A stretch of DNA of 64,000 bases from a phage, in sequence record PX068454.1. The stretch is one strand, 5' to 3'. This document shows, one piece after another, positions 1 to 64,000 of this stretch (position 1 is the stretch's first letter; the number at the start of each line of letters is the position of its first letter). The translations under genes were made by a program, and so were the position numbers. The notes beneath the pieces were generated by a model. That model was not told the origin of the DNA, ran no database searches, and worked only from the letters and a program-made list of their open reading frames with translations.

Positions 1-788
1 TCCACGCAGATTGCAGGGTAATCGGTCAATGTCTCCAGGAACTTGGAGCGGTAAGGTTGGTGACCCATCACAACACGGCTCTCATCAGAACTGGTATAAC
101 CTTTCAGGATGGTCATTTTCCAGCCATCCTTCTCGTAATGATACTGTGCCTCAACCTTGTCACCTTCTAACATCTTACTGGTCATGGGATCGGTGACAGT
201 GAACGGAAATTTTGCATAGCGCAGGCATGATGCAATAGCGGTGCGATATTTCAGAACATGCTCTTTCTTAACATGAAACTGAACTTTTACCCCGTTGTGC
301 TCTTCAGTCTTCCGCTCACGGATCTTGGTGACATTTGGGATACCCTGGTCCAAGAACAATAGGTATGTGCTTTCCACACCGTTGTGCACACTGATTACAT
401 CGAAAGTGTCCACCATGCTGAACGGGGCCTTTGAACCAACACCTTTATTGCCTACCAGAGCGTTGCTGTTGCGCTTGGTCGACTCACCGAGGTTCATGAA
501 AGTGTTACGGACCATCTCTTCTGACATGCCTAATCCAACGTCCTGCACAAAGAAGTATGGTTCAAGGTCTGTAGGAGAGTGAATGATGATCGGTACATCA
601 CCTCGTCCAGACTCAACATGTGAGTCCACAGCATTGAAGATCGGTTCACGGCAGCTTGCCAGTACCTTATCTTCATAAATCCCTTTGATGATTAGCCCAA
701 AAGTCTCTTTGTTCAGAGAAATTGATCCCCTGGTTACCTCCATATTCCCAGTTAGCACCGCTTTAGTTTCATTGCTGTTTACAATCAT
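1..788 (-). CDS. rIIA: rIIA-like GHKL (Bergerat-fold) ATPase, N-terminal 262 codons only; 3' end lies beyond the window start
   Basis: Minus-strand frame open from ATG at 788-786 to position 1 (absent from ORF track because the stop is off-window); SD AAGGAG upstream; motifs REPIFNAVDS (N box), DVGLGMSEE (G1), GNKGVGSKAPFSMVDTF (G2) resemble T4 rIIA N-terminus as I recall it; start overlaps upstream stop (ATGA). Confidence 0.6.
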   Translation of the reverse strand, partial: MIVNSNETKAVLTGNMEVTRGSISLNKETFGLIIKGIYEDKVLASCREPIFNAVDSHVESGRGDVPIIIHSPTDLEPYFFVQDVGLGMSEEMVRNTFMNLGESTKRNSNALVGNKGVGSKAPFSMVDTFDVISVHNGVESTYLLFLDQGIPNVTKIRERKTEEHNGVKVQFHVKKEHVLKYRTAIASCLRYAKFPFTVTDPMTSKMLEGDKVEAQYHYEKDGWKMTILKGYTSSDESRVVMGHQPYRSKFLETLTDYPAICV

Positions 789-1285
789 TTATTGCGCTCC
801 TTGTAGTAGATATGGCTCCCGAATTGAGCTGTCCTCTGCATCTTTTTTGCCCATTTCGGTCGTACTTTTGTTGTATGGTAGTGTGTTGCTCCGCCTGTTA
901 TATCCATAGCCATGTATGCAACATGGTTGTTATTATAGACCTTTAGAAGCATCTTTGCAAGACTTTTAGCGTGATCCCATGAATCTTTTTCTGTCACCTT
1001 AAAAGTTTTGCCGTGGTTTGTCCACGAAAACTGGTTAGGTTGGTAGACAATCTTTCTTATAGTGTCTGGGTATTTGGGGTGAGATTTCCTGTTTAGTGTG
1101 GCAAATCCGGATGCCAGCATACCCATCGTGCCATCCCCTCTAGCCTCCCTGTAGATATTGCATGCTAGAATGTTTTCCTTAGTATCCGACGGCTTGCAAG
1201 TGTGATATACTTTTTGTTTTGGTGCTGCAACAACAGGCAGCGATAAAAATGCGCTCAAAATAATAGCAAAGATTTTAATTTTCAC
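785..1285 (-). CDS. SleB-type cell-wall hydrolase (Hydrolase_2-like) with N-terminal Sec signal peptide
   Basis: N-terminus MKIKIFAIILSAFLSLPVVAAP is signal-peptide-like; NIYREARGDG...QPNQFS...GGATHYHT...FGSHIYY matches SleB/CwlJ family motifs. Confidence 0.7.
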   Translation of the reverse strand: MKIKIFAIILSAFLSLPVVAAPKQKVYHTCKPSDTKENILACNIYREARGDGTMGMLASGFATLNRKSHPKYPDTIRKIVYQPNQFSWTNHGKTFKVTEKDSWDHAKSLAKMLLKVYNNNHVAYMAMDITGGATHYHTTKVRPKWAKKMQRTAQFGSHIYYKERNK

Positions 1286-1289
1286 AATA

Positions 1290-1321
1290 ACTCCAAATAG
1301 AAAATCCCCGCCGAAGCGGGG
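1290..1321 (-). terminator. rho-independent terminator, UUCG-tetraloop hairpin
   Basis: CCCCGCCGAAGCGGGG perfect hairpin followed on minus strand by T-rich tract; just downstream of stop of 1335..1715. Confidence 0.6.
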
Positions 1322-1334
1322 TGTGTCTTAGAAA

Positions 1335-1715
1335 TTAATCGTAGTGTGCCAAAATCTCTCCATCGTTGCAAGTCCCCTCTACGAAGTTGTGAAGATTCAT
1401 GCATTCATCTTGATAGAAGAATTTACCGCTTTTCAGCCGTAGACCAAACAACTCCGCATCTCCACGATGGCAAGCCTCTACAAGTTCATAGATTTCATAC
1501 GGTAATTCCCCATCGTCATGGAAGAACCCCGCTTTATCGTTGACATAGATGAAGAAATAGTCACTGCTGTCGCAAGCGTCCAGTATTTTAAACCAGATTT
1601 CATCCACATCTTTTTCTCGGATATCGATCACACAAGTGGAGCTGCATTCGTACTCCTTCTCCGGCTCCTCGGTCAATACCACCAAGTAGTTTCCCCGCTT
1701 ACCTACTTTAGCCAT
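1335..1715 (-). CDS. hypothetical protein
   Basis: 126-aa ORF, co-directional, followed by terminator. Confidence 0.55.
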   Translation of the reverse strand: MAKVGKRGNYLVVLTEEPEKEYECSSTCVIDIREKDVDEIWFKILDACDSSDYFFIYVNDKAGFFHDDGELPYEIYELVEACHRGDAELFGLRLKSGKFFYQDECMNLHNFVEGTCNDGEILAHYD

Positions 1716-1724
1716 ACAACCTCC

Positions 1725-2909
1725 TCAAGCTTTAGCTAAAATGGCGCTAAACTCTTCACCAAACTCTTTTACAATCTTCATCAGGTTTGGGTATGCTTTG
1801 ATCAGCTGAGCAACGATCTTGTCCCTGCCTTTACCAATAAGTAAGGCATTTCCTAAGGCGTTAGGTTTCATCATCGCCATAAAGACTGAGAATACAAAGT
1901 CTCGGTTCTCATCCTTGAAATTTTCCCAAAGGAAATCAAGGAAGTTTGCCACACAGCTGACGAGATCTTCGTCGGAGATACTTGCATTTTCCATCATATT
2001 ACGAATAGCGATACAACCTTCAGACCCCAGAATCCACAAGATGTCTGGCTGCTTAGGACCTACATATTCTTTGCAGCCTCCTGCCATAATCCGACCGATT
2101 TCTGGCAAGTTTCGTTTCTTGGTGTGGTAGGTCCAAATTTCTACCGCTGCAGTGTGACCAATGGCACCTTGTAGAAGGACACGGGCCATAGCGTCAGAAA
2201 TAATACCGCTGTCAAAATCGTGCAAGATGTCAGATGCAGCAACCCAAGAGCGCGGTGTAGCAAAAGATGGACAATTAATCTCAGCCATGGCCTCATAATT
2301 ATCGATGGCCGATGGGACTCTTTTCAGATATCCAATTACCGAGGAGTGCACCCCATTAAGGAATGCATAGTCCTCAATAAACACCTCTGCACTGCTTGTA
2401 ACTTCTACAATGATAAAGCGGTTAGCTAGAGGAGCTTCGAGTGCCGAAAGAACAGCACCGTCTGTAGCACGGTTACCTGCAGCTACAAAAACAGAGCCTT
2501 TAGGAAATGCATAGGTGCCGCACTTGTGGTCGAGCATAATTTGCATTGCAACCTTCTGCAGGTAGTTATCTGCATGAGTAAGCTCGTCTAGAAAGATAAT
2601 TCCGCTCCAGTCCGGATCTGCAGGCCAAAATTCTGGAATTGCAAACACTGTACGTGTAGTTCCATCTGCCTCCACAGGGATAGGCAGTCCAGATAAGTCA
2701 GCAGGATCTTTATCTGACAACCGCACGTCAACCAGGTTGTCATCTCGCTCACCGAACATATTATCAGCAATCTGCTTCATCACCTGGCTCTTCCCCACGC
2801 CCATCGGTCCTAAAATCAGGACAGATCGGTTATGACGCTGGGCAAATTGAACAATGGCTGGCAACTCGCGGACAGTGATTTGACCACTTTCGAATACGTT
2901 TCTCGACAT
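1725..2909 (-). CDS. MoxR-like AAA+ ATPase (AAA_5 type)
   Basis: Walker A GPMGVGKS, Walker B IIFLDELTHA, arginine-containing sensor region AAGNRATDG; 394 aa. Confidence 0.8.
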   Translation of the reverse strand: MSRNVFESGQITVRELPAIVQFAQRHNRSVLILGPMGVGKSQVMKQIADNMFGERDDNLVDVRLSDKDPADLSGLPIPVEADGTTRTVFAIPEFWPADPDWSGIIFLDELTHADNYLQKVAMQIMLDHKCGTYAFPKGSVFVAAGNRATDGAVLSALEAPLANRFIIVEVTSSAEVFIEDYAFLNGVHSSVIGYLKRVPSAIDNYEAMAEINCPSFATPRSWVAASDILHDFDSGIISDAMARVLLQGAIGHTAAVEIWTYHTKKRNLPEIGRIMAGGCKEYVGPKQPDILWILGSEGCIAIRNMMENASISDEDLVSCVANFLDFLWENFKDENRDFVFSVFMAMMKPNALGNALLIGKGRDKIVAQLIKAYPNLMKIVKEFGEEFSAILAKA

Positions 2910-3178
2910 TAGTAAAAGTCCTCTACTTGTGTGTAAGTGTTTTCAAAGTTTTCCAAAACAGACATCACATCGGATCTGTCAATATCATACGCAACTCTCC
3001 AGCCATATGCAACCCTTTCTGCTGTTGCCTCTTCTGGCGCTAGTCGTCTGCTGGCATAAAAGAGTGTTGGAGTACACTTTCTTGCTTGCCCTCTAACTTT
3101 CCCATAATAATATCTGTGAATATCTTTGTCAAAATTTAATTCTTTTTCTGCACGAAGTTCGTACTGCTGGTATAACAT
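2909..3178 (-). CDS. hypothetical protein
   Basis: 89-aa ORF abutting MoxR gene. Confidence 0.45.
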   Translation of the reverse strand: MLYQQYELRAEKELNFDKDIHRYYYGKVRGQARKCTPTLFYASRRLAPEEATAERVAYGWRVAYDIDRSDVMSVLENFENTYTQVEDFY

Positions 3179-3222
3179 CTCTACTGCTCCTTAAGCAGCA
3201 TCCTTGCTGCCATCCATACCCA

Positions 3223-3603
3223 CTAAAATGCAGTCCGAATCCAGACAAGGTTCTTATCCGCCCAATCATAGAGGCAAGTCATTGCACTATTGAATTGCTC
3301 ACACGGAGGATAATCTTCTTCCATCTTGCGCATAGCAGAGCCTTGTGGGTAAAGCTCCCGTGCTGCAAACCACGCGTCGTAGTCATCAACGGTATCGAAG
3401 TAGTATACAACATCCTCCAACTCAGGATCGAACTTTGAACTATCAGGATCCAGCTGTTCAGGGAACTTGGAGCGTAACTTGCCAGCCACAATACTTGCCA
3501 ACTCGCTAACATGCTTGTTGTCCCACTCTACCAGTTTCCCGTCTTCAGTTATGCGTCCTAACCACTGATCATGAAGGTCAACTGTTGTCTTCCACTGGGC
3601 CAT
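3223..3603 (-). CDS. hypothetical protein
   Basis: 126-aa ORF in minus-strand early operon. Confidence 0.55.
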   Translation of the reverse strand: MAQWKTTVDLHDQWLGRITEDGKLVEWDNKHVSELASIVAGKLRSKFPEQLDPDSSKFDPELEDVVYYFDTVDDYDAWFAARELYPQGSAMRKMEEDYPPCEQFNSAMTCLYDWADKNLVWIRTAF

Positions 3604-3605
3604 TA

Positions 3606-3857
3606 TCAGTCTACCTCTTCTTCTCGTTGCAGTTCAAGATACCCATAGGTCTGGATATCTTCAAGGGTGTGGAACTCTCCATCTGCTGCTAAGGCACGGA
3701 CAACCTGGCATAGAGTTTTATAAGGTACTTTCTCCAAACCCAGATTCAGCGCAGGAAAAAACTTATCTAAGTCAACAAAATATACAAACTGTAGCTCACC
3801 AGTTTCAAAAGGCGTATCTTCGATAAACATCTTCTCGGCATTAGTCAAGATCTGCAC
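3606..3857 (-). CDS. hypothetical protein
   Basis: 83-aa ORF, tight spacing to neighbours. Confidence 0.5.
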   Translation of the reverse strand: MQILTNAEKMFIEDTPFETGELQFVYFVDLDKFFPALNLGLEKVPYKTLCQVVRALAADGEFHTLEDIQTYGYLELQREEEVD

Positions 3858-3862
3858 TTTTA

Positions 3863-4219
3863 TTATTCTACCCCCTCTTCTTTTTCTTCAGCATTAGTTT
3901 CAGTGCTACCCCACTCTGGAGTTTCCACCTCGATAGTGAACTCACGCACTACACGGTAATTGCCCATGAAGCGCTCCACTTCTTCAAGGCTTATGGAGAG
4001 GCCATTGGCAACCAAATCTGCAGCACCCTTCTCTACCAGGTAGTCCAGATTGGCTTCCAAGGCTTCAGGCTCAAACCCTGTCAATGCAATCATATAACCT
4101 TCCCCTTCATCAAGGAGGGCAATACAGCCCAACTGATTTTCTTTAAAAAAGCAGTGACCATCACTATTGATTGGTTGCTCATTGCAGTAAATAGCTGCAC
4201 GATAAGTAACTTTAGACAT
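3863..4219 (-). CDS. hypothetical acidic protein
   Basis: 118-aa ORF, acidic C-terminus. Confidence 0.55.
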   Translation of the reverse strand: MSKVTYRAAIYCNEQPINSDGHCFFKENQLGCIALLDEGEGYMIALTGFEPEALEANLDYLVEKGAADLVANGLSISLEEVERFMGNYRVVREFTIEVETPEWGSTETNAEEKEEGVE

Positions 4220-4231
4220 TGGTAGGCCTCC

Positions 4232-4510
4232 TTAGGCAACTGTCATTTTACATTCTTGAAATTTTAGCACAAGACGGTGATTGTGTCTAGTGTCTAAAAA
4301 GATTTTTTCAACCATCAGGCACACGGTGTAACCGTCCATCTTGTTGACAACAAAATCCTCAGGGTGAGGGAGAATGTCCCCAGGATTGGGGAAACATAAC
4401 CCGCTCAAGAAGGCATCATCGGTGGTGGACCTGATGGATTTCCACACACTATCTGCCTGGACACTCTCACCAACATAATATACACTACCACATGCCTTCA
4501 TCATAGTCAA
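4232..4510 (-). CDS. hypothetical protein
   Basis: 92-aa ORF, overlaps upstream gene by 4 nt. Confidence 0.5.
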   Translation of the reverse strand: MTMMKACGSVYYVGESVQADSVWKSIRSTTDDAFLSGLCFPNPGDILPHPEDFVVNKMDGYTVCLMVEKIFLDTRHNHRLVLKFQECKMTVA

Positions 4511-5406
4511 ATCTCCGCGTAAATTAAACTGGAATCAGTATACTTCTTTAGTGGGTAAATATCCTGTCCATAGATGCCGTCATTAAACACCTCATCTACC
4601 CAAAGGCTACACTTATATCCCATCATCTCTAAAACACCCATCTCTTCTTCGGTAAACTTATCACCGCTCTTGCAAGATGTCAACACCTCATTCTGTACTC
4701 TTGCTACCTCGAAGCGATTATTGGCAATATCGCTATTAGCGATCAAATACTCACCCAAAGGGTGTGCGGCATTAAAGATGCACAGTGGACGGTTGACGTA
4801 ATAGTCTCCAGGTGTATAAAAATTATTGAGGTCTTTCACTAGAACATTCTTATCAGTCACTTCATTTATAACATCATGCATATCGCACATCTTTATATGT
4901 TTGAGGATTCCATCCCCCATCACAAAATAAAAACTTGCTGAAACACTTTCGGCATAGATCTTACTAGATCCGTTGTAGTTGTATTTTACTCGGATGCTAA
5001 CGGGGGTTTTTCCTGTCGCGTTAGCCATCATCCAAAGAAATGGCAGCTCATACTTCTCCTCTGAGGAAACAAAAGGTGAAGTAGCCAGAGATCGAAAACC
5101 TCCAGAGAAGTTGAAAGTTACAGAACCGCTCCGGCGGTATGATACTGCGTATTCTACTTTTATATCAACGTATCCGTTGGAGTAAGTATGCCCTCCATTA
5201 TCAAGGTATGTCCACTTATCAGACCCGGATACCAACCTCCGCTCAATTACCTTCATCACCATAGGAATTAGCGGATTAGTACAAACCGATCTTGAAGTAG
5301 CTTTATCATCCAAAGCCTCGTAAATTGCAGAAAGGATATCTCCAGCTGAAAGATTGGTTGTTATATCCTGTTGCCACCTGGTGCTAAAACTGTTAAGATT
5401 TGCCAT
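4507..5406 (-). CDS. hypothetical protein, first gene of minus-strand early operon
   Basis: 299-aa ORF; SD AGGAG 8 nt before ATG at 5406; promoter immediately upstream. Confidence 0.65.
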   Translation of the reverse strand: MANLNSFSTRWQQDITTNLSAGDILSAIYEALDDKATSRSVCTNPLIPMVMKVIERRLVSGSDKWTYLDNGGHTYSNGYVDIKVEYAVSYRRSGSVTFNFSGGFRSLATSPFVSSEEKYELPFLWMMANATGKTPVSIRVKYNYNGSSKIYAESVSASFYFVMGDGILKHIKMCDMHDVINEVTDKNVLVKDLNNFYTPGDYYVNRPLCIFNAAHPLGEYLIANSDIANNRFEVARVQNEVLTSCKSGDKFTEEEMGVLEMMGYKCSLWVDEVFNDGIYGQDIYPLKKYTDSSLIYAEI

Positions 5407-5445
5407 GAATAAGTGCTCCTATGTTAGTTTTCTTTCGAATGGGTG

Positions 5446-5475
5446 CACTATATCGGAGATTTAGAGTAAAGTCAA
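5446..5475 (-). promoter_or_regulatory. sigma70-like promoter (minus strand): TTGACT - 17 nt - TATAGT
   Basis: Read on minus strand: TTGACT ttactctaaatctccga TATAGT, about 40 nt upstream of ATG at 5406. Confidence 0.6.
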
Positions 5476-5488
5476 CACGTTTTTGAGG

Positions 5489-5517
5489 TTGACATCTCCC
5501 CAGGCTCTTGGTAAGAT
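5489..5517 (+). promoter_or_regulatory. sigma70-like promoter (plus strand): TTGACA - 17 nt - TAAGAT, A/T-rich upstream
   Basis: TTGACA at 5489-5494, TAAGAT at 5512-5517; -35 hexamers of the two divergent promoters form inverted repeat GTCAAC/GTTGAC 13 bp apart. Confidence 0.6.
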
Positions 5518-5548
5518 TTCTCCACCCACAGAGAACAAGAGACAACTC

Positions 5549-6538
5549 ATGAATCTTGAAAAATATTATACACCAGAAGAGTTAGAGCGCTTGCTCAAAA
5601 AATACAGACGCAAACAGAATAACGCACGGAAACGGGATATAGAGTTCAACCTGTCATGGGAAGAATATCTCCTATTTGGTAAAAAACTTTTAGGAGAGGG
5701 AGTATGCGACTATACCCTTATACCTTTCGACATGCACACAGATGAAAACGGACTGGGAAATCCTTTCTACCCATCTCTGGAGCGGATAGATGATGAAGGT
5801 CCTTATGCGGTTGATAATTGTTGTGTGGTGGGATTGAGATGCAACTCCCTAAAGGACTGCCTGGTAGATAAAAAGACCGCAGTCTTGATTAAAGACAAAA
5901 CTGATCGAAAAATTGTCCAGCAGATGATGCTCCACCTGAGCGAAGAGCGTATGGAGAAATTGAAAGGTGATTACACTTTTGAAGATTTCATCTTGCAATA
6001 TGGAACGGAAGAGGATAAACTGGCACTCTTTGACGAAGAATGGGAGGAAGATATGTCACCAATGCAGGATTTTAAAAACTTCATGGCTAATCGTGGAGCC
6101 AACAAGCACATTTCTGACATTGTAAACGAGCCTGTAGTAGAGGAGATTGAAGAGATGACGCAACAGGCTTACGAAGAGGAAAAAGAGCCTCAAGGGGTCG
6201 AAGAAGAGCTTACAGAAGAGGTTCCTGCACTGCCTGACGATGTTGAGATTGCCAAAGCTTACACTTTCTATTGCCAGACGTTCTACGATGCAGGTATGAA
6301 AGTTGATCTGTCCTTCAGCCAGTTTAAGAGCACATACATTCGAAAATGTTGTGCTTTAACTGGTGAGCGTCTCGGGGCCGGACTTAAACCACTATTAGTT
6401 ACCGACTGGAACAAAGGTTTCACCAAAGGTAACTTCATGGTAGTATCTCCAATCATGGAAAAGGCTATGACAGACCTTATGAAGACCACTCGCATGACAA
6501 TGACCGAGTTGGCTGGTATTTTCAAGCACGTTAAATAA
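5549..6538 (+). CDS. early protein with internal duplication and central acidic linker; function unknown
   Basis: ORF-track start 5483 lies upstream of the promoter -35, so start moved to in-frame ATG 5549; N-terminal segment (FNLSWEEY...GEGVCDY...) and C-terminal segment (DLSFSQF...CCALTGERLG...) look like repeats flanking an E/D-rich linker. Confidence 0.55.
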   Translation: MNLEKYYTPEELERLLKKYRRKQNNARKRDIEFNLSWEEYLLFGKKLLGEGVCDYTLIPFDMHTDENGLGNPFYPSLERIDDEGPYAVDNCCVVGLRCNSLKDCLVDKKTAVLIKDKTDRKIVQQMMLHLSEERMEKLKGDYTFEDFILQYGTEEDKLALFDEEWEEDMSPMQDFKNFMANRGANKHISDIVNEPVVEEIEEMTQQAYEEEKEPQGVEEELTEEVPALPDDVEIAKAYTFYCQTFYDAGMKVDLSFSQFKSTYIRKCCALTGERLGAGLKPLLVTDWNKGFTKGNFMVVSPIMEKAMTDLMKTTRMTMTELAGIFKHVK

Positions 6539-6542
6539 TGAC

Positions 6543-6568
6543 AGGGGCCATTGGCCCCTTCTGGAGTT
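6543..6568 (+). terminator. intergenic hairpin AGGGGCCATTGGCCCCT, attenuator or terminator-like
   Basis: Perfect 7-bp GC stem between 5549..6538 and next gene; near-identical palindrome recurs at 12562. Confidence 0.35.
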
Positions 6569-6571
6569 TTA

Positions 6572-8032
6572 ATGGATAGCAGAAGTTCAGAAATCATTAC
6601 CGCACAAAAAGATGATGCCTTGCGAATGCTGCAGGCCGCTCGCATGTACCTTCTTGAAAAGCTGCCGTTTTATGGCACACTGTTGTCAGGGTTGCAGTTC
6701 GTAGAAAACCACACATGGTGCTCCACTATGGCAACAGACCATAAACGCATCTACTACAGCCCTGAGTTCATTATGGGGTTGGCAGATGAGCGTAAAACCA
6801 TTCTTAAAGCATCTCTGACTGACAAGCAGTTTGAGATGGCTGAGGTTTTCTATTCCCCAAAATCTGTGAAAGAGGTGGCCTTTCTTCTGTCACATGAGGT
6901 GGGGCATATTATCTGTGATCATCTGGTCCGTGGTAAAAGCTTTGAGCCGGAACTGTTCAATATTGCTTGTGATCACGTTATCAACACAGGTCTTGTGGTT
7001 GACTTTAGCAAGCCTCCTTGTGTTTTCTTCCCGAAGGGGAAAAGCACTGAGTTCGTAAAAGGTAAGCCTTTTGGCTTCTTAGCTAGTTGCTACTGTGACA
7101 TGAAGTTTCATGGATGGATTGCTGAGAACGTCTATGCAGTTCTTGATAAACAAAGAGATCAGAATGGCGGTAAAAGTAAGAACGGTAAAGGTGAGAACTC
7201 CCAAGGAGATAAACGACAAACCGATGATCACATGAGGGGGAACGGTGGCACCAGTGATGATCTTGGAAAGGCTATGGGGTATGATCAGCCGCAACCAGTA
7301 ATCAGTCAATCTGATAAAGATCAGGCCATGCAGGACTCTGGTGACATGTTGGAAGCAGCAATGCAAGCTTCAGGAGGTCGTTGCCCTGAGGCGGTGCGCG
7401 AGTTTGTCAAAAACAAAGGCAAGCCTGTAATCAACTATATAGATATTATTAAGCAACGTATGTTGTCTAAACGAAAGGCCGAGCTAACCTACAGAAAACC
7501 TGGTCGCCGATCTGGGTCTTTGACCACCACAATGCGAAAAGTTGGAGCTATAAACAAGAATCAACACGTTATTGTTCCTGGTCGTAATCCGGAAAACACC
7601 ATAGATATTGTAGTGGCTTTGGACGTTTCTGGATCGATCTCGCAAAGAACTTTAAAGAAAATGTTCAATGAGATCACCGGGTTGTGCAATTTGTATAAAG
7701 AGTTTAAGGTTACGATGTTCTGTTGGTCAACCGAGGTTGGAGAGGTTAAAGTATACACTCGCGGTAACATCGATGAGATGATCAACTATGAGGTCCACTC
7801 AACATGGGGCACAACAGCCGCCTGCGTGTTCGAGTATCTGGATGCTAACATACCGAATGCAAAAGATGTCATCGTCCTTACCGACCTCTACTTTGAGCAT
7901 AACTTTGAACAAAAGGCTGTTGACAACAAGTGGAAAAAGTACGATACTTTATGGGTTCTCACCGAAGGGTATAATAAAAATTATATCCCGAGCTTTGGGA
8001 AAACTGTGGAATTAATCGAGTATGCTAAGTAA
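6572..8032 (+). CDS. VWA-domain protein with N-terminal HExxH metallopeptidase-like domain (DUF2201-type architecture)
   Basis: HEVGHIICDH zinc-binding-like motif in N-terminal half; MIDAS motif VALDVSGSIS in C-terminal half; start taken at ATG 6572 (SD GGAG) rather than 6551 inside hairpin. Confidence 0.7.
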   Translation: MDSRSSEIITAQKDDALRMLQAARMYLLEKLPFYGTLLSGLQFVENHTWCSTMATDHKRIYYSPEFIMGLADERKTILKASLTDKQFEMAEVFYSPKSVKEVAFLLSHEVGHIICDHLVRGKSFEPELFNIACDHVINTGLVVDFSKPPCVFFPKGKSTEFVKGKPFGFLASCYCDMKFHGWIAENVYAVLDKQRDQNGGKSKNGKGENSQGDKRQTDDHMRGNGGTSDDLGKAMGYDQPQPVISQSDKDQAMQDSGDMLEAAMQASGGRCPEAVREFVKNKGKPVINYIDIIKQRMLSKRKAELTYRKPGRRSGSLTTTMRKVGAINKNQHVIVPGRNPENTIDIVVALDVSGSISQRTLKKMFNEITGLCNLYKEFKVTMFCWSTEVGEVKVYTRGNIDEMINYEVHSTWGTTAACVFEYLDANIPNAKDVIVLTDLYFEHNFEQKAVDNKWKKYDTLWVLTEGYNKNYIPSFGKTVELIEYAK

Positions 8033-8047
8033 GAGAGGATAGTATTT

Positions 8048-8305
8048 ATGGCAACAGAGGTAGTAATTAAAGCTGAACGCCCAGTTAAAAAAGCTATCAA
8101 CACGTTCCCTGTAGGAACCATTGTGAGCATGATTACAGAGTCAGGCCGTGTATCTACACTGCTAATCGTGAAATCTGCATGCTCATCTTGTGTGTGGGCA
8201 TACGATCTTGACGAGAAAGAACTGAAAGATTTTGTCGGGGAGCTGAAAGCAACAGAGCTTGACGCTCGTATCGAAGTATTTGGTGAAACTATGGAGGAAG
8301 AGTAA
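8048..8305 (+). CDS. small early protein, tandem paralogue 1
   Basis: 85-aa ORF; sequence pattern shared with next two ORFs. Confidence 0.5.
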   Translation: MATEVVIKAERPVKKAINTFPVGTIVSMITESGRVSTLLIVKSACSSCVWAYDLDEKELKDFVGELKATELDARIEVFGETMEEE

Positions 8306-8568
8306 TGACTACAAAAATCACCATTGCAGAACCAAAAGCTAACACGCAACCTATCGAAAAGTTTAAATGCGGTGAGGTGGTAACATTCACACCAGATAAT
8401 GAAGATGCCAAGATTTTTGCCATGGTTACAGCCGAGTGGATGTGTGACAATACCACACAGGTGCTGCGTTTTGACACCTATCTTACAGATGAAATCAGGA
8501 ACGACAAGATCGTGACTGGTGTGGATACTGAGATTATTTTCTACAAGAGCTTTTTAGAGGGTTTCTGA
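8305..8568 (+). CDS. small early protein, tandem paralogue 2
   Basis: 87-aa ORF; TAATG overlap with previous gene. Confidence 0.5.
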   Translation: MTTKITIAEPKANTQPIEKFKCGEVVTFTPDNEDAKIFAMVTAEWMCDNTTQVLRFDTYLTDEIRNDKIVTGVDTEIIFYKSFLEGF

Positions 8569-8569
8569 T

Positions 8570-8803
8570 ATGGCAAAAATTCGTAAATTATCCAGCAATC
8601 AGGTTGTGAAAGACTTTGAATCTGGAGAGATCTTGTATGTCCGTGATGCAGATGATGAATGTGAAGATCTTGTTATGCTGGTAGGGTACGCTGAAGACGG
8701 ATGCATCCAGGCTGTTTTTCTTGAAACAGCGATGGTGCACTGGATAGAGCTGGACCTGAAAGCACGAAAACCTAAAGCAGAAATCATTATTTACGAAGAT
8801 TAA
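8570..8803 (+). CDS. small early protein, possible tandem paralogue 3
   Basis: 77-aa ORF, 1-nt spacing. Confidence 0.45.
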   Translation: MAKIRKLSSNQVVKDFESGEILYVRDADDECEDLVMLVGYAEDGCIQAVFLETAMVHWIELDLKARKPKAEIIIYED

Positions 8804-8819
8804 CAAGAAGGAGAGAGCC

Positions 8820-9269
8820 GTGTTGAGCAAACGTGAATGCGACAGCATTAGCCTGAATTCTTATAAAAAACAATGGTTTGGGGTAGAAGTTTGCCGACTA
8901 CGGCTGGGCTCCTACTTGAACTTCGTCCATTATGAGAGTGACAGTCGTATCGTTTCTTATGAAGTGTTCTACACTAAGAATACATTCGAGCTGAGACGTA
9001 AGGTGGATGGCGGGAGATCTGCCGCCCAGAATAATTGGGAAACTATTCTGCCTCCAGATGTTATAGGAAGTCCCCTGAATGTATCTGAAGATGAAAATCT
9101 TATGGTTCATGCTATGATGGGACTTGACAGCTTAGAGCTGGCGATCTATGATATGTCCATCGAAGCAGTTAAGTTGGACTACATCGAAAACACTTTAGAG
9201 GAAGGTATCAAGAAGTTTCTCGGTGAGAAATTGAAAGCCCACTTTCATAAGGAGCTATATCTGTTATGA
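8820..9269 (+). CDS. hypothetical protein
   Basis: 149-aa ORF, GTG start with SD AAGGAGAGAG. Confidence 0.5.
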   Translation: MLSKRECDSISLNSYKKQWFGVEVCRLRLGSYLNFVHYESDSRIVSYEVFYTKNTFELRRKVDGGRSAAQNNWETILPPDVIGSPLNVSEDENLMVHAMMGLDSLELAIYDMSIEAVKLDYIENTLEEGIKKFLGEKLKAHFHKELYLL

Positions 9270-9511
9270 AGACCCGTAAAGAACGTAACAAGATTTTACC
9301 TGGCGCTCTCGAACACATGATGAAGTGCAGATCTATCTGGCACTCTGCCAAGGAGGGCCAGCATGTGGTCGTGGTTAGTGATAATGTCAACCCGTTCGGT
9401 GATTATGTCACCATGATGACTCCATACATCCGCGACGGTGTTGTGGAAGTGGTTCCTTATAACGGTCTGCATGAGAGGCATTTTGAGAGCACTTTGCTAG
9501 TGGAGCTATAA
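9266..9511 (+). CDS. hypothetical protein
   Basis: 81-aa ORF, ATGA overlap. Confidence 0.5.
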   Translation: MKTRKERNKILPGALEHMMKCRSIWHSAKEGQHVVVVSDNVNPFGDYVTMMTPYIRDGVVEVVPYNGLHERHFESTLLVEL

Positions 9512-9513
9512 TT

Positions 9514-9834
9514 ATGGCGGTCAATGTGGCTTACAACACAGGAAAGCTTGACAGAGACATTGGGTGTCTTGTCCTTTCAGATACAGAGGAGTATTGGGGT
9601 TATGGGTTGCTGTCAGACCCACACCCGAGCAACCTTGTATCAACGGTGCTCTATCGCTACGACCCTGTACCAACGGTGCACGACAAAGATATTCACGACC
9701 TTCGGATCAAGTGTCTGGAAGATCTTCTGAACAATGGCTGCAACGATCTGCGGGTAGCCAAGGAGAAGCTTACAAACATTCACAAAGAGGAAGTGATGAG
9801 CACCCTCAGTAAGAGGTCAGTGCACAAAAGATGA
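9514..9834 (+). CDS. hypothetical protein
   Basis: 106-aa ORF. Confidence 0.5.
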   Translation: MAVNVAYNTGKLDRDIGCLVLSDTEEYWGYGLLSDPHPSNLVSTVLYRYDPVPTVHDKDIHDLRIKCLEDLLNNGCNDLRVAKEKLTNIHKEEVMSTLSKRSVHKR

Positions 9835-10079
9835 TGTTAAACTTTGCGATGGGTATCTACATGGATGGGTATAAGGGAGGGGATCCGATCCTCAAGCTTC
9901 GCTGCCCAACACTGTGGGAAAGAGTGGTTGACAGTAAAGACGGTACTGCCCTGCTAGAACTCCACACTGCAGGTTGGATTTGGCGGTATGTAGACGGATA
10001 CCCTCTGTGGGCATGTGGGCCTGGGGAATTTGTTGACAGACCTAGCGCGGTAGTGGATTTGCTATTGCAGTTTGAATAA
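9831..10079 (+). CDS. hypothetical protein
   Basis: 82-aa ORF, ATGA overlap. Confidence 0.45.
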   Translation: MMLNFAMGIYMDGYKGGDPILKLRCPTLWERVVDSKDGTALLELHTAGWIWRYVDGYPLWACGPGEFVDRPSAVVDLLLQFE

Positions 10080-10135
10080 AAGGTGAGTTATAAAGCATTC
10101 ATACACCTATCAACAATACAACAAGAGAGACTGAG

Positions 10136-10411
10136 ATGACGAAAGAAGAAGCTGACGTATTAGACTTTGCACTGGAGGCTACGCAGGAGGCTTTGGTGTT
10201 AGCTTGGAAAATGAACCAGCGTGCTGCAGAATGCAACCGCCGCATCAATGAGATCCTGGGTATGTCTATGTATGATTTCACCATGCATGCTGGAGAGATT
10301 CCTGAATTAACTGCTGAGATGAATGATCTTGACAATAAAATTAATATCATTCTGAAGACAGCAGAAACAACTCACCAAACCGCCCGTAAATTTATCAACG
10401 AGAAGGTGTGA
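10136..10411 (+). CDS. hypothetical helical protein
   Basis: 91-aa ORF. Confidence 0.5.
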   Translation: MTKEEADVLDFALEATQEALVLAWKMNQRAAECNRRINEILGMSMYDFTMHAGEIPELTAEMNDLDNKINIILKTAETTHQTARKFINEKV

Positions 10412-10878
10412 ATATGGACTACAGCTACTGCGGAGAAGAAGTACCTTTTAACTACAGCAATCTCACCACGAGTAATCCATATGAGACTCGTCACGGCACA
10501 CACATCATTGCTATTGACTTTGATGGAACGTTTAATGCGAGCCCTTTCATCTTCTCCCGCCTTATTAAGGACCTGAAGAAGGAAGGGTGGACAGTCTATC
10601 TTGTGACTTCCCGATTTATCACTCAAGACAACGTGGACATCGAATACTGGCGCAAGGAGCTTGATGTTGGTGTGTTTTATACTGGGGGTGTTCAGAAGGC
10701 AGCCTATCTGGCGCAGTTTGATATCTACCCAGATATCTGGATTGATGATTCTCCGGCATGTATTCCGGCTAAGAATCAGTTAGAGTTTGCAATGAAGGAG
10801 ATCGAGTATAAGTCTGAGGCTAAGCGGAACGGATGGCCCTTTATTATTGAAGATTACCCAGATCCTGAACCGGAGTAA
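10408..10878 (+). CDS. HAD-superfamily phosphatase (nucleotidase-like)
   Basis: Motif I HIIAIDFDGTF (DxDGT), later S/T motif LVTSR and C-terminal IWIDDSP acidic motif. Confidence 0.6.
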   Translation: MNMDYSYCGEEVPFNYSNLTTSNPYETRHGTHIIAIDFDGTFNASPFIFSRLIKDLKKEGWTVYLVTSRFITQDNVDIEYWRKELDVGVFYTGGVQKAAYLAQFDIYPDIWIDDSPACIPAKNQLEFAMKEIEYKSEAKRNGWPFIIEDYPDPEPE

Positions 10879-10883
10879 GAGCC

Positions 10884-11054
10884 ATGAGGCGAAGATATTA
10901 TTACCTGATGTGGAAGTTATATCAAAATGCTGCCAAAGCCTATCATACCATGTTTGGCAATGACGATCACTACATCATGTTACATCTCACCGCTATTAAG
11001 CATCACAATGAGTGGATTCATGCAATCGTGGCAGGTGATAAAGACTTTAAGTAA
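10884..11054 (+). CDS. small ORF (56 aa), basic/aromatic, not in ORF track
   Basis: ATG at 10884 preceded by GGAGTAAG; below the 60-aa track cut-off. Confidence 0.3.
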   Translation: MRRRYYYLMWKLYQNAAKAYHTMFGNDDHYIMLHLTAIKHHNEWIHAIVAGDKDFK

Positions 11055-11180
11055 AATATGCCTTAAAACGCAACAGGAGTCCCTGTAGCGCACTTAACTC
11101 ACCGCAGGCATAAGATTGCATTGCTAGGTAGTTTTGTGCATCATTTTAGTTACAGAGCTTTCTAGACGGAGACTGATTAA

Positions 11181-11561
11181 ATGTGCAAGTGTAAATCCTA
11201 TAATTGGAAAGTGAAAGGTGCCAAGCATCCAAATGTTATCGTTGATGTGCCTAAAAAACTTCGAGACGGCAAAAAACGTGTGTGCCTTGATAAGTGCATG
11301 GCTAAGCCTATCATGAGTCTATGGGCGGCAGGATTGAAAACTCTAAACTGCTGCTGTGGTCATAACAAAGATGTTCCAAGCATCATTATCCCAGAGGATG
11401 CAGACCCTAAAGCTTATGCCAAAATATTGACCCGCTACCCCAGCACCTTTCTGATCGGAAAATGGTGTCACGATGAACTTCAATGGTGGATAGCGTACGG
11501 CAGTGTAGGTGCTGCTTTTGGCTTCCCAGCTTTGTCAGAGCGCTACGTCAAAGCATCATAA
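11181..11561 (+). CDS. cysteine-rich protein, probable zinc-binding
   Basis: 126-aa ORF with CKCK...CLDKC...CCCGH clusters; SD GGAG. Confidence 0.55.
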   Translation: MCKCKSYNWKVKGAKHPNVIVDVPKKLRDGKKRVCLDKCMAKPIMSLWAAGLKTLNCCCGHNKDVPSIIIPEDADPKAYAKILTRYPSTFLIGKWCHDELQWWIAYGSVGAAFGFPALSERYVKAS

Positions 11562-11666
11562 TCTGTTTTAAGGCCTCAAACGAGGCCTGTGCCTTCAATA
11601 ACTCTACCCTCTCTTGTGATTACACTCACCTTTCAAAAAACTTCCCCAAAACGCTTAAAAATGTTG

Positions 11667-11696
11667 TTGACAGCAAACACCCCAGTTTGCTATTCT
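11667..11696 (+). promoter_or_regulatory. sigma70-like promoter TTGACA - 18 nt - TATTCT with palindromic spacer
   Basis: Spacer contains inverted repeat GCAAAC...GTTTGC; SD GGAG and ATG 11730 downstream. Confidence 0.4.
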
Positions 11697-11729
11697 CATT
11701 ATCACAGATACAGAACGGAGTAACAAAAA

Positions 11730-12059
11730 ATGGCACATGTGAATATTAAACTACATTATCATGGTAGAAAACCAAAATATCCAATGCATAAAGTATTTTG
11801 GGGGTTGCATATCCAAGAAAAAGAAGGTATTGGTTACTGGTTTTGTGACCACGATAGACAATGGCATACCCATGAAGAAGTGTGCACTATGATGGAGCAG
11901 GGTATTAAATTTAATTTCTCAAACTATGATCATGGTGTTAATTGCATTCGAAAATTGAAACGATTTCTTAGAAAGAATCCTGAACTTAAAGGGCTTACAT
12001 TCTTTATGTCTCATAACTACATGGGGTATAGCGCTACTGTAACTGCAAGGATTAAGTAA
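11730..12059 (+). CDS. hypothetical protein
   Basis: 109-aa ORF. Confidence 0.55.
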   Translation: MAHVNIKLHYHGRKPKYPMHKVFWGLHIQEKEGIGYWFCDHDRQWHTHEEVCTMMEQGIKFNFSNYDHGVNCIRKLKRFLRKNPELKGLTFFMSHNYMGYSATVTARIK

Positions 12060-12060
12060 T

Positions 12061-12279
12061 ATGAGCAAAGTAAAATTTGTTAAATTTAAAAATCCTAACG
12101 GAATAACAGCCCTTATGATGGGTGTACACTTTACACCGGGCAAAGAGTATGAGGCAGATGTATACAATGGGATAGATGGTAAAGTTGGGATAGGTGTGTG
12201 GACAAACCGTGGAGAAAGATACTTTATCAAGGATATGGATGCTCACTGGGGTATTTGGGAAGTTGTTGGAGATCTGTGA
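12061..12279 (+). CDS. hypothetical protein
   Basis: 72-aa ORF. Confidence 0.5.
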   Translation: MSKVKFVKFKNPNGITALMMGVHFTPGKEYEADVYNGIDGKVGIGVWTNRGERYFIKDMDAHWGIWEVVGDL

Positions 12280-12348
12280 TGATGAAATGAAATACTGTTT
12301 CTTCGGCAATATGTAATATAGATTGGTTAAATATGGAGACTGATAGAG

Positions 12349-12549
12349 ATGGCTGATTTTTGTAAAGACTGTTCTGAAGAGTTGTTTGGTTTTGACTGCA
12401 AAGATTTGGAAGGTCTGATCACTGAGGATCAGTGGAAGGAAGGCTATGCAGCACCTGTTATTTGTGAAGGTTGTGGCTATACCTATGTTGACCATAAAGG
12501 TAAGCGCGTCAAGCCGTCTGAAGATGGGGCATGTTGGGAGTATTACTAA
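12349..12549 (+). CDS. small zinc-ribbon-like protein
   Basis: 66-aa ORF with CKDC ... CEGC pairs. Confidence 0.5.
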   Translation: MADFCKDCSEELFGFDCKDLEGLITEDQWKEGYAAPVICEGCGYTYVDHKGKRVKPSEDGACWEYY

Positions 12550-12553
12550 CTAT

Positions 12554-12587
12554 AAAAAGAAAGGGGCCATTTGGCCCCCTTTTTTAT
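12554..12587. terminator. bidirectional rho-independent terminator
   Basis: AGGGGCCATTTGGCCCCT hairpin flanked by A-run upstream and T-run downstream, between convergent genes. Confidence 0.7.
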
Positions 12588-12597
12588 CTACTCCTTG

Positions 12598-15500
12598 TTA
12601 AAGAGAGAAAGTCGCGTAGGCTCCCAGACGATACTGCTGGTCACCAGGGAACATAACACCTATAGAGGCTGTCCCTAGAATCCTGCCTTCCTTTCCAGAC
12701 TCCATTCTGAACCCTACCCATCCTGAACTCCTTGCAGCCTCGATGTTGTCGCTATACCCGAAAGTGGCAAGATCGTCAACACCAGCCCCAAACAGCAACT
12801 GAAGCTGACTTCTCGGAAGCCCTATAATTTCAGGAATATACGCACCAAAGTACACCATCTGCCCTACCTTAGGACCGCTGCCGTACTCCATCGGTTTGCT
12901 TGTAGAGAAAGTCTTCATACCAGAAGTACCTGCCGGATTAGGGTATGCCCCGTTTGTTGCTGTACCTATCCACATTCTCCACTGTGGTGCCATCTGTTTG
13001 ACAGTAAAAGATGTTGAAGACGTTTTGCGACCTGCATCATCAGTAGCTACAAACGTTATAGTGACATTACCAGGAGCTTTAAATGTTACCAGCCCTGTGG
13101 TAGCATCCACTGTTGCAATGTTGGTATTACTGCTTTCCCAAGTCTTTCTAATCCCAGACACATTGGAAGGGGTAATAGAAGGTTCCTGCATCTGCAGTTT
13201 ACCACCTACAATCCCTATGCCGTTACCGGGGTTATACAACACACCAACTTCATCTATAATGTTACCTGCCTTGAGACTATACTTCCTTGAGAAGTTGTAA
13301 GTTCCGTTATAAGTGTGTGTCCCTGAGAAGGTGACATCTGCTTTTCCGTAAGAGATGCAAACCAAAGCATACTTCCTGTCAGGCAACGTTTCTCCAGTCT
13401 CTGGGTGAGTTTTACCTACCTGGAACACACCCGGGTCAGTGGAGTCGTGGCTATCACTAACGGAGCTTGGACCACCCATCAGCTGTGACAAGCAATTCCT
13501 TACCCATGTCCAGTTATTATCGCTGGAGAAGTCCACAGTCAAATCAAACACAACCCACTCATTTGGCTTCCACACAGGTGTTGTAATGGACTTGCCTACG
13601 CCACCCCCTTGGAGTGTTGCCGACTGTTCGGTGATCAGGGCTGCATAGGCCAGAGTCCCTAAACTCAGAGTCTGGCTTGCTGTCCTTACTACCTTAGAAT
13701 CAGCATCTGTGAAGTTGTTGATTATTTGGAATGTGCCATAAGTGTTTTTACAGGTAATTCTGGCGTTCAGTGTGTCAATCTTCCTCACATCTGCCATAGC
13801 AGCGTTAGACACAGAGAAGTCAGAAGCTTTAGCTGAGTTTGCCGCAACAGCAGGATCAACGTTAAGAGTTGCGTTGAACTGACAGGCAGGGGTAACCAGC
13901 AGCTTGTTATCACCTATTTGCTTCCATGAAACACTTTGAACAGGAAGATTCCATTTAATACCTGAGAAAACTTTAGCAACCCTTGGCCCCAAAGCTCCAG
14001 TCCTGTTGTCTTTACAGCACATAGACATGGTGATCGTTGACGGAGCGGCTTGACCAAACAATTGCTGCGCTTTTGCAGAGGACATAGTGTAGAAATTGTC
14101 CTTAACAAACTCATCAGCAGCTAGAGATCCGTCAGCCCTCCACCACTGAACCTGATACCCTGTTTTATCCCAGCCTCCGACCTGCTTCAAGTCCTCCCAA
14201 GAGATTTCCAGATCCCCCGTGGTCGGGTTGATTGCAGCGGTCCCTGGTGTACCGGATGACCACAATGGGATATCAAACCACGCAGGTTTAACAGATTGCA
14301 CTGCATTAGGACCTATTGCAGCAGCAAGTTGTTGACCCATCAGCACGCGAGCATCTTTCACCAGGCCCCATTCTATCATAGATCCAGAGTAACCTTCTTT
14401 CTTGTAGGCAGAGGATCCGTTCAAATGGATGAGCCTGCTGCAGTCGAAGCCATACGCTCCACCACCGTTAGGATCTGCAAAGTTGGTTATGATTCTATCC
14501 CTAATATTTTTCCATGCCCTACCTCCAATCTCGTAGTCATGGTCATAACATCTTTGCAACGTTGTCCAGCAAATGATTGCCATTCTTCTGCCACCTGTGA
14601 ACCCGAAAGCGCCGTCATTCAGCTCTTTCCACAGGTAACAGTTGGTTGTCCACATAGCCCTGTGGATATTGAACCAGTTTATAGATTTAGCGGAGTTGTT
14701 CCACTGAGTTCCGGGTAATTCAGGCCACACTGCATTGACTAGCATGTCCTCTGTACCGGCATCCATTAAGAAACCTCTTACCTTCTTGCCCATACCTGCC
14801 CTGTCTTTAGCAATCCAATTGCCAAACAGTCTCAGTTTTGGACCATAAACAACATCCTCTGGGTGCTCAAAAGAGACATACTTTAAGTAGATTGTTGGGT
14901 CACCGTGGGTGCCATCACAAACACTTTTGTGCATGTTTTCGCCAAGGTCTAGACGAAGCCCCGTCACTACTTTAGACGTGTCGGTGAATTTGTCTGTTAA
15001 GTCAAATTCATACCACCACCACCCACCACCTAGCATAAATTTCTTGCATCGCACAGCGTCTGTGTCAGATATTCTCTTATCCCCTGCAAAAGGTGAATCA
15101 GCAAACTGATAGTGCAGAGCAGTCTCAAATAGGTGGGTGGAAGTTCCGTTCTCTGCAAGAACTTGCTTACCTATCAGATCGCACTTAATGATCATCACAA
15201 CACGCTTGTATCCGTTTGTTACCGGAACTTGCATAGATATGGATGTTCCATCCATGTTCGATCTTAGATCACTCATGATGATATAGGGGTCGACAGCGTT
15301 ACCTAAAGTTTCAGGCCCTGGAATTATCTTGTATTTCTTGACCTGGCCCATAAATCTGTCACTGGCGTAAGTTGCAGCCTCAAAACAAGAGCCACCACCA
15401 GGTAATTCTCCGGGTCCCCAGAAAAATGCCCCATAGCAGTTATAGAACCACTTATTAGGGTCGTATTTGTTCTTGAAGGTCTGGACCTCGTTGGCCTGTT

Positions 15501-18234
15501 TTGTCAAGAAAACCTGCGTATCTGTAAAGATTGCAGGATTTACCCTTGCCTGACGCGGAGGGTAACCTGTAGTTTGGTTAAACCACAAATTACAAGAGTA
15601 ATCCCTCATATAGTCATAATCAGAGTATTTGTTTACATCTTCGTTCCAACACATGTTTAGGTTGGTACCTCCCATGCATACAATATATTCTGCGACATAC
15701 TTATCACTTCTGGTAGGAATACCTATGAACCATCTGTTAACAGGCTCATCCCAAGCTGTGCGCTCATCTTTAACGCAGATAGCAATCCAGTCATGTGTTC
15801 CTGTTTTCTTGCACACATCTCGCTTCATACCATAGTAGAACTCTTTAGTATTTGGCTCAGGTGCATTTATCAGGTAACTCCATGCCTGATTTGCATAAGT
15901 CCCATTGGTGCGCGGATCATGGTCAAAGGCATACATGATGATCCTTTCCCCACCAAGATGTTCGCCAAGAGTAACTTTGACATTCACATCGCCGTAACCG
16001 TTGCGAACAACATCCATATTGTCAATAGAGATGCCTCTAGGGGTATAGGCAATTTTCAGTGAGTTATCCTCACTAGTGCCACCAAGAGTGATCCCTATGT
16101 TGTTTGTTGTCCCGTCGGCATATCTTACTGTAGCTTCCCAGCGTATTCCGAAATATCCTACATCATGGCTGACAATTTTCAATGTACGAGCGCCAGGGTG
16201 AGGTTTTCCAGGATCAGGCCAAGGGTCTGGGTGTTCGTGGACAGTCAACGACGTTCCGTTTTGCTCGTTAACCTGCAACATTTTACCACCTCTACCGTTA
16301 GGGTTGAACTCCCATACGGCCTGTGTCTGCACCAAGTTGTTGTAGGTATTTCGTCTCTGATCATAAATCTCTTGGGTAACATCATAAGTGACTGATCCAG
16401 CATCCATTCTGTGGAGTCGGACCATATACGATGTATCCCCTTCTACTGCAGGCTGAGTCCCATTCAGTCCGAAGTATACAGTATCGTTAACATGGAACTG
16501 CTTGTTTCTGCCAACGGTATGCCACTTGCCGTTGGACGGATACGCAGGAACTATGGTGTTCCAGTTCAAAGTCCTTGTCGTGTGAGTTCTGCCTGTGCCA
16601 TGCTTGTCATGATAGGTTATTTTTACAGAGTACAGGCCACGTCTGTTAACATTTCTGTTATACTGGGTAACAACAACTTCGTTGGCCCCGCCGTGGTTCC
16701 AGTTGGCGGAGAATTGGTAATTTGCATCTGTAACAACCGTACCTGCAGCATTCACCAGTTCAATCTTGTCAATAATGAACGTAGCCCCATCTGGCTGAGG
16801 CTTCAATTTCATCTTGACCGTGTCACCAATGTAGATATTGCTAACACTGCTAACACCATTAACGTCAAAAATATCCTCAACACCCCAACTGTCTACTGGG
16901 ACATTTTTATACCAATTCTCAGGAACCTCTGTGAACCCCTGACTGTTAAGTCTGCCGCCAAACAGGTTGTTAGAGCCTGCAAAACTTCCCCTTGGGACTC
17001 CTGACCACCAAAGTTTACCATTAACAACAGTGAAGGTTCCTAAGAAACCTTCCCTGTGGATGCCTTGGAAATAAACACTCTCTGTCCAGCTAACTGGCAG
17101 GCGTTGCTCAACATATTTAGCTGTAGCAAGAGCTTGATAGTGGATAAAATCGGCCCTAGGACTATTGTTTGCAGATTGTGCACCAATATCATTGCATAAG
17201 TTGCGAGAGAACCCACGATACTGCTTAGTGCCATTATTGAAGAAAATGCCACTTGTGCCGTACCCACGAGCCATTATTACCTCATGGGTGTAGGTGATAT
17301 TCAGTTCCCGCCATGTATCATCTCCCCAAATGTTTTGACCATAAAATACGTTAACAAGCTGCTGGTCATCGGGTCTGTGCATCCTCTGTGTGGCAATTAT
17401 TGCCCCGTTAGGACCGCACATAAACCCTTTCCACTCCTCATCTGCAGGAATGCCCCTCAAATCGTTACGAGTAATCTGCACAGGAGGCCAAACAAGGTCG
17501 TTTCTACTGTTATTTCTCAGAAAGTCATATCCAGCAATCCAGAAACCTCTAGGACCACCGAAAATAACAGAGTTGTCATGCACCTCGCAGTTGATGCTTG
17601 GGTTTTTCCAAGGACCTGTTTCAGGATTTTCCGATGTTTCACCAATCTTTACAGGGGTTGCATGCTGATTTTTATCTACATGCAAAGATCCGTAGGTGTT
17701 GTTACCAGATCCATACAGGTTAAGTATGCCAGTGCCTTCTGCCTCTGCAATAACCCAGACAGTGTTGTTAATACCACCCATCACCTCAATAAGGCGCTCT
17801 GGGTGGGTGTCAAGGTGCAACCCTTTAACGATCTGTTCAGGAAGAGGTGTCCACTCTCTTACACAAACATCATTACCGCCTGCAGCATCAGACCCAATAA
17901 GCCCTGCAGTGCAGCCGATGTAGAAAAACTGGTTATCAAAAGTTCGGATCACAAACGCACGGTCTGCTCTCCACACATGATCAACGTTCCAGGCAGCCTC
18001 GTTGGGATAGTTTATCGTGTCAAGATCCCCAGTGCGGCACTCTCCGAACCTGTTATAGCCTGTGATATTAAGTTGACCATCATCAAAAAGTATAGCTAAG
18101 CTATTTACATAGGATACTGTAGTGCTTGTGCCATCACTGTTGTCTATTGGGTATGACAGAACAGCAAGTTCCTTAATTCCACCCCTCTTATCGAGGAAAT
18201 GACGACCAAGTTTTAGCAAAGGGATTGGAAGCAT
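12598..18234 (-). CDS. giant virion/tail-fibre-like protein (1878 aa) with Ig-like Big_2-type domain
   Basis: Single uninterrupted ORF; Big_2-like segment NIATVDATTGLVTFKAPGNVTITFVATD near C-terminus; sits at distal end of tail-fibre block. Confidence 0.8.
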   Translation of the reverse strand: MLPIPLLKLGRHFLDKRGGIKELAVLSYPIDNSDGTSTTVSYVNSLAILFDDGQLNITGYNRFGECRTGDLDTINYPNEAAWNVDHVWRADRAFVIRTFDNQFFYIGCTAGLIGSDAAGGNDVCVREWTPLPEQIVKGLHLDTHPERLIEVMGGINNTVWVIAEAEGTGILNLYGSGNNTYGSLHVDKNQHATPVKIGETSENPETGPWKNPSINCEVHDNSVIFGGPRGFWIAGYDFLRNNSRNDLVWPPVQITRNDLRGIPADEEWKGFMCGPNGAIIATQRMHRPDDQQLVNVFYGQNIWGDDTWRELNITYTHEVIMARGYGTSGIFFNNGTKQYRGFSRNLCNDIGAQSANNSPRADFIHYQALATAKYVEQRLPVSWTESVYFQGIHREGFLGTFTVVNGKLWWSGVPRGSFAGSNNLFGGRLNSQGFTEVPENWYKNVPVDSWGVEDIFDVNGVSSVSNIYIGDTVKMKLKPQPDGATFIIDKIELVNAAGTVVTDANYQFSANWNHGGANEVVVTQYNRNVNRRGLYSVKITYHDKHGTGRTHTTRTLNWNTIVPAYPSNGKWHTVGRNKQFHVNDTVYFGLNGTQPAVEGDTSYMVRLHRMDAGSVTYDVTQEIYDQRRNTYNNLVQTQAVWEFNPNGRGGKMLQVNEQNGTSLTVHEHPDPWPDPGKPHPGARTLKIVSHDVGYFGIRWEATVRYADGTTNNIGITLGGTSEDNSLKIAYTPRGISIDNMDVVRNGYGDVNVKVTLGEHLGGERIIMYAFDHDPRTNGTYANQAWSYLINAPEPNTKEFYYGMKRDVCKKTGTHDWIAICVKDERTAWDEPVNRWFIGIPTRSDKYVAEYIVCMGGTNLNMCWNEDVNKYSDYDYMRDYSCNLWFNQTTGYPPRQARVNPAIFTDTQVFLTKQANEVQTFKNKYDPNKWFYNCYGAFFWGPGELPGGGSCFEAATYASDRFMGQVKKYKIIPGPETLGNAVDPYIIMSDLRSNMDGTSISMQVPVTNGYKRVVMIIKCDLIGKQVLAENGTSTHLFETALHYQFADSPFAGDKRISDTDAVRCKKFMLGGGWWWYEFDLTDKFTDTSKVVTGLRLDLGENMHKSVCDGTHGDPTIYLKYVSFEHPEDVVYGPKLRLFGNWIAKDRAGMGKKVRGFLMDAGTEDMLVNAVWPELPGTQWNNSAKSINWFNIHRAMWTTNCYLWKELNDGAFGFTGGRRMAIICWTTLQRCYDHDYEIGGRAWKNIRDRIITNFADPNGGGAYGFDCSRLIHLNGSSAYKKEGYSGSMIEWGLVKDARVLMGQQLAAAIGPNAVQSVKPAWFDIPLWSSGTPGTAAINPTTGDLEISWEDLKQVGGWDKTGYQVQWWRADGSLAADEFVKDNFYTMSSAKAQQLFGQAAPSTITMSMCCKDNRTGALGPRVAKVFSGIKWNLPVQSVSWKQIGDNKLLVTPACQFNATLNVDPAVAANSAKASDFSVSNAAMADVRKIDTLNARITCKNTYGTFQIINNFTDADSKVVRTASQTLSLGTLAYAALITEQSATLQGGGVGKSITTPVWKPNEWVVFDLTVDFSSDNNWTWVRNCLSQLMGGPSSVSDSHDSTDPGVFQVGKTHPETGETLPDRKYALVCISYGKADVTFSGTHTYNGTYNFSRKYSLKAGNIIDEVGVLYNPGNGIGIVGGKLQMQEPSITPSNVSGIRKTWESSNTNIATVDATTGLVTFKAPGNVTITFVATDDAGRKTSSTSFTVKQMAPQWRMWIGTATNGAYPNPAGTSGMKTFSTSKPMEYGSGPKVGQMVYFGAYIPEIIGLPRSQLQLLFGAGVDDLATFGYSDNIEAARSSGWVGFRMESGKEGRILGTASIGVMFPGDQQYRLGAYATFSL

Positions 18235-18244
18235 TGTGTTCTCC

Positions 18245-18275
18245 AGATAAGAAAACCGCCCCGTCAGGAGCGGTT
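18245..18275 (-). terminator. rho-independent terminator-like hairpin
   Basis: AACCGC...GCGGTT stem then T-rich run on minus strand, between 18283..20028 and giant gene. Confidence 0.4.
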
Positions 18276-18282
18276 AGATATA

Positions 18283-20028
18283 TTAACGTTGTGCAATTAC
18301 CACGTCTACGATATCACCAACACCGCAATACGTTAATTGCAGCAAGGTAACACTGTTAGCCTTGTTGTTAATAACAGGTGTTGCCGACAGGATAGCATAC
18401 TTATCGTGCAAAGTCACGTTGTGACCTACAGCATCCTGAATTACATAGATAACTGCAGTGAATGGATAAGGTTTATCTTCCGCTGATGTACCAGGCCATT
18501 GTCCTATTGTAAAATCCCCTTTCGCGTGGACAACATACATACTGGCCTGCCCGTTAGGTGTCCATGTCCCACTGGACGCGTCAACCTCCTCTAAATCAAA
18601 ATCTACCTTTCCTGCGTGGAAAGTAGGGGCAGTAATGGTTTTACCCGCCTCAATTTCTTGAGAGGTGGTTATCTTGCCACTGGAGTTAATGCCATTACAA
18701 ACAAAGTTGACATTGGAGAAGTCTGGCAGCCACCCAGTCACTGTGCCGGATATTTCAAGGTTGTGAAGGTGGGTGGTGCCCGTCCCTGCTGCGTTTAAAC
18801 TAACATCTCCATCTACCTGCAAGTTTCTGGTAACGTTGCAGTTTTCAGAGTTTGCAGTTGTTGCAGTTAAAGTAGTGGTTGTCAGCTCGGTAATTACACC
18901 TTTGTTGGCTGTAAGCCCTTCCCCTTCAAAAGTTGCACGCTCATTGACTCTTAGGGTATTCAGAGCTATGTTTTGGATAGAGGCTGTACCTCGAATAACT
19001 ACAGATCCGCCAACTTCTAAATCACCATTTATTAATGCGTCCCCCGTGCTTTCAATATAGCTAGGGTAAATCATGGTGCCATCGACAGAGTAGGTTATCC
19101 CTGTAACAGTACCTGTCACCTCAAGGTTCTTAACCCTGGTGGTCCCATCTACCTGCAATGTCGGTTCGGTTGCTGCCTTCATGGCATTACCACGAATGTA
19201 CACGTAGTCAAAAAAGTTATTACCTAGACCATCAAAATGCACATCGTTGTTATTAGCCACTGGTTTCCCAGAAGTTATAGTGTCAGCTATAACTCTGTGA
19301 GTTGATACTTCATGAGGTTGCAGCTCTGTGCTTCTCCAGTCTGCATGCTTAGGATCGCTCCACGCAAAAGTTAGTGTAGAAGTATTTGCCGTAAGGATTA
19401 GGTTCCTGAAGCGTGCAGTAGAATCTGCTCCATTAACAGGTCCGTGTAAGGTAAGGGTGCCCCCAACTATGGTGTTGGCAAGTTCTGTAAGACCTTTTAC
19501 CACCAAAGATCCTACAGTAACTTTCATCCCCTCCATGGCTTTAAATATGCTATCCACATAGTCAACAACAAACTCTGTGTTTGCTATAGATTCGGACTTA
19601 TCGTCCATTGGAGGTGTAGGTACTCTCGGGTCACCTTCGAACCTTGGACTGTTAAGTTTTGCGTAGTATTTTGCCATTACTGCAGAATCGGTATATAATC
19701 TCCAGTTCGGAGATTGTGAAGGATCTGCTGGCATCCTAACCGGGTTAGATTTTGATGCTGCTGGGGCGTACCACCACTGAGTGCCTGTATCCCCTTTAAA
19801 CTCGTACAACTGGTTAAAAACTGTTGTGGATGCACCATACGCCCAAGGGATTGGTGGCGTTTTAAAATAAAGGGTGTCAAGCATGGCTTTTCGTACCGTA
19901 GGGATAGTGGTCCCATCCTCTACGACAACTTCATCCACAGCGTTACCGTTGACAATCAAGTGCAAACGTTCAGAATCAACAATTACTTGATCTACCGCCT
20001 GCTCGAAGCTTGTCATGTCTTGCGCCAT
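18283..20028 (-). CDS. tail fibre / tailspike-like protein
   Basis: 581 aa, Gly/Thr/Asn-rich beta-type repeats (LEVTGTVTG, LEISGTVTG). Confidence 0.65.
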   Translation of the reverse strand: MAQDMTSFEQAVDQVIVDSERLHLIVNGNAVDEVVVEDGTTIPTVRKAMLDTLYFKTPPIPWAYGASTTVFNQLYEFKGDTGTQWWYAPAASKSNPVRMPADPSQSPNWRLYTDSAVMAKYYAKLNSPRFEGDPRVPTPPMDDKSESIANTEFVVDYVDSIFKAMEGMKVTVGSLVVKGLTELANTIVGGTLTLHGPVNGADSTARFRNLILTANTSTLTFAWSDPKHADWRSTELQPHEVSTHRVIADTITSGKPVANNNDVHFDGLGNNFFDYVYIRGNAMKAATEPTLQVDGTTRVKNLEVTGTVTGITYSVDGTMIYPSYIESTGDALINGDLEVGGSVVIRGTASIQNIALNTLRVNERATFEGEGLTANKGVITELTTTTLTATTANSENCNVTRNLQVDGDVSLNAAGTGTTHLHNLEISGTVTGWLPDFSNVNFVCNGINSSGKITTSQEIEAGKTITAPTFHAGKVDFDLEEVDASSGTWTPNGQASMYVVHAKGDFTIGQWPGTSAEDKPYPFTAVIYVIQDAVGHNVTLHDKYAILSATPVINNKANSVTLLQLTYCGVGDIVDVVIAQR

Positions 20029-20037
20029 GATTTCTCC

Positions 20038-20304
20038 TTAAGCTTTTTGCTCTTCGTTTTTAACGTGGTCAGGGTGCTGGCAACCCCACCGGAGCGAGAT
20101 GAATTTGCTAATAAGCTGGGGGCAAGCTACCGAAGGTGCGTATATCCACGCATACCATTCAGGAAGCGTATCATTATACCCCATATGAATAAACACCCCA
20201 GTCATCACTGCCATGCCTATGTTTGACCATAGCTTAGATTGGGACACTTTCGTAGGGTCATCAGATGCCGCAACCAACCCCCATAAAAACTGAGTTAATT
20301 TCAT
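20038..20304 (-). CDS. small hydrophobic protein (membrane or fibre-assembly candidate)
   Basis: 88-aa ORF with hydrophobic segment NIGMAVMTGVFIHMG. Confidence 0.45.
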   Translation of the reverse strand: MKLTQFLWGLVAASDDPTKVSQSKLWSNIGMAVMTGVFIHMGYNDTLPEWYAWIYAPSVACPQLISKFISLRWGCQHPDHVKNEEQKA

Positions 20305-20313
20305 TTACCCTCT

Positions 20314-21360
20314 TTAAGCATAAGATATCGTGATCCATTGACCGTTTACAAATTTTTGAATAGCACCAGTCCAATAGTCACCTTGATACGGGTGTTTATA
20401 GGCGTAATTGCCGGAGCACATTACATGCCCAGGGTATACTCTTGATTCTCTGTAGGTGGTTCTGAAACGGTTTGCTATCCTTACATCTTCAACACCCCTA
20501 CTAGGCATAGGGATAGTAAGGTTACCACTGCTATCTGCGCTACTACCATTTACCCTGCGGACCACGTTTCTCCCACCAACTGTTGCATATTGACCTCTGG
20601 CGGTTTTATCGTTACAATCTACTCTTCCACCTATTTGAGCGCTGCCGCAGGATTGTTGTCCATTAACAGTGGCTCTTGGTATCGTTACCGCATTGGCATT
20701 TGCAGAGGAGCTTTTTGCATCATTGCATTCAAGATTTCCTTGGATAGCCAGTCTTGCACGGTTGGCAGTTATAGCATTGAGCTTCATAGCCGAAAACACA
20801 GGCTGCCCACCAGAAGGTTGAAATCTCCAACGGAAACCGTCTATTTGGTGAGAAGGATCATCAAGGTCTGTGCCGTCAGCGCCACCGATGTTGTCCATAA
20901 TCCAGAAATCCATCATCGTCTTGTCTGGAGTTATGGTGGTGTATATCGCCGCATTGTCTGTTGACGCAGATGCAAACTCAATTCTTTGAAGACCTAAAGT
21001 TTGAGTCTGGATCATTGTGTCTCCAGTCTTGTCAACATAAAGGTCATCCATTTCTTCAGGCGAGTATACATTGAGGACTTTACGTGCAGCAGCTTTGTCT
21101 GGAACGTCTGCCAGATTATTAGTGACCCTTAAGAATCTATTGTCCCATCCGGGGACAACATCTTCTGTTAAATGCTTTAGCCACGCAGAGAGCATGTGGA
21201 GTTCAAAGTTAACAACTTCACATGCTATCCTTTGTGTCATATCCCAACCTTTCAATCTCTCTTCTTTGTTCGGTTGAGACTTGTTCAACTCTCCTGTATT
21301 TTCAAGCACAACATCCTGATTGGCCCAAATATCAAGAGGGATAACTGGTTTAGTCATCAC
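20314..21360 (-). CDS. tail fibre / receptor-binding protein, paralogue A
   Basis: 348 aa; shares N-terminus (PLxIWAxxD, KGWD) and C-terminus (VNGQWIT.SYA) with 22373..23413. Confidence 0.7.
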   Translation of the reverse strand: MMTKPVIPLDIWANQDVVLENTGELNKSQPNKEERLKGWDMTQRIACEVVNFELHMLSAWLKHLTEDVVPGWDNRFLRVTNNLADVPDKAAARKVLNVYSPEEMDDLYVDKTGDTMIQTQTLGLQRIEFASASTDNAAIYTTITPDKTMMDFWIMDNIGGADGTDLDDPSHQIDGFRWRFQPSGGQPVFSAMKLNAITANRARLAIQGNLECNDAKSSSANANAVTIPRATVNGQQSCGSAQIGGRVDCNDKTARGQYATVGGRNVVRRVNGSSADSSGNLTIPMPSRGVEDVRIANRFRTTYRESRVYPGHVMCSGNYAYKHPYQGDYWTGAIQKFVNGQWITISYA

Positions 21361-21447
21361 GTTCTCCTGAGAAAATTCCTTAAGGACTATTTTAACACTT
21401 TAGAGAACAAAATGCAAGAACGGCATCCTTGCCGTTCTGGCCTTTGT

Positions 21448-21762
21448 TTACCTTTTACTATGCTCTACAAGCATGTGTAAAATCTTTTGCACATCAGCTC
21501 TGATACCGGAGACATCTGTCCTGACATCTTGCTTAAGGTCGTTAATATCGGCCTCTAGCTTACTTAACCGGGTCTCGATAATGGAATCAAGTCTATCTTT
21601 TGTAACCATGCTATTTTTCACTAAAATGAGGTCTTTCTCCAGCTCATCCAACCTCTTGGAAATGCCTTTCCATTTGGTGTGCCACTGGTTGAAAGCCCAT
21701 ACACAGATCGGGACAACGGTACCCATGCAGATACCGTACAATGCCGCCAAATCCAACTCCAC
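21448..21762 (-). CDS. membrane-anchored coiled-coil protein
   Basis: 104 aa, N-terminal hydrophobic helix LYGICMGTVVPICVWAF then heptad-rich region. Confidence 0.5.
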   Translation of the reverse strand: MELDLAALYGICMGTVVPICVWAFNQWHTKWKGISKRLDELEKDLILVKNSMVTKDRLDSIIETRLSKLEADINDLKQDVRTDVSGIRADVQKILHMLVEHSKR

Positions 21763-21773
21763 AACACCTCCTC

Positions 21774-22358
21774 TTAGAGGGTAGGTCGTTCCGGGAAGAA
21801 AATGTCAGGGGCTTTAGATGTATCTATTTCAAGAAGTTTTACCCTGTACATTTTCAAATCTCTGATGTTGCGTTTTTGGTCATCAGTAAGATCGTATTCA
21901 AGGTCAATCATGTCTTGATAGGCACCAATTCTAGCAGTAGCCCAAGCAAGTTCTGTCTCTATGACACCCTCTGCCTGTTGAACAAAGAATTCATTGTCTG
22001 TGACAAATTCATCACCAACTAAACGCAAAGCGTCGTGGTGGAGCATAATGTTTTCTGGTACCTCTTCTTTTTTGGCGATAACCACACGAAGACCTGGAGC
22101 AGGCCACAAGGCATCAGGTTCTTCTGTAGATGTCTTAAGAATACCCTTCTCGTCAACAAGTAAGAAGATACAGCCTGGATTTTCTTGTCGCAGTGTTCGT
22201 GATTGCACATACCAATCGCCATCATCATTACGTAAAAAATATCCAGTGTATGCTGTGTAATCCTCAACCTCCTGAGGAGTCAGCTCCTTGGTCTCCTTGT
22301 TGGTGTAGTATTCGCCAGATCCCGGCTGGTAAAGTTTAAACTCTTGAAGTATTTTCAT
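21774..22358 (-). CDS. hypothetical protein between fibre paralogues
   Basis: 194-aa ORF. Confidence 0.55.
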   Translation of the reverse strand: MKILQEFKLYQPGSGEYYTNKETKELTPQEVEDYTAYTGYFLRNDDGDWYVQSRTLRQENPGCIFLLVDEKGILKTSTEEPDALWPAPGLRVVIAKKEEVPENIMLHHDALRLVGDEFVTDNEFFVQQAEGVIETELAWATARIGAYQDMIDLEYDLTDDQKRNIRDLKMYRVKLLEIDTSKAPDIFFPERPTL

Positions 22359-22372
22359 GCTAGTCCTCCGAT

Positions 22373-23413
22373 CTACGCATAATTAACAGTGATCCATTGA
22401 CCATTTACAAGTTTTTGTAAAGGTCCTGCCCAGTAGGTTGAACCACGCATCTCTTTTTTATCACCAAAATGCCAACCTGTGACAACGTAGCCGTTGCGAA
22501 CTGGAGATTCAGAAACACCATCAACAAGTCTTGCACCGATTCTGATATCCTGTACCCCTGTCTGCGGGATGGTGATCGTTACATCGCCGTTACCGTTAGC
22601 CGTCACTCCATTCACAGAGCGCACCACATTTCTGTTACCGACAACACAATGCTGGCTTCTTACAACCATACTGTCACAACTTGCGCCGCCATTAACATAT
22701 ACGGACCCAGCTGTCAACTGACTAGCCACATTACAGTTGGTGAATGTTGCTGTGCTGCTAATGGTAAGGTTGTTACACCGCATGTTATCGACAACTTCAA
22801 CATTACCTACCACTTTCAACAGCGCACGGTTAGCCGTGATCGCGTTCAGGTACATCAAAGTGAACTCTGGATTAATGTCTGGCTGAGTTGGCTGGAATCT
22901 CCAACGAAACGCATCTACTGTAGATGTGCCACCATCATCAAACGCCCCAGTGTTATCACTTAACCCAAAGTCGAGAGTTGTCTTATCTGGACCAATAGTT
23001 GTCTCTATCCAAGCCTTATCTGTCTCGGCAGCTTTAAAGTTGATACGCTGCAAACCTAAGGGGCCTGTCATTGTATCGCCTGTAACTTTTACATACCTGG
23101 CGTCTGCCTCTTCCTTAGTAATAATCCCAAGGTTTCTACGGGCAACAGGAATGTTCAAAAGATCGCTCAGGTTATTATCACGTACCAGATAACGGCCCTC
23201 TTGGGCAGGGATCTGCTCGTCAGCAATATATTTTGCCCAAGTCCCGAGCATATTGAAAATATAGTTAAGTTCTTCACATGACGGCTTTTGACCAAGATCC
23301 CAACCTTTTCTCCACAAATCATCAATCGGGCGTAGCCTGTTCTGTCTGTGGGTGTTAGGCAGAACCTGATCCTCCTCTGCCCAAATCTCTAATGGAAAAC
23401 TAGGTTTTGACAT
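22373..23413 (-). CDS. tail fibre / receptor-binding protein, paralogue B
   Basis: 346 aa; conserved ends with paralogue A, divergent centre. Confidence 0.7.
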   Translation of the reverse strand: MSKPSFPLEIWAEEDQVLPNTHRQNRLRPIDDLWRKGWDLGQKPSCEELNYIFNMLGTWAKYIADEQIPAQEGRYLVRDNNLSDLLNIPVARRNLGIITKEEADARYVKVTGDTMTGPLGLQRINFKAAETDKAWIETTIGPDKTTLDFGLSDNTGAFDDGGTSTVDAFRWRFQPTQPDINPEFTLMYLNAITANRALLKVVGNVEVVDNMRCNNLTISSTATFTNCNVASQLTAGSVYVNGGASCDSMVVRSQHCVVGNRNVVRSVNGVTANGNGDVTITIPQTGVQDIRIGARLVDGVSESPVRNGYVVTGWHFGDKKEMRGSTYWAGPLQKLVNGQWITVNYA

Positions 23414-23425
23414 TTTATCTCCTGA

Positions 23426-25498
23426 TTATGAGAAGTCTGGCGGAACAACATCTTCTACATACCCTTTCAGAGCAACCTGCCCCATATGCAGAACAGTAGA
23501 ATCTCTGGCGGTAACAGTGATGCTGTCAGACATTACTTGCGGGTATGCCCACACATACTGTTTTACCTCAGGGTATCTATACTCTATGGTTGCCATGTTT
23601 CCGCAAATACATCTCCATAAAAATTCTTGGTAATTCCTGGTTGGGTCGTAGCCATATACCGGAGCAAGCTCTTTGCTAGGAACGAACCCTGCAAGGTATT
23701 GTATTTCAGACGGTTTCCAACCTAACTTAACGATAGGTATGTTTACAGACTCTTTTGCCTTTTCAATACCTCCCTGCATCACCCAATCGTAGCACTCAGT
23801 GCAGAAGAAATCAAGAGCACCTGCTTCCTTTTTATATTGGTCAGCAAGGTTCAGTTTTTGCGTAAGCTCGGTTTCCATAATAGTGGGGAAAAACAGTAAA
23901 GCTGTCATCTGAGCTGATGCAGCGTGTGCTTTTATTGCCTTTGAAATAGCTGCAATACGAGCGCCAAGCTTACCACGACAAAATGCTACATACTTGTCAT
24001 AAACACCGCCAGTTTTAGGATCGTCAATAGTCCCAATGTCTAGTGCATATTCACCAGTCTCATCATAAAACGCCTGCTTTGTAGGGTAGTCATAAATACA
24101 AGGCTTACGAGTATCGGTATTGAACCACCACCACGGTTCACCAATCTGCATAATCACTGGCAGGTTGTTTCTCATAGCGGCTGATGCAAAATTCTTAAAT
24201 ACTGCAGTAAGGAAATTCATGCCCTCTTCAATGGTTGGAGACAGGAGGTAACTACAAGGCGTATAGCCTGTTTTAGCATAGTTATCGTTCCAGTCTCTCT
24301 GGGTCCATTCCAACGGACAGGCATCGCTATAAAGCTCAAAGCTTACAGACTGCATAACGTCGAAGTCATGCCGTTTGGCGTTGTACATAAAATCATCATG
24401 CCATTTATAAGCTGCAGCGTTTAGAGCTCCTGTTTTGTTTATAGACCATTGGGTTCCTGACCATGTGTAGTCATAATAATGGCTCATACCAACATAATGG
24501 TTTATGGTTCCTGTATAGCCCAGACGCTTGATATTACTCAACACCCTTAAAGGGGATACGTTCCACATATCGTCATATGCTGTGCAGATCCCAACATCGT
24601 GTTCTTTCACCTGAATATTGTTAAGTTGCATCATTTTCCAGCCTGTGTCCGGCTGAAGAAGATCTAGACGCAACTCACATTCTACATTTTCCGTTCTCGG
24701 GTCTGTACTATTACCTACCCAATCTTTAGGCATAAGTGGTATTAGAATCCTTCTCACCTGCCGAGGATCAACACCCATCATGTTGTTGTTCTGGTCCATC
24801 CCGACGCAGTCCTCGAAATCAATATGAATTTCTGCAACATTCTTATCCTCTGAGATGCTGACAGCATATTGAGCTAAAGGAACATAGATGATTGTACCAT
24901 CAACAAGGTCTACAGTCATAATCATCTTTTCAGGGGTGGAGAAGTTGCTGGCATTGGTTATTGACATTCTGAACCAAAGCTTGGTGTTTCTCATCTCGTA
25001 GTGATCATCAAATCCAATGCCGAAATGGTCATACTTGTCAACTGTTTCCCAAATGCACCCAGCCATGCCTCCATATGTTCTTGACACTAAACGGTTAATA
25101 CAGCAGTTATTATCCGCAACAATACAGGTGCTTTCAGTCTGCTGTGTGGTTGTAACCCAGTATCTTGGGTGAAACATTCTCTCCTCAACGGTATCCCAAG
25201 ATATTCTGTCAAGATTCTCATCTGAAACTATTGTACATTTCGCTCTTTGTGTTCCAATCATAACCCCTTGGGAGTTTGATGAAAACTCCATAAAGAAGCT
25301 TCTTGGCAACCTGTTTGGCAATTTGTCAACAATTTCTACAGGGATCTCAATACTGGTTGCCCCAACCGGGATAGTTACATCGCCCTCAACATGATCATAA
25401 TCCCTACCCGGAACTGCAGTATCCTGAACTGTGCGGTAATGAAACCGTGCAGCCATTGTAGAGTAATCACGGTAAGGTTTAAAAACAGCTGTTGCCAT
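23426..25498 (-). CDS. tail-associated protein with N-terminal Calx-beta-like domain
   Basis: 690 aa; DYDHVEGDVTIPVGATSIEIPVEIVD resembles Calx-beta motif. Confidence 0.65.
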   Translation of the reverse strand: MATAVFKPYRDYSTMAARFHYRTVQDTAVPGRDYDHVEGDVTIPVGATSIEIPVEIVDKLPNRLPRSFFMEFSSNSQGVMIGTQRAKCTIVSDENLDRISWDTVEERMFHPRYWVTTTQQTESTCIVADNNCCINRLVSRTYGGMAGCIWETVDKYDHFGIGFDDHYEMRNTKLWFRMSITNASNFSTPEKMIMTVDLVDGTIIYVPLAQYAVSISEDKNVAEIHIDFEDCVGMDQNNNMMGVDPRQVRRILIPLMPKDWVGNSTDPRTENVECELRLDLLQPDTGWKMMQLNNIQVKEHDVGICTAYDDMWNVSPLRVLSNIKRLGYTGTINHYVGMSHYYDYTWSGTQWSINKTGALNAAAYKWHDDFMYNAKRHDFDVMQSVSFELYSDACPLEWTQRDWNDNYAKTGYTPCSYLLSPTIEEGMNFLTAVFKNFASAAMRNNLPVIMQIGEPWWWFNTDTRKPCIYDYPTKQAFYDETGEYALDIGTIDDPKTGGVYDKYVAFCRGKLGARIAAISKAIKAHAASAQMTALLFFPTIMETELTQKLNLADQYKKEAGALDFFCTECYDWVMQGGIEKAKESVNIPIVKLGWKPSEIQYLAGFVPSKELAPVYGYDPTRNYQEFLWRCICGNMATIEYRYPEVKQYVWAYPQVMSDSITVTARDSTVLHMGQVALKGYVEDVVPPDFS

Positions 25499-26184
25499 TA
25501 ACCCTCCTGTCTAGTTGCGTTTACTGTAATACTTTCACAATAAATAGTTGTGGTATCCCAATCAGGTCTTACGTCAGGAACATATAACAAAGTAGCCAGC
25601 CCACCAACCCCGAACTGGTTTTCTTCCCACACTGATCCGAAGCCGAGAGCTGTAGAGTCTCCTTCAAAACCAAAAGCTTGCCCTTGCGACTCCGTAAGAC
25701 GCAAATGACAAGGCAATGGCAGCATATCTAAGATCTGGTCGATAGACTGCAATATGTCAAAGCAAGTTTTTCTAATGTTTATGTCAAACCTGAAATTGTC
25801 ACCTTTCCACGTATCGAAATTGTCTCTTCCGAACAATTGTCGCAAGGTGGAGATGACATCTTCGCGAGTCCCACCCCTTGATGCTGCTGCTTGCTGAATA
25901 ACCAGGGTAGCACGAAAATCCGCATCTGAAAGCCCATTCCGAAGAATACCGAGTTGATTACCAACTTCGTCAAGGTATCTCCCGCTGGCATTGTTAAGCA
26001 ATCTTCCTTCAGCCAAGCCTACCAGCATTTTATCAACATTCTCCAACCTTTTAAGGTACACGGTTAAGAATGTGACTAAATTAACCTTCTCAGCCAGAAA
26101 ATCTCCAGGCAGGTAATCAAGACCTCCCTGAACAAAATCTGGCAGAGTGTGGATGTGGTTGACATCCGACTTAATCTCTGCCAT
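25498..26184 (-). CDS. structural (baseplate or fibre-associated) protein
   Basis: 228-aa ORF, start overlaps upstream stop. Confidence 0.55.
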   Translation of the reverse strand: MAEIKSDVNHIHTLPDFVQGGLDYLPGDFLAEKVNLVTFLTVYLKRLENVDKMLVGLAEGRLLNNASGRYLDEVGNQLGILRNGLSDADFRATLVIQQAAASRGGTREDVISTLRQLFGRDNFDTWKGDNFRFDINIRKTCFDILQSIDQILDMLPLPCHLRLTESQGQAFGFEGDSTALGFGSVWEENQFGVGGLATLLYVPDVRPDWDTTTIYCESITVNATRQEG

Positions 26185-26195
26185 ATCTCACCGCC

Positions 26196-27686
26196 TTAAA
26201 TAGTTTGTTGGAAAGTTATATTACTTTCGTCTAGGTCAAACACCTCAGTCATGTTTGCAACAATATCGTTTGTAGTGTAAGCCTCATCAGAGGCTCCCAC
26301 AGGTTTGACTTGAATTACAAGTCTGTTAAATCTGCCTATTGACACAGCAGCCGATGCAGCACCAACCAATTGGATATTGTACAACGTATCTGCAACATCC
26401 AGTCCGTTAACAACCTGCAAAAGAGCCTCTACAATGGCATCTTTTTCGGTTGTGGAAAGCGCAGCACCTGAGTAGGTAATTCTTACATCTAGGCGGTAGG
26501 TATTTGCCTTGGAGTAATAAATCCTTTCAGTCTGACCGTCTGATGTGGTAATATCGTAGAAGATATTCCCATAAGTTCTGTTTGTGCAAGCTATGGTTTG
26601 ATACAGCGCCTGACAGATATCCTCTGTTGCACCACCAAACACCACCACTTGAAACTTATAAGGTGGTATACCTTTCGCATCCGTTTTATCGGTGTTGTTG
26701 GAGAACACTCTTACTTTCTCAACACCTTTCACCTCGCTTACAGCGCTAAGGATTGCAGGACGGGTAGCTTTAGATGTCAGCTGTTTAGTGCTGGAAGCTC
26801 TTAAGCGATACTCAGAGTCTTTCTCAACATCCCTACCCTCATTGAATCTTTCTCGGTTGGTAAGCTTGATAAATCCACTGGGAGTAGGTGACATTGTTGT
26901 CACGGTTTCTGCCTCTCTTGACAGCTCACCAGCCTCGTTAGCGATAACATCTAGGGTGATAGTTCTTTCACCTACAATCGGGGATACTCTGAAATCTACT
27001 CTGCTATTAAGCCCAACTTGATCAAGATTTGAATTGTATCCTATCCACAACGTTCCTGTCAACATATCTATCTGAATTAAATCGTCGTTCAACAGGGTTG
27101 TATTATCTACAATGAATTGCTTAATCTCTCCGTAAAAGCTTGGTAAATCAGAAGAGTCCAGAGACTTATCGGTTAAAACCAGACTTTTTGTTTTGATACT
27201 TCCATCTGTCTGGTTAGTAATTTGAAAGTTGTATTTACCGATTCTTAGGTCTGGAGCGTTTATTCTGTGAGCAATAAGATTTCCCGCCACCTGCACGTCA
27301 CTGCTAAGAACAAAGTTACCACTATCCAGCGTGTAGGTTTTGGAATCATAAATCATATTGTACGGCACAGTTGTGTTAATTGTCAACTGGCAAGTACCTG
27401 ATGATTTAGAACGGCCTCTTCGATAAATACCTTGCCTTCCAAGAAGTTCATCAAGGTAAATACCTTCTGCCCCATAAAGCGTCTGCGATGCGTATACAGA
27501 TGCTGCCATAAGAATAAGTTGATACTCTCGCTCGTTGAAGATAGTGGTCAGCTTATCTGCAACGGAGTTACTTTGTACGTTGAAGTTTTCGCCAAAAGCA
27601 CGGATCAGGCTTTGCTTAGTTTCAACGATTAGGTCATTTAGAGTTGGTATAACGAAACCAGCCTCTGTCAATCCATACTTAGCCAC
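26196..27686 (-). CDS. structural protein, possibly baseplate J-like
   Basis: 496-aa ORF; assignment by position and size only. Confidence 0.55.
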   Translation of the reverse strand: MAKYGLTEAGFVIPTLNDLIVETKQSLIRAFGENFNVQSNSVADKLTTIFNEREYQLILMAASVYASQTLYGAEGIYLDELLGRQGIYRRGRSKSSGTCQLTINTTVPYNMIYDSKTYTLDSGNFVLSSDVQVAGNLIAHRINAPDLRIGKYNFQITNQTDGSIKTKSLVLTDKSLDSSDLPSFYGEIKQFIVDNTTLLNDDLIQIDMLTGTLWIGYNSNLDQVGLNSRVDFRVSPIVGERTITLDVIANEAGELSREAETVTTMSPTPSGFIKLTNRERFNEGRDVEKDSEYRLRASSTKQLTSKATRPAILSAVSEVKGVEKVRVFSNNTDKTDAKGIPPYKFQVVVFGGATEDICQALYQTIACTNRTYGNIFYDITTSDGQTERIYYSKANTYRLDVRITYSGAALSTTEKDAIVEALLQVVNGLDVADTLYNIQLVGAASAAVSIGRFNRLVIQVKPVGASDEAYTTNDIVANMTEVFDLDESNITFQQTI

Positions 27687-27754
27687 GTCACTCCTCCGGT
27701 ATGAAAATCTCTACAAGGTATTTTACCAAATTTTGTAACAATAGTCAATCTGAG

Positions 27755-27782
27755 CATAAAAATAAACCCCGCCGAAGCGGGG
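27755..27782 (-). terminator. rho-independent terminator, UUCG-tetraloop hairpin
   Basis: CCCCGCCGAAGCGGGG then T-rich tract on minus strand, downstream of 27791 stop. Confidence 0.6.
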
Positions 27783-27790
27783 CTTTACTG

Positions 27791-30700
27791 TTAGTCATGA
27801 GACTCGTTCCAAGGTCCCTGGAAGCTAGAGTTTGAACGACTAACTATTACGGTTGGACAAGATATTGTAACCCCTGTCACACTTGACGTTGACCATGGTG
27901 TGTAAATCTCGACGATAATGTCTATAGTTTGTTCACCAAGACCTGTTATCCCTACCGCACACATGCCGTTGTTGTCGTTTCCGTACTTCTTGCCTGCAAG
28001 GATTTGATGTCCGGCTATCCAAACGTTAAGCTGGGAGCTGGCAAGAGTACCATTCAGTTTAAAGAAGAATGTTACGTTCTTACCCTGACCTGAAACGTTA
28101 TCTACATATCTCCACCTCCAACGGCAAACCCTTTGCTGGGAGTTGTATACTGGAGCACAATCTCCGTAAGTCCTGTGTGCAACAATCGCACCTTCGAACT
28201 GGTTAGCACGGATAACGGAAGCTTCTACACGTCCACGGAATGTACCTCCTGTTGCATCTATGGTTCCTCTAAAGCTACCATTGTTGGCATAAACATCTCC
28301 ACGGAAGGTGCCACTGGTAGCGTTAACTGCCCCTGTGAAGTTACCTGCACTAGCGTTGATGTTACCTTTCACCCACACATCCATAAACTGGGCGTGCCCG
28401 TTCTTGTTAATATACCAACCGTATTTGTGGTACCCATTGCCATCGTAGTTGTTTGACGAAATTTCTTGTGCGATCTTGGCAGATGAAATCGTCCCGTTCT
28501 CTATAAAAGCATCTTTCAAGAACGCTTGGTTGTTCTTGATTGCGAAAGCAAGGGTTGCTGTTCCATTTCCAGGGTTGTATACCGCAAAATTGTTTGCACT
28601 AACCATGAAGTAGGATTGAACTTGGCCTCCAGACCCTTCCATCCCCAACTGGATACCTGCAACATATTTATTCCCTGCGGAGTCTACCTGTATTTTTGTG
28701 CCCCATTGAGCATTTACTTTACCCTCTAAGTCGGTTACAGCCTTAGATGTTGTAGCTACTGCAGCCCTGATCTCGGACACATCCCCAACATCATCAATGA
28801 TCTCCTGCTTAGCAACAGCAAGTTCTTGACGAATAGCTGACGCTGTGCCGTTGATAAGGTCCACAGTAGCTTTGTTGGTATCGGAAATTGTAGCATCCAG
28901 CGCTGTTTTTGTGGAAGTCAGTTTTCCATCCAAAGCATCAATCGCCTGCTTGTTGGTAGAAATCTCCCCACGTGCAGAAGTTATCTGCTCTGACAGTGCA
29001 GATGTTTTCTGATTCAACAAGTCAGTGGTGGCCTTGTTGGTATTGGCAATCAAGGTGTTGAGGTCAGTTTTTGCGGTGGTTATCTTGCCATCCAGGGTGG
29101 TATAGTTTTTAGATACCGTCGCGTTTGTCTGACTGATCTTTTGATCCAGAGTTTCAGATGTCCTGTTCAAAAGATCCACAGTTGCCTGGTTAGTGCTCAA
29201 GATGCTTGCGTCAAGTTCTGTTCTCTGAGTATTGATCTTACCATCCAGAGTTTTATCTCCGGCTAAATACCCGCTCTCAACTCCCTCTATCTGCTCTACC
29301 AGCTCACCTTTGGCGGCAACCAATTTCTCATCTAAAGCCTCTGTCTTTTTGTTCAGAAGATCAGCAGTTGCTTTATTGGTTGTCTCGATCAGAGATGCCA
29401 GTCTGCCACTTTCAGTGTTCAGATCGTTGGTGAATTTGTTCTGTGCAGCAACAAGTTTCCTATCCAGCGCTGTAATGTTACCATTGACATCTTCAAACTT
29501 CTGAGTTGTTTCTGTAACTACCGCACCTATTCTGTCCCCAAGTTGTTGGAACGCTTCATCTACCCTACCATCCATGTACCTGTTAAGTTCTGTGACACGA
29601 TTTTCAACCTCTTCAATAGAGGAATCCAAAGTGCTCATCAACTCTTTATAAGTTTCTGTCTTTTTGAATTCAGCATCTATCTGAGGCATCAAATCCTCAA
29701 TAGAGGTATAGCAGCGTGCAGCGCATTCTACAAACTGAGAGCTACCAAAAGCGTTTGTGGTTCGAATATACCAATAATAAACCTTATCGTTCTGCAGACC
29801 TTCAGATGTCCAAGTCGAACCAACACCCATACGGGTGGCTTCTGAAGTAACGGTTGCATCACTAGTGTCTGGCAACCTTGTCATACCAGATGTCCAAAAG
29901 TCATACTGGGTGCTTACACTTGCTAAATCCCTGCTGTGTGGAATCAAGGTGATAGCAAAGTATCCTTGCTTAACCTCTACAGAAACAGGAGCTTCAGGTG
30001 CCTGAATGTTAAACTCGCAGTACGCTTCTGGAGATACACCACCTTTATAAGATGTTGCAACCACGGTTGCTGTGTATGACCCTTTGGTCAAGCCTTCTAC
30101 TCTGACAAACTGCTCAACTGTCTGTGCTGTCCAAACAATCTCTCCGTTCTTTCTTACCTGCACAATATTTTGAGCGTAAGTTCCAACGTTGTCCCAAGCC
30201 AAAACACCGTGAGTTACTTCCCCAGCTTGGAGAACGGAGTATCTGAAGTTTTGCGGTTGAGCTACACCGGATGGGGATATCGGAATATCTACATCGCCGG
30301 AATCCGGAAGTTGCCCTGTGGCATCATTCCACTCTTTAGCATCTTGACGAAGTTTTACCTTGACACCGCCCTTTTTGGTGAACTCCCATTCAAGAACCCT
30401 CATTTCTTGGCCCACTATACCAATACTTGGGAGATTCATTGTAACGTAACGGCCAGGTTTAAATTTAAAACCTCGCATATTGCAGGTGACTTCAATAATC
30501 CTGCCAGCTCTAGCACGTCTTAAAAATATTGCAGAAACACGCTGAGCTTGATAAGGGCTGGTAACAAAGCGGTAGTCTATATCGATTATCTTTCTTTCTC
30601 CATCCTTCTCTATCCACTCTGGGACAAACACTGATGGAAAATCTGTTTCAGAATACCCTTTGGTCGGACTGGTGAATCTGCCAGTTATTGTGTTGGATCT

Positions 30701-31630
30701 TTTGTCAAACGAGGCTTCCGGATAGATCTTAACCTCACCACAGACACAGTCCTCACTCAGTGTCATTGTTGCCGGACCATAATATGCACCTACCAGCAGT
30801 CCATACTTACCAGCTACATAGCTGAGATCTGCACCACAAGCTTTCAGCATTTCTGCCATAATACTTGCTGGGGCCTCATCCATATCGAACTCGCCATTAA
30901 TGGTGTAACGGCGCTCACTAGTTCCGTCCGCGTTTCTTACCGCCTCATCGCATATGTTAGCAGCCTCCTTGAAGGACTCCCAGTTGATGGTTTCGTCAGG
31001 ACATTTAAGGTACGTTCTTAAATAGTCTAGAATCACCAAGGCCGCGTTATTGGTATACACCTCTTTACTGATACGAGGATCATAGCATTTTTTACCAACC
31101 TTGACGAGTGTAACGTTTGGCAACCCAAAAGGGAACTTGTTAGGGTCAAACCTGAAGCTGGCACGTAGCCAACTGATCCCTCTACCTATCATGTCTGGTG
31201 ACCACGACGGGCAGTGTGTACCCATGAAAGGATCAGATGTTTTTCTGTCGTTATGTAGCTCCCACGATATCAAATCTCCATACGAGGAAATAGGATTACC
31301 GTCGATGAGTATATCTTCTATACCTTCCAGGGGATGATTGGCAAGAACAATAGCACAATGGAGGGTCCTGTCCCTGTCCTGCTCCAAAAACGCAAGTAAT
31401 CCAGATGTGCGTGTCTTCCCATACACTACAGAGCAAGGTGCAGCAGAAGATCTGAGAAGCTTTTGTCTATCTTGCTGACTTCTGTAAGATTTGTTGCCCT
31501 CAAAAATCTTATCCAGAGTTCTGGTGGTAACAGTGTTCAGGCTGTCAGCCAGAGCTGCCTTGGATGCGTTCCAGTCATAACTTGAAGATCTTGCAGAAGC
31601 AACGATGTTATCAATCATTGCAATTGGCAT
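27791..31630 (-). CDS. central tail fibre / host-specificity J-like protein with coiled-coil repeat region
   Basis: 1279 aa; N-terminal region resembles tip-attachment J-type proteins; tandem repeats LDGK...TNKAT.DLLN; C-terminal G(T/S)FRG repeats. Confidence 0.7.
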   Translation of the reverse strand: MPIAMIDNIVASARSSSYDWNASKAALADSLNTVTTRTLDKIFEGNKSYRSQQDRQKLLRSSAAPCSVVYGKTRTSGLLAFLEQDRDRTLHCAIVLANHPLEGIEDILIDGNPISSYGDLISWELHNDRKTSDPFMGTHCPSWSPDMIGRGISWLRASFRFDPNKFPFGLPNVTLVKVGKKCYDPRISKEVYTNNAALVILDYLRTYLKCPDETINWESFKEAANICDEAVRNADGTSERRYTINGEFDMDEAPASIMAEMLKACGADLSYVAGKYGLLVGAYYGPATMTLSEDCVCGEVKIYPEASFDKRSNTITGRFTSPTKGYSETDFPSVFVPEWIEKDGERKIIDIDYRFVTSPYQAQRVSAIFLRRARAGRIIEVTCNMRGFKFKPGRYVTMNLPSIGIVGQEMRVLEWEFTKKGGVKVKLRQDAKEWNDATGQLPDSGDVDIPISPSGVAQPQNFRYSVLQAGEVTHGVLAWDNVGTYAQNIVQVRKNGEIVWTAQTVEQFVRVEGLTKGSYTATVVATSYKGGVSPEAYCEFNIQAPEAPVSVEVKQGYFAITLIPHSRDLASVSTQYDFWTSGMTRLPDTSDATVTSEATRMGVGSTWTSEGLQNDKVYYWYIRTTNAFGSSQFVECAARCYTSIEDLMPQIDAEFKKTETYKELMSTLDSSIEEVENRVTELNRYMDGRVDEAFQQLGDRIGAVVTETTQKFEDVNGNITALDRKLVAAQNKFTNDLNTESGRLASLIETTNKATADLLNKKTEALDEKLVAAKGELVEQIEGVESGYLAGDKTLDGKINTQRTELDASILSTNQATVDLLNRTSETLDQKISQTNATVSKNYTTLDGKITTAKTDLNTLIANTNKATTDLLNQKTSALSEQITSARGEISTNKQAIDALDGKLTSTKTALDATISDTNKATVDLINGTASAIRQELAVAKQEIIDDVGDVSEIRAAVATTSKAVTDLEGKVNAQWGTKIQVDSAGNKYVAGIQLGMEGSGGQVQSYFMVSANNFAVYNPGNGTATLAFAIKNNQAFLKDAFIENGTISSAKIAQEISSNNYDGNGYHKYGWYINKNGHAQFMDVWVKGNINASAGNFTGAVNATSGTFRGDVYANNGSFRGTIDATGGTFRGRVEASVIRANQFEGAIVAHRTYGDCAPVYNSQQRVCRWRWRYVDNVSGQGKNVTFFFKLNGTLASSQLNVWIAGHQILAGKKYGNDNNGMCAVGITGLGEQTIDIIVEIYTPWSTSSVTGVTISCPTVIVSRSNSSFQGPWNESHD
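28825..29473 (-). repeat. in-frame tandem repeats encoding about four coiled-coil units of roughly 50 aa
   Basis: Protein residues about 720-935 of the J-like gene; DNA shows matching periodic similarity. Confidence 0.5.
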
Positions 31631-32067
31631 TAATACCTCCAGACATCAACAACAATAGAATCTTTCATGTCGAACATAAAGACCCCTTTATCACCTTTCG
31701 CCCAAATCTGGTTGTTCCAGAACACACCCGCGGTGAGTCCGTTCAGTCCTTCGAAAATAACAATATCCCCACGCTGAACCTGTTTAGGAGTGTCCAGTCG
31801 AGTCATAAAGAAATCAAAAATAGTAGGCAGGTGTGTGGTTTTGAAATGAAGCATGCACCATCTCTTGCTTTCCAACTCTGTTTTATACGTTCCTTCGAAG
31901 TTAGAAAGAAAATCTGTTCCGTATTGGGCATCAACACACTTAGCCGCAAAGGTGCAACAATCGTGGAATCCCCATTCAAAAGGTATGGTGGCCTCTTCGT
32001 CAAACACTTTCCACAACCTTTCTTGCCAGTCCACTAGACGAGGATGTGTGCTCATTAAACCTCCCAA
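31630..32067 (-). CDS. tail assembly protein, possible papain-like (NlpC/P60-type) fold
   Basis: 145 aa; GFHDCCTF candidate catalytic Cys, later His residues; immediately upstream of J-like gene. Confidence 0.4.
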   Translation of the reverse strand: MGGLMSTHPRLVDWQERLWKVFDEEATIPFEWGFHDCCTFAAKCVDAQYGTDFLSNFEGTYKTELESKRWCMLHFKTTHLPTIFDFFMTRLDTPKQVQRGDIVIFEGLNGLTAGVFWNNQIWAKGDKGVFMFDMKDSIVVDVWRY

Positions 32068-32621
32068 ATGATCGGGCGGCTCGCCACCTGATCCACATAT
32101 TTAAAAAATCTGTCGTTATCGTTTCTTGAGCTGTGGCTTTCCTCCGTGTACCGATAAGGAAAACCTCTTAACCAGCTGTTGAAGATGGAAGAGATGGATA
32201 TGGACAAAGCACTATTCTCTCCTGTCTGGATAGCCATATCTGTTATAAGGCCGTCAAACAAGCCATTAGTTGTGACAGGCAGACCATTCTCCATAGCGGT
32301 AATGTACAACGTGGCACGACAACCAGAATACTCCGTCTTCAGCAGATCACCCACATACTTAGGATCAAACCCGTTCAATGTTGCTACCACAGATCCGAAG
32401 TTGGTGGCATCTTTCTCAGACACAGCGGTCAATGTTGCTGATCCGCCTATCCCTATAAAATGTTGACCCTCAATTACTACAACACCAGTGCCTGAGCACA
32501 CCCTGACAGTACCTGTCGGTAGCTCCAGCTTTGCAGCAATTAAGATCTCAACACCATCAAGCTCTAGCTTTTCAAGAAATAAATTATCTAATGGCGCTCT
32601 GATCATCTTAGAAATCCTCAA
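32055..32621 (-). CDS. tail tip/assembly protein
   Basis: 188-aa ORF, overlapping junctions in tail operon. Confidence 0.5.
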   Translation of the reverse strand: MRISKMIRAPLDNLFLEKLELDGVEILIAAKLELPTGTVRVCSGTGVVVIEGQHFIGIGGSATLTAVSEKDATNFGSVVATLNGFDPKYVGDLLKTEYSGCRATLYITAMENGLPVTTNGLFDGLITDMAIQTGENSALSISISSIFNSWLRGFPYRYTEESHSSRNDNDRFFKYVDQVASRPIIWEV

Positions 32622-33198
32622 AGAAGTTGATAACTATATTATCACCTTTTTGCATAGCATCGACTTTTTGCTTAATTTTATAAATATCTCTGATATGGAA
32701 CCTACCCTTCGGGGATTGAGTTATTATCTTCATAGTGTCCCCTGCGGCAATAGGTTTTCTAAGTCTTGGAGATATGCTTATAACAGCAGACCCAACACCA
32801 TCACTACGCACTGGAGCTGTTACCACTTTCAATTCATCATTGACAGATATTTTATCCCCAGCTCTGGCTATGTCTCTGTTTGGCTCCCATCCGACCGTAT
32901 TCAAAAAATCGTCGTTGCCAGTAGGCCCAAGGGCGATTGGCTCATTAGCTGTTACTGAGTGACCGTAAGTTTTAATGAGAAAGATGTTCCCATCTTTATA
33001 CACCTGATCAACAAAGCTTTTAAGCTCTAGCAACTGTGACTCGCTGATATTGGAGACCGTCAAAGTGCCTTTCCAGTTAGGTGTGGCATAGGTTACTTTT
33101 TGCGTCTTACCTGTAAACGGACTTTTAAACGTAACAATATCTGCCAGCAGCTCCAATCTAATATCTGGAAGGTATCTAGGCCTTTCCCATAAAAACAT
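32608..33198 (-). CDS. tail protein
   Basis: 196-aa ORF. Confidence 0.5.
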   Translation of the reverse strand: MFLWERPRYLPDIRLELLADIVTFKSPFTGKTQKVTYATPNWKGTLTVSNISESQLLELKSFVDQVYKDGNIFLIKTYGHSVTANEPIALGPTGNDDFLNTVGWEPNRDIARAGDKISVNDELKVVTAPVRSDGVGSAVISISPRLRKPIAAGDTMKIITQSPKGRFHIRDIYKIKQKVDAMQKGDNIVINFFEDF

Positions 33199-33260
33199 TG
33201 TGCCTCCAGGTTAAACAATCATGATAGTTATTTTACCAGATTTTGAGTTAATACGCAATA

Positions 33261-33290
33261 CAAACAAAAAGCCCCCGCCGAAGCGAGGGC
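33261..33290 (-). terminator. rho-independent terminator, GAAG/UUCG-loop hairpin variant
   Basis: GCCCCCGCCGAAGCGAGGGC hairpin then T-rich tract on minus strand after fibre gene stop. Confidence 0.55.
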
Positions 33291-33297
33291 AAAACAG

Positions 33298-36200
33298 TTA
33301 CTTCAATTTCTCTTGCAATCCAGTAACAACCTCTGTCAATTTTTTAACCTGCTCCTCAAGGGCGGTTATTTTATCGTCCTGTTCCCTGCAAACCTGGACA
33401 AGCAAGCCTGTTACAGCTGCGTAGTCAACGTTATAGAACCTTTCCTCAGTCATTAAAGGAATGCCGTCTTGAGTAGGACCTTCTATTTCCTTCCTTTTCA
33501 CGAAAGATCCTACTGCCTCTGGCAATGCTTCCATAACCTCTTGAGCAATCACGCCTGCATAAGGCATACCATTCTCTTTCAAGGTGTAGGTATAGCCTTT
33601 CATCTTTCTAATTGCTTCCAGAGCGTTAGGTATGACCTCTATGTTATCCTTCAGGTCCCTATCGGAACTTTGACTAACAGTAGTACATTCTACCGTGCCG
33701 TTGACAGCAAAATATCTTGATTTAGCCTCATCTGCCTTAGCACCACAGTGGAATACCCAGCTGGCGACTGTTGAGTTATCACTTATCTGAAACTCCAGCA
33801 CATTCTTCCTATCTGCGCCATTACCCCAATAGTACAACCTACCTGTATTAGAAGGCATGTTGGAAGTGTTGGTAACATCCGTACCACCACCTGTGTGTAT
33901 TGTGAACTCCGGTTCAAGATTGGATCCTTGAGTTTTTAAAGTGATACCTTTACCACCAAGCTGCTGCCAATGGCCCCATGTGAAAACACCACCTATCGTT
34001 GTTCCATAACGCAGGAATTTTTCTCCAAGATATGTCGTATATTCCTGTACGCAACTCTCTGGAACGTTGGCATAGTTTCTGTAGACAACGAGAGTACCTG
34101 CCTGGGAGCATGGGTAGTTTTTATCAAGTGCGGCCTGAGCATTAGCCTCCTGATGATAAAAACCCTCTCTATCCCCTTTGTAGTCGTTAAGGTCATTAGT
34201 CCCCAGCCCTTGACCACGGTGCTGAATAACTTTGTTCCATGCCCTATGGTTACCACCCTCGATAGATCTGGTGTATAGCTGATCAAGGCGACCAGCCATT
34301 TGGAAGGCATAGTTTCCAGAAAACGCCACAGACAGCCCACCAACAACCATCGAACCTTCAGGTCCGTTGACATTGCCTGCCATTATTTTAGAAGGGTTGT
34401 TAGGACCAAACTGGTTGTTCCAGTCTGCACCAGTATGGCATACAAAACCACCTGGAGCTGAGAAAGTACCATCCTTGTTGAAGTTGTAGAATCTATGAGC
34501 TGTGCCTACAACATCGCGAACAATAACTTGACCAGCTTCCGGAGTAGATCTGAACTCTGCCTGGCCTTTGAGACCAGCACCATTACCGCATTTAGAGGTA
34601 AACGTACCGTTAGTCAGATCCTCTGTCCCATCAGATGCACACTGGAATCCTGCATTAGAGAATAACGCCTTTCTAGGACTGCCGTAGCACAAATAGTCAA
34701 GACCGTCTGCCCATAGCTCGACTTTTGGCATATTCATTTTGCTCATCACAGCATAGCGTTCAGCAGTGCCTATATAGTGCCACTGTGTGCCGCCGCCAGT
34801 GTAGAACCCTGAAGTACCTTTAAAATCAACAATAGGTCTGGTATTGGTGTTGTTATCTCCAAGAATGGCAAGATTCAAATCTGCTGACTGAAGAGGTGCA
34901 ACGAACTTAACCCCATCCTGATTGTCTGTTACAGAGCCAACCTGGTAATCTTGCTCTCTGGTAAACACTTCGACAACATTTCTACTTGCGTATATGCTGA
35001 CAGGGAAAGCACGAGCCTCTACATAGAAAGCAACATACTCTTGTTTACCCCTTGTTGGAGCAACCATCCCAAGAAGTGCTTTTTCATTCTGGTAGAAATT
35101 TACTACCCCGTAGAAAGCGTCCCCTCTGTCTGTCCAACCACCAGTTCTATAGTGACACTGTAAGGTAGCACAGTTCATAGGGTCACCGCCGGATGACGAT
35201 CTGGTAACTATGGTAATATCAGTGCCAGTTGCTGGAGCATAGTACGGATCTGTTCTAACGATAATTGGGTAGTATTTCCCATCTTCCATCCCTGCGGTTC
35301 TTGGCAGTGTTAAGAAGTCTTTTACACCTGCTGCTATAGGAACTTTGAACAGATTCTGAGCATCTGCTAAAGTTGTGGCTCCAGTACCACCTGCGGCGTG
35401 AGGTAAAGGTTCCCACTTGGCCTTCCGGTTGTTATAAACACCCCATTCCAAACTGCCGTTACCGGATTCGTCCATCCCGCCATCCCAGATAACCATCTTG
35501 GCGGCTTTCTTGGACCCCCAAAAGCCTCTTTCTGCTCCTGAACTACGGATCCACTCCCCAAGTCCCCAGTTTGTCAGCTGACCAGTAAGATCCCCAACCT
35601 GCATATATTTAGGACAGTCTAATACACCGTCCTCGCGGAAACCTAAATATCTATGAGTTTCAGATCCTTTTGCACCTTTGTGGAGGTGGATTGTCAACCA
35701 AGCCTTATTGTCGTTTCTTACCTCAGAATAGATCCTATAACCATGCTCAAGAATACCATCAGTATTATATTTATCTCCATGGAGAATACCTGAGGCCGAT
35801 TTAACATCTCCAGAGTATTGAGCTAAGTAAAGGTGCCCGAAGGCTGGCGAGTTGTTTTTACCAAGGCCGATATGAGATCTGAAAGTATCATCGTTACGAG
35901 GTCTGACCATCGGCTGCCATGCAGTCCACTGGTTTGTGTTGGCCTGATAGGTTCTCAAATACCAAACATCTACGTTAGAAAATGGATAGTATTCCTGACG
36001 ACAACCTGTACCGCCGTTAGCATTGTTCTGCCAAACAATCAAGTGACCAGCACCAGAACCTGCAGGGTAACCATTTGCCTCAGTTGCATAAGCAGTCATC
36101 GGCTGGTAGTATACGCCATCCTGATTACCAGTCAAGTTATTGATATTGAAATTTGGCTCAAGGGCTGCACGTTGCTTATAGAAAGCACCGATATTGATAC

Positions 36201-37098
36201 GGACTCCAGCGGCATCTCTAGCCCCTGTGCCGCCTTGCTCTATAGCAAGAGGTTGCCACGAAGCTGTTTGTTGGTTCCACATACCCCAACGGCCTGTTGC
36301 GTCAAGCTGCAAGTACCCTGCCGTGTTTAAATCATCTCCAGCACGGATAACTGTTCTTGTTGGGTTATTTGCCTCTAGGCGTTTAAATTCATCACGAAGT
36401 GCTATTCTTTTTGTTGTTGCTACACCGTTGGTTACTGCAATGGTATACATAGCTCCTGAGGTAGCGCCACGGAAAATACCATCAACAGTTGTAGTATCAC
36501 GACGAGATACCACACCGTTCAGAAATTTTTCACCAGCTGCTACAGAAGGGTAGTTGGTGGTTCTTCCCTCTTCAATAACTGCAGGGCCAACAAAGTTATC
36601 AAGGTGAATAACATCGCCTACGGTGTGCACTGTACCAAAATCTACACGCTGTGCAAGTGCTTTAGCATCGTTAGCTGTCTGAACAGTAACATCCATTACA
36701 TCCTGGACAGACTGCCCTTCGGCTGTCATGATCATAGATGCGCCAATGGTAGATTCCAGCTCCTCCCTTAAGGACGGGTCAGTATATACCATCCATGCAG
36801 CGTCAGTAATCCCACCATCGGAGTACGGTGAAGACAGTGCAGGAACAGTGTGTGGAAATTCGCCTTTCCAACGCAGGTAGAGGTCTTCCTCTTCGAAGTA
36901 GGCAAAATCCATTGGGCCGTTTAACTTACCACCTTCCTTAAAGGAGATTACATGAGAAACAGTCCCATCAACATGGACAACATCGCCAATTTTTACACGA
37001 CGGGTCAGGTCTGGTTGTTGAACAACCAGGTAATCATCCTCTGTCACTGCGGTAGTGGCAGGAAGAGATTCAATTCTGACAACTTTAATATCAGCCAT
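33298..37098 (-). CDS. long tail fibre with C-terminal S74-type intramolecular chaperone (self-cleaving) domain
   Basis: 1266 aa; C-terminal SDRDLKDNIEVI...GYTYTLKENG...GVIAQEV matches peptidase S74 auto-chaperone signature; N-terminus paralogous to 39734..40402. Confidence 0.8.
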   Translation of the reverse strand: MADIKVVRIESLPATTAVTEDDYLVVQQPDLTRRVKIGDVVHVDGTVSHVISFKEGGKLNGPMDFAYFEEEDLYLRWKGEFPHTVPALSSPYSDGGITDAAWMVYTDPSLREELESTIGASMIMTAEGQSVQDVMDVTVQTANDAKALAQRVDFGTVHTVGDVIHLDNFVGPAVIEEGRTTNYPSVAAGEKFLNGVVSRRDTTTVDGIFRGATSGAMYTIAVTNGVATTKRIALRDEFKRLEANNPTRTVIRAGDDLNTAGYLQLDATGRWGMWNQQTASWQPLAIEQGGTGARDAAGVRINIGAFYKQRAALEPNFNINNLTGNQDGVYYQPMTAYATEANGYPAGSGAGHLIVWQNNANGGTGCRQEYYPFSNVDVWYLRTYQANTNQWTAWQPMVRPRNDDTFRSHIGLGKNNSPAFGHLYLAQYSGDVKSASGILHGDKYNTDGILEHGYRIYSEVRNDNKAWLTIHLHKGAKGSETHRYLGFREDGVLDCPKYMQVGDLTGQLTNWGLGEWIRSSGAERGFWGSKKAAKMVIWDGGMDESGNGSLEWGVYNNRKAKWEPLPHAAGGTGATTLADAQNLFKVPIAAGVKDFLTLPRTAGMEDGKYYPIIVRTDPYYAPATGTDITIVTRSSSGGDPMNCATLQCHYRTGGWTDRGDAFYGVVNFYQNEKALLGMVAPTRGKQEYVAFYVEARAFPVSIYASRNVVEVFTREQDYQVGSVTDNQDGVKFVAPLQSADLNLAILGDNNTNTRPIVDFKGTSGFYTGGGTQWHYIGTAERYAVMSKMNMPKVELWADGLDYLCYGSPRKALFSNAGFQCASDGTEDLTNGTFTSKCGNGAGLKGQAEFRSTPEAGQVIVRDVVGTAHRFYNFNKDGTFSAPGGFVCHTGADWNNQFGPNNPSKIMAGNVNGPEGSMVVGGLSVAFSGNYAFQMAGRLDQLYTRSIEGGNHRAWNKVIQHRGQGLGTNDLNDYKGDREGFYHQEANAQAALDKNYPCSQAGTLVVYRNYANVPESCVQEYTTYLGEKFLRYGTTIGGVFTWGHWQQLGGKGITLKTQGSNLEPEFTIHTGGGTDVTNTSNMPSNTGRLYYWGNGADRKNVLEFQISDNSTVASWVFHCGAKADEAKSRYFAVNGTVECTTVSQSSDRDLKDNIEVIPNALEAIRKMKGYTYTLKENGMPYAGVIAQEVMEALPEAVGSFVKRKEIEGPTQDGIPLMTEERFYNVDYAAVTGLLVQVCREQDDKITALEEQVKKLTEVVTGLQEKLK

Positions 37099-37134
37099 TC
37101 TTTCTCCTGAAAGGGGGCAAACAGCCCCCCTATG

Positions 37135-39732
37135 TTAAAGGTACAATCCACGGTATTGAGCATAAAGGCCCAGACCGCGAAGGATTTCGCCAGAGTGATA
37201 GCCAACCGGATCAGAAACTGCCCAGCAGCCGTTTAAAATATTATCCCCATTAATGAAGTGGTGCTTTTGCAGTAGCTTCACACAGGCTTCCACAACAATA
37301 TCTATTTGAGGTATTGTCTCTGAATACCCGCACAGACCTAGCCAGCAGCAACCTGCAAGCCATTCACCTACCACCCACATCCTGTCTCCTCTGTCCTGAT
37401 AAGAATATCCCCCCGAGGTGTTAAAGTCTGTAGGCAGATTTCCTGAATGAGATGACTGGAATCTGTTGAGGAACCATGCCCATTTCTGGCAGAACAGGAA
37501 TAGTCTTTCATCAACAGGTTCTTTATGTTTCTTGAGCTCATATATTGTGCGGCACGCAGCAACAAAAGATCTTGACTGGAGCTTAGAGTTATCTACCATC
37601 TCCCACCAACCAGTCAACCCTTCATTACCTCTTTGCCATACATAACGTGAGGCAACTGGACCCTCTGTCTTAAATGTATTATTATACCAGACTTGAGCGT
37701 CATACAGAAAGCCTATTGTATTTGACAATCTATGGCGATCTATGTTTTCTGCACCCATGCAGTAGACTGCTGGGTATTGCATGCCTGGGTAGGGCCAATT
37801 TGGCCTTTCCTCTAAGAGATAGTTTTCCTTATCTATCACCTTTCCGGCAGGGAACACACCTGGTGTGTGCCTGTATGCACCTTGCTTGTAGTTTCTGACA
37901 TAGCAATCGCCAACCTTAGCGGTTGATTCTGTCTTGCTTGCCATCCACACGCTAAACCAGATTAGATAAGCATCCCTATCTGCAATATAGAATTGCGGCA
38001 GCGTGTTGACGCAATACAGATCAAACAAGCCATTACCTATCTGCCTGTCGCTTAGGCTGAAATCTACAGAGGTGAGTCCCTTAGGATTAGCAAAGAAAGG
38101 TTTAATCTCTTCTTCAGTGTGATGAGGTTGTGTCGGATCTAGTTTGAAATCTCCTAGAGTAAGAGTTTCTGTTATCCATTGTCCATTAGTGGCATATAGA
38201 TCAGCATACCATAACCACCTGTCTTTGTCAAGAAATTTGACCCTTACCATCTCATCATCTGATCGATAAGTTACTGAGTTTAAAGAAATCTCTCTTCCAA
38301 AATTGAAAGTTACTTTGCCTCTTGCTATATTACAACGGGTGAAGTTGTCAGAGTGGTTGTAAATGTCAGTATCGTACTGCATACTAACACTGGCACCACC
38401 GCTCACGGCAATATTTTCCTCTTTAGGTAAGAGGTACGGATTACCGTCTTTACCAACTACCTCTACGAAATCAGTAACCTTGGCAACTATTTCTGTTACC
38501 TCTGCCCCTCCAAAAGGAACCCCTATCCTGTACTGTTTTTTGTTATTGTTGCCATCATTAAGGATGAAATGTGGCTGGAACAGAACCCCTTCTCCTCCGA
38601 AATTCATAACAATTTCAGCATCTCTGCCTATTTTATATGTAGTCCCTTTTTGAATTATTTCGCAAGGCTGGCGTGCGTTCATCCTAAAATTGATATACCC
38701 GTCACTGTCCCTACTCATGACAGGAACTGTTCCTGCAACAAGACAAGTACCATCTGTGAACGGTGCCTTAATCAACGTGGTCTTTCTAAACAGTTTGTCG
38801 TAGGCGTTTATGTCACTGAAATTAAGCAACTTGTTGTAAGACTGTTTAAACGCGGTGTAATACTTTTCTTCACCTGTCAAGGTGTAGAGTTGATAACAAG
38901 CGTCACACCACATTTCTTCCCCGTCCAACTCTGGGGCCTGATTATCTGCAACCACGTTTATAGGATTTACAATTACAGGGGATCCAGCAGGTATCACCGA
39001 TCCACCCTGCTCTTGAGGTAATCTCACACAATAGGTTACCTTGTGGCTGCCTGTAACACCCTTATCTTGTAATTGGATTGTGCCGAACTCTATAGACGTA
39101 TGCCCACTGTCGGCTATGCTCCCGTTAGCCCAATAGCGGTTACCATCCCATGCTATGTACCACTCAACCCACCAACTTAATCCGGATGTTGTCCAATCTG
39201 GGTTAGCATCTGTGCCACCGTAAACATCAGAGTCTACAGTGTTTCTTCCTAACACACCGTTATACGCTTGGAATGCCTTGTCCAGGTATTCCCCCCATGT
39301 CGGAGCTCCCGCTGGGATTTTTCCTCTACCGTTGGTAAAAGACACCACCACATCTTTAAACCCACCGTGTGATGGAACCCCATCTGTGGATAGAGGGTAG
39401 TGGGACAATCTTTGCATTTTACTTTCTACGGCATATGCACCCAGAAGATGACTATTGTAAGCTTCCCAAGCATCTTTTGCCCTATCCAGATAGAAATCGC
39501 TTTTCGATGCCCTGTATGCTTCAATGTATCCCAGAATCAACACAGCTTGGGACTCATGCATTGCCCAATCGTTATTTATCTTATTACCTGCCCACCCTGC
39601 AGCTATAAGACCATCAGGGTTTACTAGCTTATTTTGTGTAGGTGTGTTGGTAATACCTGTGTTGTTATCGAGGCACTTCCTGTGCCCCTCAATCATCTGA
39701 AATACGTTATCAATGTTGTGTTGAATACGCAT
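37135..39732 (-). CDS. tail-associated protein, candidate polysaccharide-degrading (alpha/alpha-toroid-like) enzyme
   Basis: 865 aa; helical N-terminal region; own SD AGGAG; follows anchor-domain gene by 1 nt; enzymatic assignment is tentative. Confidence 0.6.
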   Translation of the reverse strand: MRIQHNIDNVFQMIEGHRKCLDNNTGITNTPTQNKLVNPDGLIAAGWAGNKINNDWAMHESQAVLILGYIEAYRASKSDFYLDRAKDAWEAYNSHLLGAYAVESKMQRLSHYPLSTDGVPSHGGFKDVVVSFTNGRGKIPAGAPTWGEYLDKAFQAYNGVLGRNTVDSDVYGGTDANPDWTTSGLSWWVEWYIAWDGNRYWANGSIADSGHTSIEFGTIQLQDKGVTGSHKVTYCVRLPQEQGGSVIPAGSPVIVNPINVVADNQAPELDGEEMWCDACYQLYTLTGEEKYYTAFKQSYNKLLNFSDINAYDKLFRKTTLIKAPFTDGTCLVAGTVPVMSRDSDGYINFRMNARQPCEIIQKGTTYKIGRDAEIVMNFGGEGVLFQPHFILNDGNNNKKQYRIGVPFGGAEVTEIVAKVTDFVEVVGKDGNPYLLPKEENIAVSGGASVSMQYDTDIYNHSDNFTRCNIARGKVTFNFGREISLNSVTYRSDDEMVRVKFLDKDRWLWYADLYATNGQWITETLTLGDFKLDPTQPHHTEEEIKPFFANPKGLTSVDFSLSDRQIGNGLFDLYCVNTLPQFYIADRDAYLIWFSVWMASKTESTAKVGDCYVRNYKQGAYRHTPGVFPAGKVIDKENYLLEERPNWPYPGMQYPAVYCMGAENIDRHRLSNTIGFLYDAQVWYNNTFKTEGPVASRYVWQRGNEGLTGWWEMVDNSKLQSRSFVAACRTIYELKKHKEPVDERLFLFCQKWAWFLNRFQSSHSGNLPTDFNTSGGYSYQDRGDRMWVVGEWLAGCCWLGLCGYSETIPQIDIVVEACVKLLQKHHFINGDNILNGCWAVSDPVGYHSGEILRGLGLYAQYRGLYL

Positions 39733-39733
39733 C

Positions 39734-40402
39734 TTAGATAGCTCCTGCGATAATCAGTGCCCCGTACCAAGTTAACCCGTTGTCGTAGGTTTCCAACTTG
39801 AAAATGTCTGTTGCACCAGCTGTAAATGTTAGGATAGGATCTCTTCCGTAGGACCATTTAACATTACCAGGCCAATAGACTTTGTTGCCGCCAGAGGTCT
39901 GAGTAATGCATACGGTTATAGTTCTCGCCACCCCTTCAAGACCTTCTGTTTGATTTTCAAAAGAGATTGTGGTATTTGAAGTTAGTCGAACCTTAAAGGT
40001 ATCCGCAACTTCAAGATCCATATCAAGCTGACCACCGATAGATCCGTAATCAACTATTCTGCCAGAAGAAGTTGCAGCAAGCTCACCAAAAACAGACCAG
40101 GCGTTTGCAGACACACCCCCAGCACCCTCTACAGTGGAGTCTGGGAGGATTATTTTAGGATAATCCCCGTTCCACGTGTAGTAGCGCTTAGTTTCTGGAT
40201 CATAAGCAAAGTCCTTCTTGCTCTTAAGATAACCACCCTCTGTGAAATAGACTATCTTAGTAATGCTAAGATCGTTGACAACATCGTCAATCTTAGCCTT
40301 TCTTGTCCCATCAGTCTGGTTGACAACCAAGAAGTCATCACTCAGGACTGTTTCTGCATCTTCAAGATCTGGAATTGGTATTGTAGGATAAGCTACAGCC
40401 AT
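39734..40402 (-). CDS. fibre N-terminal anchor-domain protein
   Basis: 222 aa; N-terminus (DDFLVVNQTDGTRKAKIDDVV...FTEGG...DFAY) aligns with N-terminus of the 1266-aa fibre. Confidence 0.6.
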   Translation of the reverse strand: MAVAYPTIPIPDLEDAETVLSDDFLVVNQTDGTRKAKIDDVVNDLSITKIVYFTEGGYLKSKKDFAYDPETKRYYTWNGDYPKIILPDSTVEGAGGVSANAWSVFGELAATSSGRIVDYGSIGGQLDMDLEVADTFKVRLTSNTTISFENQTEGLEGVARTITVCITQTSGGNKVYWPGNVKWSYGRDPILTFTAGATDIFKLETYDNGLTWYGALIIAGAI

Positions 40403-40411
40403 GATTTCTCC

Positions 40412-41128
40412 TTAGTTAACATCAATAGCACGACCAGACTGGTTGGCAATAGCCTCATCATTGGAGGTAGCAATAACACCAGAGTATTCGCGCTCATCTG
40501 GAGCAAGAGTCCAGGTATTGCGGTTAATGGTTTGTTCTGCATCGGTCATCAGCAGATCTTTATCCTGAGTCAACAGAGAGCCTACAGGGATAGGGTTTTC
40601 CATCTCAGGACCAGCATACTGGTTCCACCATGTGGCATCTCCGGTTCTAGGCAATCTGAAGTTGATCAGGTAGTACAGTTTATTGGCCCACTTAATCCAA
40701 CCTTCATCATCACAGAGAGAGGTTGTCCCAGAATCAGGCTGTGGGTAGGTAAACTGATCAAGACCTACGAAAGCCAGCCTTACAATCTCGTTCTCTTTGG
40801 TAACAACCTCAAAGAACGCTTGGTATGTTCTCGATCTTCGATCCATGGTAGACTGGAAGTTTACGATGTTTAGCACATCCGGCTCTTGTCTTGCCACTTC
40901 CATAATCTTGTTATCAAGAACAGTCTTCATGACCTTCTTACTGAGAAAGTCCATATAAGGGAAGCCAAACAACTCGTCAAAGTACCAGCTCCCCTTCCAC
41001 GTATTAAACCTCATCCACAAGCGCTGGCGCAGACTTACCTGGTTTGAATCTATCAACTCAAGACCTTTGTCTATCGCCAAATCGCCTGTCTGTGGGTCCA
41101 TCAATATATCACTATAAAGCGTAGCCAT
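40412..41128 (-). CDS. baseplate protein
   Basis: 238-aa ORF in baseplate block; position-based. Confidence 0.5.
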   Translation of the reverse strand: MATLYSDILMDPQTGDLAIDKGLELIDSNQVSLRQRLWMRFNTWKGSWYFDELFGFPYMDFLSKKVMKTVLDNKIMEVARQEPDVLNIVNFQSTMDRRSRTYQAFFEVVTKENEIVRLAFVGLDQFTYPQPDSGTTSLCDDEGWIKWANKLYYLINFRLPRTGDATWWNQYAGPEMENPIPVGSLLTQDKDLLMTDAEQTINRNTWTLAPDEREYSGVIATSNDEAIANQSGRAIDVN

Positions 41129-41140
41129 GAAAGCCCTCTA

Positions 41141-41818
41141 TTAGTGCGGTCCACTTGTCTCGCCATCAGGGCAAGAGTGGGTATGACCTTTATATTCTGC
41201 ATAGAATGAATCCAAATCCACACCAGCAGCAGTTATAATTCTACCAGATGGGTCTATTGTGGCACCATTCATTCTGATATTTCCATCCACAGCAGCTCGC
41301 AAATTGGCAGCACCGTTAGTGAAAGAAAACTCCCCGCTGCTGTCGCACCGTAATGTCCCACCCGGTGTTTGAAGCTCAAAATCTCCAGAAGGTGTCAGTT
41401 TAAAATAGACCTTATCATTCCATAACTCTACGTTATCAGGATCGATCTGTAAAGCGTTTGAGTCTGAATGAACAGAGGTTATTGCCCACCCCGGAAACAG
41501 ACCGTGAGTTTGTTGATCGTCGTTATTGTTTTCATTTCTCTCTGAAAACTGCAATCCTACAACATCTCCAGCCTTAATAGGGAGTGTTAACCTTGCCTTT
41601 CCGCTGTTTGCAGACATCACCTGAATTGGAACGTCATAGATAAGAGGGTATCTCTCTACATCCCCGTCATCAAACGTGGTTTCAGCAATTGGCTGCACGG
41701 CTGCAGAAGGGATACTGTAGTCTACACTGACAACTCTGGCCCTGATACTGGTGTGATAGTCCCTCATTATTTTTTCTATGAAGGATCTTACAGCAGCATC
41801 TTTCCTATTTATTGCCAT
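41141..41818 (-). CDS. baseplate spike protein (P2 gpV / Mu gp45-like)
   Basis: 225 aa; C-terminal KGHTHSCPDGETSGP resembles the HTH...PGG.T..P tip motif. Confidence 0.55.
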   Translation of the reverse strand: MAINRKDAAVRSFIEKIMRDYHTSIRARVVSVDYSIPSAAVQPIAETTFDDGDVERYPLIYDVPIQVMSANSGKARLTLPIKAGDVVGLQFSERNENNNDDQQTHGLFPGWAITSVHSDSNALQIDPDNVELWNDKVYFKLTPSGDFELQTPGGTLRCDSSGEFSFTNGAANLRAAVDGNIRMNGATIDPSGRIITAAGVDLDSFYAEYKGHTHSCPDGETSGPH

Positions 41819-42822
41819 TATACCTCCTCAGTTTTGTCAACAACTCCACCCACTGTTTCCCCAAGGCCAAGCTCTGTAGTGTAATCACCTCCTTCTATGG
41901 TGCCCTTATGATGCACCGTGATCACCTTATAGAATCCTGTATATTGCTTGCTTTTAAGATAAATAGTGGACTCTGGGAGGATAGCTCCGTTAAGGCATGT
42001 GGTTACAGTAAGGCCAACATCCTCTCTCGGGTTTTTCTTTTTCTTTTTAGATGTCGAACCACCTTTGGCAGCAGCTTTAGCTTTTCGTTTTTTAGCAGGT
42101 TCTGGATTTTTAGGGGTAGGAGATCCATGCATCCCAGACTCTGCACTTATTTCAAACACAGAGTCCTTGAACCTTTTTCCAACCTTGGTCCAATATAAAG
42201 CTCCGTCCTGAACGCTAAATGTGGAGTTGGTCAGCCTTGCAAACCTGCGGAGGTTCTCTGCAGTGTTTCCGGAGAAAGCCATAGAGTATTGCAAAGTCTG
42301 GTTTCCAAAACCAACAACCCTACCTTTTGGCAAGTTCATATCCTTCAGTAGGTCATTAAGCACAGAGTTCAGAGGTGTGCCTTTCTGATAAGATCTTGTG
42401 CTTTGGCACTTAATGATGTTCTCAGTGCCATCCCCAAAGATGAACTTAGTTTTTCTGGTCGGACCTTCCCATCTGTCTTCAACAAACTCCACAGTTCCGG
42501 AGAATATCAACTGGTTCTCATTATCATAGCCAGCTTCAAACATAACTGCAAGGGCATCAGCCTGATGCATATCCAAATAGTTAACTGTATCGTCAGACAG
42601 GTTGTAAACTGTCACATAACCTTTGTTTGGCTCTTTGGTATTGTCCTTTTGTATGTCAAACTCTATATTGGCAGCACCAGTGTCCGAGCTAACTTCATAA
42701 ACTCCGGAATCACTCTCCCCTTTCTTTTCAACAGATTTTGGGATATTGGTTTTTGATTTGCCGCCATGTTCTACAGGACGACCAAACAATAATCGCCATG
42801 TTCTACGTCTGTACTCTGCCAT
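41818..42822 (-). CDS. tail/baseplate protein with Lys-rich linker
   Basis: 334-aa ORF, overlapping junctions. Confidence 0.55.
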   Translation of the reverse strand: MAEYRRRTWRLLFGRPVEHGGKSKTNIPKSVEKKGESDSGVYEVSSDTGAANIEFDIQKDNTKEPNKGYVTVYNLSDDTVNYLDMHQADALAVMFEAGYDNENQLIFSGTVEFVEDRWEGPTRKTKFIFGDGTENIIKCQSTRSYQKGTPLNSVLNDLLKDMNLPKGRVVGFGNQTLQYSMAFSGNTAENLRRFARLTNSTFSVQDGALYWTKVGKRFKDSVFEISAESGMHGSPTPKNPEPAKKRKAKAAAKGGSTSKKKKKNPREDVGLTVTTCLNGAILPESTIYLKSKQYTGFYKVITVHHKGTIEGGDYTTELGLGETVGGVVDKTEEV

Positions 42823-43202
42823 TATTCTAACCCTTGCTGTTCCTTGTAAAGATCAACCGGGGTGCCGTATACAAGTTGTAGCTCAGATCTTGCCCCAAGG
42901 TTATATCTTCCAACCCTGCCCCAATATTGATCGTCTTTAAACGACAGCGCCATCAGTCTACCTTTCGGTAAATCATCTCTGTAATGCAGTCCGTCTAAAA
43001 TATCTTGACAAGCTGTTACTTTTCTGGTTACTAAAGGGCTATCACCTACTGGACCAAGAGATAACCACCAGGACTCATCCCTCTCATTCCATTGCATACG
43101 CATTTCATACGTTTCATTGTCTAAAACAACACGCATGGTTTGATCAGGAAAGCCGTCAATGTCCCACACAAAGGTGATTATGCACCAATCTTTAAGCTCC
43201 AT
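42822..43202 (-). CDS. tail protein
   Basis: 126-aa ORF. Confidence 0.5.
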   Translation of the reverse strand: MELKDWCIITFVWDIDGFPDQTMRVVLDNETYEMRMQWNERDESWWLSLGPVGDSPLVTRKVTACQDILDGLHYRDDLPKGRLMALSFKDDQYWGRVGRYNLGARSELQLVYGTPVDLYKEQQGLE

Positions 43203-43214
43203 TATACGCTCCCC

Positions 43215-44099
43215 TTATTTCCCGTTAACTTTGTTGTAGTTTCCCTGCTCAGATGGGACTATGGTAGAAGGTCTTCCATATTCCTGATAATACCAATCCG
43301 CAGCCGATTGGGTAACACCGTTTTCATCTGTCCACATCATAGATTTGTATGGCTGCCACTCCTCTGCAGCGTTTGTGGATGCAGTGTCTGCGAATGCTCC
43401 TGTGTCCCTCTTGTTACCTACGTTACTACCATTCTTACAGTCGTTGACAGCGCCTTTTTGTTGGGTCTTGCCTACTTTCTTAGGATTGCTGTATACAGTT
43501 GCATTAACAACCTTATTCAAGTAGAATGTGCGGAACTCTGTAAGTTCTACATCAAACACCATTGCAGCGCCTTCACCAACAGACTTGTTGGCAGAAAGAC
43601 TGGTTATGATGTAGTTCTCAAGAAGTCTCTCCTCGGTAACCAAAGAAACCAACTGGCGCTTATTAATGATCTCAGTCAAAGCCTCCAGTGCAGCGCCCGG
43701 TCGCATAGATGCTGCAGGGTTTTTAGAGTCAGTATTCCTGTCAATGTAGTTTTGCTCATAGATTATATGTGGTGATGTATTTACCCTACCAGTAAAAGAA
43801 AATACACCATCTTTAATTACAGCGTGGTCTGACAGGGTAGATTTATCTTCCACCGCAAACCCAGTCTTATCAACAGAATGTTTGAAAGAGTAATTCTCAA
43901 CCTGATCGAAGATAATGGCAAGATCGTTAGTAAAGTTTTTACCCTTCATCTCCGTATTGCGACCACCATAGTTAAGACCGCTGACAAACATAGTATACTT
44001 TACATCGCTTTCAGTTTGCTGCTCTGCCTTTTCAGCCTTTGGAGATTTAACCTCTTGAGGCTTGTACAGGTCTTTTTCATCAACTATATTGCTTGGCAT
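43215..44099 (-). CDS. tail protein
   Basis: 294-aa ORF directly downstream of tape-measure terminator. Confidence 0.55.
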   Translation of the reverse strand: MPSNIVDEKDLYKPQEVKSPKAEKAEQQTESDVKYTMFVSGLNYGGRNTEMKGKNFTNDLAIIFDQVENYSFKHSVDKTGFAVEDKSTLSDHAVIKDGVFSFTGRVNTSPHIIYEQNYIDRNTDSKNPAASMRPGAALEALTEIINKRQLVSLVTEERLLENYIITSLSANKSVGEGAAMVFDVELTEFRTFYLNKVVNATVYSNPKKVGKTQQKGAVNDCKNGSNVGNKRDTGAFADTASTNAAEEWQPYKSMMWTDENGVTQSAADWYYQEYGRPSTIVPSEQGNYNKVNGK

Positions 44100-44164
44100 A
44101 ACCTCTCCAGGACACTCCTATACCATCTAGATATTGTATCATAAAATAGCCGTTTTTACAACAC

Positions 44165-44192
44165 CGATAAAATAAAGGGGGCCGGAGCCCCC
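44165..44192 (-). terminator. rho-independent terminator
   Basis: GGGGGC(CGGA)GCCCCC hairpin then TTTATTTTAT on minus strand. Confidence 0.55.
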
Positions 44193-44203
44193 TGCACAGT
44201 TTA

Positions 44204-46540
44204 TTACCAAAGGTCGGTAGACATGAAGTTGATATCTTTATTGTTCTCCCACTCAAGTTTTGCATCAAATATTTTGTTAAACTCGCCCTCATCTATTGAA
44301 ATCGTGATTTTCCCATCACTGATCTCTAAAGGTAGCATTTCCATAGTTCTTAATTGAGAAGCAAAACCAGAGCCACCCGGCAACGGAAGAGTCCCGCCCG
44401 GTAAGGTGTCCAAAGGATTAACAAACCCGTTACCTCCCGATATGATATCTTTGCGAATCATATCGCTGATAGTATCCAGCTGCTGATTTCTTTCACTTAG
44501 TGGGTTGTAACGGTCATTAAATAATTCCCCGGCGCTTAGTATTGTACCGATAATGCCCAGCTTACCGAGCAGACCAACTTTGCCACCAGGTGTCTTGAGG
44601 CCACCCCCACCTTTTCCTGCCGGAGCTCCACCACCAGATCCTTCTGTAGTAGCGGCACCCGCTGCTCCAGCTGCACCCCTTAGAGAGTTAAGGAATTTAA
44701 AGGTTTTTACAAGCATGGATGCCATGACAAAACCTTTTGTTAGGGCATTGACTACCAGTATGATGGCAGCAGCAAACCCTGCCCATTTAGCATAGCTAAA
44801 GGTGTCATGAAGCTCTTCAGAATATTCCTTCGTCTTAGCTGTTATGAATCCCCATTTAATCCCCCATTCAAGGAAAAACATGCGGATCTTGACTATGGTG
44901 TTGTTTAGCTCACCAACTACCCAGTTAAGGCCTCTCACAAACCCGCTAACAAAATCACCAGAGGCATCCCACACAAATTGCAGAGTCTCACCAGTGCGGA
45001 TTAGTGTATAATAGAACTCTGTTAGTTCGTCGGACCAACGGGTGAACAGTTTCTGACGAGTCAGTTCGATGAAGGTTTTCAGTCTGTTTTCTGCCAGCAC
45101 GTTAGACTTCTGCATTCTTTCATAACCAGCTGCAGATGCCTCGTTCATGTACTTAGCCACATACTTCATGATCTTGGCTGTTTTAACCTCACCTTTCTTC
45201 ATCATGTCCATGAACTGATCCATGGAGAGTTCAGAAAGACCAAAAGCCTCTTTGGTGGCCTTGATAAAAGGTTCGTATGCACCGGGCAATGCTTCAGCAA
45301 GTTGTTGCTTCAGTTCTTCGGACATTACTTGTCCCTTGCCAAGCATCTGTTGGATAGCCATAATACCGCGCTGGTATTTTACCTCATCGGCACCATAAGC
45401 AGCAGCATACTGTGAGTATGCAGAAAACAGCTCATGCACTTCCTGATTTGTCATCTGGTTTTTGGCGTTTACCGACATCTGGGCGTAACCTTGAAGACCA
45501 GATTTGAGATCAAAACCAAGACGCATAGCCTCTTGCTGGACAAACGCAACCTCACTGTTGGCTTTGTTTGGATCTCCAGTAACAGCAGTAAGAGCAGCAC
45601 TTGCCCCCTCCATCATGTGACCGGATCTGTTAACCGCAGCAAATCCAGAAAAAGCCGTATACGCAGCTGTTGCATTAATAACAGATCTACGTAAGTCTCT
45701 CATGGCATCGCCTAGTGTAAGCGTTTGGCTGGTGGCGCTTTTAAACCCAGACTGCAGCGCTGACAGGTGGGCGTTAAAGGTTGACTTCTTCATCTCCCCG
45801 CGAGCAAACCTGGACTCTAACTCTGAGTATCCTGGCAAGCTTCCACGGAATCCGGCCCCATACTTGGCAGAAAGTCTTATCGCGGAGTTGTAGAGGTGGG
45901 TTCTCCTTGCCTCACGATCCGACATAAGCTTATTATCCATACCAGCTTTACTGTCTCTTCTTAGCTGTCTATGATAACGATTCATAGCGGCTGTCTGAGC
46001 TTTCACAAGGTTAGGGTCGGAAGCCACACCACCCATATTAGGGTTACCGGGGATATACTTGAAAGATTTGGCATTAGCCAAAACTCTTGCCTTAGGTGCC
46101 TTATAACCACCGTAAGACACTGGTGCAGATTTGGCAGCCTTTTTGGCCTCTTTAGCTTGCTGCTGGTAGAACTTACGCATCCTAGCCATTTCTGGATTTT
46201 TAGCGGTAAGATTACCTACAGCTTGTTTACGTCTCGCATTCTCCCTACGTTCTATTGCAGCCCTTACTGCAGCCTCTTTCTTGGCCTGTGCTACGCTCTC
46301 TCTGTGCAGTTTAGCATTTGCCTGAGATTGCTGTCTGGCAACCCGCTGCATTGTCTGCTGGGTTTTAACAGCTACCGCCTGCCATCTGCTCATGGGGTTG
46401 GCTGAGTTAAAATCTTCGCCCAGTTTCCTGAACTCCCTCCCAATACTGCGAATTTTCTCTACAGCTTTTTTGTAGGAGGAGTTCTCTATCTCAAAGCCAA
46501 TCTTGTTGACTGTTGTGGCAACTATTTTGTTTGTAGCCAT
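44204..46540 (-). CDS. tail tape measure protein
   Basis: 778 aa, A/Q/K/R-rich helical, Gly-rich C-terminal segment, downstream of chaperone pair. Confidence 0.7.
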   Translation of the reverse strand: MATNKIVATTVNKIGFEIENSSYKKAVEKIRSIGREFRKLGEDFNSANPMSRWQAVAVKTQQTMQRVARQQSQANAKLHRESVAQAKKEAAVRAAIERRENARRKQAVGNLTAKNPEMARMRKFYQQQAKEAKKAAKSAPVSYGGYKAPKARVLANAKSFKYIPGNPNMGGVASDPNLVKAQTAAMNRYHRQLRRDSKAGMDNKLMSDREARRTHLYNSAIRLSAKYGAGFRGSLPGYSELESRFARGEMKKSTFNAHLSALQSGFKSATSQTLTLGDAMRDLRRSVINATAAYTAFSGFAAVNRSGHMMEGASAALTAVTGDPNKANSEVAFVQQEAMRLGFDLKSGLQGYAQMSVNAKNQMTNQEVHELFSAYSQYAAAYGADEVKYQRGIMAIQQMLGKGQVMSEELKQQLAEALPGAYEPFIKATKEAFGLSELSMDQFMDMMKKGEVKTAKIMKYVAKYMNEASAAGYERMQKSNVLAENRLKTFIELTRQKLFTRWSDELTEFYYTLIRTGETLQFVWDASGDFVSGFVRGLNWVVGELNNTIVKIRMFFLEWGIKWGFITAKTKEYSEELHDTFSYAKWAGFAAAIILVVNALTKGFVMASMLVKTFKFLNSLRGAAGAAGAATTEGSGGGAPAGKGGGGLKTPGGKVGLLGKLGIIGTILSAGELFNDRYNPLSERNQQLDTISDMIRKDIISGGNGFVNPLDTLPGGTLPLPGGSGFASQLRTMEMLPLEISDGKITISIDEGEFNKIFDAKLEWENNKDINFMSTDLW

Positions 46541-46594
46541 GGTTTCCTCATAATAAAAAGGGCCAGATCCCAGAAAAGGAATCCGGCCCTTAGA

Positions 46595-46843
46595 TTATCC
46601 TCTCCTGCGCTTAGCTTTCGCAGCAGCTGCGGCAGCCTTCTGCTCCCGCTCCATTTCCCTGTTTTGGACGGTATCTAGGAATTCTTCGATATCAAGATAC
46701 TCGCAGAGCTTCAGGAAATACGCCATATCTGCAAGATTTAGCGATTCAAAATTTTCCCCTTTGAAATTCTTGAGCACCCTGCACCAAAGAAAGTCGAACC
46801 AGTTGAGTGAACTGTTCTTGGCTGCCCACTCACTGGCCCTCAC
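46595..46843 (-). CDS. tail assembly chaperone, -1 frame extension ORF
   Basis: Frame is -1 relative to 46855..47328 and stays open through the overlap; G/GT-like arrangement. Confidence 0.4.
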   Translation of the reverse strand: MRASEWAAKNSSLNWFDFLWCRVLKNFKGENFESLNLADMAYFLKLCEYLDIEEFLDTVQNREMEREQKAAAAAAKAKRRRG

Positions 46844-46854
46844 AACAACCTTAC

Positions 46855-47328
46855 TTATTCCTGCTCTTCCGGAGTCTGATCCAGGTTGTTCACCTGCTGA
46901 ATCATACCCATCTGCTGTAACATCTCCAGAAGGCTTCCTAAACCGTCTTGTGTGAAAAAACAGCCGTAGTTAACCTCCAGAACCTTACCTGCCAGCTTAA
47001 TCATCTCCAGCAGATGCCCTGCAAACACAACATCCGGGTTAAGCTTATCCACACCATCTACGGTAATATCTTCGAACAAAATTTTAAATAACTCTTCAAT
47101 AGAGTTATCATCAAGTTCTTGGAACAGGTAAGCCAGAGCAGTAGGAAGGACCTCTGCCATGTTTTGACCGCCTGAGATAATAGATCCACCTATAGCACCT
47201 AGCGGGACAGCCACAATCTTACCGATTTTAGGCATGTTTTTCATTGCTTTCATCGGTCCCCAGTGGGTGATCACAAAGTTGTGCCCTGCTAAATCAATCT
47301 CTGTTGTAGGTCTAAAGTTTATAGCCAT
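46855..47328 (-). CDS. tail assembly chaperone
   Basis: 157 aa, acidic C-terminus, between tube and tape measure. Confidence 0.5.
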   Translation of the reverse strand: MAINFRPTTEIDLAGHNFVITHWGPMKAMKNMPKIGKIVAVPLGAIGGSIISGGQNMAEVLPTALAYLFQELDDNSIEELFKILFEDITVDGVDKLNPDVVFAGHLLEMIKLAGKVLEVNYGCFFTQDGLGSLLEMLQQMGMIQQVNNLDQTPEEQE

Positions 47329-47492
47329 TTTATAGCATCCTTATTAGTCATGTTGTGCACCATATTTGTGTATTTTACCATGATTATGGTGCATTGTCAA
47401 TTTAACCTTTCAAGCAATTCAAGAACGTGTGTCAAAACCATAAAAAGCAAAAAAGCCCCACCCGAAGGTGAGGCTTATGCTAAAGTGTGCCC

Positions 47493-47966
47493 TTAGATAA
47501 TACCTGCAAGACCTGCGAGGCCAGTGAGAGCACCAGTGATGTTGTCACGGTTGAGCCATGCATCCAGAATACCGATATCCCAGTCCAGTTGACCTACTTC
47601 GGTTCCGTAAGTCAGGTCAGGCTGTTTCTGGATCCAACCGATTGTGGAAATACCAGGGCCCTGGCTACCTTCCAGCAGAACCGGGAAGAACACCAGGCCA
47701 GTAATCGATGCCTGTTTCTGCCAGTCAGAAAGGTAAGCGTTCCATACAGAAGTGTTCTGCAAAGACACAGTCATAACACCAGATTGGTTACGAGACAGAG
47801 CCGCAGACATTTCACCATCCACACCGACGTGAGGATAAATGTTGTCTTCGTTTCTTGAAACAACAATCTTGGTGTCAGCAGCGAAGCCAGTGACACGCTG
47901 CTGCATCAGATACAGTTTGACCTTTTTAGGGTCATACGCATAAGGAGTTAAAATTTGAGTTTCCAT
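47493..47966 (-). CDS. putative tail tube protein
   Basis: 157 aa; position between 458-aa protein and chaperones. Confidence 0.45.
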   Translation of the reverse strand: METQILTPYAYDPKKVKLYLMQQRVTGFAADTKIVVSRNEDNIYPHVGVDGEMSAALSRNQSGVMTVSLQNTSVWNAYLSDWQKQASITGLVFFPVLLEGSQGPGISTIGWIQKQPDLTYGTEVGQLDWDIGILDAWLNRDNITGALTGLAGLAGII

Positions 47967-47976
47967 CTAGGCTTCC

Positions 47977-49353
47977 TTATTCAGTCATTGCAACAGCATT
48001 GGTGGATTTAGAACCAACTTTGTCCAGAAGGACGTTGATCCGGATACGAACGAAGTGCAGGGCGTTATTATACACCAGTTCTACTTTCACACCTTCCAGA
48101 ACACGAGCAGCCAACTGATTGGTTGGGATTTCTGCACGTTTAGGAACTGTGATGATCGGGTCGTAGAACACATTATTGTCTTCGTCGAAACCTGTCAGGA
48201 TCGCACCATTCTTAATGCCAGTGTTGATTGGGTTGTTCATCAGGACAGACTTGATAACCGGAAGATCATCATCAGACATCTTCATGCTTAAACCCATATT
48301 GGAGCGACGATGCATGTACCCAAACATGGACTCTTCAGATCTGAACTTGATCCAGTGTGCAAAACGAATAGCGTCTGCATACTGACCTGAAGCACACTTA
48401 CCTTCCCAGAAAGCACCAACACCGTTGATTGTTCTGTAGAAGTTAATGTTGTTCTCCCAAATCGCCATGCGCTGGGTCAAGGTCAGGGATGGTGCAAGAA
48501 CACCAGGCATCTGTTTTAAGTGTAAGCTGTCGCCGTATGACGGATCGTTGGATGCCATAGCACCGATAATACCGCCCTCTGGGAAGTCTTTGTCTGCGCG
48601 AGGGTCGTACATACCAACACTGTCATATTTTGCAGCTTTCAGTTTAGTGGCAATATTGCTGTCTTTACCAGTCACATCTTCTGCAGTAGAGTAGACATGC
48701 AGTTTGTAGTTAGCCTGAGCCCACTTAGCACACGCTTCAATGTCCGTGTGGTCTTCATGACACAGGAAGTACCAATTATCCTGCTCAGCGTTGATCTTGT
48801 CGATCACGGTAGAAGGTTTTTCACTATTAGCAATGTTTTTGATCGTATAGTTACCAGTATGATAACCAACAGTACAATCACCAGTGATGGTGATAACACC
48901 TTCTTCGGCCTGCACGGTGATACCGTCTAAGCTATCATCAGCCTCAATTTTTTCCTTCATTGCCTCTGCGATCTGAGTTGCCCCTGTTCCACCAGAGATA
49001 GGGACTATCAAGGCAGTATTGTAGTCACCTTTTGCAATAGTCATTACAACATCGGTATCAGCTGCGGCAGCAATACCTTTAAAATCTACAGTGGTCTTTT
49101 CTTTGGCCTGTCTGCCGATCATAACGTATTGTGGAGGGAATACACCACCAAAAGCTTTTGCTGCAAACTCATACGCTGCAGAGCCTTGTGCGAAACCATC
49201 TTCCACCATCTGATCCAGCTCCGCATATACGCGAGCTCGCTCAGTAAAGTTATTGTGGATAGCGATGAACAGGGGAGTTTCGAAACCTACAGTGTCAATA
49301 GGCTGGGTTCCGAGGTTAACTGTAACATCTACCACTTTATCTAAATATGGCAT
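47977..49353 (-). CDS. putative tail sheath protein
   Basis: 458 aa; precedes tube gene as in contractile-tail operons; position-based. Confidence 0.4.
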   Translation of the reverse strand: MPYLDKVVDVTVNLGTQPIDTVGFETPLFIAIHNNFTERARVYAELDQMVEDGFAQGSAAYEFAAKAFGGVFPPQYVMIGRQAKEKTTVDFKGIAAAADTDVVMTIAKGDYNTALIVPISGGTGATQIAEAMKEKIEADDSLDGITVQAEEGVITITGDCTVGYHTGNYTIKNIANSEKPSTVIDKINAEQDNWYFLCHEDHTDIEACAKWAQANYKLHVYSTAEDVTGKDSNIATKLKAAKYDSVGMYDPRADKDFPEGGIIGAMASNDPSYGDSLHLKQMPGVLAPSLTLTQRMAIWENNINFYRTINGVGAFWEGKCASGQYADAIRFAHWIKFRSEESMFGYMHRRSNMGLSMKMSDDDLPVIKSVLMNNPINTGIKNGAILTGFDEDNNVFYDPIITVPKRAEIPTNQLAARVLEGVKVELVYNNALHFVRIRINVLLDKVGSKSTNAVAMTE

Positions 49354-49425
49354 TTGTTTCCTCTTAATATCTGTGCACGGATATCAAACACGCAGTGTAA
49401 TCATTACACTACACAATTATAACGA

Positions 49426-49977
49426 TTACTGACCACTGTCTGTAACCGCTTTACCAGAATTGGGTGAAGGGAAGTGTGTGGTTATTTCAGCCTTAATTCC
49501 CTGAAGATCCTCAAAAGCCCCAATGTCTGTTTCAACAAACCTTACGTTAAATGTCAGCATCACAGTGGCTCTATTTTCATACGTCTGCTTATTCAACGGC
49601 ACTCTTTGGGATGAGATTGTTGAATTGTTAGAGTAGGCAAAGCACGATCCCAGAGGGAAATACTTGTCATAAAACATTGGAAGGTTTATTGCTTGCAATA
49701 CTCTGCTAAGTGCAGCATATGCTCTGCCACGATAAGCTGTTAACATATAAGTAACAGTGTAGCTGTGGGTGACGTAAGCATTACCCTCCGCATCTTGAAA
49801 CTCATTATCTTCCCAAGTGGTGGGATTGATCGCCAAGGTTTGTAAAAGTACAAACTCACCTTCCGGCTTCGGTATGGTAGAGCTTTCTGCCAGAACTACA
49901 GTTCTTCCTGTGGCAACCTTGACGAGCTTAGCAATGGTTGTTTCAAGATCAGAAAAAACTTTTTCGAAAGCTTCCAT
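49426..49977 (-). CDS. head-tail joining/completion protein
   Basis: 183-aa ORF between capsid and tail genes. Confidence 0.5.
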   Translation of the reverse strand: MEAFEKVFSDLETTIAKLVKVATGRTVVLAESSTIPKPEGEFVLLQTLAINPTTWEDNEFQDAEGNAYVTHSYTVTYMLTAYRGRAYAALSRVLQAINLPMFYDKYFPLGSCFAYSNNSTISSQRVPLNKQTYENRATVMLTFNVRFVETDIGAFEDLQGIKAEITTHFPSPNSGKAVTDSGQ

Positions 49978-50402
49978 TAGTTTTCTCCTTCAGGCTCTTC
50001 TACCACAAAAAATCTATATCTCCCACCACCAGAGGTAACATATGCATCGCATTTTAAAACGGTAAACCATTTCAAGTCACCACGGATGTCAGGAAGTTGA
50101 ATTTGATCAGCCATTGCATATGTTCCTTCATCCGGACTATACAACTTGGTTGAGGAGTAAACTGTAAAAGCCTCGTACTGTCTGTCACCTTCAGGGTTTA
50201 TTTGAGAGGAGTAATCTTTGGCTGCCCTTCCTGTCAACGGCTGCACAACACACTCTAAGACATCAAACTCTTCATACTCAAGTTCTAACCCCTCGTTGGC
50301 AAAAGGGCCACCAACTGTTTTGTTATACACTCTGTGGCGACCTTTGAATGTTTTACGAGGTATTAGTCTGTTCTTTCCTATCAGCTTATAACCTGCTGCC
50401 AC
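49977..50402 (-). CDS. head-tail joining protein
   Basis: 141-aa ORF. Confidence 0.5.
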   Translation of the reverse strand: MAAGYKLIGKNRLIPRKTFKGRHRVYNKTVGGPFANEGLELEYEEFDVLECVVQPLTGRAAKDYSSQINPEGDRQYEAFTVYSSTKLYSPDEGTYAMADQIQLPDIRGDLKWFTVLKCDAYVTSGGGRYRFFVVEEPEGEN

Positions 50403-50417
50403 TCAACCCCCTTATTT

Positions 50418-50888
50418 TTACTGTCCGATTTTAAAGGTTGCAGATTCAAGCAGCACATCGTAATGCCGCATAGCCTCGTTGAAGCCCTTTTCTTGTGCCC
50501 ACTGCTCACTAACAGTAGGATTACTAAACTGACCAGCCTCAATAACAAACTGGATAGCTTTGGCCCCTGTGTCCCCCATCTGCTTAAGAATAGCCTCTGC
50601 ACTTGATCCTCTAGCCATAGCTCTCAACAATTTTTCTGTCAAGGTCTGTAGTTGAGTGCTGTGAAATGCAAAGGCTGTCTCCATGAAATTGCGAACAGGC
50701 AGCCCGTTCCAACCGAAGTTGTGAATGGCTGCCAATGTTGCCATATTTAAGCCTGACGGGTGAGGTTCGTCATAAAAGCCGTAGGTTATTGTTTTACTTT
50801 CAAGTCTCACAAGTTCTTTGTAGAAGCGATCTAAACGCTTTAGGTTGAACCTTGTTTGACATTTAACCTTTAGCATTATATCCCTCAC
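50418..50888 (-). CDS. head-tail joining / morphogenesis protein
   Basis: 156-aa ORF. Confidence 0.5.
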   Translation of the reverse strand: MRDIMLKVKCQTRFNLKRLDRFYKELVRLESKTITYGFYDEPHPSGLNMATLAAIHNFGWNGLPVRNFMETAFAFHSTQLQTLTEKLLRAMARGSSAEAILKQMGDTGAKAIQFVIEAGQFSNPTVSEQWAQEKGFNEAMRHYDVLLESATFKIGQ

Positions 50889-50929
50889 TAATGTATTTTA
50901 CCACAAAGATACATCAAAAGCAACAATTT

Positions 50930-51550
50930 TTAAAAACTGCGTTTGCGTCTTGGGTGGCGAGGAGGTTGGTTATTTAGACCACTGATAGGTGTAATACCCT
51001 GGACATCGAACGGCCCGTTGCTGTTTTCATTAAATTTAACCCGAATTCCTTCATCTACACGAACACCACCAATGATAATCATTCTGCTGTAAGCATCTAG
51101 CTCAGAATCTACATAGTCGGGGTGTGCCAGCAGCCAATCAAGGAAATCTTTCCATTGAGCGTAGGAAGATCCACCACGAATCTCTATGGTCTCATCACCT
51201 ATTTTTTCCAGACGGGAAGTTATACTTGCATTACCGCTGGACACTTCCTGCATCATCAGCCACCGCACAAGTTGCACAAGCACATTGTATTTAAGTAGAG
51301 GTAGCTTATCAGGATCTGCCGGATAATTTAGTTTCAACTTCTCCATGTCAAGGAATGTTTTAATTACCTCATCAGGGAGAGTTTCCTCATCAACATTGCC
51401 GAGCAACAACCTCATAATATTAATAAGAGGTTGGTCTGGATCAGGTTCTGGAGGTACAGGATCTTCTTTTGGTGGCTCTTCTGGGGTATCGACTACACCA
51501 TCATGGTTAGGCGGTGACGGGATAATCTCTTCATCTTCATACCATGCCAT
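50930..51550 (-). CDS. structural protein with Pro/Glu-rich N-terminus
   Basis: Start moved to ATG 51550 (MAWYEDEE, SD GAGG); the track start at 51607 is a TTG upstream of a hairpin. Confidence 0.5.
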   Translation of the reverse strand: MAWYEDEEIIPSPPNHDGVVDTPEEPPKEDPVPPEPDPDQPLINIMRLLLGNVDEETLPDEVIKTFLDMEKLKLNYPADPDKLPLLKYNVLVQLVRWLMMQEVSSGNASITSRLEKIGDETIEIRGGSSYAQWKDFLDWLLAHPDYVDSELDAYSRMIIIGGVRVDEGIRVKFNENSNGPFDVQGITPISGLNNQPPRHPRRKRSF

Positions 51551-51609
51551 TTGAAAATACCTCGTAAAAATAAAGCCCCATTCCTGATTTGGAAGGGGCC
51601 TTAACAAAA

Positions 51610-52437
51610 TTATGCCAGTGCAGCCTCAAAATCTTTCATCATATTTTGGAAAGTTTTTGCCTTACTTAAGGTAACACCGTACTCTTTAGCGAAGGTTTGG
51701 AGTGCATCTTTTGAACCACTTTTGTCATCTTCGTTGTTAAGAGCTGCGGCCTGTTTAAGGATTTCATCCTTATTCTCAATGGCTACAAATGAGGAAGATG
51801 ATACAGTCACATCTTGCGGATCTGCTACAGTAACTTCACCGTCACCACCAGGTTCAGTAGGACCTACAGGCGGCTCCGGCTCTGGTTCAGGCGGTGGAGC
51901 TATCGTAGAGACCAGTCCAAGATTTACAACCTGAGAACGTTTCTTAGGCCACTCAATGGTGAAAGTTTGGGTATCTTCTTCATAAACAATGTTGCATTGC
52001 TCATCGTTTATGGTCACTTTTTTAGGCATCCCTACAGGGTCCCATAAATGGCCCTCTGCCACGGAAACTTGGAAAGCAGCATCTACCTCTTTAAACACTG
52101 ACGGAGTGAGTGTGATATTGACATCCCCGCTTTGCAGTGTTAAAGTGCTTTCATCAAGGTTCTCTGTGAAGAACAGAAGAATAACACCCATACGGATAGT
52201 TGAAATACCAGTATCAATTGGCAGGCCTGTATGTTTTGCAATCTTCTCGAAGAAGTCTACAATAGTTCTGCATGGATAGCGAACACTGCCAATAACGAAT
52301 TCTGTTGGTGGCAGCAGGGCTGATAAACCAACATTGATTTCTGGGTTATATTGTGCTAAAAATTGATAGAAACTTAACTGATTGTTGAAAACTCTTAATA
52401 GAGGATCATACTCAACTGGATATACGGCTCTCTTCAC
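51610..52437 (-). CDS. structural protein with PEPEPEPP linker
   Basis: 275-aa ORF directly downstream of capsid gene terminator. Confidence 0.55.
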   Translation of the reverse strand: MKRAVYPVEYDPLLRVFNNQLSFYQFLAQYNPEINVGLSALLPPTEFVIGSVRYPCRTIVDFFEKIAKHTGLPIDTGISTIRMGVILLFFTENLDESTLTLQSGDVNITLTPSVFKEVDAAFQVSVAEGHLWDPVGMPKKVTINDEQCNIVYEEDTQTFTIEWPKKRSQVVNLGLVSTIAPPPEPEPEPPVGPTEPGGDGEVTVADPQDVTVSSSSFVAIENKDEILKQAAALNNEDDKSGSKDALQTFAKEYGVTLSKAKTFQNMMKDFEAALA

Positions 52438-52458
52438 GGGACACTCCTGTTAAACCCT

Positions 52459-52494
52459 AATAAATAAAAAGGGGAGGGGGAGAACCCCCTCCCC
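52459..52494 (-). terminator. strong rho-independent terminator
   Basis: GGGGAGGGGG(AGAA)CCCCCTCCCC 10-bp hairpin then TTTTTATTTA on minus strand after capsid gene. Confidence 0.7.
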
Positions 52495-52518
52495 ATATGG
52501 GATGAATCACCTTAGTGA

Positions 52519-53526
52519 TTATTCACTTTTCAGAGTTGCTTTAACAACCAGCTCTGGACGGGTGTTAACTGCCAGCATGGAAGTTTCAGATTCAATCTTC
52601 TCTTCACGCAGGTATGCAGAGTGTTTATACCACATGTACAGTTCCTGTGCTGGAGTGTTTGCTTCGTTAACATCGTCTGCCGGAGCAAAGTGCAGCTGGA
52701 ACATCTGATCAATACCCATCGGCAGAATGCGAGCTTCTTTCGTAGGAATATTACCAGAGATATCTTCGATAAAGGTGATACCTTTATGTTCAAACACACG
52801 GTATACGCTGTCTTGACCGCCAGCACCCAGACGGCGACGCAGAGGTTCCTGAGCAGAGCCGTAGTAGGTGTATGCCAGTTCTACCAGCGGGTGATGAGTA
52901 ACAGCACTGAAGAACTCCGGTGAGCACAGGGCTACGATGCGATAGCCAGCTGCGTTATCACCAGCTTGCAGCGCGATGTGCAGACGAGCTTCTTCCAGAA
53001 CCTCCATAGGATCCTGATCTGCTTTTGCAGGGTCAATCTCAACAGACTTCTGAGACACACCCCACAGAGTGTAGTAGTCATACTGACAGGTGGTGTCACC
53101 AGGTGCATAGGATTTACCCAGAATAGCCTGGAACAGTGCTTTCTCACGCAGTGCTTCATGAGAAACACGGATACGGCGAACAACGCGGGTTACTACATCC
53201 TGAACAGTTTTCGGAGCATCAGGGGTGAAGTAACGACGGAAGTTCTGAACATCTGCGGCGGTGATGCCTTTGTCCAGAGGGAAGAACGGGATGTTCAGGT
53301 TTTTAACCTGAGCACGTTCATTACCAACGTAGTTACGCTCACCACCACGACGGCGTGCCGGAATGTCGGTTACAACTTCATCAACACGCTCAATCTGAGC
53401 AATTGTTGAGGTGCCGAGACGAGTTTCGAACAGATCCATACCGGTGATCAGGCGAAATTGACGCGGAACAAGGTCCAGAGTAGCACCTAAATCAACAATG
53501 CCAAATTCATCTTTACGAGTAATCAT
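52519..53526 (-). CDS. major capsid protein
   Basis: 335 aa; position after scaffold-like gene; followed by strongest terminator in window; lambda gpE-like resemblance is from memory only. Confidence 0.6.
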   Translation of the reverse strand: MITRKDEFGIVDLGATLDLVPRQFRLITGMDLFETRLGTSTIAQIERVDEVVTDIPARRRGGERNYVGNERAQVKNLNIPFFPLDKGITAADVQNFRRYFTPDAPKTVQDVVTRVVRRIRVSHEALREKALFQAILGKSYAPGDTTCQYDYYTLWGVSQKSVEIDPAKADQDPMEVLEEARLHIALQAGDNAAGYRIVALCSPEFFSAVTHHPLVELAYTYYGSAQEPLRRRLGAGGQDSVYRVFEHKGITFIEDISGNIPTKEARILPMGIDQMFQLHFAPADDVNEANTPAQELYMWYKHSAYLREEKIESETSMLAVNTRPELVVKATLKSE

Positions 53527-53574
53527 TTATTTCTCCAAAGTAAAACTTAAATATTTTCCCGAACAATTTAGGGC

Positions 53575-53964
53575 TTACTCTTCACCAAGAGTCTGGACGT
53601 GAACTTTGTTACCCAGAGCTTCCAGCTTTTCAAGAACAGCCTGCTTAGCTGCTTCACCGTTAGACCCCAGCAGCTTATCTTTTGCAAAGGTAACACCGTG
53701 AACTGCAACAACCAGTTTATATTTCTGACCTGTTTGCAGAGGCTCAGCTAGATGAACTTTTCCTGCATCTTTTACCAGAGCTCGGTCTACAAGAACACCA
53801 TAAACATCTGAGCCATCATCGTTAGCGATAGTGCCAGTTTTTGTTACAACAGTACCAGCATGATGGTGCTCTGTCAGTGTAATTTCCATCTCTTTAAAAT
53901 TGTAGCCAGCATCGCTAGAATCAACTTTGCCGAGCACGATATCAGAATATTGAGCGGTAATCAT
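53575..53964 (-). CDS. putative head decoration or capsid-associated protein
   Basis: 129 aa between scaffold-like and capsid genes (lambda D position); position-based. Confidence 0.4.
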   Translation of the reverse strand: MITAQYSDIVLGKVDSSDAGYNFKEMEITLTEHHHAGTVVTKTGTIANDDGSDVYGVLVDRALVKDAGKVHLAEPLQTGQKYKLVVAVHGVTFAKDKLLGSNGEAAKQAVLEKLEALGNKVHVQTLGEE

Positions 53965-53984
53965 TTATTTCCCCCGTTAATGTC

Positions 53985-54962
53985 TTATTTAGTAGATTCT
54001 GCACGTGCACGAGCAAGTGCTTTTGCAACGTTTTCAGCAAGAATTTCTTCTGCGGATTTTGCAATATCATCCACAACAGGTTCGCCATCATTACCATGTT
54101 CAGTGGTGGCAAACTCTTCTTTGGTTTTATGCACCTCTGCTTCCAGCTCTTTAATTTTGGCTTGAGCTTTCTCCAGCATAGCTACAATAGGTTCGTTAGC
54201 TTTTTCCAGCATGAAGTCAACCAGGGTTGCATGATCTTCTTCACCAACAAAGCTTAAAGCTTGAGCTTTAGTCAGCATTTTAGCTTTTTCAACTTCAACC
54301 TGGGCCTTGATGATTTCTTCAGCTTTGCTCTGGGTTGCTTTCAGCTCTTCTACTTGCTTCAGCAGATCCAGATACTCTTTAGTTTTGGTTACGTCCACCG
54401 GATTCTCCTCGGTATTTGCGGATTTTGCAACATCATCTACCTCGGTAGTTTTATCCACCTCAGTAGGTTCCTGTACCGCCTTGATCAGGTTCCCTTCTTT
54501 ATCGAAGAGATCAGCGGTTACTTGTTCAAAAATCTGTTGTGTTTTTAACAGGCTGTACTGATCTACCACACTAAGCTGCTTGCCTTCTTTTGCAGCTTTA
54601 TGAATGGTCACGTTATCACAACGCTCTTCCAGCCATGCAATGCAAGACTCTGCGTCAGCTTGCGCCCATTCCCAATCAGGATGCTCTTTAGCCCAAGCTT
54701 CCTCTTCAATCTCAAAACCAAGCATGTGTGCGAGTGCTTTGGCATCGTCATACCACATATCGAAGAAACGACGCAGGTATTCTTCAAAACTCAGCTCCAC
54801 AGTAACTTGGCGAAGTGCCTTAACAATATCGTCTGTTAACTGCTCAGGCTGAAGATCACTCTTCATCAAAAGAGATACAGGTCTGTTGTTAGCGCTATAG
54901 CCTTGCGCCTTATGGCACAGGGCAATCCCCTTCTCTTTAATAGTGATTGTTTTTTCAGACAT
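53985..54962 (-). CDS. putative scaffolding protein
   Basis: 325 aa, E/K/A-rich coiled-coil composition, between portal and capsid. Confidence 0.5.
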   Translation of the reverse strand: MSEKTITIKEKGIALCHKAQGYSANNRPVSLLMKSDLQPEQLTDDIVKALRQVTVELSFEEYLRRFFDMWYDDAKALAHMLGFEIEEEAWAKEHPDWEWAQADAESCIAWLEERCDNVTIHKAAKEGKQLSVVDQYSLLKTQQIFEQVTADLFDKEGNLIKAVQEPTEVDKTTEVDDVAKSANTEENPVDVTKTKEYLDLLKQVEELKATQSKAEEIIKAQVEVEKAKMLTKAQALSFVGEEDHATLVDFMLEKANEPIVAMLEKAQAKIKELEAEVHKTKEEFATTEHGNDGEPVVDDIAKSAEEILAENVAKALARARAESTK

Positions 54963-55393
54963 TATTCATTGCCCTCTTCTACAACACTGATCCCGAAATT
55001 TACGTTGGTAATTTCGCCCGTCTCTTCATCAACATTGCCTGTTGCCTGAATGCTTAGGCCACCAACAATGCCAGCCTTCTTAGCTTCCCATAATTCAGGA
55101 TTATTGTATTTAACTTTAGCAACCCAAGAGCCAGCCTTGATGACCTGCTCAGTACCAATTACTACAACATCAAACTCTTCTTGAATCCACGTCTTTTCAA
55201 TAGTGAAAGCATCTGTAGAGGTCAAGTGGAAAAGGTTTTCAGAAACTAGGCCTGCGGCGTATGCTGCGTCCCAATTATCTTTAGCCTTTTTGATGGTGTC
55301 TTTACTCATCCACTCACCGTGAGCGTCTTTAGTGTCCGGTTCGTAGATGATTTCGTAGGAAATCATTTCTTCCTGTGGCATATTATTCCCCAT
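54962..55393 (-). CDS. hypothetical head-assembly protein; start uncertain
   Basis: ORF-track version (to 55537) overlaps portal C-terminus; first ATGs after portal stop are 55393 and 55381; no clear SD. Confidence 0.4.
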   Translation of the reverse strand: MGNNMPQEEMISYEIIYEPDTKDAHGEWMSKDTIKKAKDNWDAAYAAGLVSENLFHLTSTDAFTIEKTWIQEEFDVVVIGTEQVIKAGSWVAKVKYNNPELWEAKKAGIVGGLSIQATGNVDEETGEITNVNFGISVVEEGNE

Positions 55394-55448
55394 GTGGATT
55401 ATTTTATCACGCCAAAGGAGGTTTTGCAACCCCCTGTGTTGATAATTT

Positions 55449-57005
55449 TTAATTTTCCATGTTGGATATGGAATTATCTCTGGTTGATGACATCTTAGAA
55501 GTGCCGTTGCCAGTGGATCCTGCAGCCATACCATCACCAGCCCTGCTGATATCCTGGCCCAAAAGCTTCATCAGCTCTTCTTGATCCATGTCTTCGTCAA
55601 ATCTTTCATCAAACCCGCCTACTTCAAGAATCTTATTAATTACTGCAGGAGTTTTTGGCAAGTAACCTACAGCACCGATCCTCTGGACAAACTTGGAGAA
55701 GCTCTCCATGTCCACTTCTTCAATCAGACCAGGTTTCAGTTTAGGCATATCATCATCTTCAAGGATGATACCATTCAATGCCAGAAGCTGTGGAATAAGA
55801 TCTTTATTGAAGGCCTCAGTGATAATATCTATATCACGCTGAACAAAATGCCCATGGATGGATTGTTTTGACTCAGACAGAGAGAAGGACCCAACGTTAT
55901 CGTTACCAAGGTTAATAAAGCCAGCACCGAAACGGTCAAGAATCGCCTTCTTACGGGCATCAATCAAATCTTTAGTGGAATACTGCTTACCCATACCATC
56001 AACCCCCTTCAGGGTCATGGAGTAAAGCTCTTTACCAGACTTATCTCTATCAGACGGAAGTATAAAGAAACTTTGCTCCCCACTATGGGCGTTTGCTGCG
56101 TCCAACATAAGATCTGCAACCATTCTCCCTTCCATCGAATTCGGGTCAATGCTGGCCTTGTTCAAAATATTGGAAGGAATTTTCAGCTCAAGCACACCAC
56201 CAAGGTCTTTGGAGCAGCCAACAACCTCAAGGTTTTCAATCAAAACTTTCTCACGGAAAGATCTGTAGCAACCTATCATCGGTGACACACCTGCAGGATT
56301 AGATTCTGTTCCTGACAGAGTCATGAGCATAAGCTTTTTAGCAGGGATGAAAATTTCAGGCTCATTAAAGCCTTTTGAAGGCATTGCAGCGAGAGGTCCA
56401 GCCCAGCGTGCATTCTGAGTGTTTAGAAATGCATTAGGTGACTGATAAATACCTGTCAGTGTTCTGCTATTCTTGTCAAAGACAAACGGCTCTGATCTGG
56501 ACAAACTGGCCTGTGGTCGGAATGCAATTTTATCAATAAGAAGCATCCCGGCATATTTACCTTCTTTCTCTCTGCGGTATACTTTCTCAAACAGTGAAAA
56601 ACCATACTCGTTAAAGGTAGCTGCGCTTCTTGCAATATCTCGAAGAGTTTGTTGGTTTGCCAAATTACGCAAAGAATACTCTATAAGCTCGGCGGCTTTC
56701 TTAGAGTCTTCACTTTTAACATTATAAAGGATCTTAAAATCATTGAATGCTTTCGTGATGAAAACATATTTTGTATCTAAGGCAGTAGCAACTGTGGAAT
56801 CACATTTCATAGTCTCCACTGTGGCAATCAGCTGAGGCCAACGCAATTCCTCAACCATCATAGATTGTGATTCTGCCATAATTTGGGAAAGTGCGCCAGA
56901 ACCGATCTCACTCATACGAACATTATGAGTTGGTGCGCCTGCGTTCCCAGATTTATTCACAGTTTTGGCTGTGGCGTTGTGTTTCCTGCGGTTCTTTTTG
57001 GACAC
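55449..57005 (-). CDS. portal protein
   Basis: 518 aa immediately downstream of large terminase; acidic C-terminus. Confidence 0.6.
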   Translation of the reverse strand: MSKKNRRKHNATAKTVNKSGNAGAPTHNVRMSEIGSGALSQIMAESQSMMVEELRWPQLIATVETMKCDSTVATALDTKYVFITKAFNDFKILYNVKSEDSKKAAELIEYSLRNLANQQTLRDIARSAATFNEYGFSLFEKVYRREKEGKYAGMLLIDKIAFRPQASLSRSEPFVFDKNSRTLTGIYQSPNAFLNTQNARWAGPLAAMPSKGFNEPEIFIPAKKLMLMTLSGTESNPAGVSPMIGCYRSFREKVLIENLEVVGCSKDLGGVLELKIPSNILNKASIDPNSMEGRMVADLMLDAANAHSGEQSFFILPSDRDKSGKELYSMTLKGVDGMGKQYSTKDLIDARKKAILDRFGAGFINLGNDNVGSFSLSESKQSIHGHFVQRDIDIITEAFNKDLIPQLLALNGIILEDDDMPKLKPGLIEEVDMESFSKFVQRIGAVGYLPKTPAVINKILEVGGFDERFDEDMDQEELMKLLGQDISRAGDGMAAGSTGNGTSKMSSTRDNSISNMEN

Positions 57006-57020
57006 AAGCTTTACCCCTCA

Positions 57021-57057
57021 AAACAGTATAACAAAATAGCCCTCTGACACGAGGGCT
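57021..57057 (-). terminator. hairpin plus T-tract between terminase and portal (attenuator or processing site)
   Basis: AGCCCTC(TGACAC)GAGGGCT stem followed by ATTTTGTTAT on minus strand. Confidence 0.4.
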
Positions 57058-57107
57058 AGTATCTCCGATTACTCTATTCTACCACATCTAATTAAGATTG
57101 GCAACAC

Positions 57108-58655
57108 TTAGATAAAACGCTTGAACATAGAAGGTGATGAGATTGATGGAATCACACAAGGCAGCGCTACCTCCTCTTTCTCCAGGAAATTAATCGCAGA
57201 AGCTACACAGTCGGCCCAGTCGTCTTTTCTGTTAAATGTTGATCTTTCCCCGTTGAACTTTTCAAGTTCAGTTAGAAATGCTTCCAGAGTGTCAGGATGG
57301 AAACTGGATTTTACAATCCTCACCATTCCTTGTTGGGCAAGATTGGCAAAGGGTGAGAACCTTGTCAGTTTAGATTTGTTGGAAGGCATTGGATCTTCTT
57401 CAACCCTGAACCCTTCGGCGAGCAAGGATCTGGACGAGGTTAAGAACTCGCTCTTACCTGCCTGACCGGGGTCCACAGAAAATACGATTATGCAATCATC
57501 TCCATCAAACTGCGCCTGTTTCCTGATGATCACATCTCGTTCCCCAGCCTTTTTACAGAACTTTCCTTCCAGACCTGTGGAATACCTACCGTCATCCACG
57601 TTCTCAGGACAATAATCCCCGGACAGGTAATAAAAGCCGTCGCTATCTTTACTTACCTTAACACTGGCGGTAAAGTCAGGAAATTTATTACCGGAAGTTC
57701 TCTCGGTTCCTGCTTTATCCCATGCCCTGCAAGATACTGATCCAAGAGGTACTCTATCGGCATCACGAAGGAAAGATCTTTGGAAATAGTTTGCACCTTC
57801 AGGTTTGGCAAACCAGTTGCCATGAAGAAGCTGGGCTTTTTCAAGCTCGGGTAGACCTTCAAGGAAAGCAAGGTATTCTGGGTTATCCCTCAAGCATACA
57901 GGATTATCGAAAATTGTTGCGCCTATAAACGAGAATGACAACGGTCTTGGCTTGATTTCCACACCCAGTCCATTGACCGTGGTGTATTTCTCTATCAACT
58001 CTTCTTTAGAGTCTCCCCAGATAAATTCACCGTCGCGTCGGATAAAATATCTTTTCTTACCACATTTCTCCGGATCTGGATACCCTTCATCGTCCAACCA
58101 CCACCTAACCAGTTTGGCAAGCATGTGTTCTGAGTCGGGGTTACAGCTGATAACCATTCTTGACGGATATTTTGACTGAGATCGCAGACGCGACATCAAA
58201 TAGTCTATCTGCTCCCATTCGAACTGTGTTCCCTCATCGAAGCAAACCATGGTATACTCAAGCCCTTGATGGTTGAGCTTATCTTGGACATATTCCATGT
58301 GACAGTATTTTACAACAGCGCCTTTTTTGCTCCTGTCCCACTTACCGGTGCTCGGATCAAACCGTGGAAAAATAAATTTATGATCCTTCTCTCTGAATTT
58401 TGGTTTGATGTTCTCAGGGAGATCGCTGTAGATAGCCACTGCTTTAGGCCATAGGCCTCCTTCACCCTCCAGCTGCGGGGTTGTTCTTCGGAACATAACC
58501 ACAGAGCTGTGCGGGTCATCAATAATTTTAAGCGGCATCAGCTGCAGGAGGAACGACTTACCTGATCCCGCTGCACCACCAATGACAAGAATGTCTGCAT
58601 CGTTTTCAAGGATCATCTTCTGCTTTTCAGAACACGGTCCGTAAATCTTAGACAT
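57108..58655 (-). CDS. terminase large subunit
   Basis: Walker A GGAAGSGKS, Walker B MVCFDE, C-terminal nuclease-like IVFSVDPG; 515 aa. Confidence 0.85.
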   Translation of the reverse strand: MSKIYGPCSEKQKMILENDADILVIGGAAGSGKSFLLQLMPLKIIDDPHSSVVMFRRTTPQLEGEGGLWPKAVAIYSDLPENIKPKFREKDHKFIFPRFDPSTGKWDRSKKGAVVKYCHMEYVQDKLNHQGLEYTMVCFDEGTQFEWEQIDYLMSRLRSQSKYPSRMVISCNPDSEHMLAKLVRWWLDDEGYPDPEKCGKKRYFIRRDGEFIWGDSKEELIEKYTTVNGLGVEIKPRPLSFSFIGATIFDNPVCLRDNPEYLAFLEGLPELEKAQLLHGNWFAKPEGANYFQRSFLRDADRVPLGSVSCRAWDKAGTERTSGNKFPDFTASVKVSKDSDGFYYLSGDYCPENVDDGRYSTGLEGKFCKKAGERDVIIRKQAQFDGDDCIIVFSVDPGQAGKSEFLTSSRSLLAEGFRVEEDPMPSNKSKLTRFSPFANLAQQGMVRIVKSSFHPDTLEAFLTELEKFNGERSTFNRKDDWADCVASAINFLEKEEVALPCVIPSISSPSMFKRFI

Positions 58656-58942
58656 TAACCTCTCTCCTTTGGAAACAGTGTTCTAATATAGTCTTGCAAA
58701 ATGATCAATTTAGCCCTATCATTACTGCAAGACAGGTTATTATCCCTCATAATGCCAGAATTCACCGCATCAGGCGCACCTTTCTTTAAAGGTATAGCTT
58801 TAGCAGGAGGCTTCATAGCACCTTCGGGCGGTTTAACAATCAATCTTCCCACATCCGGAGGATCAATCTTATATTCTTTTTCGACACTTGTCGCACATCC
58901 GCACAGCAGCAAGCAAGTAACTAACAATACGGCGGCTCTCAT
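58655..58942 (-). CDS. o-spanin (outer-membrane lipoprotein, Rz1-like)
   Basis: Lipobox-like LLLCGC, proline-rich mature region, C-terminus KERG like lambda Rz1 SERG; TAATG overlap with terminase start. Confidence 0.7.
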   Translation of the reverse strand: MRAAVLLVTCLLLCGCATSVEKEYKIDPPDVGRLIVKPPEGAMKPPAKAIPLKKGAPDAVNSGIMRDNNLSCSNDRAKLIILQDYIRTLFPKERG

Positions 58943-59337
58943 CTACCCTCCTGATTAATGCTCTCGTTATAAATATCTATAAGCTGGTCAGGTAGTGTTG
59001 ACTTCTTACCCTCAGGCGACTGAAGGTAGATAATCTGCTTTTCTTTACCTGCCATCTTAGCTGCCTCCAGCTTATCCTGTAAGTCAGAAAGGGATTTTTC
59101 AAGGTTTTTCACCTCCTCGGCATGTCCCATTTTAATCCTGTCGGCTCGCTTTTGTTGCTGGTCAAGGATCTGCTCCCACTTCAACTCTGTTGCTGTTACA
59201 CCTTCCTGATAAGCAGCGTTAAGCTTAGAGTTAAACCAATACACGGCCCCCAGGTATGCTGTGCCTAGAGCAGCTGCAAAAACTAAACCTTTTATGATCC
59301 CTCTATACCTACTCAGCCATGTTAAAAATGAAATCAT
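58939..59337 (-). CDS. i-spanin (inner-membrane, Rz-like)
   Basis: N-terminal TM helix GLVFAAALGTAYLGAVYWF then coiled coil; ATGA overlap with o-spanin. Confidence 0.65.
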   Translation of the reverse strand: MISFLTWLSRYRGIIKGLVFAAALGTAYLGAVYWFNSKLNAAYQEGVTATELKWEQILDQQQKRADRIKMGHAEEVKNLEKSLSDLQDKLEAAKMAGKEKQIIYLQSPEGKKSTLPDQLIDIYNESINQEGR

Positions 59338-59350
59338 TTTAAGGCTCCAG

Positions 59351-59390
59351 AAACGAAAAAACCCCGCAGCTATACAGCTAACGGGGCGGG
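59351..59390 (-). terminator. rho-independent terminator
   Basis: CCCCG...CGGGG hairpin with inner AGCT palindrome, then TTTTTTCGTTT on minus strand. Confidence 0.65.
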
Positions 59391-59442
59391 TTAAAATTGA
59401 GTAACCTAAATAGATCGAAACTAACTAAAAGGAGACTAATAC

Positions 59443-59712
59443 TTATCGCGGCACTCGGTGGATGATTCTAACAGTAACTGCATTTTCATTCATCAAGTAT
59501 GCATCTACATCTCTGTAAATATAAAACTTCTGCTCACTATCGACAACACAAGCTACCGCCCCTTCAGAGTTGTCTTCAAAAAAGACCACCACTGCATCGC
59601 AGCTGAGTTCATGATATGACTCTCGAAGATTTACAGCCAGAGGATTGAAATCGTCACGAAAATCTACAGTATGGGTTGGATTTACACGCTCTACAATTTT
59701 AAGTGTATACAT
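59443..59712 (-). CDS. hypothetical protein co-transcribed with tRNA cluster
   Basis: 89-aa ORF, SD AAGGAA. Confidence 0.5.
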   Translation of the reverse strand: MYTLKIVERVNPTHTVDFRDDFNPLAVNLRESYHELSCDAVVVFFEDNSEGAVACVVDSEQKFYIYRDVDAYLMNENAVTVRIIHRVPR

Positions 59713-59758
59713 TTTAAAGGTTCCTTTTGTGTGTATATGTTTAAAGTATAACTAAAGG

Positions 59759-59835
59759 TGGTCTCCACGGAGTGATTCGAACACTCGACCTCCTGATCCC
59801 AAATCAGGCGCTCTACCAAGCTGAGCTACGCGGAG
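59759..59835 (-). tRNA. tRNA-Pro (anticodon UGG)
   Basis: Manual cloverleaf: 7-bp acceptor with one G-U, T-arm GAGTG/TTCGAAT/CACTC, anticodon loop UUUGGGA, encoded CCA. Confidence 0.7.
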
Positions 59836-59846
59836 TATTTATAATT

Positions 59847-59921
59847 TGGTGGCCCTGGGTGGAATTGAACCACCGTCTGGCGATTATGAGTCGCTTGCTT
59901 GAACCTTCCAGCTACAGGGCC
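59847..59921 (-). tRNA. tRNA-Met or tRNA-Ile2 (anticodon CAU)
   Basis: T-arm GGTGG/TTCAATT/CCACC, anticodon loop CUCAUAA, encoded CCA. Confidence 0.65.
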
Positions 59922-59922
59922 A

Positions 59923-59998
59923 TGGTGCTGATGGCAGGACTTGAACCTGCAACCTATTGATTACAAATCAATTGCACTGCCAATTGTGCTACATCAGC
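59923..59998 (-). tRNA. tRNA-Thr (anticodon UGU)
   Basis: T-arm GCAGG/TTCAAGT/CCTGC, anticodon stem ATTGA/TCAAT, loop UUUGUAA, encoded CCA. Confidence 0.7.
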
Positions 59999-60002
59999 AA
60001 AA

Positions 60003-60102
60003 AGGTGCTAGGTGGTGGAATCGAACCACCTATGTATTCAACGACTACCTCGTCTATTTTCAGGATTAAAAATCCTCGCCCTTGCCAAAGGGCTTACCTA
60101 GC
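60003..60102 (-). tRNA. atypical tRNA-like gene (about 100 nt; UUU in anticodon-loop position; about 31-nt variable region; no encoded CCA)
   Basis: Perfect 7-bp acceptor GCTAGGT/ACCTAGC, D-arm GCCC/GGGC, T-arm GGTGG/TTCGATT/CCACC, only 4-bp anticodon stem, extra hairpin GACGA-GGTAG-TCGTT. Confidence 0.4.
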
Positions 60103-60200
60103 GCAATATGTTGACCATGTGGCTAGTCGGCGATGACGACTGTAACATTTGGTAATCCGGTTCTGCTTCCGGCTTTCGCTTAATTACATAGTCAACAATA

Positions 60201-60291
60201 TGGAGGAGGGTAATGGAATCGAACCATCATCGAGTCATCCTCAACGGGACGGTTTTCAAGACCGCTTGAGCACCATTGCTCCCTACCCTCC
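60201..60291 (-). tRNA. tRNA-Ser (anticodon UGA), class II
   Basis: Anticodon arm GCGGT/CUUGAAA/ACCGT, long variable arm, T-loop TTCGATT, encoded CCA; 91 nt. Confidence 0.75.
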
Positions 60292-60405
60292 TTTATAAAC
60301 AATACTGATAATGACACTGATTTTCGAGCAGTTAGTGACTAGTATAAACGACGATAAATATCAATGCCATTATCTGTATGATTTATGCATTTAAAAATAT
60401 AAATT

Positions 60406-60492
60406 TGGTGGGGAGTGGTGGAGTCGAACCACCCGAGTCGCAATGACAATAGATTTACAGTCTACACCGCTACCTCTACGGGATAACTCCCC
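60406..60492 (-). tRNA. tRNA-Tyr (anticodon GUA), class II
   Basis: Anticodon arm GTAGA/CUGUAAA/TCTAT, long variable arm, T-arm GGTGG/TTCGACT/CCACC, encoded CCA; 87 nt. Confidence 0.75.
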
Positions 60493-60496
60493 AATT

Positions 60497-60571
60497 TGGC
60501 ACCCCGTACTGGACTCGAACCAGTGTCAACGGCTTAGAAGGCCGCTGCTTTATCCACTAAGCTAACAGGGC
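60497..60571 (-). tRNA. tRNA-Arg (anticodon UCU)
   Basis: T-arm ACTGG/TTCGAGT/CCAGT, anticodon loop CUUCUAA, acceptor with two G-U pairs, encoded CCA. Confidence 0.65.
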
Positions 60572-60629
60572 ACTGGGTGGCTTTCTTTTACACCTGAGCC
60601 GCCAGAAAAGGTGGGAGACCATGTTTACA

Positions 60630-60658
60630 ATATTACATTGTTAAGCAAAGTTTGTCAA
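60630..60658 (-). promoter_or_regulatory. sigma70-like promoter for tRNA cluster: TTGACA - 17 nt - TAATAT
   Basis: Read on minus strand about 50 nt upstream of tRNA-Arg 5' end. Confidence 0.6.
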
Positions 60659-60667
60659 GAAAATATT

Positions 60668-61006
60668 TTAACTATTGCCAACAGGCTGTATCTCTGTGGT
60701 AAATGGCATAAAAGGTGCTGGTTTTTCAGCCTCTTCTACTACCACCTCTTCCTCTTCACCAAACATCTCATCATATTCTTCCTGCATTCGGTCTGCCTTA
60801 TCAAGGACATACTCTGCAATGCTTTGACGAATATTTTGCTTGGTTTTCGGATCCAACATCAGCTCTCTTAAAACTTTGTGAGCTTCTGGAACCATCGCTA
60901 TAAAAGATTCCTTCATATCAAGAATGTTCTTCTCTAGCTGAATGGCGTTGGACTCCTCTTTCAGAGGTCTGCCTCTACGGCGACGCTTTTTAGTTGTATC
61001 CGCCAT
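60668..61006 (-). CDS. small DNA-binding-like protein (Arg/Lys-rich N-terminus, acidic C-terminus)
   Basis: Start set at ATG 61006 (SD GGAGGA), not track start 61063; N-terminal KKRRRRGRP. Confidence 0.55.
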   Translation of the reverse strand: MADTTKKRRRRGRPLKEESNAIQLEKNILDMKESFIAMVPEAHKVLRELMLDPKTKQNIRQSIAEYVLDKADRMQEEYDEMFGEEEEVVVEEAEKPAPFMPFTTEIQPVGNS

Positions 61007-61021
61007 GTTTCCTCCATTATC

Positions 61022-61063
61022 ACGTGATAGGTGGATTTTATCACGGCAAATACTGATTGTCAA
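61022..61063 (-). promoter_or_regulatory. sigma70-like promoter TTGACA - 17 nt - TAAAAT with overlapping inverted repeat (operator-like)
   Basis: -35 at 61058-61063, -10 at 61035-61040 (minus strand); palindrome CGTGATA...TATCACG (61022-61046) overlaps -10 and start site. Confidence 0.55.
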
Positions 61064-61090
61064 GTTCGCCGCAGGGTGGTATTCCCTGCG

Positions 61091-61351
61091 ACTTGCCTAG
61101 CGTCCTAGACCAACAAGACCCAACAAGTGGGTTACCAGATACCCATTACCGCGCTCTGGCTCGACCTTATTACAGGTTGGCTGGGGTCACATCGTCATGT
61201 GCTGGCTGCCCCTACCATTTTAAGTGTGGTGCACTATCAAGCCCTCTAAGGGGAACTCAGACTTCTCCGAACCCTGTTTCAAAGCATCCGGAGATAAAGC
61301 CATCAAACTCATCTTTAAATTGGATATTCATCATGATACACGAAAACAACC
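61091..61351. other. GC-rich structured intergenic element A (candidate small RNA)
   Basis: About 260 bp with no ORF of 60 aa or more, locally GC-rich in an AT-rich genome, several stem-forming segments; adjacent 7-bp-stem hairpin at 61070-61090. Confidence 0.25.
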
Positions 61352-61594
61352 TCATTGTAAAGCACAAATAAATAAAACATACTTAATTTGTTTGTTATCG
61401 GGCTCAGGGTAGAAGTAGAAGATCTTGCTATCACCAATCTGAACACCACCATCCCAACAACATAAACCATAACCCGTATTCATACAAGCTAAGTCGTTGG
61501 CAAAATCTATTGCATCATCTAGTGCACGAAATTCACCTTCATCTTCTAAATAATCCTCATTCATGGAACGGAAAACGAGCTTAACCTTAAACAT
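61352..61594 (-). CDS. hypothetical protein
   Basis: 80-aa ORF. Confidence 0.45.
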   Translation of the reverse strand: MFKVKLVFRSMNEDYLEDEGEFRALDDAIDFANDLACMNTGYGLCCWDGGVQIGDSKIFYFYPEPDNKQIKYVLFICALQ

Positions 61595-61670
61595 AGCATT
61601 ACCTGTAGACCTCGTAAGTTAAAATTGTATCACATCATATTGCAGATCTTATCAGGTAACATTATTTTTG

Positions 61671-61859
61671 TCAACAGATTCCGGCCTTATCCCTCCTGTC
61701 TGCGTATTCTTTAATCGCAACCTCACCTGCATTGGTAACCAGATCTTCAAAGTAATTCTCAAGCTCCTCGTCAATGTCCGGTGACCAGCTCTTTTTCCTG
61801 TCAGTGTGAATTGCAGACTTGTTGAACTTATTACAGTTCTTTGCTACCGGATTGTTCAT
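61671..61859 (-). CDS. hypothetical protein
   Basis: 62-aa ORF. Confidence 0.4.
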   Translation of the reverse strand: MNNPVAKNCNKFNKSAIHTDRKKSWSPDIDEELENYFEDLVTNAGEVAIKEYADRRDKAGIC

Positions 61860-61869
61860 TAAGCTCTCC

Positions 61870-62448
61870 TCAACGTTCGTAGTAAATCTTATTCAACATT
61901 ACCTCATCGTTTGCAGAAAGGATATCAAGATATGCATCACCAAATCTGCCTGCAACAACCTCTGCATGATACATCACTTCGTTAACATCGTCAAGAGTGA
62001 TAACCGGATGACCATATCTTTCTGAATATTGCCTCAGGGTGCGATGTAACGAGTCGTCATCATATGCAGACTTTTTAATATCACAAACACGACGAATGGC
62101 CTTGATGTCGAAAAAACCTGTGCGATACCACCCAAGAAAAAAGTTCCGTGTAGTGTCAACATCTACATCAATACCATTAAGAACCTTATCTACAAGATAG
62201 CTGTCATCCTTTGGACTAGCGTCCTTAGTGCGAATGTAGTTGCCATCTTTTCCAGGTGATAGCTCCTTCTCATCACCAACCTGCATGCCATCATTTGGCG
62301 GTGTTAGCCACTTATCCGGATGCTTACGATCACTAGCGTTAGAATGATTACGCTGGAAACCTGGCTTCCACTTGAAAGTTTTCTCCATCTGTTCTTCATT
62401 CTGATAACGTTTTGCAATCTTTTCACTGGCATCTTTGCGTGAACTCAT
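61870..62448 (-). CDS. hypothetical protein
   Basis: 192-aa ORF with strong SD AGAGGAGG. Confidence 0.6.
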   Translation of the reverse strand: MSSRKDASEKIAKRYQNEEQMEKTFKWKPGFQRNHSNASDRKHPDKWLTPPNDGMQVGDEKELSPGKDGNYIRTKDASPKDDSYLVDKVLNGIDVDVDTTRNFFLGWYRTGFFDIKAIRRVCDIKKSAYDDDSLHRTLRQYSERYGHPVITLDDVNEVMYHAEVVAGRFGDAYLDILSANDEVMLNKIYYER

Positions 62449-62559
62449 AGCAGCCTCCTCTTCAAGTTATAGAAAAACTCACTGTATCGCTTTGTAACGA
62501 GCTTTTCTATCAAACTGGTGCGATTGCCTTACTTGGTATAGTTTATATAGCTGTGGAGC

Positions 62560-62815
62560 GATTTAGGGGCCTTCTTGTCAGTTTCCACACATAAACTTTA
62601 TCCGAACTCGCGCGGGAGGCTCTCAACCGACTCCTTCCGGCGCTGGCAAGCTTTCGTCGGTGGTCCACATTAGTGCTCGGCCTTTGGCCTGCGCTATCGC
62701 TTCGCTCCCACACATGTTAACAGGCCTGCATGTATGCACTTCTGTCATTGTGTGCACTACGGAGGCCCGGCATCTCGCCCCTCGTAGGCGAGTGCCAATG
62801 AAGGGCCGACACTAC
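62560..62815. other. GC-rich structured intergenic element B (candidate structured RNA or cis-element)
   Basis: No ORF; nested hairpins e.g. GGCCC-GCA-CTCGCC(CCTCGTA)GGCGAG-TGC-GGGCC at about 62752-62800, and GTGCAC...GTGCAC palindrome. Confidence 0.3.
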
Positions 62816-62839
62816 CAATAATAAGTAATAAATTTAAAA

Positions 62840-62915
62840 CATGGTACTTAGGATCTAGTATATTCTACATAAGTTAAGTATATGTACTTTAGTACCATAA
62901 GTACTAGATCTTTTA
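62840..62915. repeat. AT-rich block with inverted repeats (GATCTAGTA / TACTAGATC; GGTAC / GTACC)
   Basis: Direct reading; extreme AT content next to palindrome array. Confidence 0.45.
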
Positions 62916-62952
62916 TTTTTTATTATTTAGTTATTTTAGTTATATTCTTTAT

Positions 62953-63035
62953 GTGTCCGTATCACGGACAGTTAGTGTCCGTATTACGGACAGATGTGTC
63001 CGCGTGACGGACAGTAGTGTCCGTATCACGGACAG
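62953..63035. repeat. array of four 17-bp palindromic sites TGTCCGT-nnn-ACGGACA at 21-22 bp phasing (iteron/operator-like)
   Basis: Sites at 62954-62970, 62976-62992, 62997-63013, 63018-63034; first and fourth identical, others differ only in the central 3 nt or by one half-site position. Confidence 0.7.
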
Positions 63036-63109
63036 TTACTAACCTCTGTTCCATAGTGAACATAAAACATACAAATCCTTATAGTACAGATGTTTAAGTT
63101 TTTACTGGT

Positions 63110-63460
63110 CTAACCAGTTGTTGACATTCGAATAACTTCTTCTGGTGGCAAAACTTTGGAAAATGTGCATCTTTTACCTCTCCCTTGTGTGGATATTTCA
63201 ACCACTCCTGCACATTCTAAAGTTTTAACGCACGCTGCTGCTTTTGTTTTCTTTATCCCAACATCTGCTGCAATTTTCCTTGTGCTGGGTGTGAAGCGTG
63301 AATTTTCTCCAAGCTTATACCAGTTGTGCAGGTAGCAGTATACGATCTTGTCATATAAGTCAAGAACAACAACCTCCCCAGTTGTGTCATTCAAAACTTT
63401 TGACATAGACAGTATTTCAAGGGGGACTTTAAGATATAGCAGCTTATCCCCATCTTTCAT
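63110..63460 (-). CDS. winged-helix / HTH DNA-binding protein
   Basis: 116 aa; HTH-like TRKIAADVGIKKTKAAACVKTLECAGVVEI; SD AGGAG; adjacent to palindrome array. Confidence 0.6.
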   Translation of the reverse strand: MKDGDKLLYLKVPLEILSMSKVLNDTTGEVVVLDLYDKIVYCYLHNWYKLGENSRFTPSTRKIAADVGIKKTKAAACVKTLECAGVVEISTQGRGKRCTFSKVLPPEEVIRMSTTG

Positions 63461-63507
63461 ATCTCCTGATTCTCCTTGTGTGGCAATTTTCTTTAAAATA
63501 GCAGGGA

Positions 63508-64000
63508 TTACTCCCCGCTGTCAATAGCAAGACTCATTGCAATACGGTATGCCTCTTCTAATGGTAAGAGTCTCCCCCACACATCCCAACCGACATCAAA
63601 CTGCCTGCCAAACAACTGCTGTGTGGTTCCGTGAGCATGACCGAACAGTTGGACTGATCCGTGAGGCTTTCTGTTCCACTTTGCAAACTGGTAATGGCTC
63701 ATACAGATCAAATTCTTGTTGTGGCGAAGCTCGTAATAATCTACAACCTCATGACCGAACTCTTTCATAATTCTGACAGTCGTCCTTGTGTCATGGTTAC
63801 CACGAACAAGAATAATATGTCCGTTCAACATATTTAGAACATCTGGAAGCAATTTGTTGATATTCTTATCATTAGTGCACGCAATATCCCCCAAGTGAAA
63901 CACAGTGTCTGCAGGTGACACAACAGAGTTCCACTTGGTGATGATTCCCGCATTCATACTGTCAAGATTGTGATCATACTGAGATCTGTGTTTTTGACAT
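63508..64000 (-). CDS. metallophosphoesterase (calcineurin-like), 5' end beyond window
   Basis: FHLGDIA and VRGNHD motifs; reading frame stays open upstream of the track start 63957 to the window edge. Confidence 0.6.
   Translation of the reverse strand, partial: CQKHRSQYDHNLDSMNAGIITKWNSVVSPADTVFHLGDIACTNDKNINKLLPDVLNMLNGHIILVRGNHDTRTTVRIMKEFGHEVVDYYELRHNKNLICMSHYQFAKWNRKPHGSVQLFGHAHGTTQQLFGRQFDVGWDVWGRLLPLEEAYRIAMSLAIDSGE

Follow-up and report, generated by a model that had tools for sequence, protein, structure and literature searches.

The locus at about 62596-63524 of the window (the whole stretch of 64,000 nucleotides analysed, which was assigned to an rV5-like E. coli phage of the genus Vequintavirus) is, with a probability that we put at roughly 60%, a lambda-type iteron-containing replication origin of Vequintavirus that comes with its own minimal initiator. 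Its layout brings together four evenly spaced palindromes, the most AT-rich DNA of the genome and a small gene for an initiator-like DNA-binding protein, around a non-coding stretch (Table 1). An earlier note on this DNA had offered three readings, namely an iteron-type origin, a partition-like site and a stacked operator. The origin is favoured here because the array is unique in the genome, has an AT-rich neighbour, is under strong purifying selection and varies in the way expected of protein contacts, has its core repeated in O-like genes of other phages and stands beside a winged-helix protein that weakly resembles the initiator class; the operator was retained as a rival, and the partition-like site received no support. 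Phages of the rV5 type rank with the E. coli phages most often isolated, and they have wide use in biocontrol and in therapy cocktails.

Table 1. Features of the candidate origin locus, in positions of the window
Feature	Position	Strand	Remark
GC-rich (55%) structured element	62596..62815	.	beyond the AT tract
AT-rich tract, 81% A+T over 132 bp	62821..62952	.	candidate DNA-unwinding element
Four 17-bp palindromes, TGTCCGT-N3-ACGGACA	62954..63034	.	candidate iterons
Spacer, wHTH stop codon to first palindrome	63036..63109	.	variable
Stand-alone winged-helix (wHTH) protein, 116 aa, rV5 ORF 79 / gp075	63110..63460	-	candidate initiator (iteron-binding)
Sigma-70-like promoter (TTGACA, 18 nt, TATTTT, with TG)	63495..63524	-	just upstream of the wHTH gene

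The palindrome array and the AT-rich tract

Matches to TGTCCGTNNNACGGACA lie at 62954-62970, 62976-62992, 62997-63013 (with 1 mismatch) and 63018-63034, and their starts are 22, 21 and 21 bp apart, giving a mean of 21.3 bp or about two helical turns. The four palindromes at 21-22 bp spacing that the earlier note described are thus real and far from what chance provides, since the shuffled window averages 0.12 matches and none of 100 shuffles reached four. Scans of the whole genome were carried out on a hybrid of about 135 kb, assembled from the window and flanks taken from the 99%-identical phage ECP26, and no further copy with up to 2 mismatches was found elsewhere in it. The array adjoins the AT-rich tract and begins 75 bp past the stop codon of the wHTH gene. 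That no ORF explains this DNA also held up on inspection, the only overlapping ORFs being short and unconserved, and we regard the array as non-coding because its repeat period is not divisible by 3 and its variable positions track the palindrome and not codons.

Comparison with syntenic regions of related phages showed that the array is conserved across the genus. Among 13 genomes variable columns make up 7% of the array and 9% of the AT tract, as compared with 5-11% at codon positions 1-2, 23-35% at third positions and 31% in the spacer, which resembles third codon positions and appears unconstrained. The array and the AT tract are under purifying selection as strong as that on codon positions 1-2. 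In every complete array examined the count of four sites and their spacing are invariant. Within the half-site, positions 1, 2, 4, 5 and 6 (TG.CCG) never change; differences are seen at positions 3 and 7 and at the centre, often asymmetrically and on one arm only. Because TG.CCG is spared and changes are often one-armed, the pattern is that of a protein-binding site and not of a hairpin. Sister genera have neither the wHTH protein nor the TGTCCGT palindrome; they carry another phased palindrome (TATTCC-N6-GGAATA, 24 bp) that adjoins an 80% AT tract with GATCT motifs and stands beside another small gene with weak HTH_36-type matches. These sequences suggest that the protein and its site were swapped between genera as a pair.

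The stretch beside the palindromes had been called extremely AT-rich, and this is confirmed by its 81% A+T; the interval 62853-62952 is the single most AT-rich 100 bp in the genome of about 135 kb. The inverted repeats also attributed to it are not significant (DNA fold z = -0.94, with 33 of 200 shuffles folding as well), and their extrusion as a cruciform was rejected since shuffles fold no worse. The tract is marked by GTAC, which occurs 4 times in 132 bp, or 30 per kb as against 1.7 per kb in the window (an 18-fold enrichment), the four GTAC-centred motifs lying at 62841-62910. It also contains GATCTTTTATTTT at 62907-62919 on the plus strand, which matches GATCTnTTnTTTT, the 13-mer consensus of the unwinding element of E. 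coli oriC (PMC4451416), exactly and is alone in the window in doing so. A consensus scan, together with the tables of the rV5 authors, gave no convincing promoter or terminator in the tract. Likenesses between the GTACTAG motifs and the operator of TrpR, and between GTGTC and the sites of T7 primase, were considered and, for want of support, dropped.

The winged-helix gene and related arrays in other genomes

The small HTH gene that the earlier note had placed at 63110..63460 is a genuine ORF of 116 aa, whose product matches DUF6945 in Pfam at 1.7e-6 (28.5 bits, cut-off 28) and HTH_36 at 1.9e-5 (24.8 bits, just under the cut-off of 25). As the gene is on the minus strand, the array lies 3' of it and outside its promoter. 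The promoter assigned to it is a consensus match only, at a position where the rV5 reference record annotates P76. Among PHROG families the best match of the protein is phrog_12838, a 'replication initiation protein', followed by weaker matches to the initiator families 8102 (4.7e-6), 428 (1.7e-3) and 270 (4.3e-3); Pfam gave no match to Phage_rep_O. Its remote relatives are N-domains of O-like or DnaD-like initiators and DNA-binding domains of GIY-YIG/T5orf172 nucleases. A word-indexed protein search returned only relatives of at least 85% identity, and an exhaustive one gave nine matches, all weak outside the protein's own family. Structure prediction from the shallow family alignment reached a pLDDT of 40; the nearest solved structure is 4RO3, which is uncharacterised, with CodY as the next PDB match. 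The 116 residues correspond to one wHTH domain, and no domain that would recruit a helicase or a helicase loader was found in them. The downstream protein of 192 aa was considered as a split-off C-domain of the initiator and rejected, as no similarity to initiators was found.

The core of the palindrome recurs elsewhere. When viral contigs were scanned for two adjacent TGTCCG-N5-CGGACA sites, so that contigs were selected by the motif itself, 17 unrelated contigs, which represent about 6 lineages, were obtained with 3-7 such sites 20-25 bp apart. Each of the 17 arrays overlaps an ORF or lies at its 3' end, and an HTH-type region is present at the N-terminus of those ORFs that were examined; of 13 that were tested, 11 (from 4 of 6 lineages) match PHROG families annotated 'replication initiation / O-like'. 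The repeat period of about 22 bp is maintained even within their coding sequence. This is how lambda is arranged, with its origin within gene O (PMC7466680). Stand-alone ORFs of this kind, short and ending at an array, also exist elsewhere (L127, 133 aa). The three PHROG families 8102, 428 and 270 matched by our 116-aa protein are also found for the array-linked ORFs, and hhalign against the N-domains of these initiators gave 75% probability (E 2.6e-5) over residues 55-99; an HMM comparison with initiators scored a weak 11.7 bits. Such matches weakly suggest that the protein is in the same domain class as the array-linked initiators, a class (HTH_36-type) also found in GIY-YIG/T5orf172 nucleases and resembling the wHTH domains of repressors. 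In bacterial genomes 6 of 74 TGTCCG-N5-CGGACA pairs lie near an initiator-like ORF; the arrays there are mostly two-site pairs in high-GC Myxococcota that have no such ORF. The motif thus also occurs apart from initiators, and the bacterial arrays were set aside as general support.

A folded GC-rich element common to phage and episomes

Beyond the AT tract lies a GC-rich block that is a conserved structured nucleic-acid element, as RNA or single-stranded DNA. Homologous pieces of 86-87% identity occur in the main non-coding region of circular E. coli episomes of about 13 kb. Between lineages we counted six compensatory pair changes in three helices (three in H2, two in H3 and one in H1), all of which remain paired, and 10 of the 16 differences sit in compensatory pairs, a count that covers two or three lineages and takes each pair as one event. 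Helices H1-H3 were checked by anchored extraction because the RNAalifold consensus chose a G-U-rich alternative to helix H2. The element matched no Rfam family, and an Rfam search of the spacer at gathering and at permissive thresholds gave nothing credible, the sole match being rli43, whose 26 bits fall far short of the cut-off of 100. The earlier note had mentioned neither this element, across the AT tract from the palindromes, nor the minus strand of the wHTH gene.

The order of elements in the episomes matches that in the phage, with the GC-rich element followed by AT-rich repeats and six phased palindromes in the sole large non-coding region, which is adjoined by a candidate O-like initiator. 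The episomes have genes for capsid, tape-measure and baseplate proteins and no annotated terminase. The palindromes of phage and episome differ, and the structured element alone is common to both. We think that the element probably belongs to the same module as the array and the AT tract, where it would signal priming or be a primer or control RNA. The idea that it is the decayed C-terminal half of an initiator gene was rejected, as it shows no protein remnant and blastx matches fall on the palindromes only. A plus-strand promoter for it is possible, though the extended -10 sequence TGGTATAGT at 62534-62542 is not retained in the Aya lineage.

A more specific version, to which we are drawn only tentatively and which we consider unlikely to hold in full, is a two-part origin where the initiator would open the AT tract and the GC-rich fold would recruit priming, as ssi-like hairpins or as a primer RNA, through a signal common to the episomes. 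If this were true the episomes would be satellites or relatives that use the priming machinery of rV5-like phages, and TGTCCG-N5-CGGACA would be an old iteron 'word' reused among very distant O-like initiators. In such a two-part scheme each episome has its own initiator and iterons. That rV5-like phages and small capsid-encoding episomes share a conserved folded element is a hint of a link, so far undescribed, between these phages and a class of phage-like replicons.

Possible mechanism and competing explanations

In the mechanism that we propose, the promoter of the wHTH gene would drive early synthesis of the 116-aa protein, dimers of which would bind the four palindromes on one face of the DNA, two helical turns apart. 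The nucleoprotein complex so formed, similar to the O-some of lambda, would open the adjacent 81%-AT tract with the help of negative superhelical stress, and a T7-gp4-like primase-helicase of the phage, or else the host primosome, may load straight onto the bubble. Such direct loading is proposed because the 116-aa protein is without a helicase-recruiting domain. The GC-rich element could guide the loading, whether by marking the single strand for priming or in the form of an RNA, as primer or control.

The locus resembles lambda ori in having four tandem imperfect inverted repeats (19 bp in lambda and 17 bp here), an AT-rich tract on one side of them, which is the part that unwinds in lambda, and a winged-helix protein encoded on the spot that, from its weak sequence matches, may be of the initiator class. 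In lambda, O dimers bind the iterons, and two iterons with the AT tract are enough for unwinding (PMC7466680). The two differ in that the repeats here lie 75 bp past the stop codon and not between the two domains of the initiator gene, that the 116-aa protein has no C-terminal domain recruiting a P-like loader or DnaB, that the phage has its own T7-type primase-helicase and Pol A, that the iteron sequence is unrelated and that the AT tract is about three times longer.

Plasmid origins offer a further comparison. The oriV of RSF1010 has iterons, GC-rich and AT-rich segments and the priming hairpins ssiA and ssiB, and that of RK2 has iterons, AT-rich 13-mers and a GC-rich segment. The phage locus shares with them a repeat spacing of about 22 bp and the order of iterons, AT-rich and GC-rich DNA, and by analogy to RSF1010 the folded element beside the unwinding region could be a single-strand initiation signal. 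In plasmids the iterons are direct repeats, to which Rep proteins with two winged helices bind as monomers. Unlike the Rep/iteron systems of RK2, F and pPS10 the phage has palindromes, one wHTH domain and no DnaA-box cluster at the locus, DnaA-box-like 9-mers being scattered. The primary origin of T7 and oriF and oriG of T4 are primed by transcripts, need a promoter and use neither a sequence-specific initiator nor iterons. Our phage is likewise virulent, with its own replisome and a candidate AT-rich unwinding element, and RNA entering the AT tract might prime if the GC-rich element were transcribed on the plus strand; a conserved promoter for this element was, however, not found.

The array could instead be an operator, where the 116-aa protein would be a regulator and four of its dimers would act on transcription between the early three-gene operon and the genes downstream, by repression, activation or a roadblock. 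We consider this doubtful, even though many records label the gene 'putative transcriptional regulator' and the protein has weak Pfam matches to HTH domains of the LexA, CodY, TrmB and MarR type, with CodY as its second PDB match. Palindromes suit dimeric repressors, and the locus shares with stacked operators (lambda OR/OL, P22, LexA/CodY-type) a nearby small HTH gene of dimeric type and adjacent sites that permit cooperativity. A roadblock would make sense because no intrinsic terminator lies between the wHTH gene and the downstream genes, and in KB57 analogous palindromes stand just upstream of a small wHTH-like gene (weak matches), where autoregulation is plausible. Unlike such operators, however, the array sits 3' of its gene, is the sole site in 135 kb and is overlapped by no sigma-70-like or rV5 'late' promoter in a consensus scan and the tables of the rV5 authors, an unusual promoter being possible. 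Nor would an operator explain four equal two-turn spacings next to an equally constrained 81%-AT tract, and the arrays of other phages lie within initiator coding sequence, where no promoter is expected. Initiators commonly autoregulate, so a regulatory effect alone would not exclude an origin.

An improbable alternative is that the array, the GC-rich element or both form the pac recognition site for headful packaging, or another cis site, with the episomes borrowing the terminase of a helper. Circular permutation of the genome fits this, as does the position of the locus, a unique cis element, some 4 kb from the large-terminase gene, and the episomes with their capsid, tape-measure and baseplate genes have no annotated terminase; satellites are known to copy the packaging sites of their helpers. 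Against this, the adjacent protein is initiator-like, has no terminase match, does not resemble small terminase subunits and belongs to an early operon. A packaging signal in the palindromes would also have to differ between phage and episome, which have the structured element alone in common, and the compensatory evolution of that element suggests a single strand that folds, as opposed to a duplex recognised by a terminase. The initiator genes that hold the arrays of other phages speak against pac as well. What we regard as the least credible explanation is that the palindromes work at the level of RNA, to stabilise the 3'-UTR, as sites of processing or as targets of an RNA-binding protein. 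A 7-bp stem with a 3-nt loop could form in each of them, and the array is located 3' in the wHTH transcript, with no terminator ahead of it. The arms, however, are invariant without co-variation, 5 of 13 distinct site variants break a pair by a change in one arm, wobble signals favour opposite strands and the stems lack a T-tract after them; nor is it evident why RNA would need a strict two-turn spacing and a fixed count of four.

The origin reading provides a candidate of about 900 bp with a named putative binding protein and a defined site, which makes the Vequintavirus origin testable. If confirmed, it could serve as an engineering part for rV5-like phages, for example in origin-bearing shuttle constructs, and it would mean that a lambda-type iteron origin works with an initiator cut down to its DNA-binding domain, in a virulent phage with a T7-type helicase-primase.

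As to its place in the genome, the locus, at about 65.0 kb in rV5, stands at the head of the replication-gene cluster and 1.5 kb away from the divergence point of the two longest transcription units, and downstream of it are the 192-aa gene, tRNAs and the lysis and packaging genes. The divergence point is also the global minimum of GC skew. The GC-skew analysis suggested in the earlier note, and AT skew with it, does point to this place near the locus, but the signal is confounded because it coincides with the change in transcription direction; the rV5 genome paper reports that skew analysis for an origin gave only transcription switches. A second candidate region, outside the window and at about 104-106 kb in rV5, is a non-coding stretch of 2.5 kb with repeats of 15-bp period, which holds two of the five most AT-rich windows of the genome.

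Palindromes, AT tract and their constraint

The spacer 3' of the 116-aa wHTH gene is best read as a lambda-type iteron origin, to which sequence comparison leads us to give a probability of about 0.6. About 120 Vequintavirus (rV5-like) records match positions 61800-64000 of the window at 97-99% identity, phage ECP26 (MK883717) being the best match (99.3%). The genes surrounding the locus are on the minus strand and, read in that direction, an AAA_33 kinase gene is followed by a phosphoesterase gene, the wHTH gene, the spacer, a 192-aa gene, small genes, seven tRNAs, lysis genes and the terminase gene. Gene direction reverses about 1.5 kb past the window end, and the cluster there encodes RNA ligase, Sir2, DNA ligase, exonuclease, RNase H, polymerase and ribonucleotide reductase.

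Coordinates of the locus and of the compared features
Feature	Record	Position	Strand	Remark
GC-rich block	PX068454.1	62540-62820		55% G+C
AT tract	PX068454.1	62821-62952		132 bp, 81% A+T
Palindrome array	PX068454.1	62954-63034		sites at 62954, 62976, 62997 (one mismatch), 63018
wHTH gene (116 aa)	PX068454.1	63460..63110	-	
Spacer 3' of wHTH gene	PX068454.1			660 bp
192-aa gene	PX068454.1	62448..61870	-	
Palindromes and AT tract	KB57 (L122)	1945-2160		
Palindromes and AT tract	SSE121 (L123)	2148-2350		
Structured element	~13-kb episome	12387-12688		
AT-rich repeats	~13-kb episome	13006-13118		
Six palindromes CGGAAATATTTACCG	~13-kb episome	13235-13515		first three 23 bp apart, others wider
Genes past palindromes	~13-kb episome		-	HTH protein among them
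Episome records	L216 (NZ_CP020521.1), NZ_CP178698.1, NZ_CP035869.1, CP148565.1, NZ_CP043822.1	L216: whole		
Episome metagenome contigs	L228, L233			
2.5-kb non-coding box	ECP26 (MK883717.1)	~120.2-122.7 kb		outside window
2.5-kb non-coding box	L119	42232-44723		outside window

The four copies of TGTCCGT-N3-ACGGACA described in the earlier note are indeed present; shuffled sequence gave a mean of 0.12 matches and four matches in none of 100 shuffles. The search for further copies that it suggested found no other site at up to two mismatches in the ~135-kb genome, rebuilt from the window and the flanks of ECP26, and half-site 7-mers are not enriched elsewhere (13 in total, 7 of them in the array, versus ~16 expected). 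Two GenBank records mark the array merely as 'repeat_region'. The adjoining AT tract includes the highest-AT 100-bp window of the whole genome (62853-62952), in accordance with the AT richness claimed for it; the inverted repeats claimed with it did not hold up (fold z = -0.94, not significant). GTAC is enriched 18-fold in the tract. The window's only exact match to the E. coli oriC 13-mer consensus GATCTnTTnTTTT (PMC4451416) is GATCTTTTATTTT at 62907, which is weak evidence because the surrounding DNA is so AT-rich. DnaA-box-like 9-mers (TTATCCACA, at most one mismatch) number 41 in the window versus ~20 expected, mainly on the plus strand, and showed no clustering at the locus in the whole-window scan; their excess probably stems from the composition or codon use of the minus-strand genes.

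We compared 13 genomes with wHTH proteins 85-100% identical. Variable alignment columns make up 7% of the array and 9% of the AT tract, close to codon positions 1-2 of the flanking genes (5-11%), versus 23-35% at third codon positions, 31% between the stop codon and the array and 23% in the GC-rich block. No complete array departs from four sites or from the fixed spacing. Within half-sites, positions 1, 2, 4, 5 and 6 are invariant and changes fall at positions 3 and 7 and in the 3-nt centre; five of the 13 distinct site variants are changed in one arm only, and wobble signals indicate opposite strands. This substitution pattern fits base-specific protein contacts rather than selection for hairpins.

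The wHTH protein and arrays in other phages

The small HTH protein that the earlier note placed beside the array is supported by matches to DUF6945 (28.5 bits, cut-off 28) and HTH_36 (24.8 bits, cut-off 25), with weaker ones to LexA, CodY and TrmB-type HTH domains. The protein is the founding type of phrog_12838 ('replication initiation protein') and has weak matches to PHROG initiator families 8102, 428 and 270; its nearest solved structure, 4RO3, is uncharacterised. In the phage collection it is confined to 119 Vequintavirus records, and a word-indexed search of 5.8 billion proteins returned only relatives at ≥85% identity. Exhaustive searching of 1.84 billion representatives with HMMER gave nine matches, the distant ones being N-terminal HTH_36 domains of O-like/DnaD-like phage initiators and DNA-binding domains at the C-terminus of GIY-YIG or T5orf172 nucleases.

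Lone palindromes in viral contigs are chance events; a set of 2.9 million contigs contains 104 stretches, almost all with one site. Just 17 viral contigs, from about six lineages (49-70% G+C), have two TGTCCG-N5-CGGACA sites side by side, and all 17 carry arrays of 3-7 sites 20-25 bp apart, mostly 22 bp. Each array overlaps an ORF of 130-420 aa and lies, in the ORFs examined, just past an N-terminal HTH-type region or at the ORF 3' end. Since the ~22-bp period persists inside ORFs without being divisible by three, it is the DNA that is constrained. Matches to 'replication initiation protein' or 'replication initiation O-like' PHROGs (270, 345, 391, 428, 678, 8102) were found for 11 of the 13 ORFs tested, in four of six lineages. 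These initiators include several short ones; the L127 ORF (133 aa) stops just past the array and is followed by relatively AT-rich DNA and then a separate gene, a layout closely resembling that of the window. The 116-aa protein can be aligned to a profile built from the array-linked N-domains across helix 2, the recognition helix and the wing (HMMER 11.7 bits; hhalign probability 75%, E 2.6e-5), which at the level of sequence profiles shows a common domain class and not close kinship. In bacterial genomes TGTCCG-N5-CGGACA occurs mostly as two-site pairs in Myxococcota without an initiator ORF nearby, and is therefore not exclusive to initiators.

Phage lambda has four 19-bp imperfect inverted repeats that lie within gene O, are bound by O dimers and adjoin an AT-rich tract that unwinds (PMC7466680). 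The array-linked ORFs are lambda-like in that their arrays lie within O-like initiator genes, whereas in the window the candidate initiator would be reduced to a DNA-binding domain, with the iterons just outside its gene and a conserved folded element added. The literature search found no joint mention of iterons and any Vequintavirinae name among the matches listed.

Mydovirus KB57 and Seunavirus SSE121 are without the 116-aa protein. In both, the same gene cluster is headed by three TATTCC-N6-GGAATA palindromes at 24-bp spacing, which adjoin the 100 bp of highest A+T in the locus (80-81%; GATCT/AGATCT motifs) and have beside them another small gene, whose HTH_36-type matches are weak and sub-threshold. 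Site and protein thus change together while the architecture is kept. KB57_095 (122 aa) matches initiator PHROGs 186, 270 and 428, and the KB57 sites lie in the promoter region of the small gene, so autoregulation is possible there. SSE121 gp228 has weak matches to a winged helix and a T5orf172 nuclease domain.

A folded element shared with E. coli episomes

The GC-rich block, passed over by the earlier note, gave no Rfam match, and no protein remnant was found in it. Two parts of it (62609-62671 and 62761-62813) match, at 86-87% identity, the sole large non-coding region of circular E. coli 'plasmids' of ~13 kb, whose genes code for major capsid, tape-measure, baseplate and HTH proteins, with no terminase among the annotations. 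These replicons look like small phage-like or satellite-like episomes. Differences in the element are largely compensatory (10 of 16, in a covariation sample of only two or three lineages). In helix H2, CAACCGAC/GTCGGTGG becomes TTGCTGCC/GGCAGCGG in the episome, with three pairs changed on both sides; in H3, GGCA.TCTCGCC/GGCGAG.TGCC becomes GTCA.TCTCTCC/GGAGAG.TGAC, with two; and in H1, GGGAG/CTCCC becomes GGAAGA/TCTTCC in the divergent phage contig L221. Wobble pairs conflict on the strand.

On the aligned strand the episome keeps the window's order of element, AT-rich repeats, palindromes and minus-strand genes, and a 303-aa O-like initiator candidate adjoins its non-coding region (phrog_428, phrog_391; weak, E ~5e-4). 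The only large non-coding region of a 13-kb circular replicon is the obvious place for its origin, which ties the GC-rich element to an origin-like module. The element might bound the unwinding, supply a primer or control RNA, or give a single-strand priming signal like that of RSF1010.

Competing readings and minor observations

The stacked operator of the earlier note appears unlikely: a scan found no promoter-like site overlapping the array, the rV5 authors give neither promoter nor terminator for the spacer, the sites lie 3' of the gene at the sole such locus in the genome, and the constrained AT tract would be left unexplained. RNA hairpins are disfavoured by the substitution pattern of the palindromes. 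A pac site would suit the circularly permuted genome and the terminase gene ~4 kb away; against it, the 116-aa protein is not terminase-like and the element common to the episomes evolves like a folded strand. The iteron origin also has a rival in location, as a 2.5-kb non-coding box of rV5-like genomes, with its own repeats and two of the genome's five most AT-rich windows, might be the pac site or act as a second origin. In the rV5 genome paper, a skew-based search for the origin turned up nothing but transcription switches.

In the 2.5-kb box GTTTACGC is repeated with a 15-bp period (four copies), and several copies of AAGCAGGGCAACTAT and ATAGTTGCCTTGCTT occur in either orientation; the box also has one 20-nt direct repeat and one 18-nt inverted repeat, both exact, and gave no Rfam match. 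Short direct repeats of ~11-bp period, including about three copies each of GGTCTGGAGAA and TTAGACTCTTC, adjoin the iteron arrays in unrelated phages (L126 4861-4893, L130 6507-6548, L137 2030-2058) and may be a second class of origin repeats. A 46.6-kb viral contig (L086, IMGVR_UViG_3300042691_021677) has three exact dispersed copies of TGTCCGTNNNACGGACA at 2303, 2650 and 3405 (intervals of 347 and 755 bp). Pairs or short arrays of TGTCCG-N5-CGGACA at 20-bp spacing, without an initiator-like ORF close by, are carried by many MAG contigs of Myxococcota (Kofleriaceae) and Burkholderiales (L142-L215) and may be a different repeat family or sites of a host regulator.

Within the seven-tRNA cluster ARAGORN places a 'tRNA-???' of 99 nt, its anticodon four bases long (atcc), at 60004-60102 (minus strand); it scores just 37 bits against Rfam tRNA and is tRNA-OTHER in one GenBank record and absent from another. 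Eighteen MG0656xx records labelled 'Campylobacter phage', host C. jejuni, are 96-99% identical at the candidate origin locus to E. coli rV5-like phages, and their host labels look doubtful. The PLSDB 'plasmid' CP057073.1 (137,565 bp) is a complete rV5-like genome in an E. coli assembly from pooled cattle faeces, with a 96.5% identical spacer at 102218-102786; it may reflect a carrier state or contamination. Two Logan contigs with the wHTH gene (L111, L112) end within or just past the array, probably because assemblies break at repeats, and the locus will tend to be lost from short-read assemblies.
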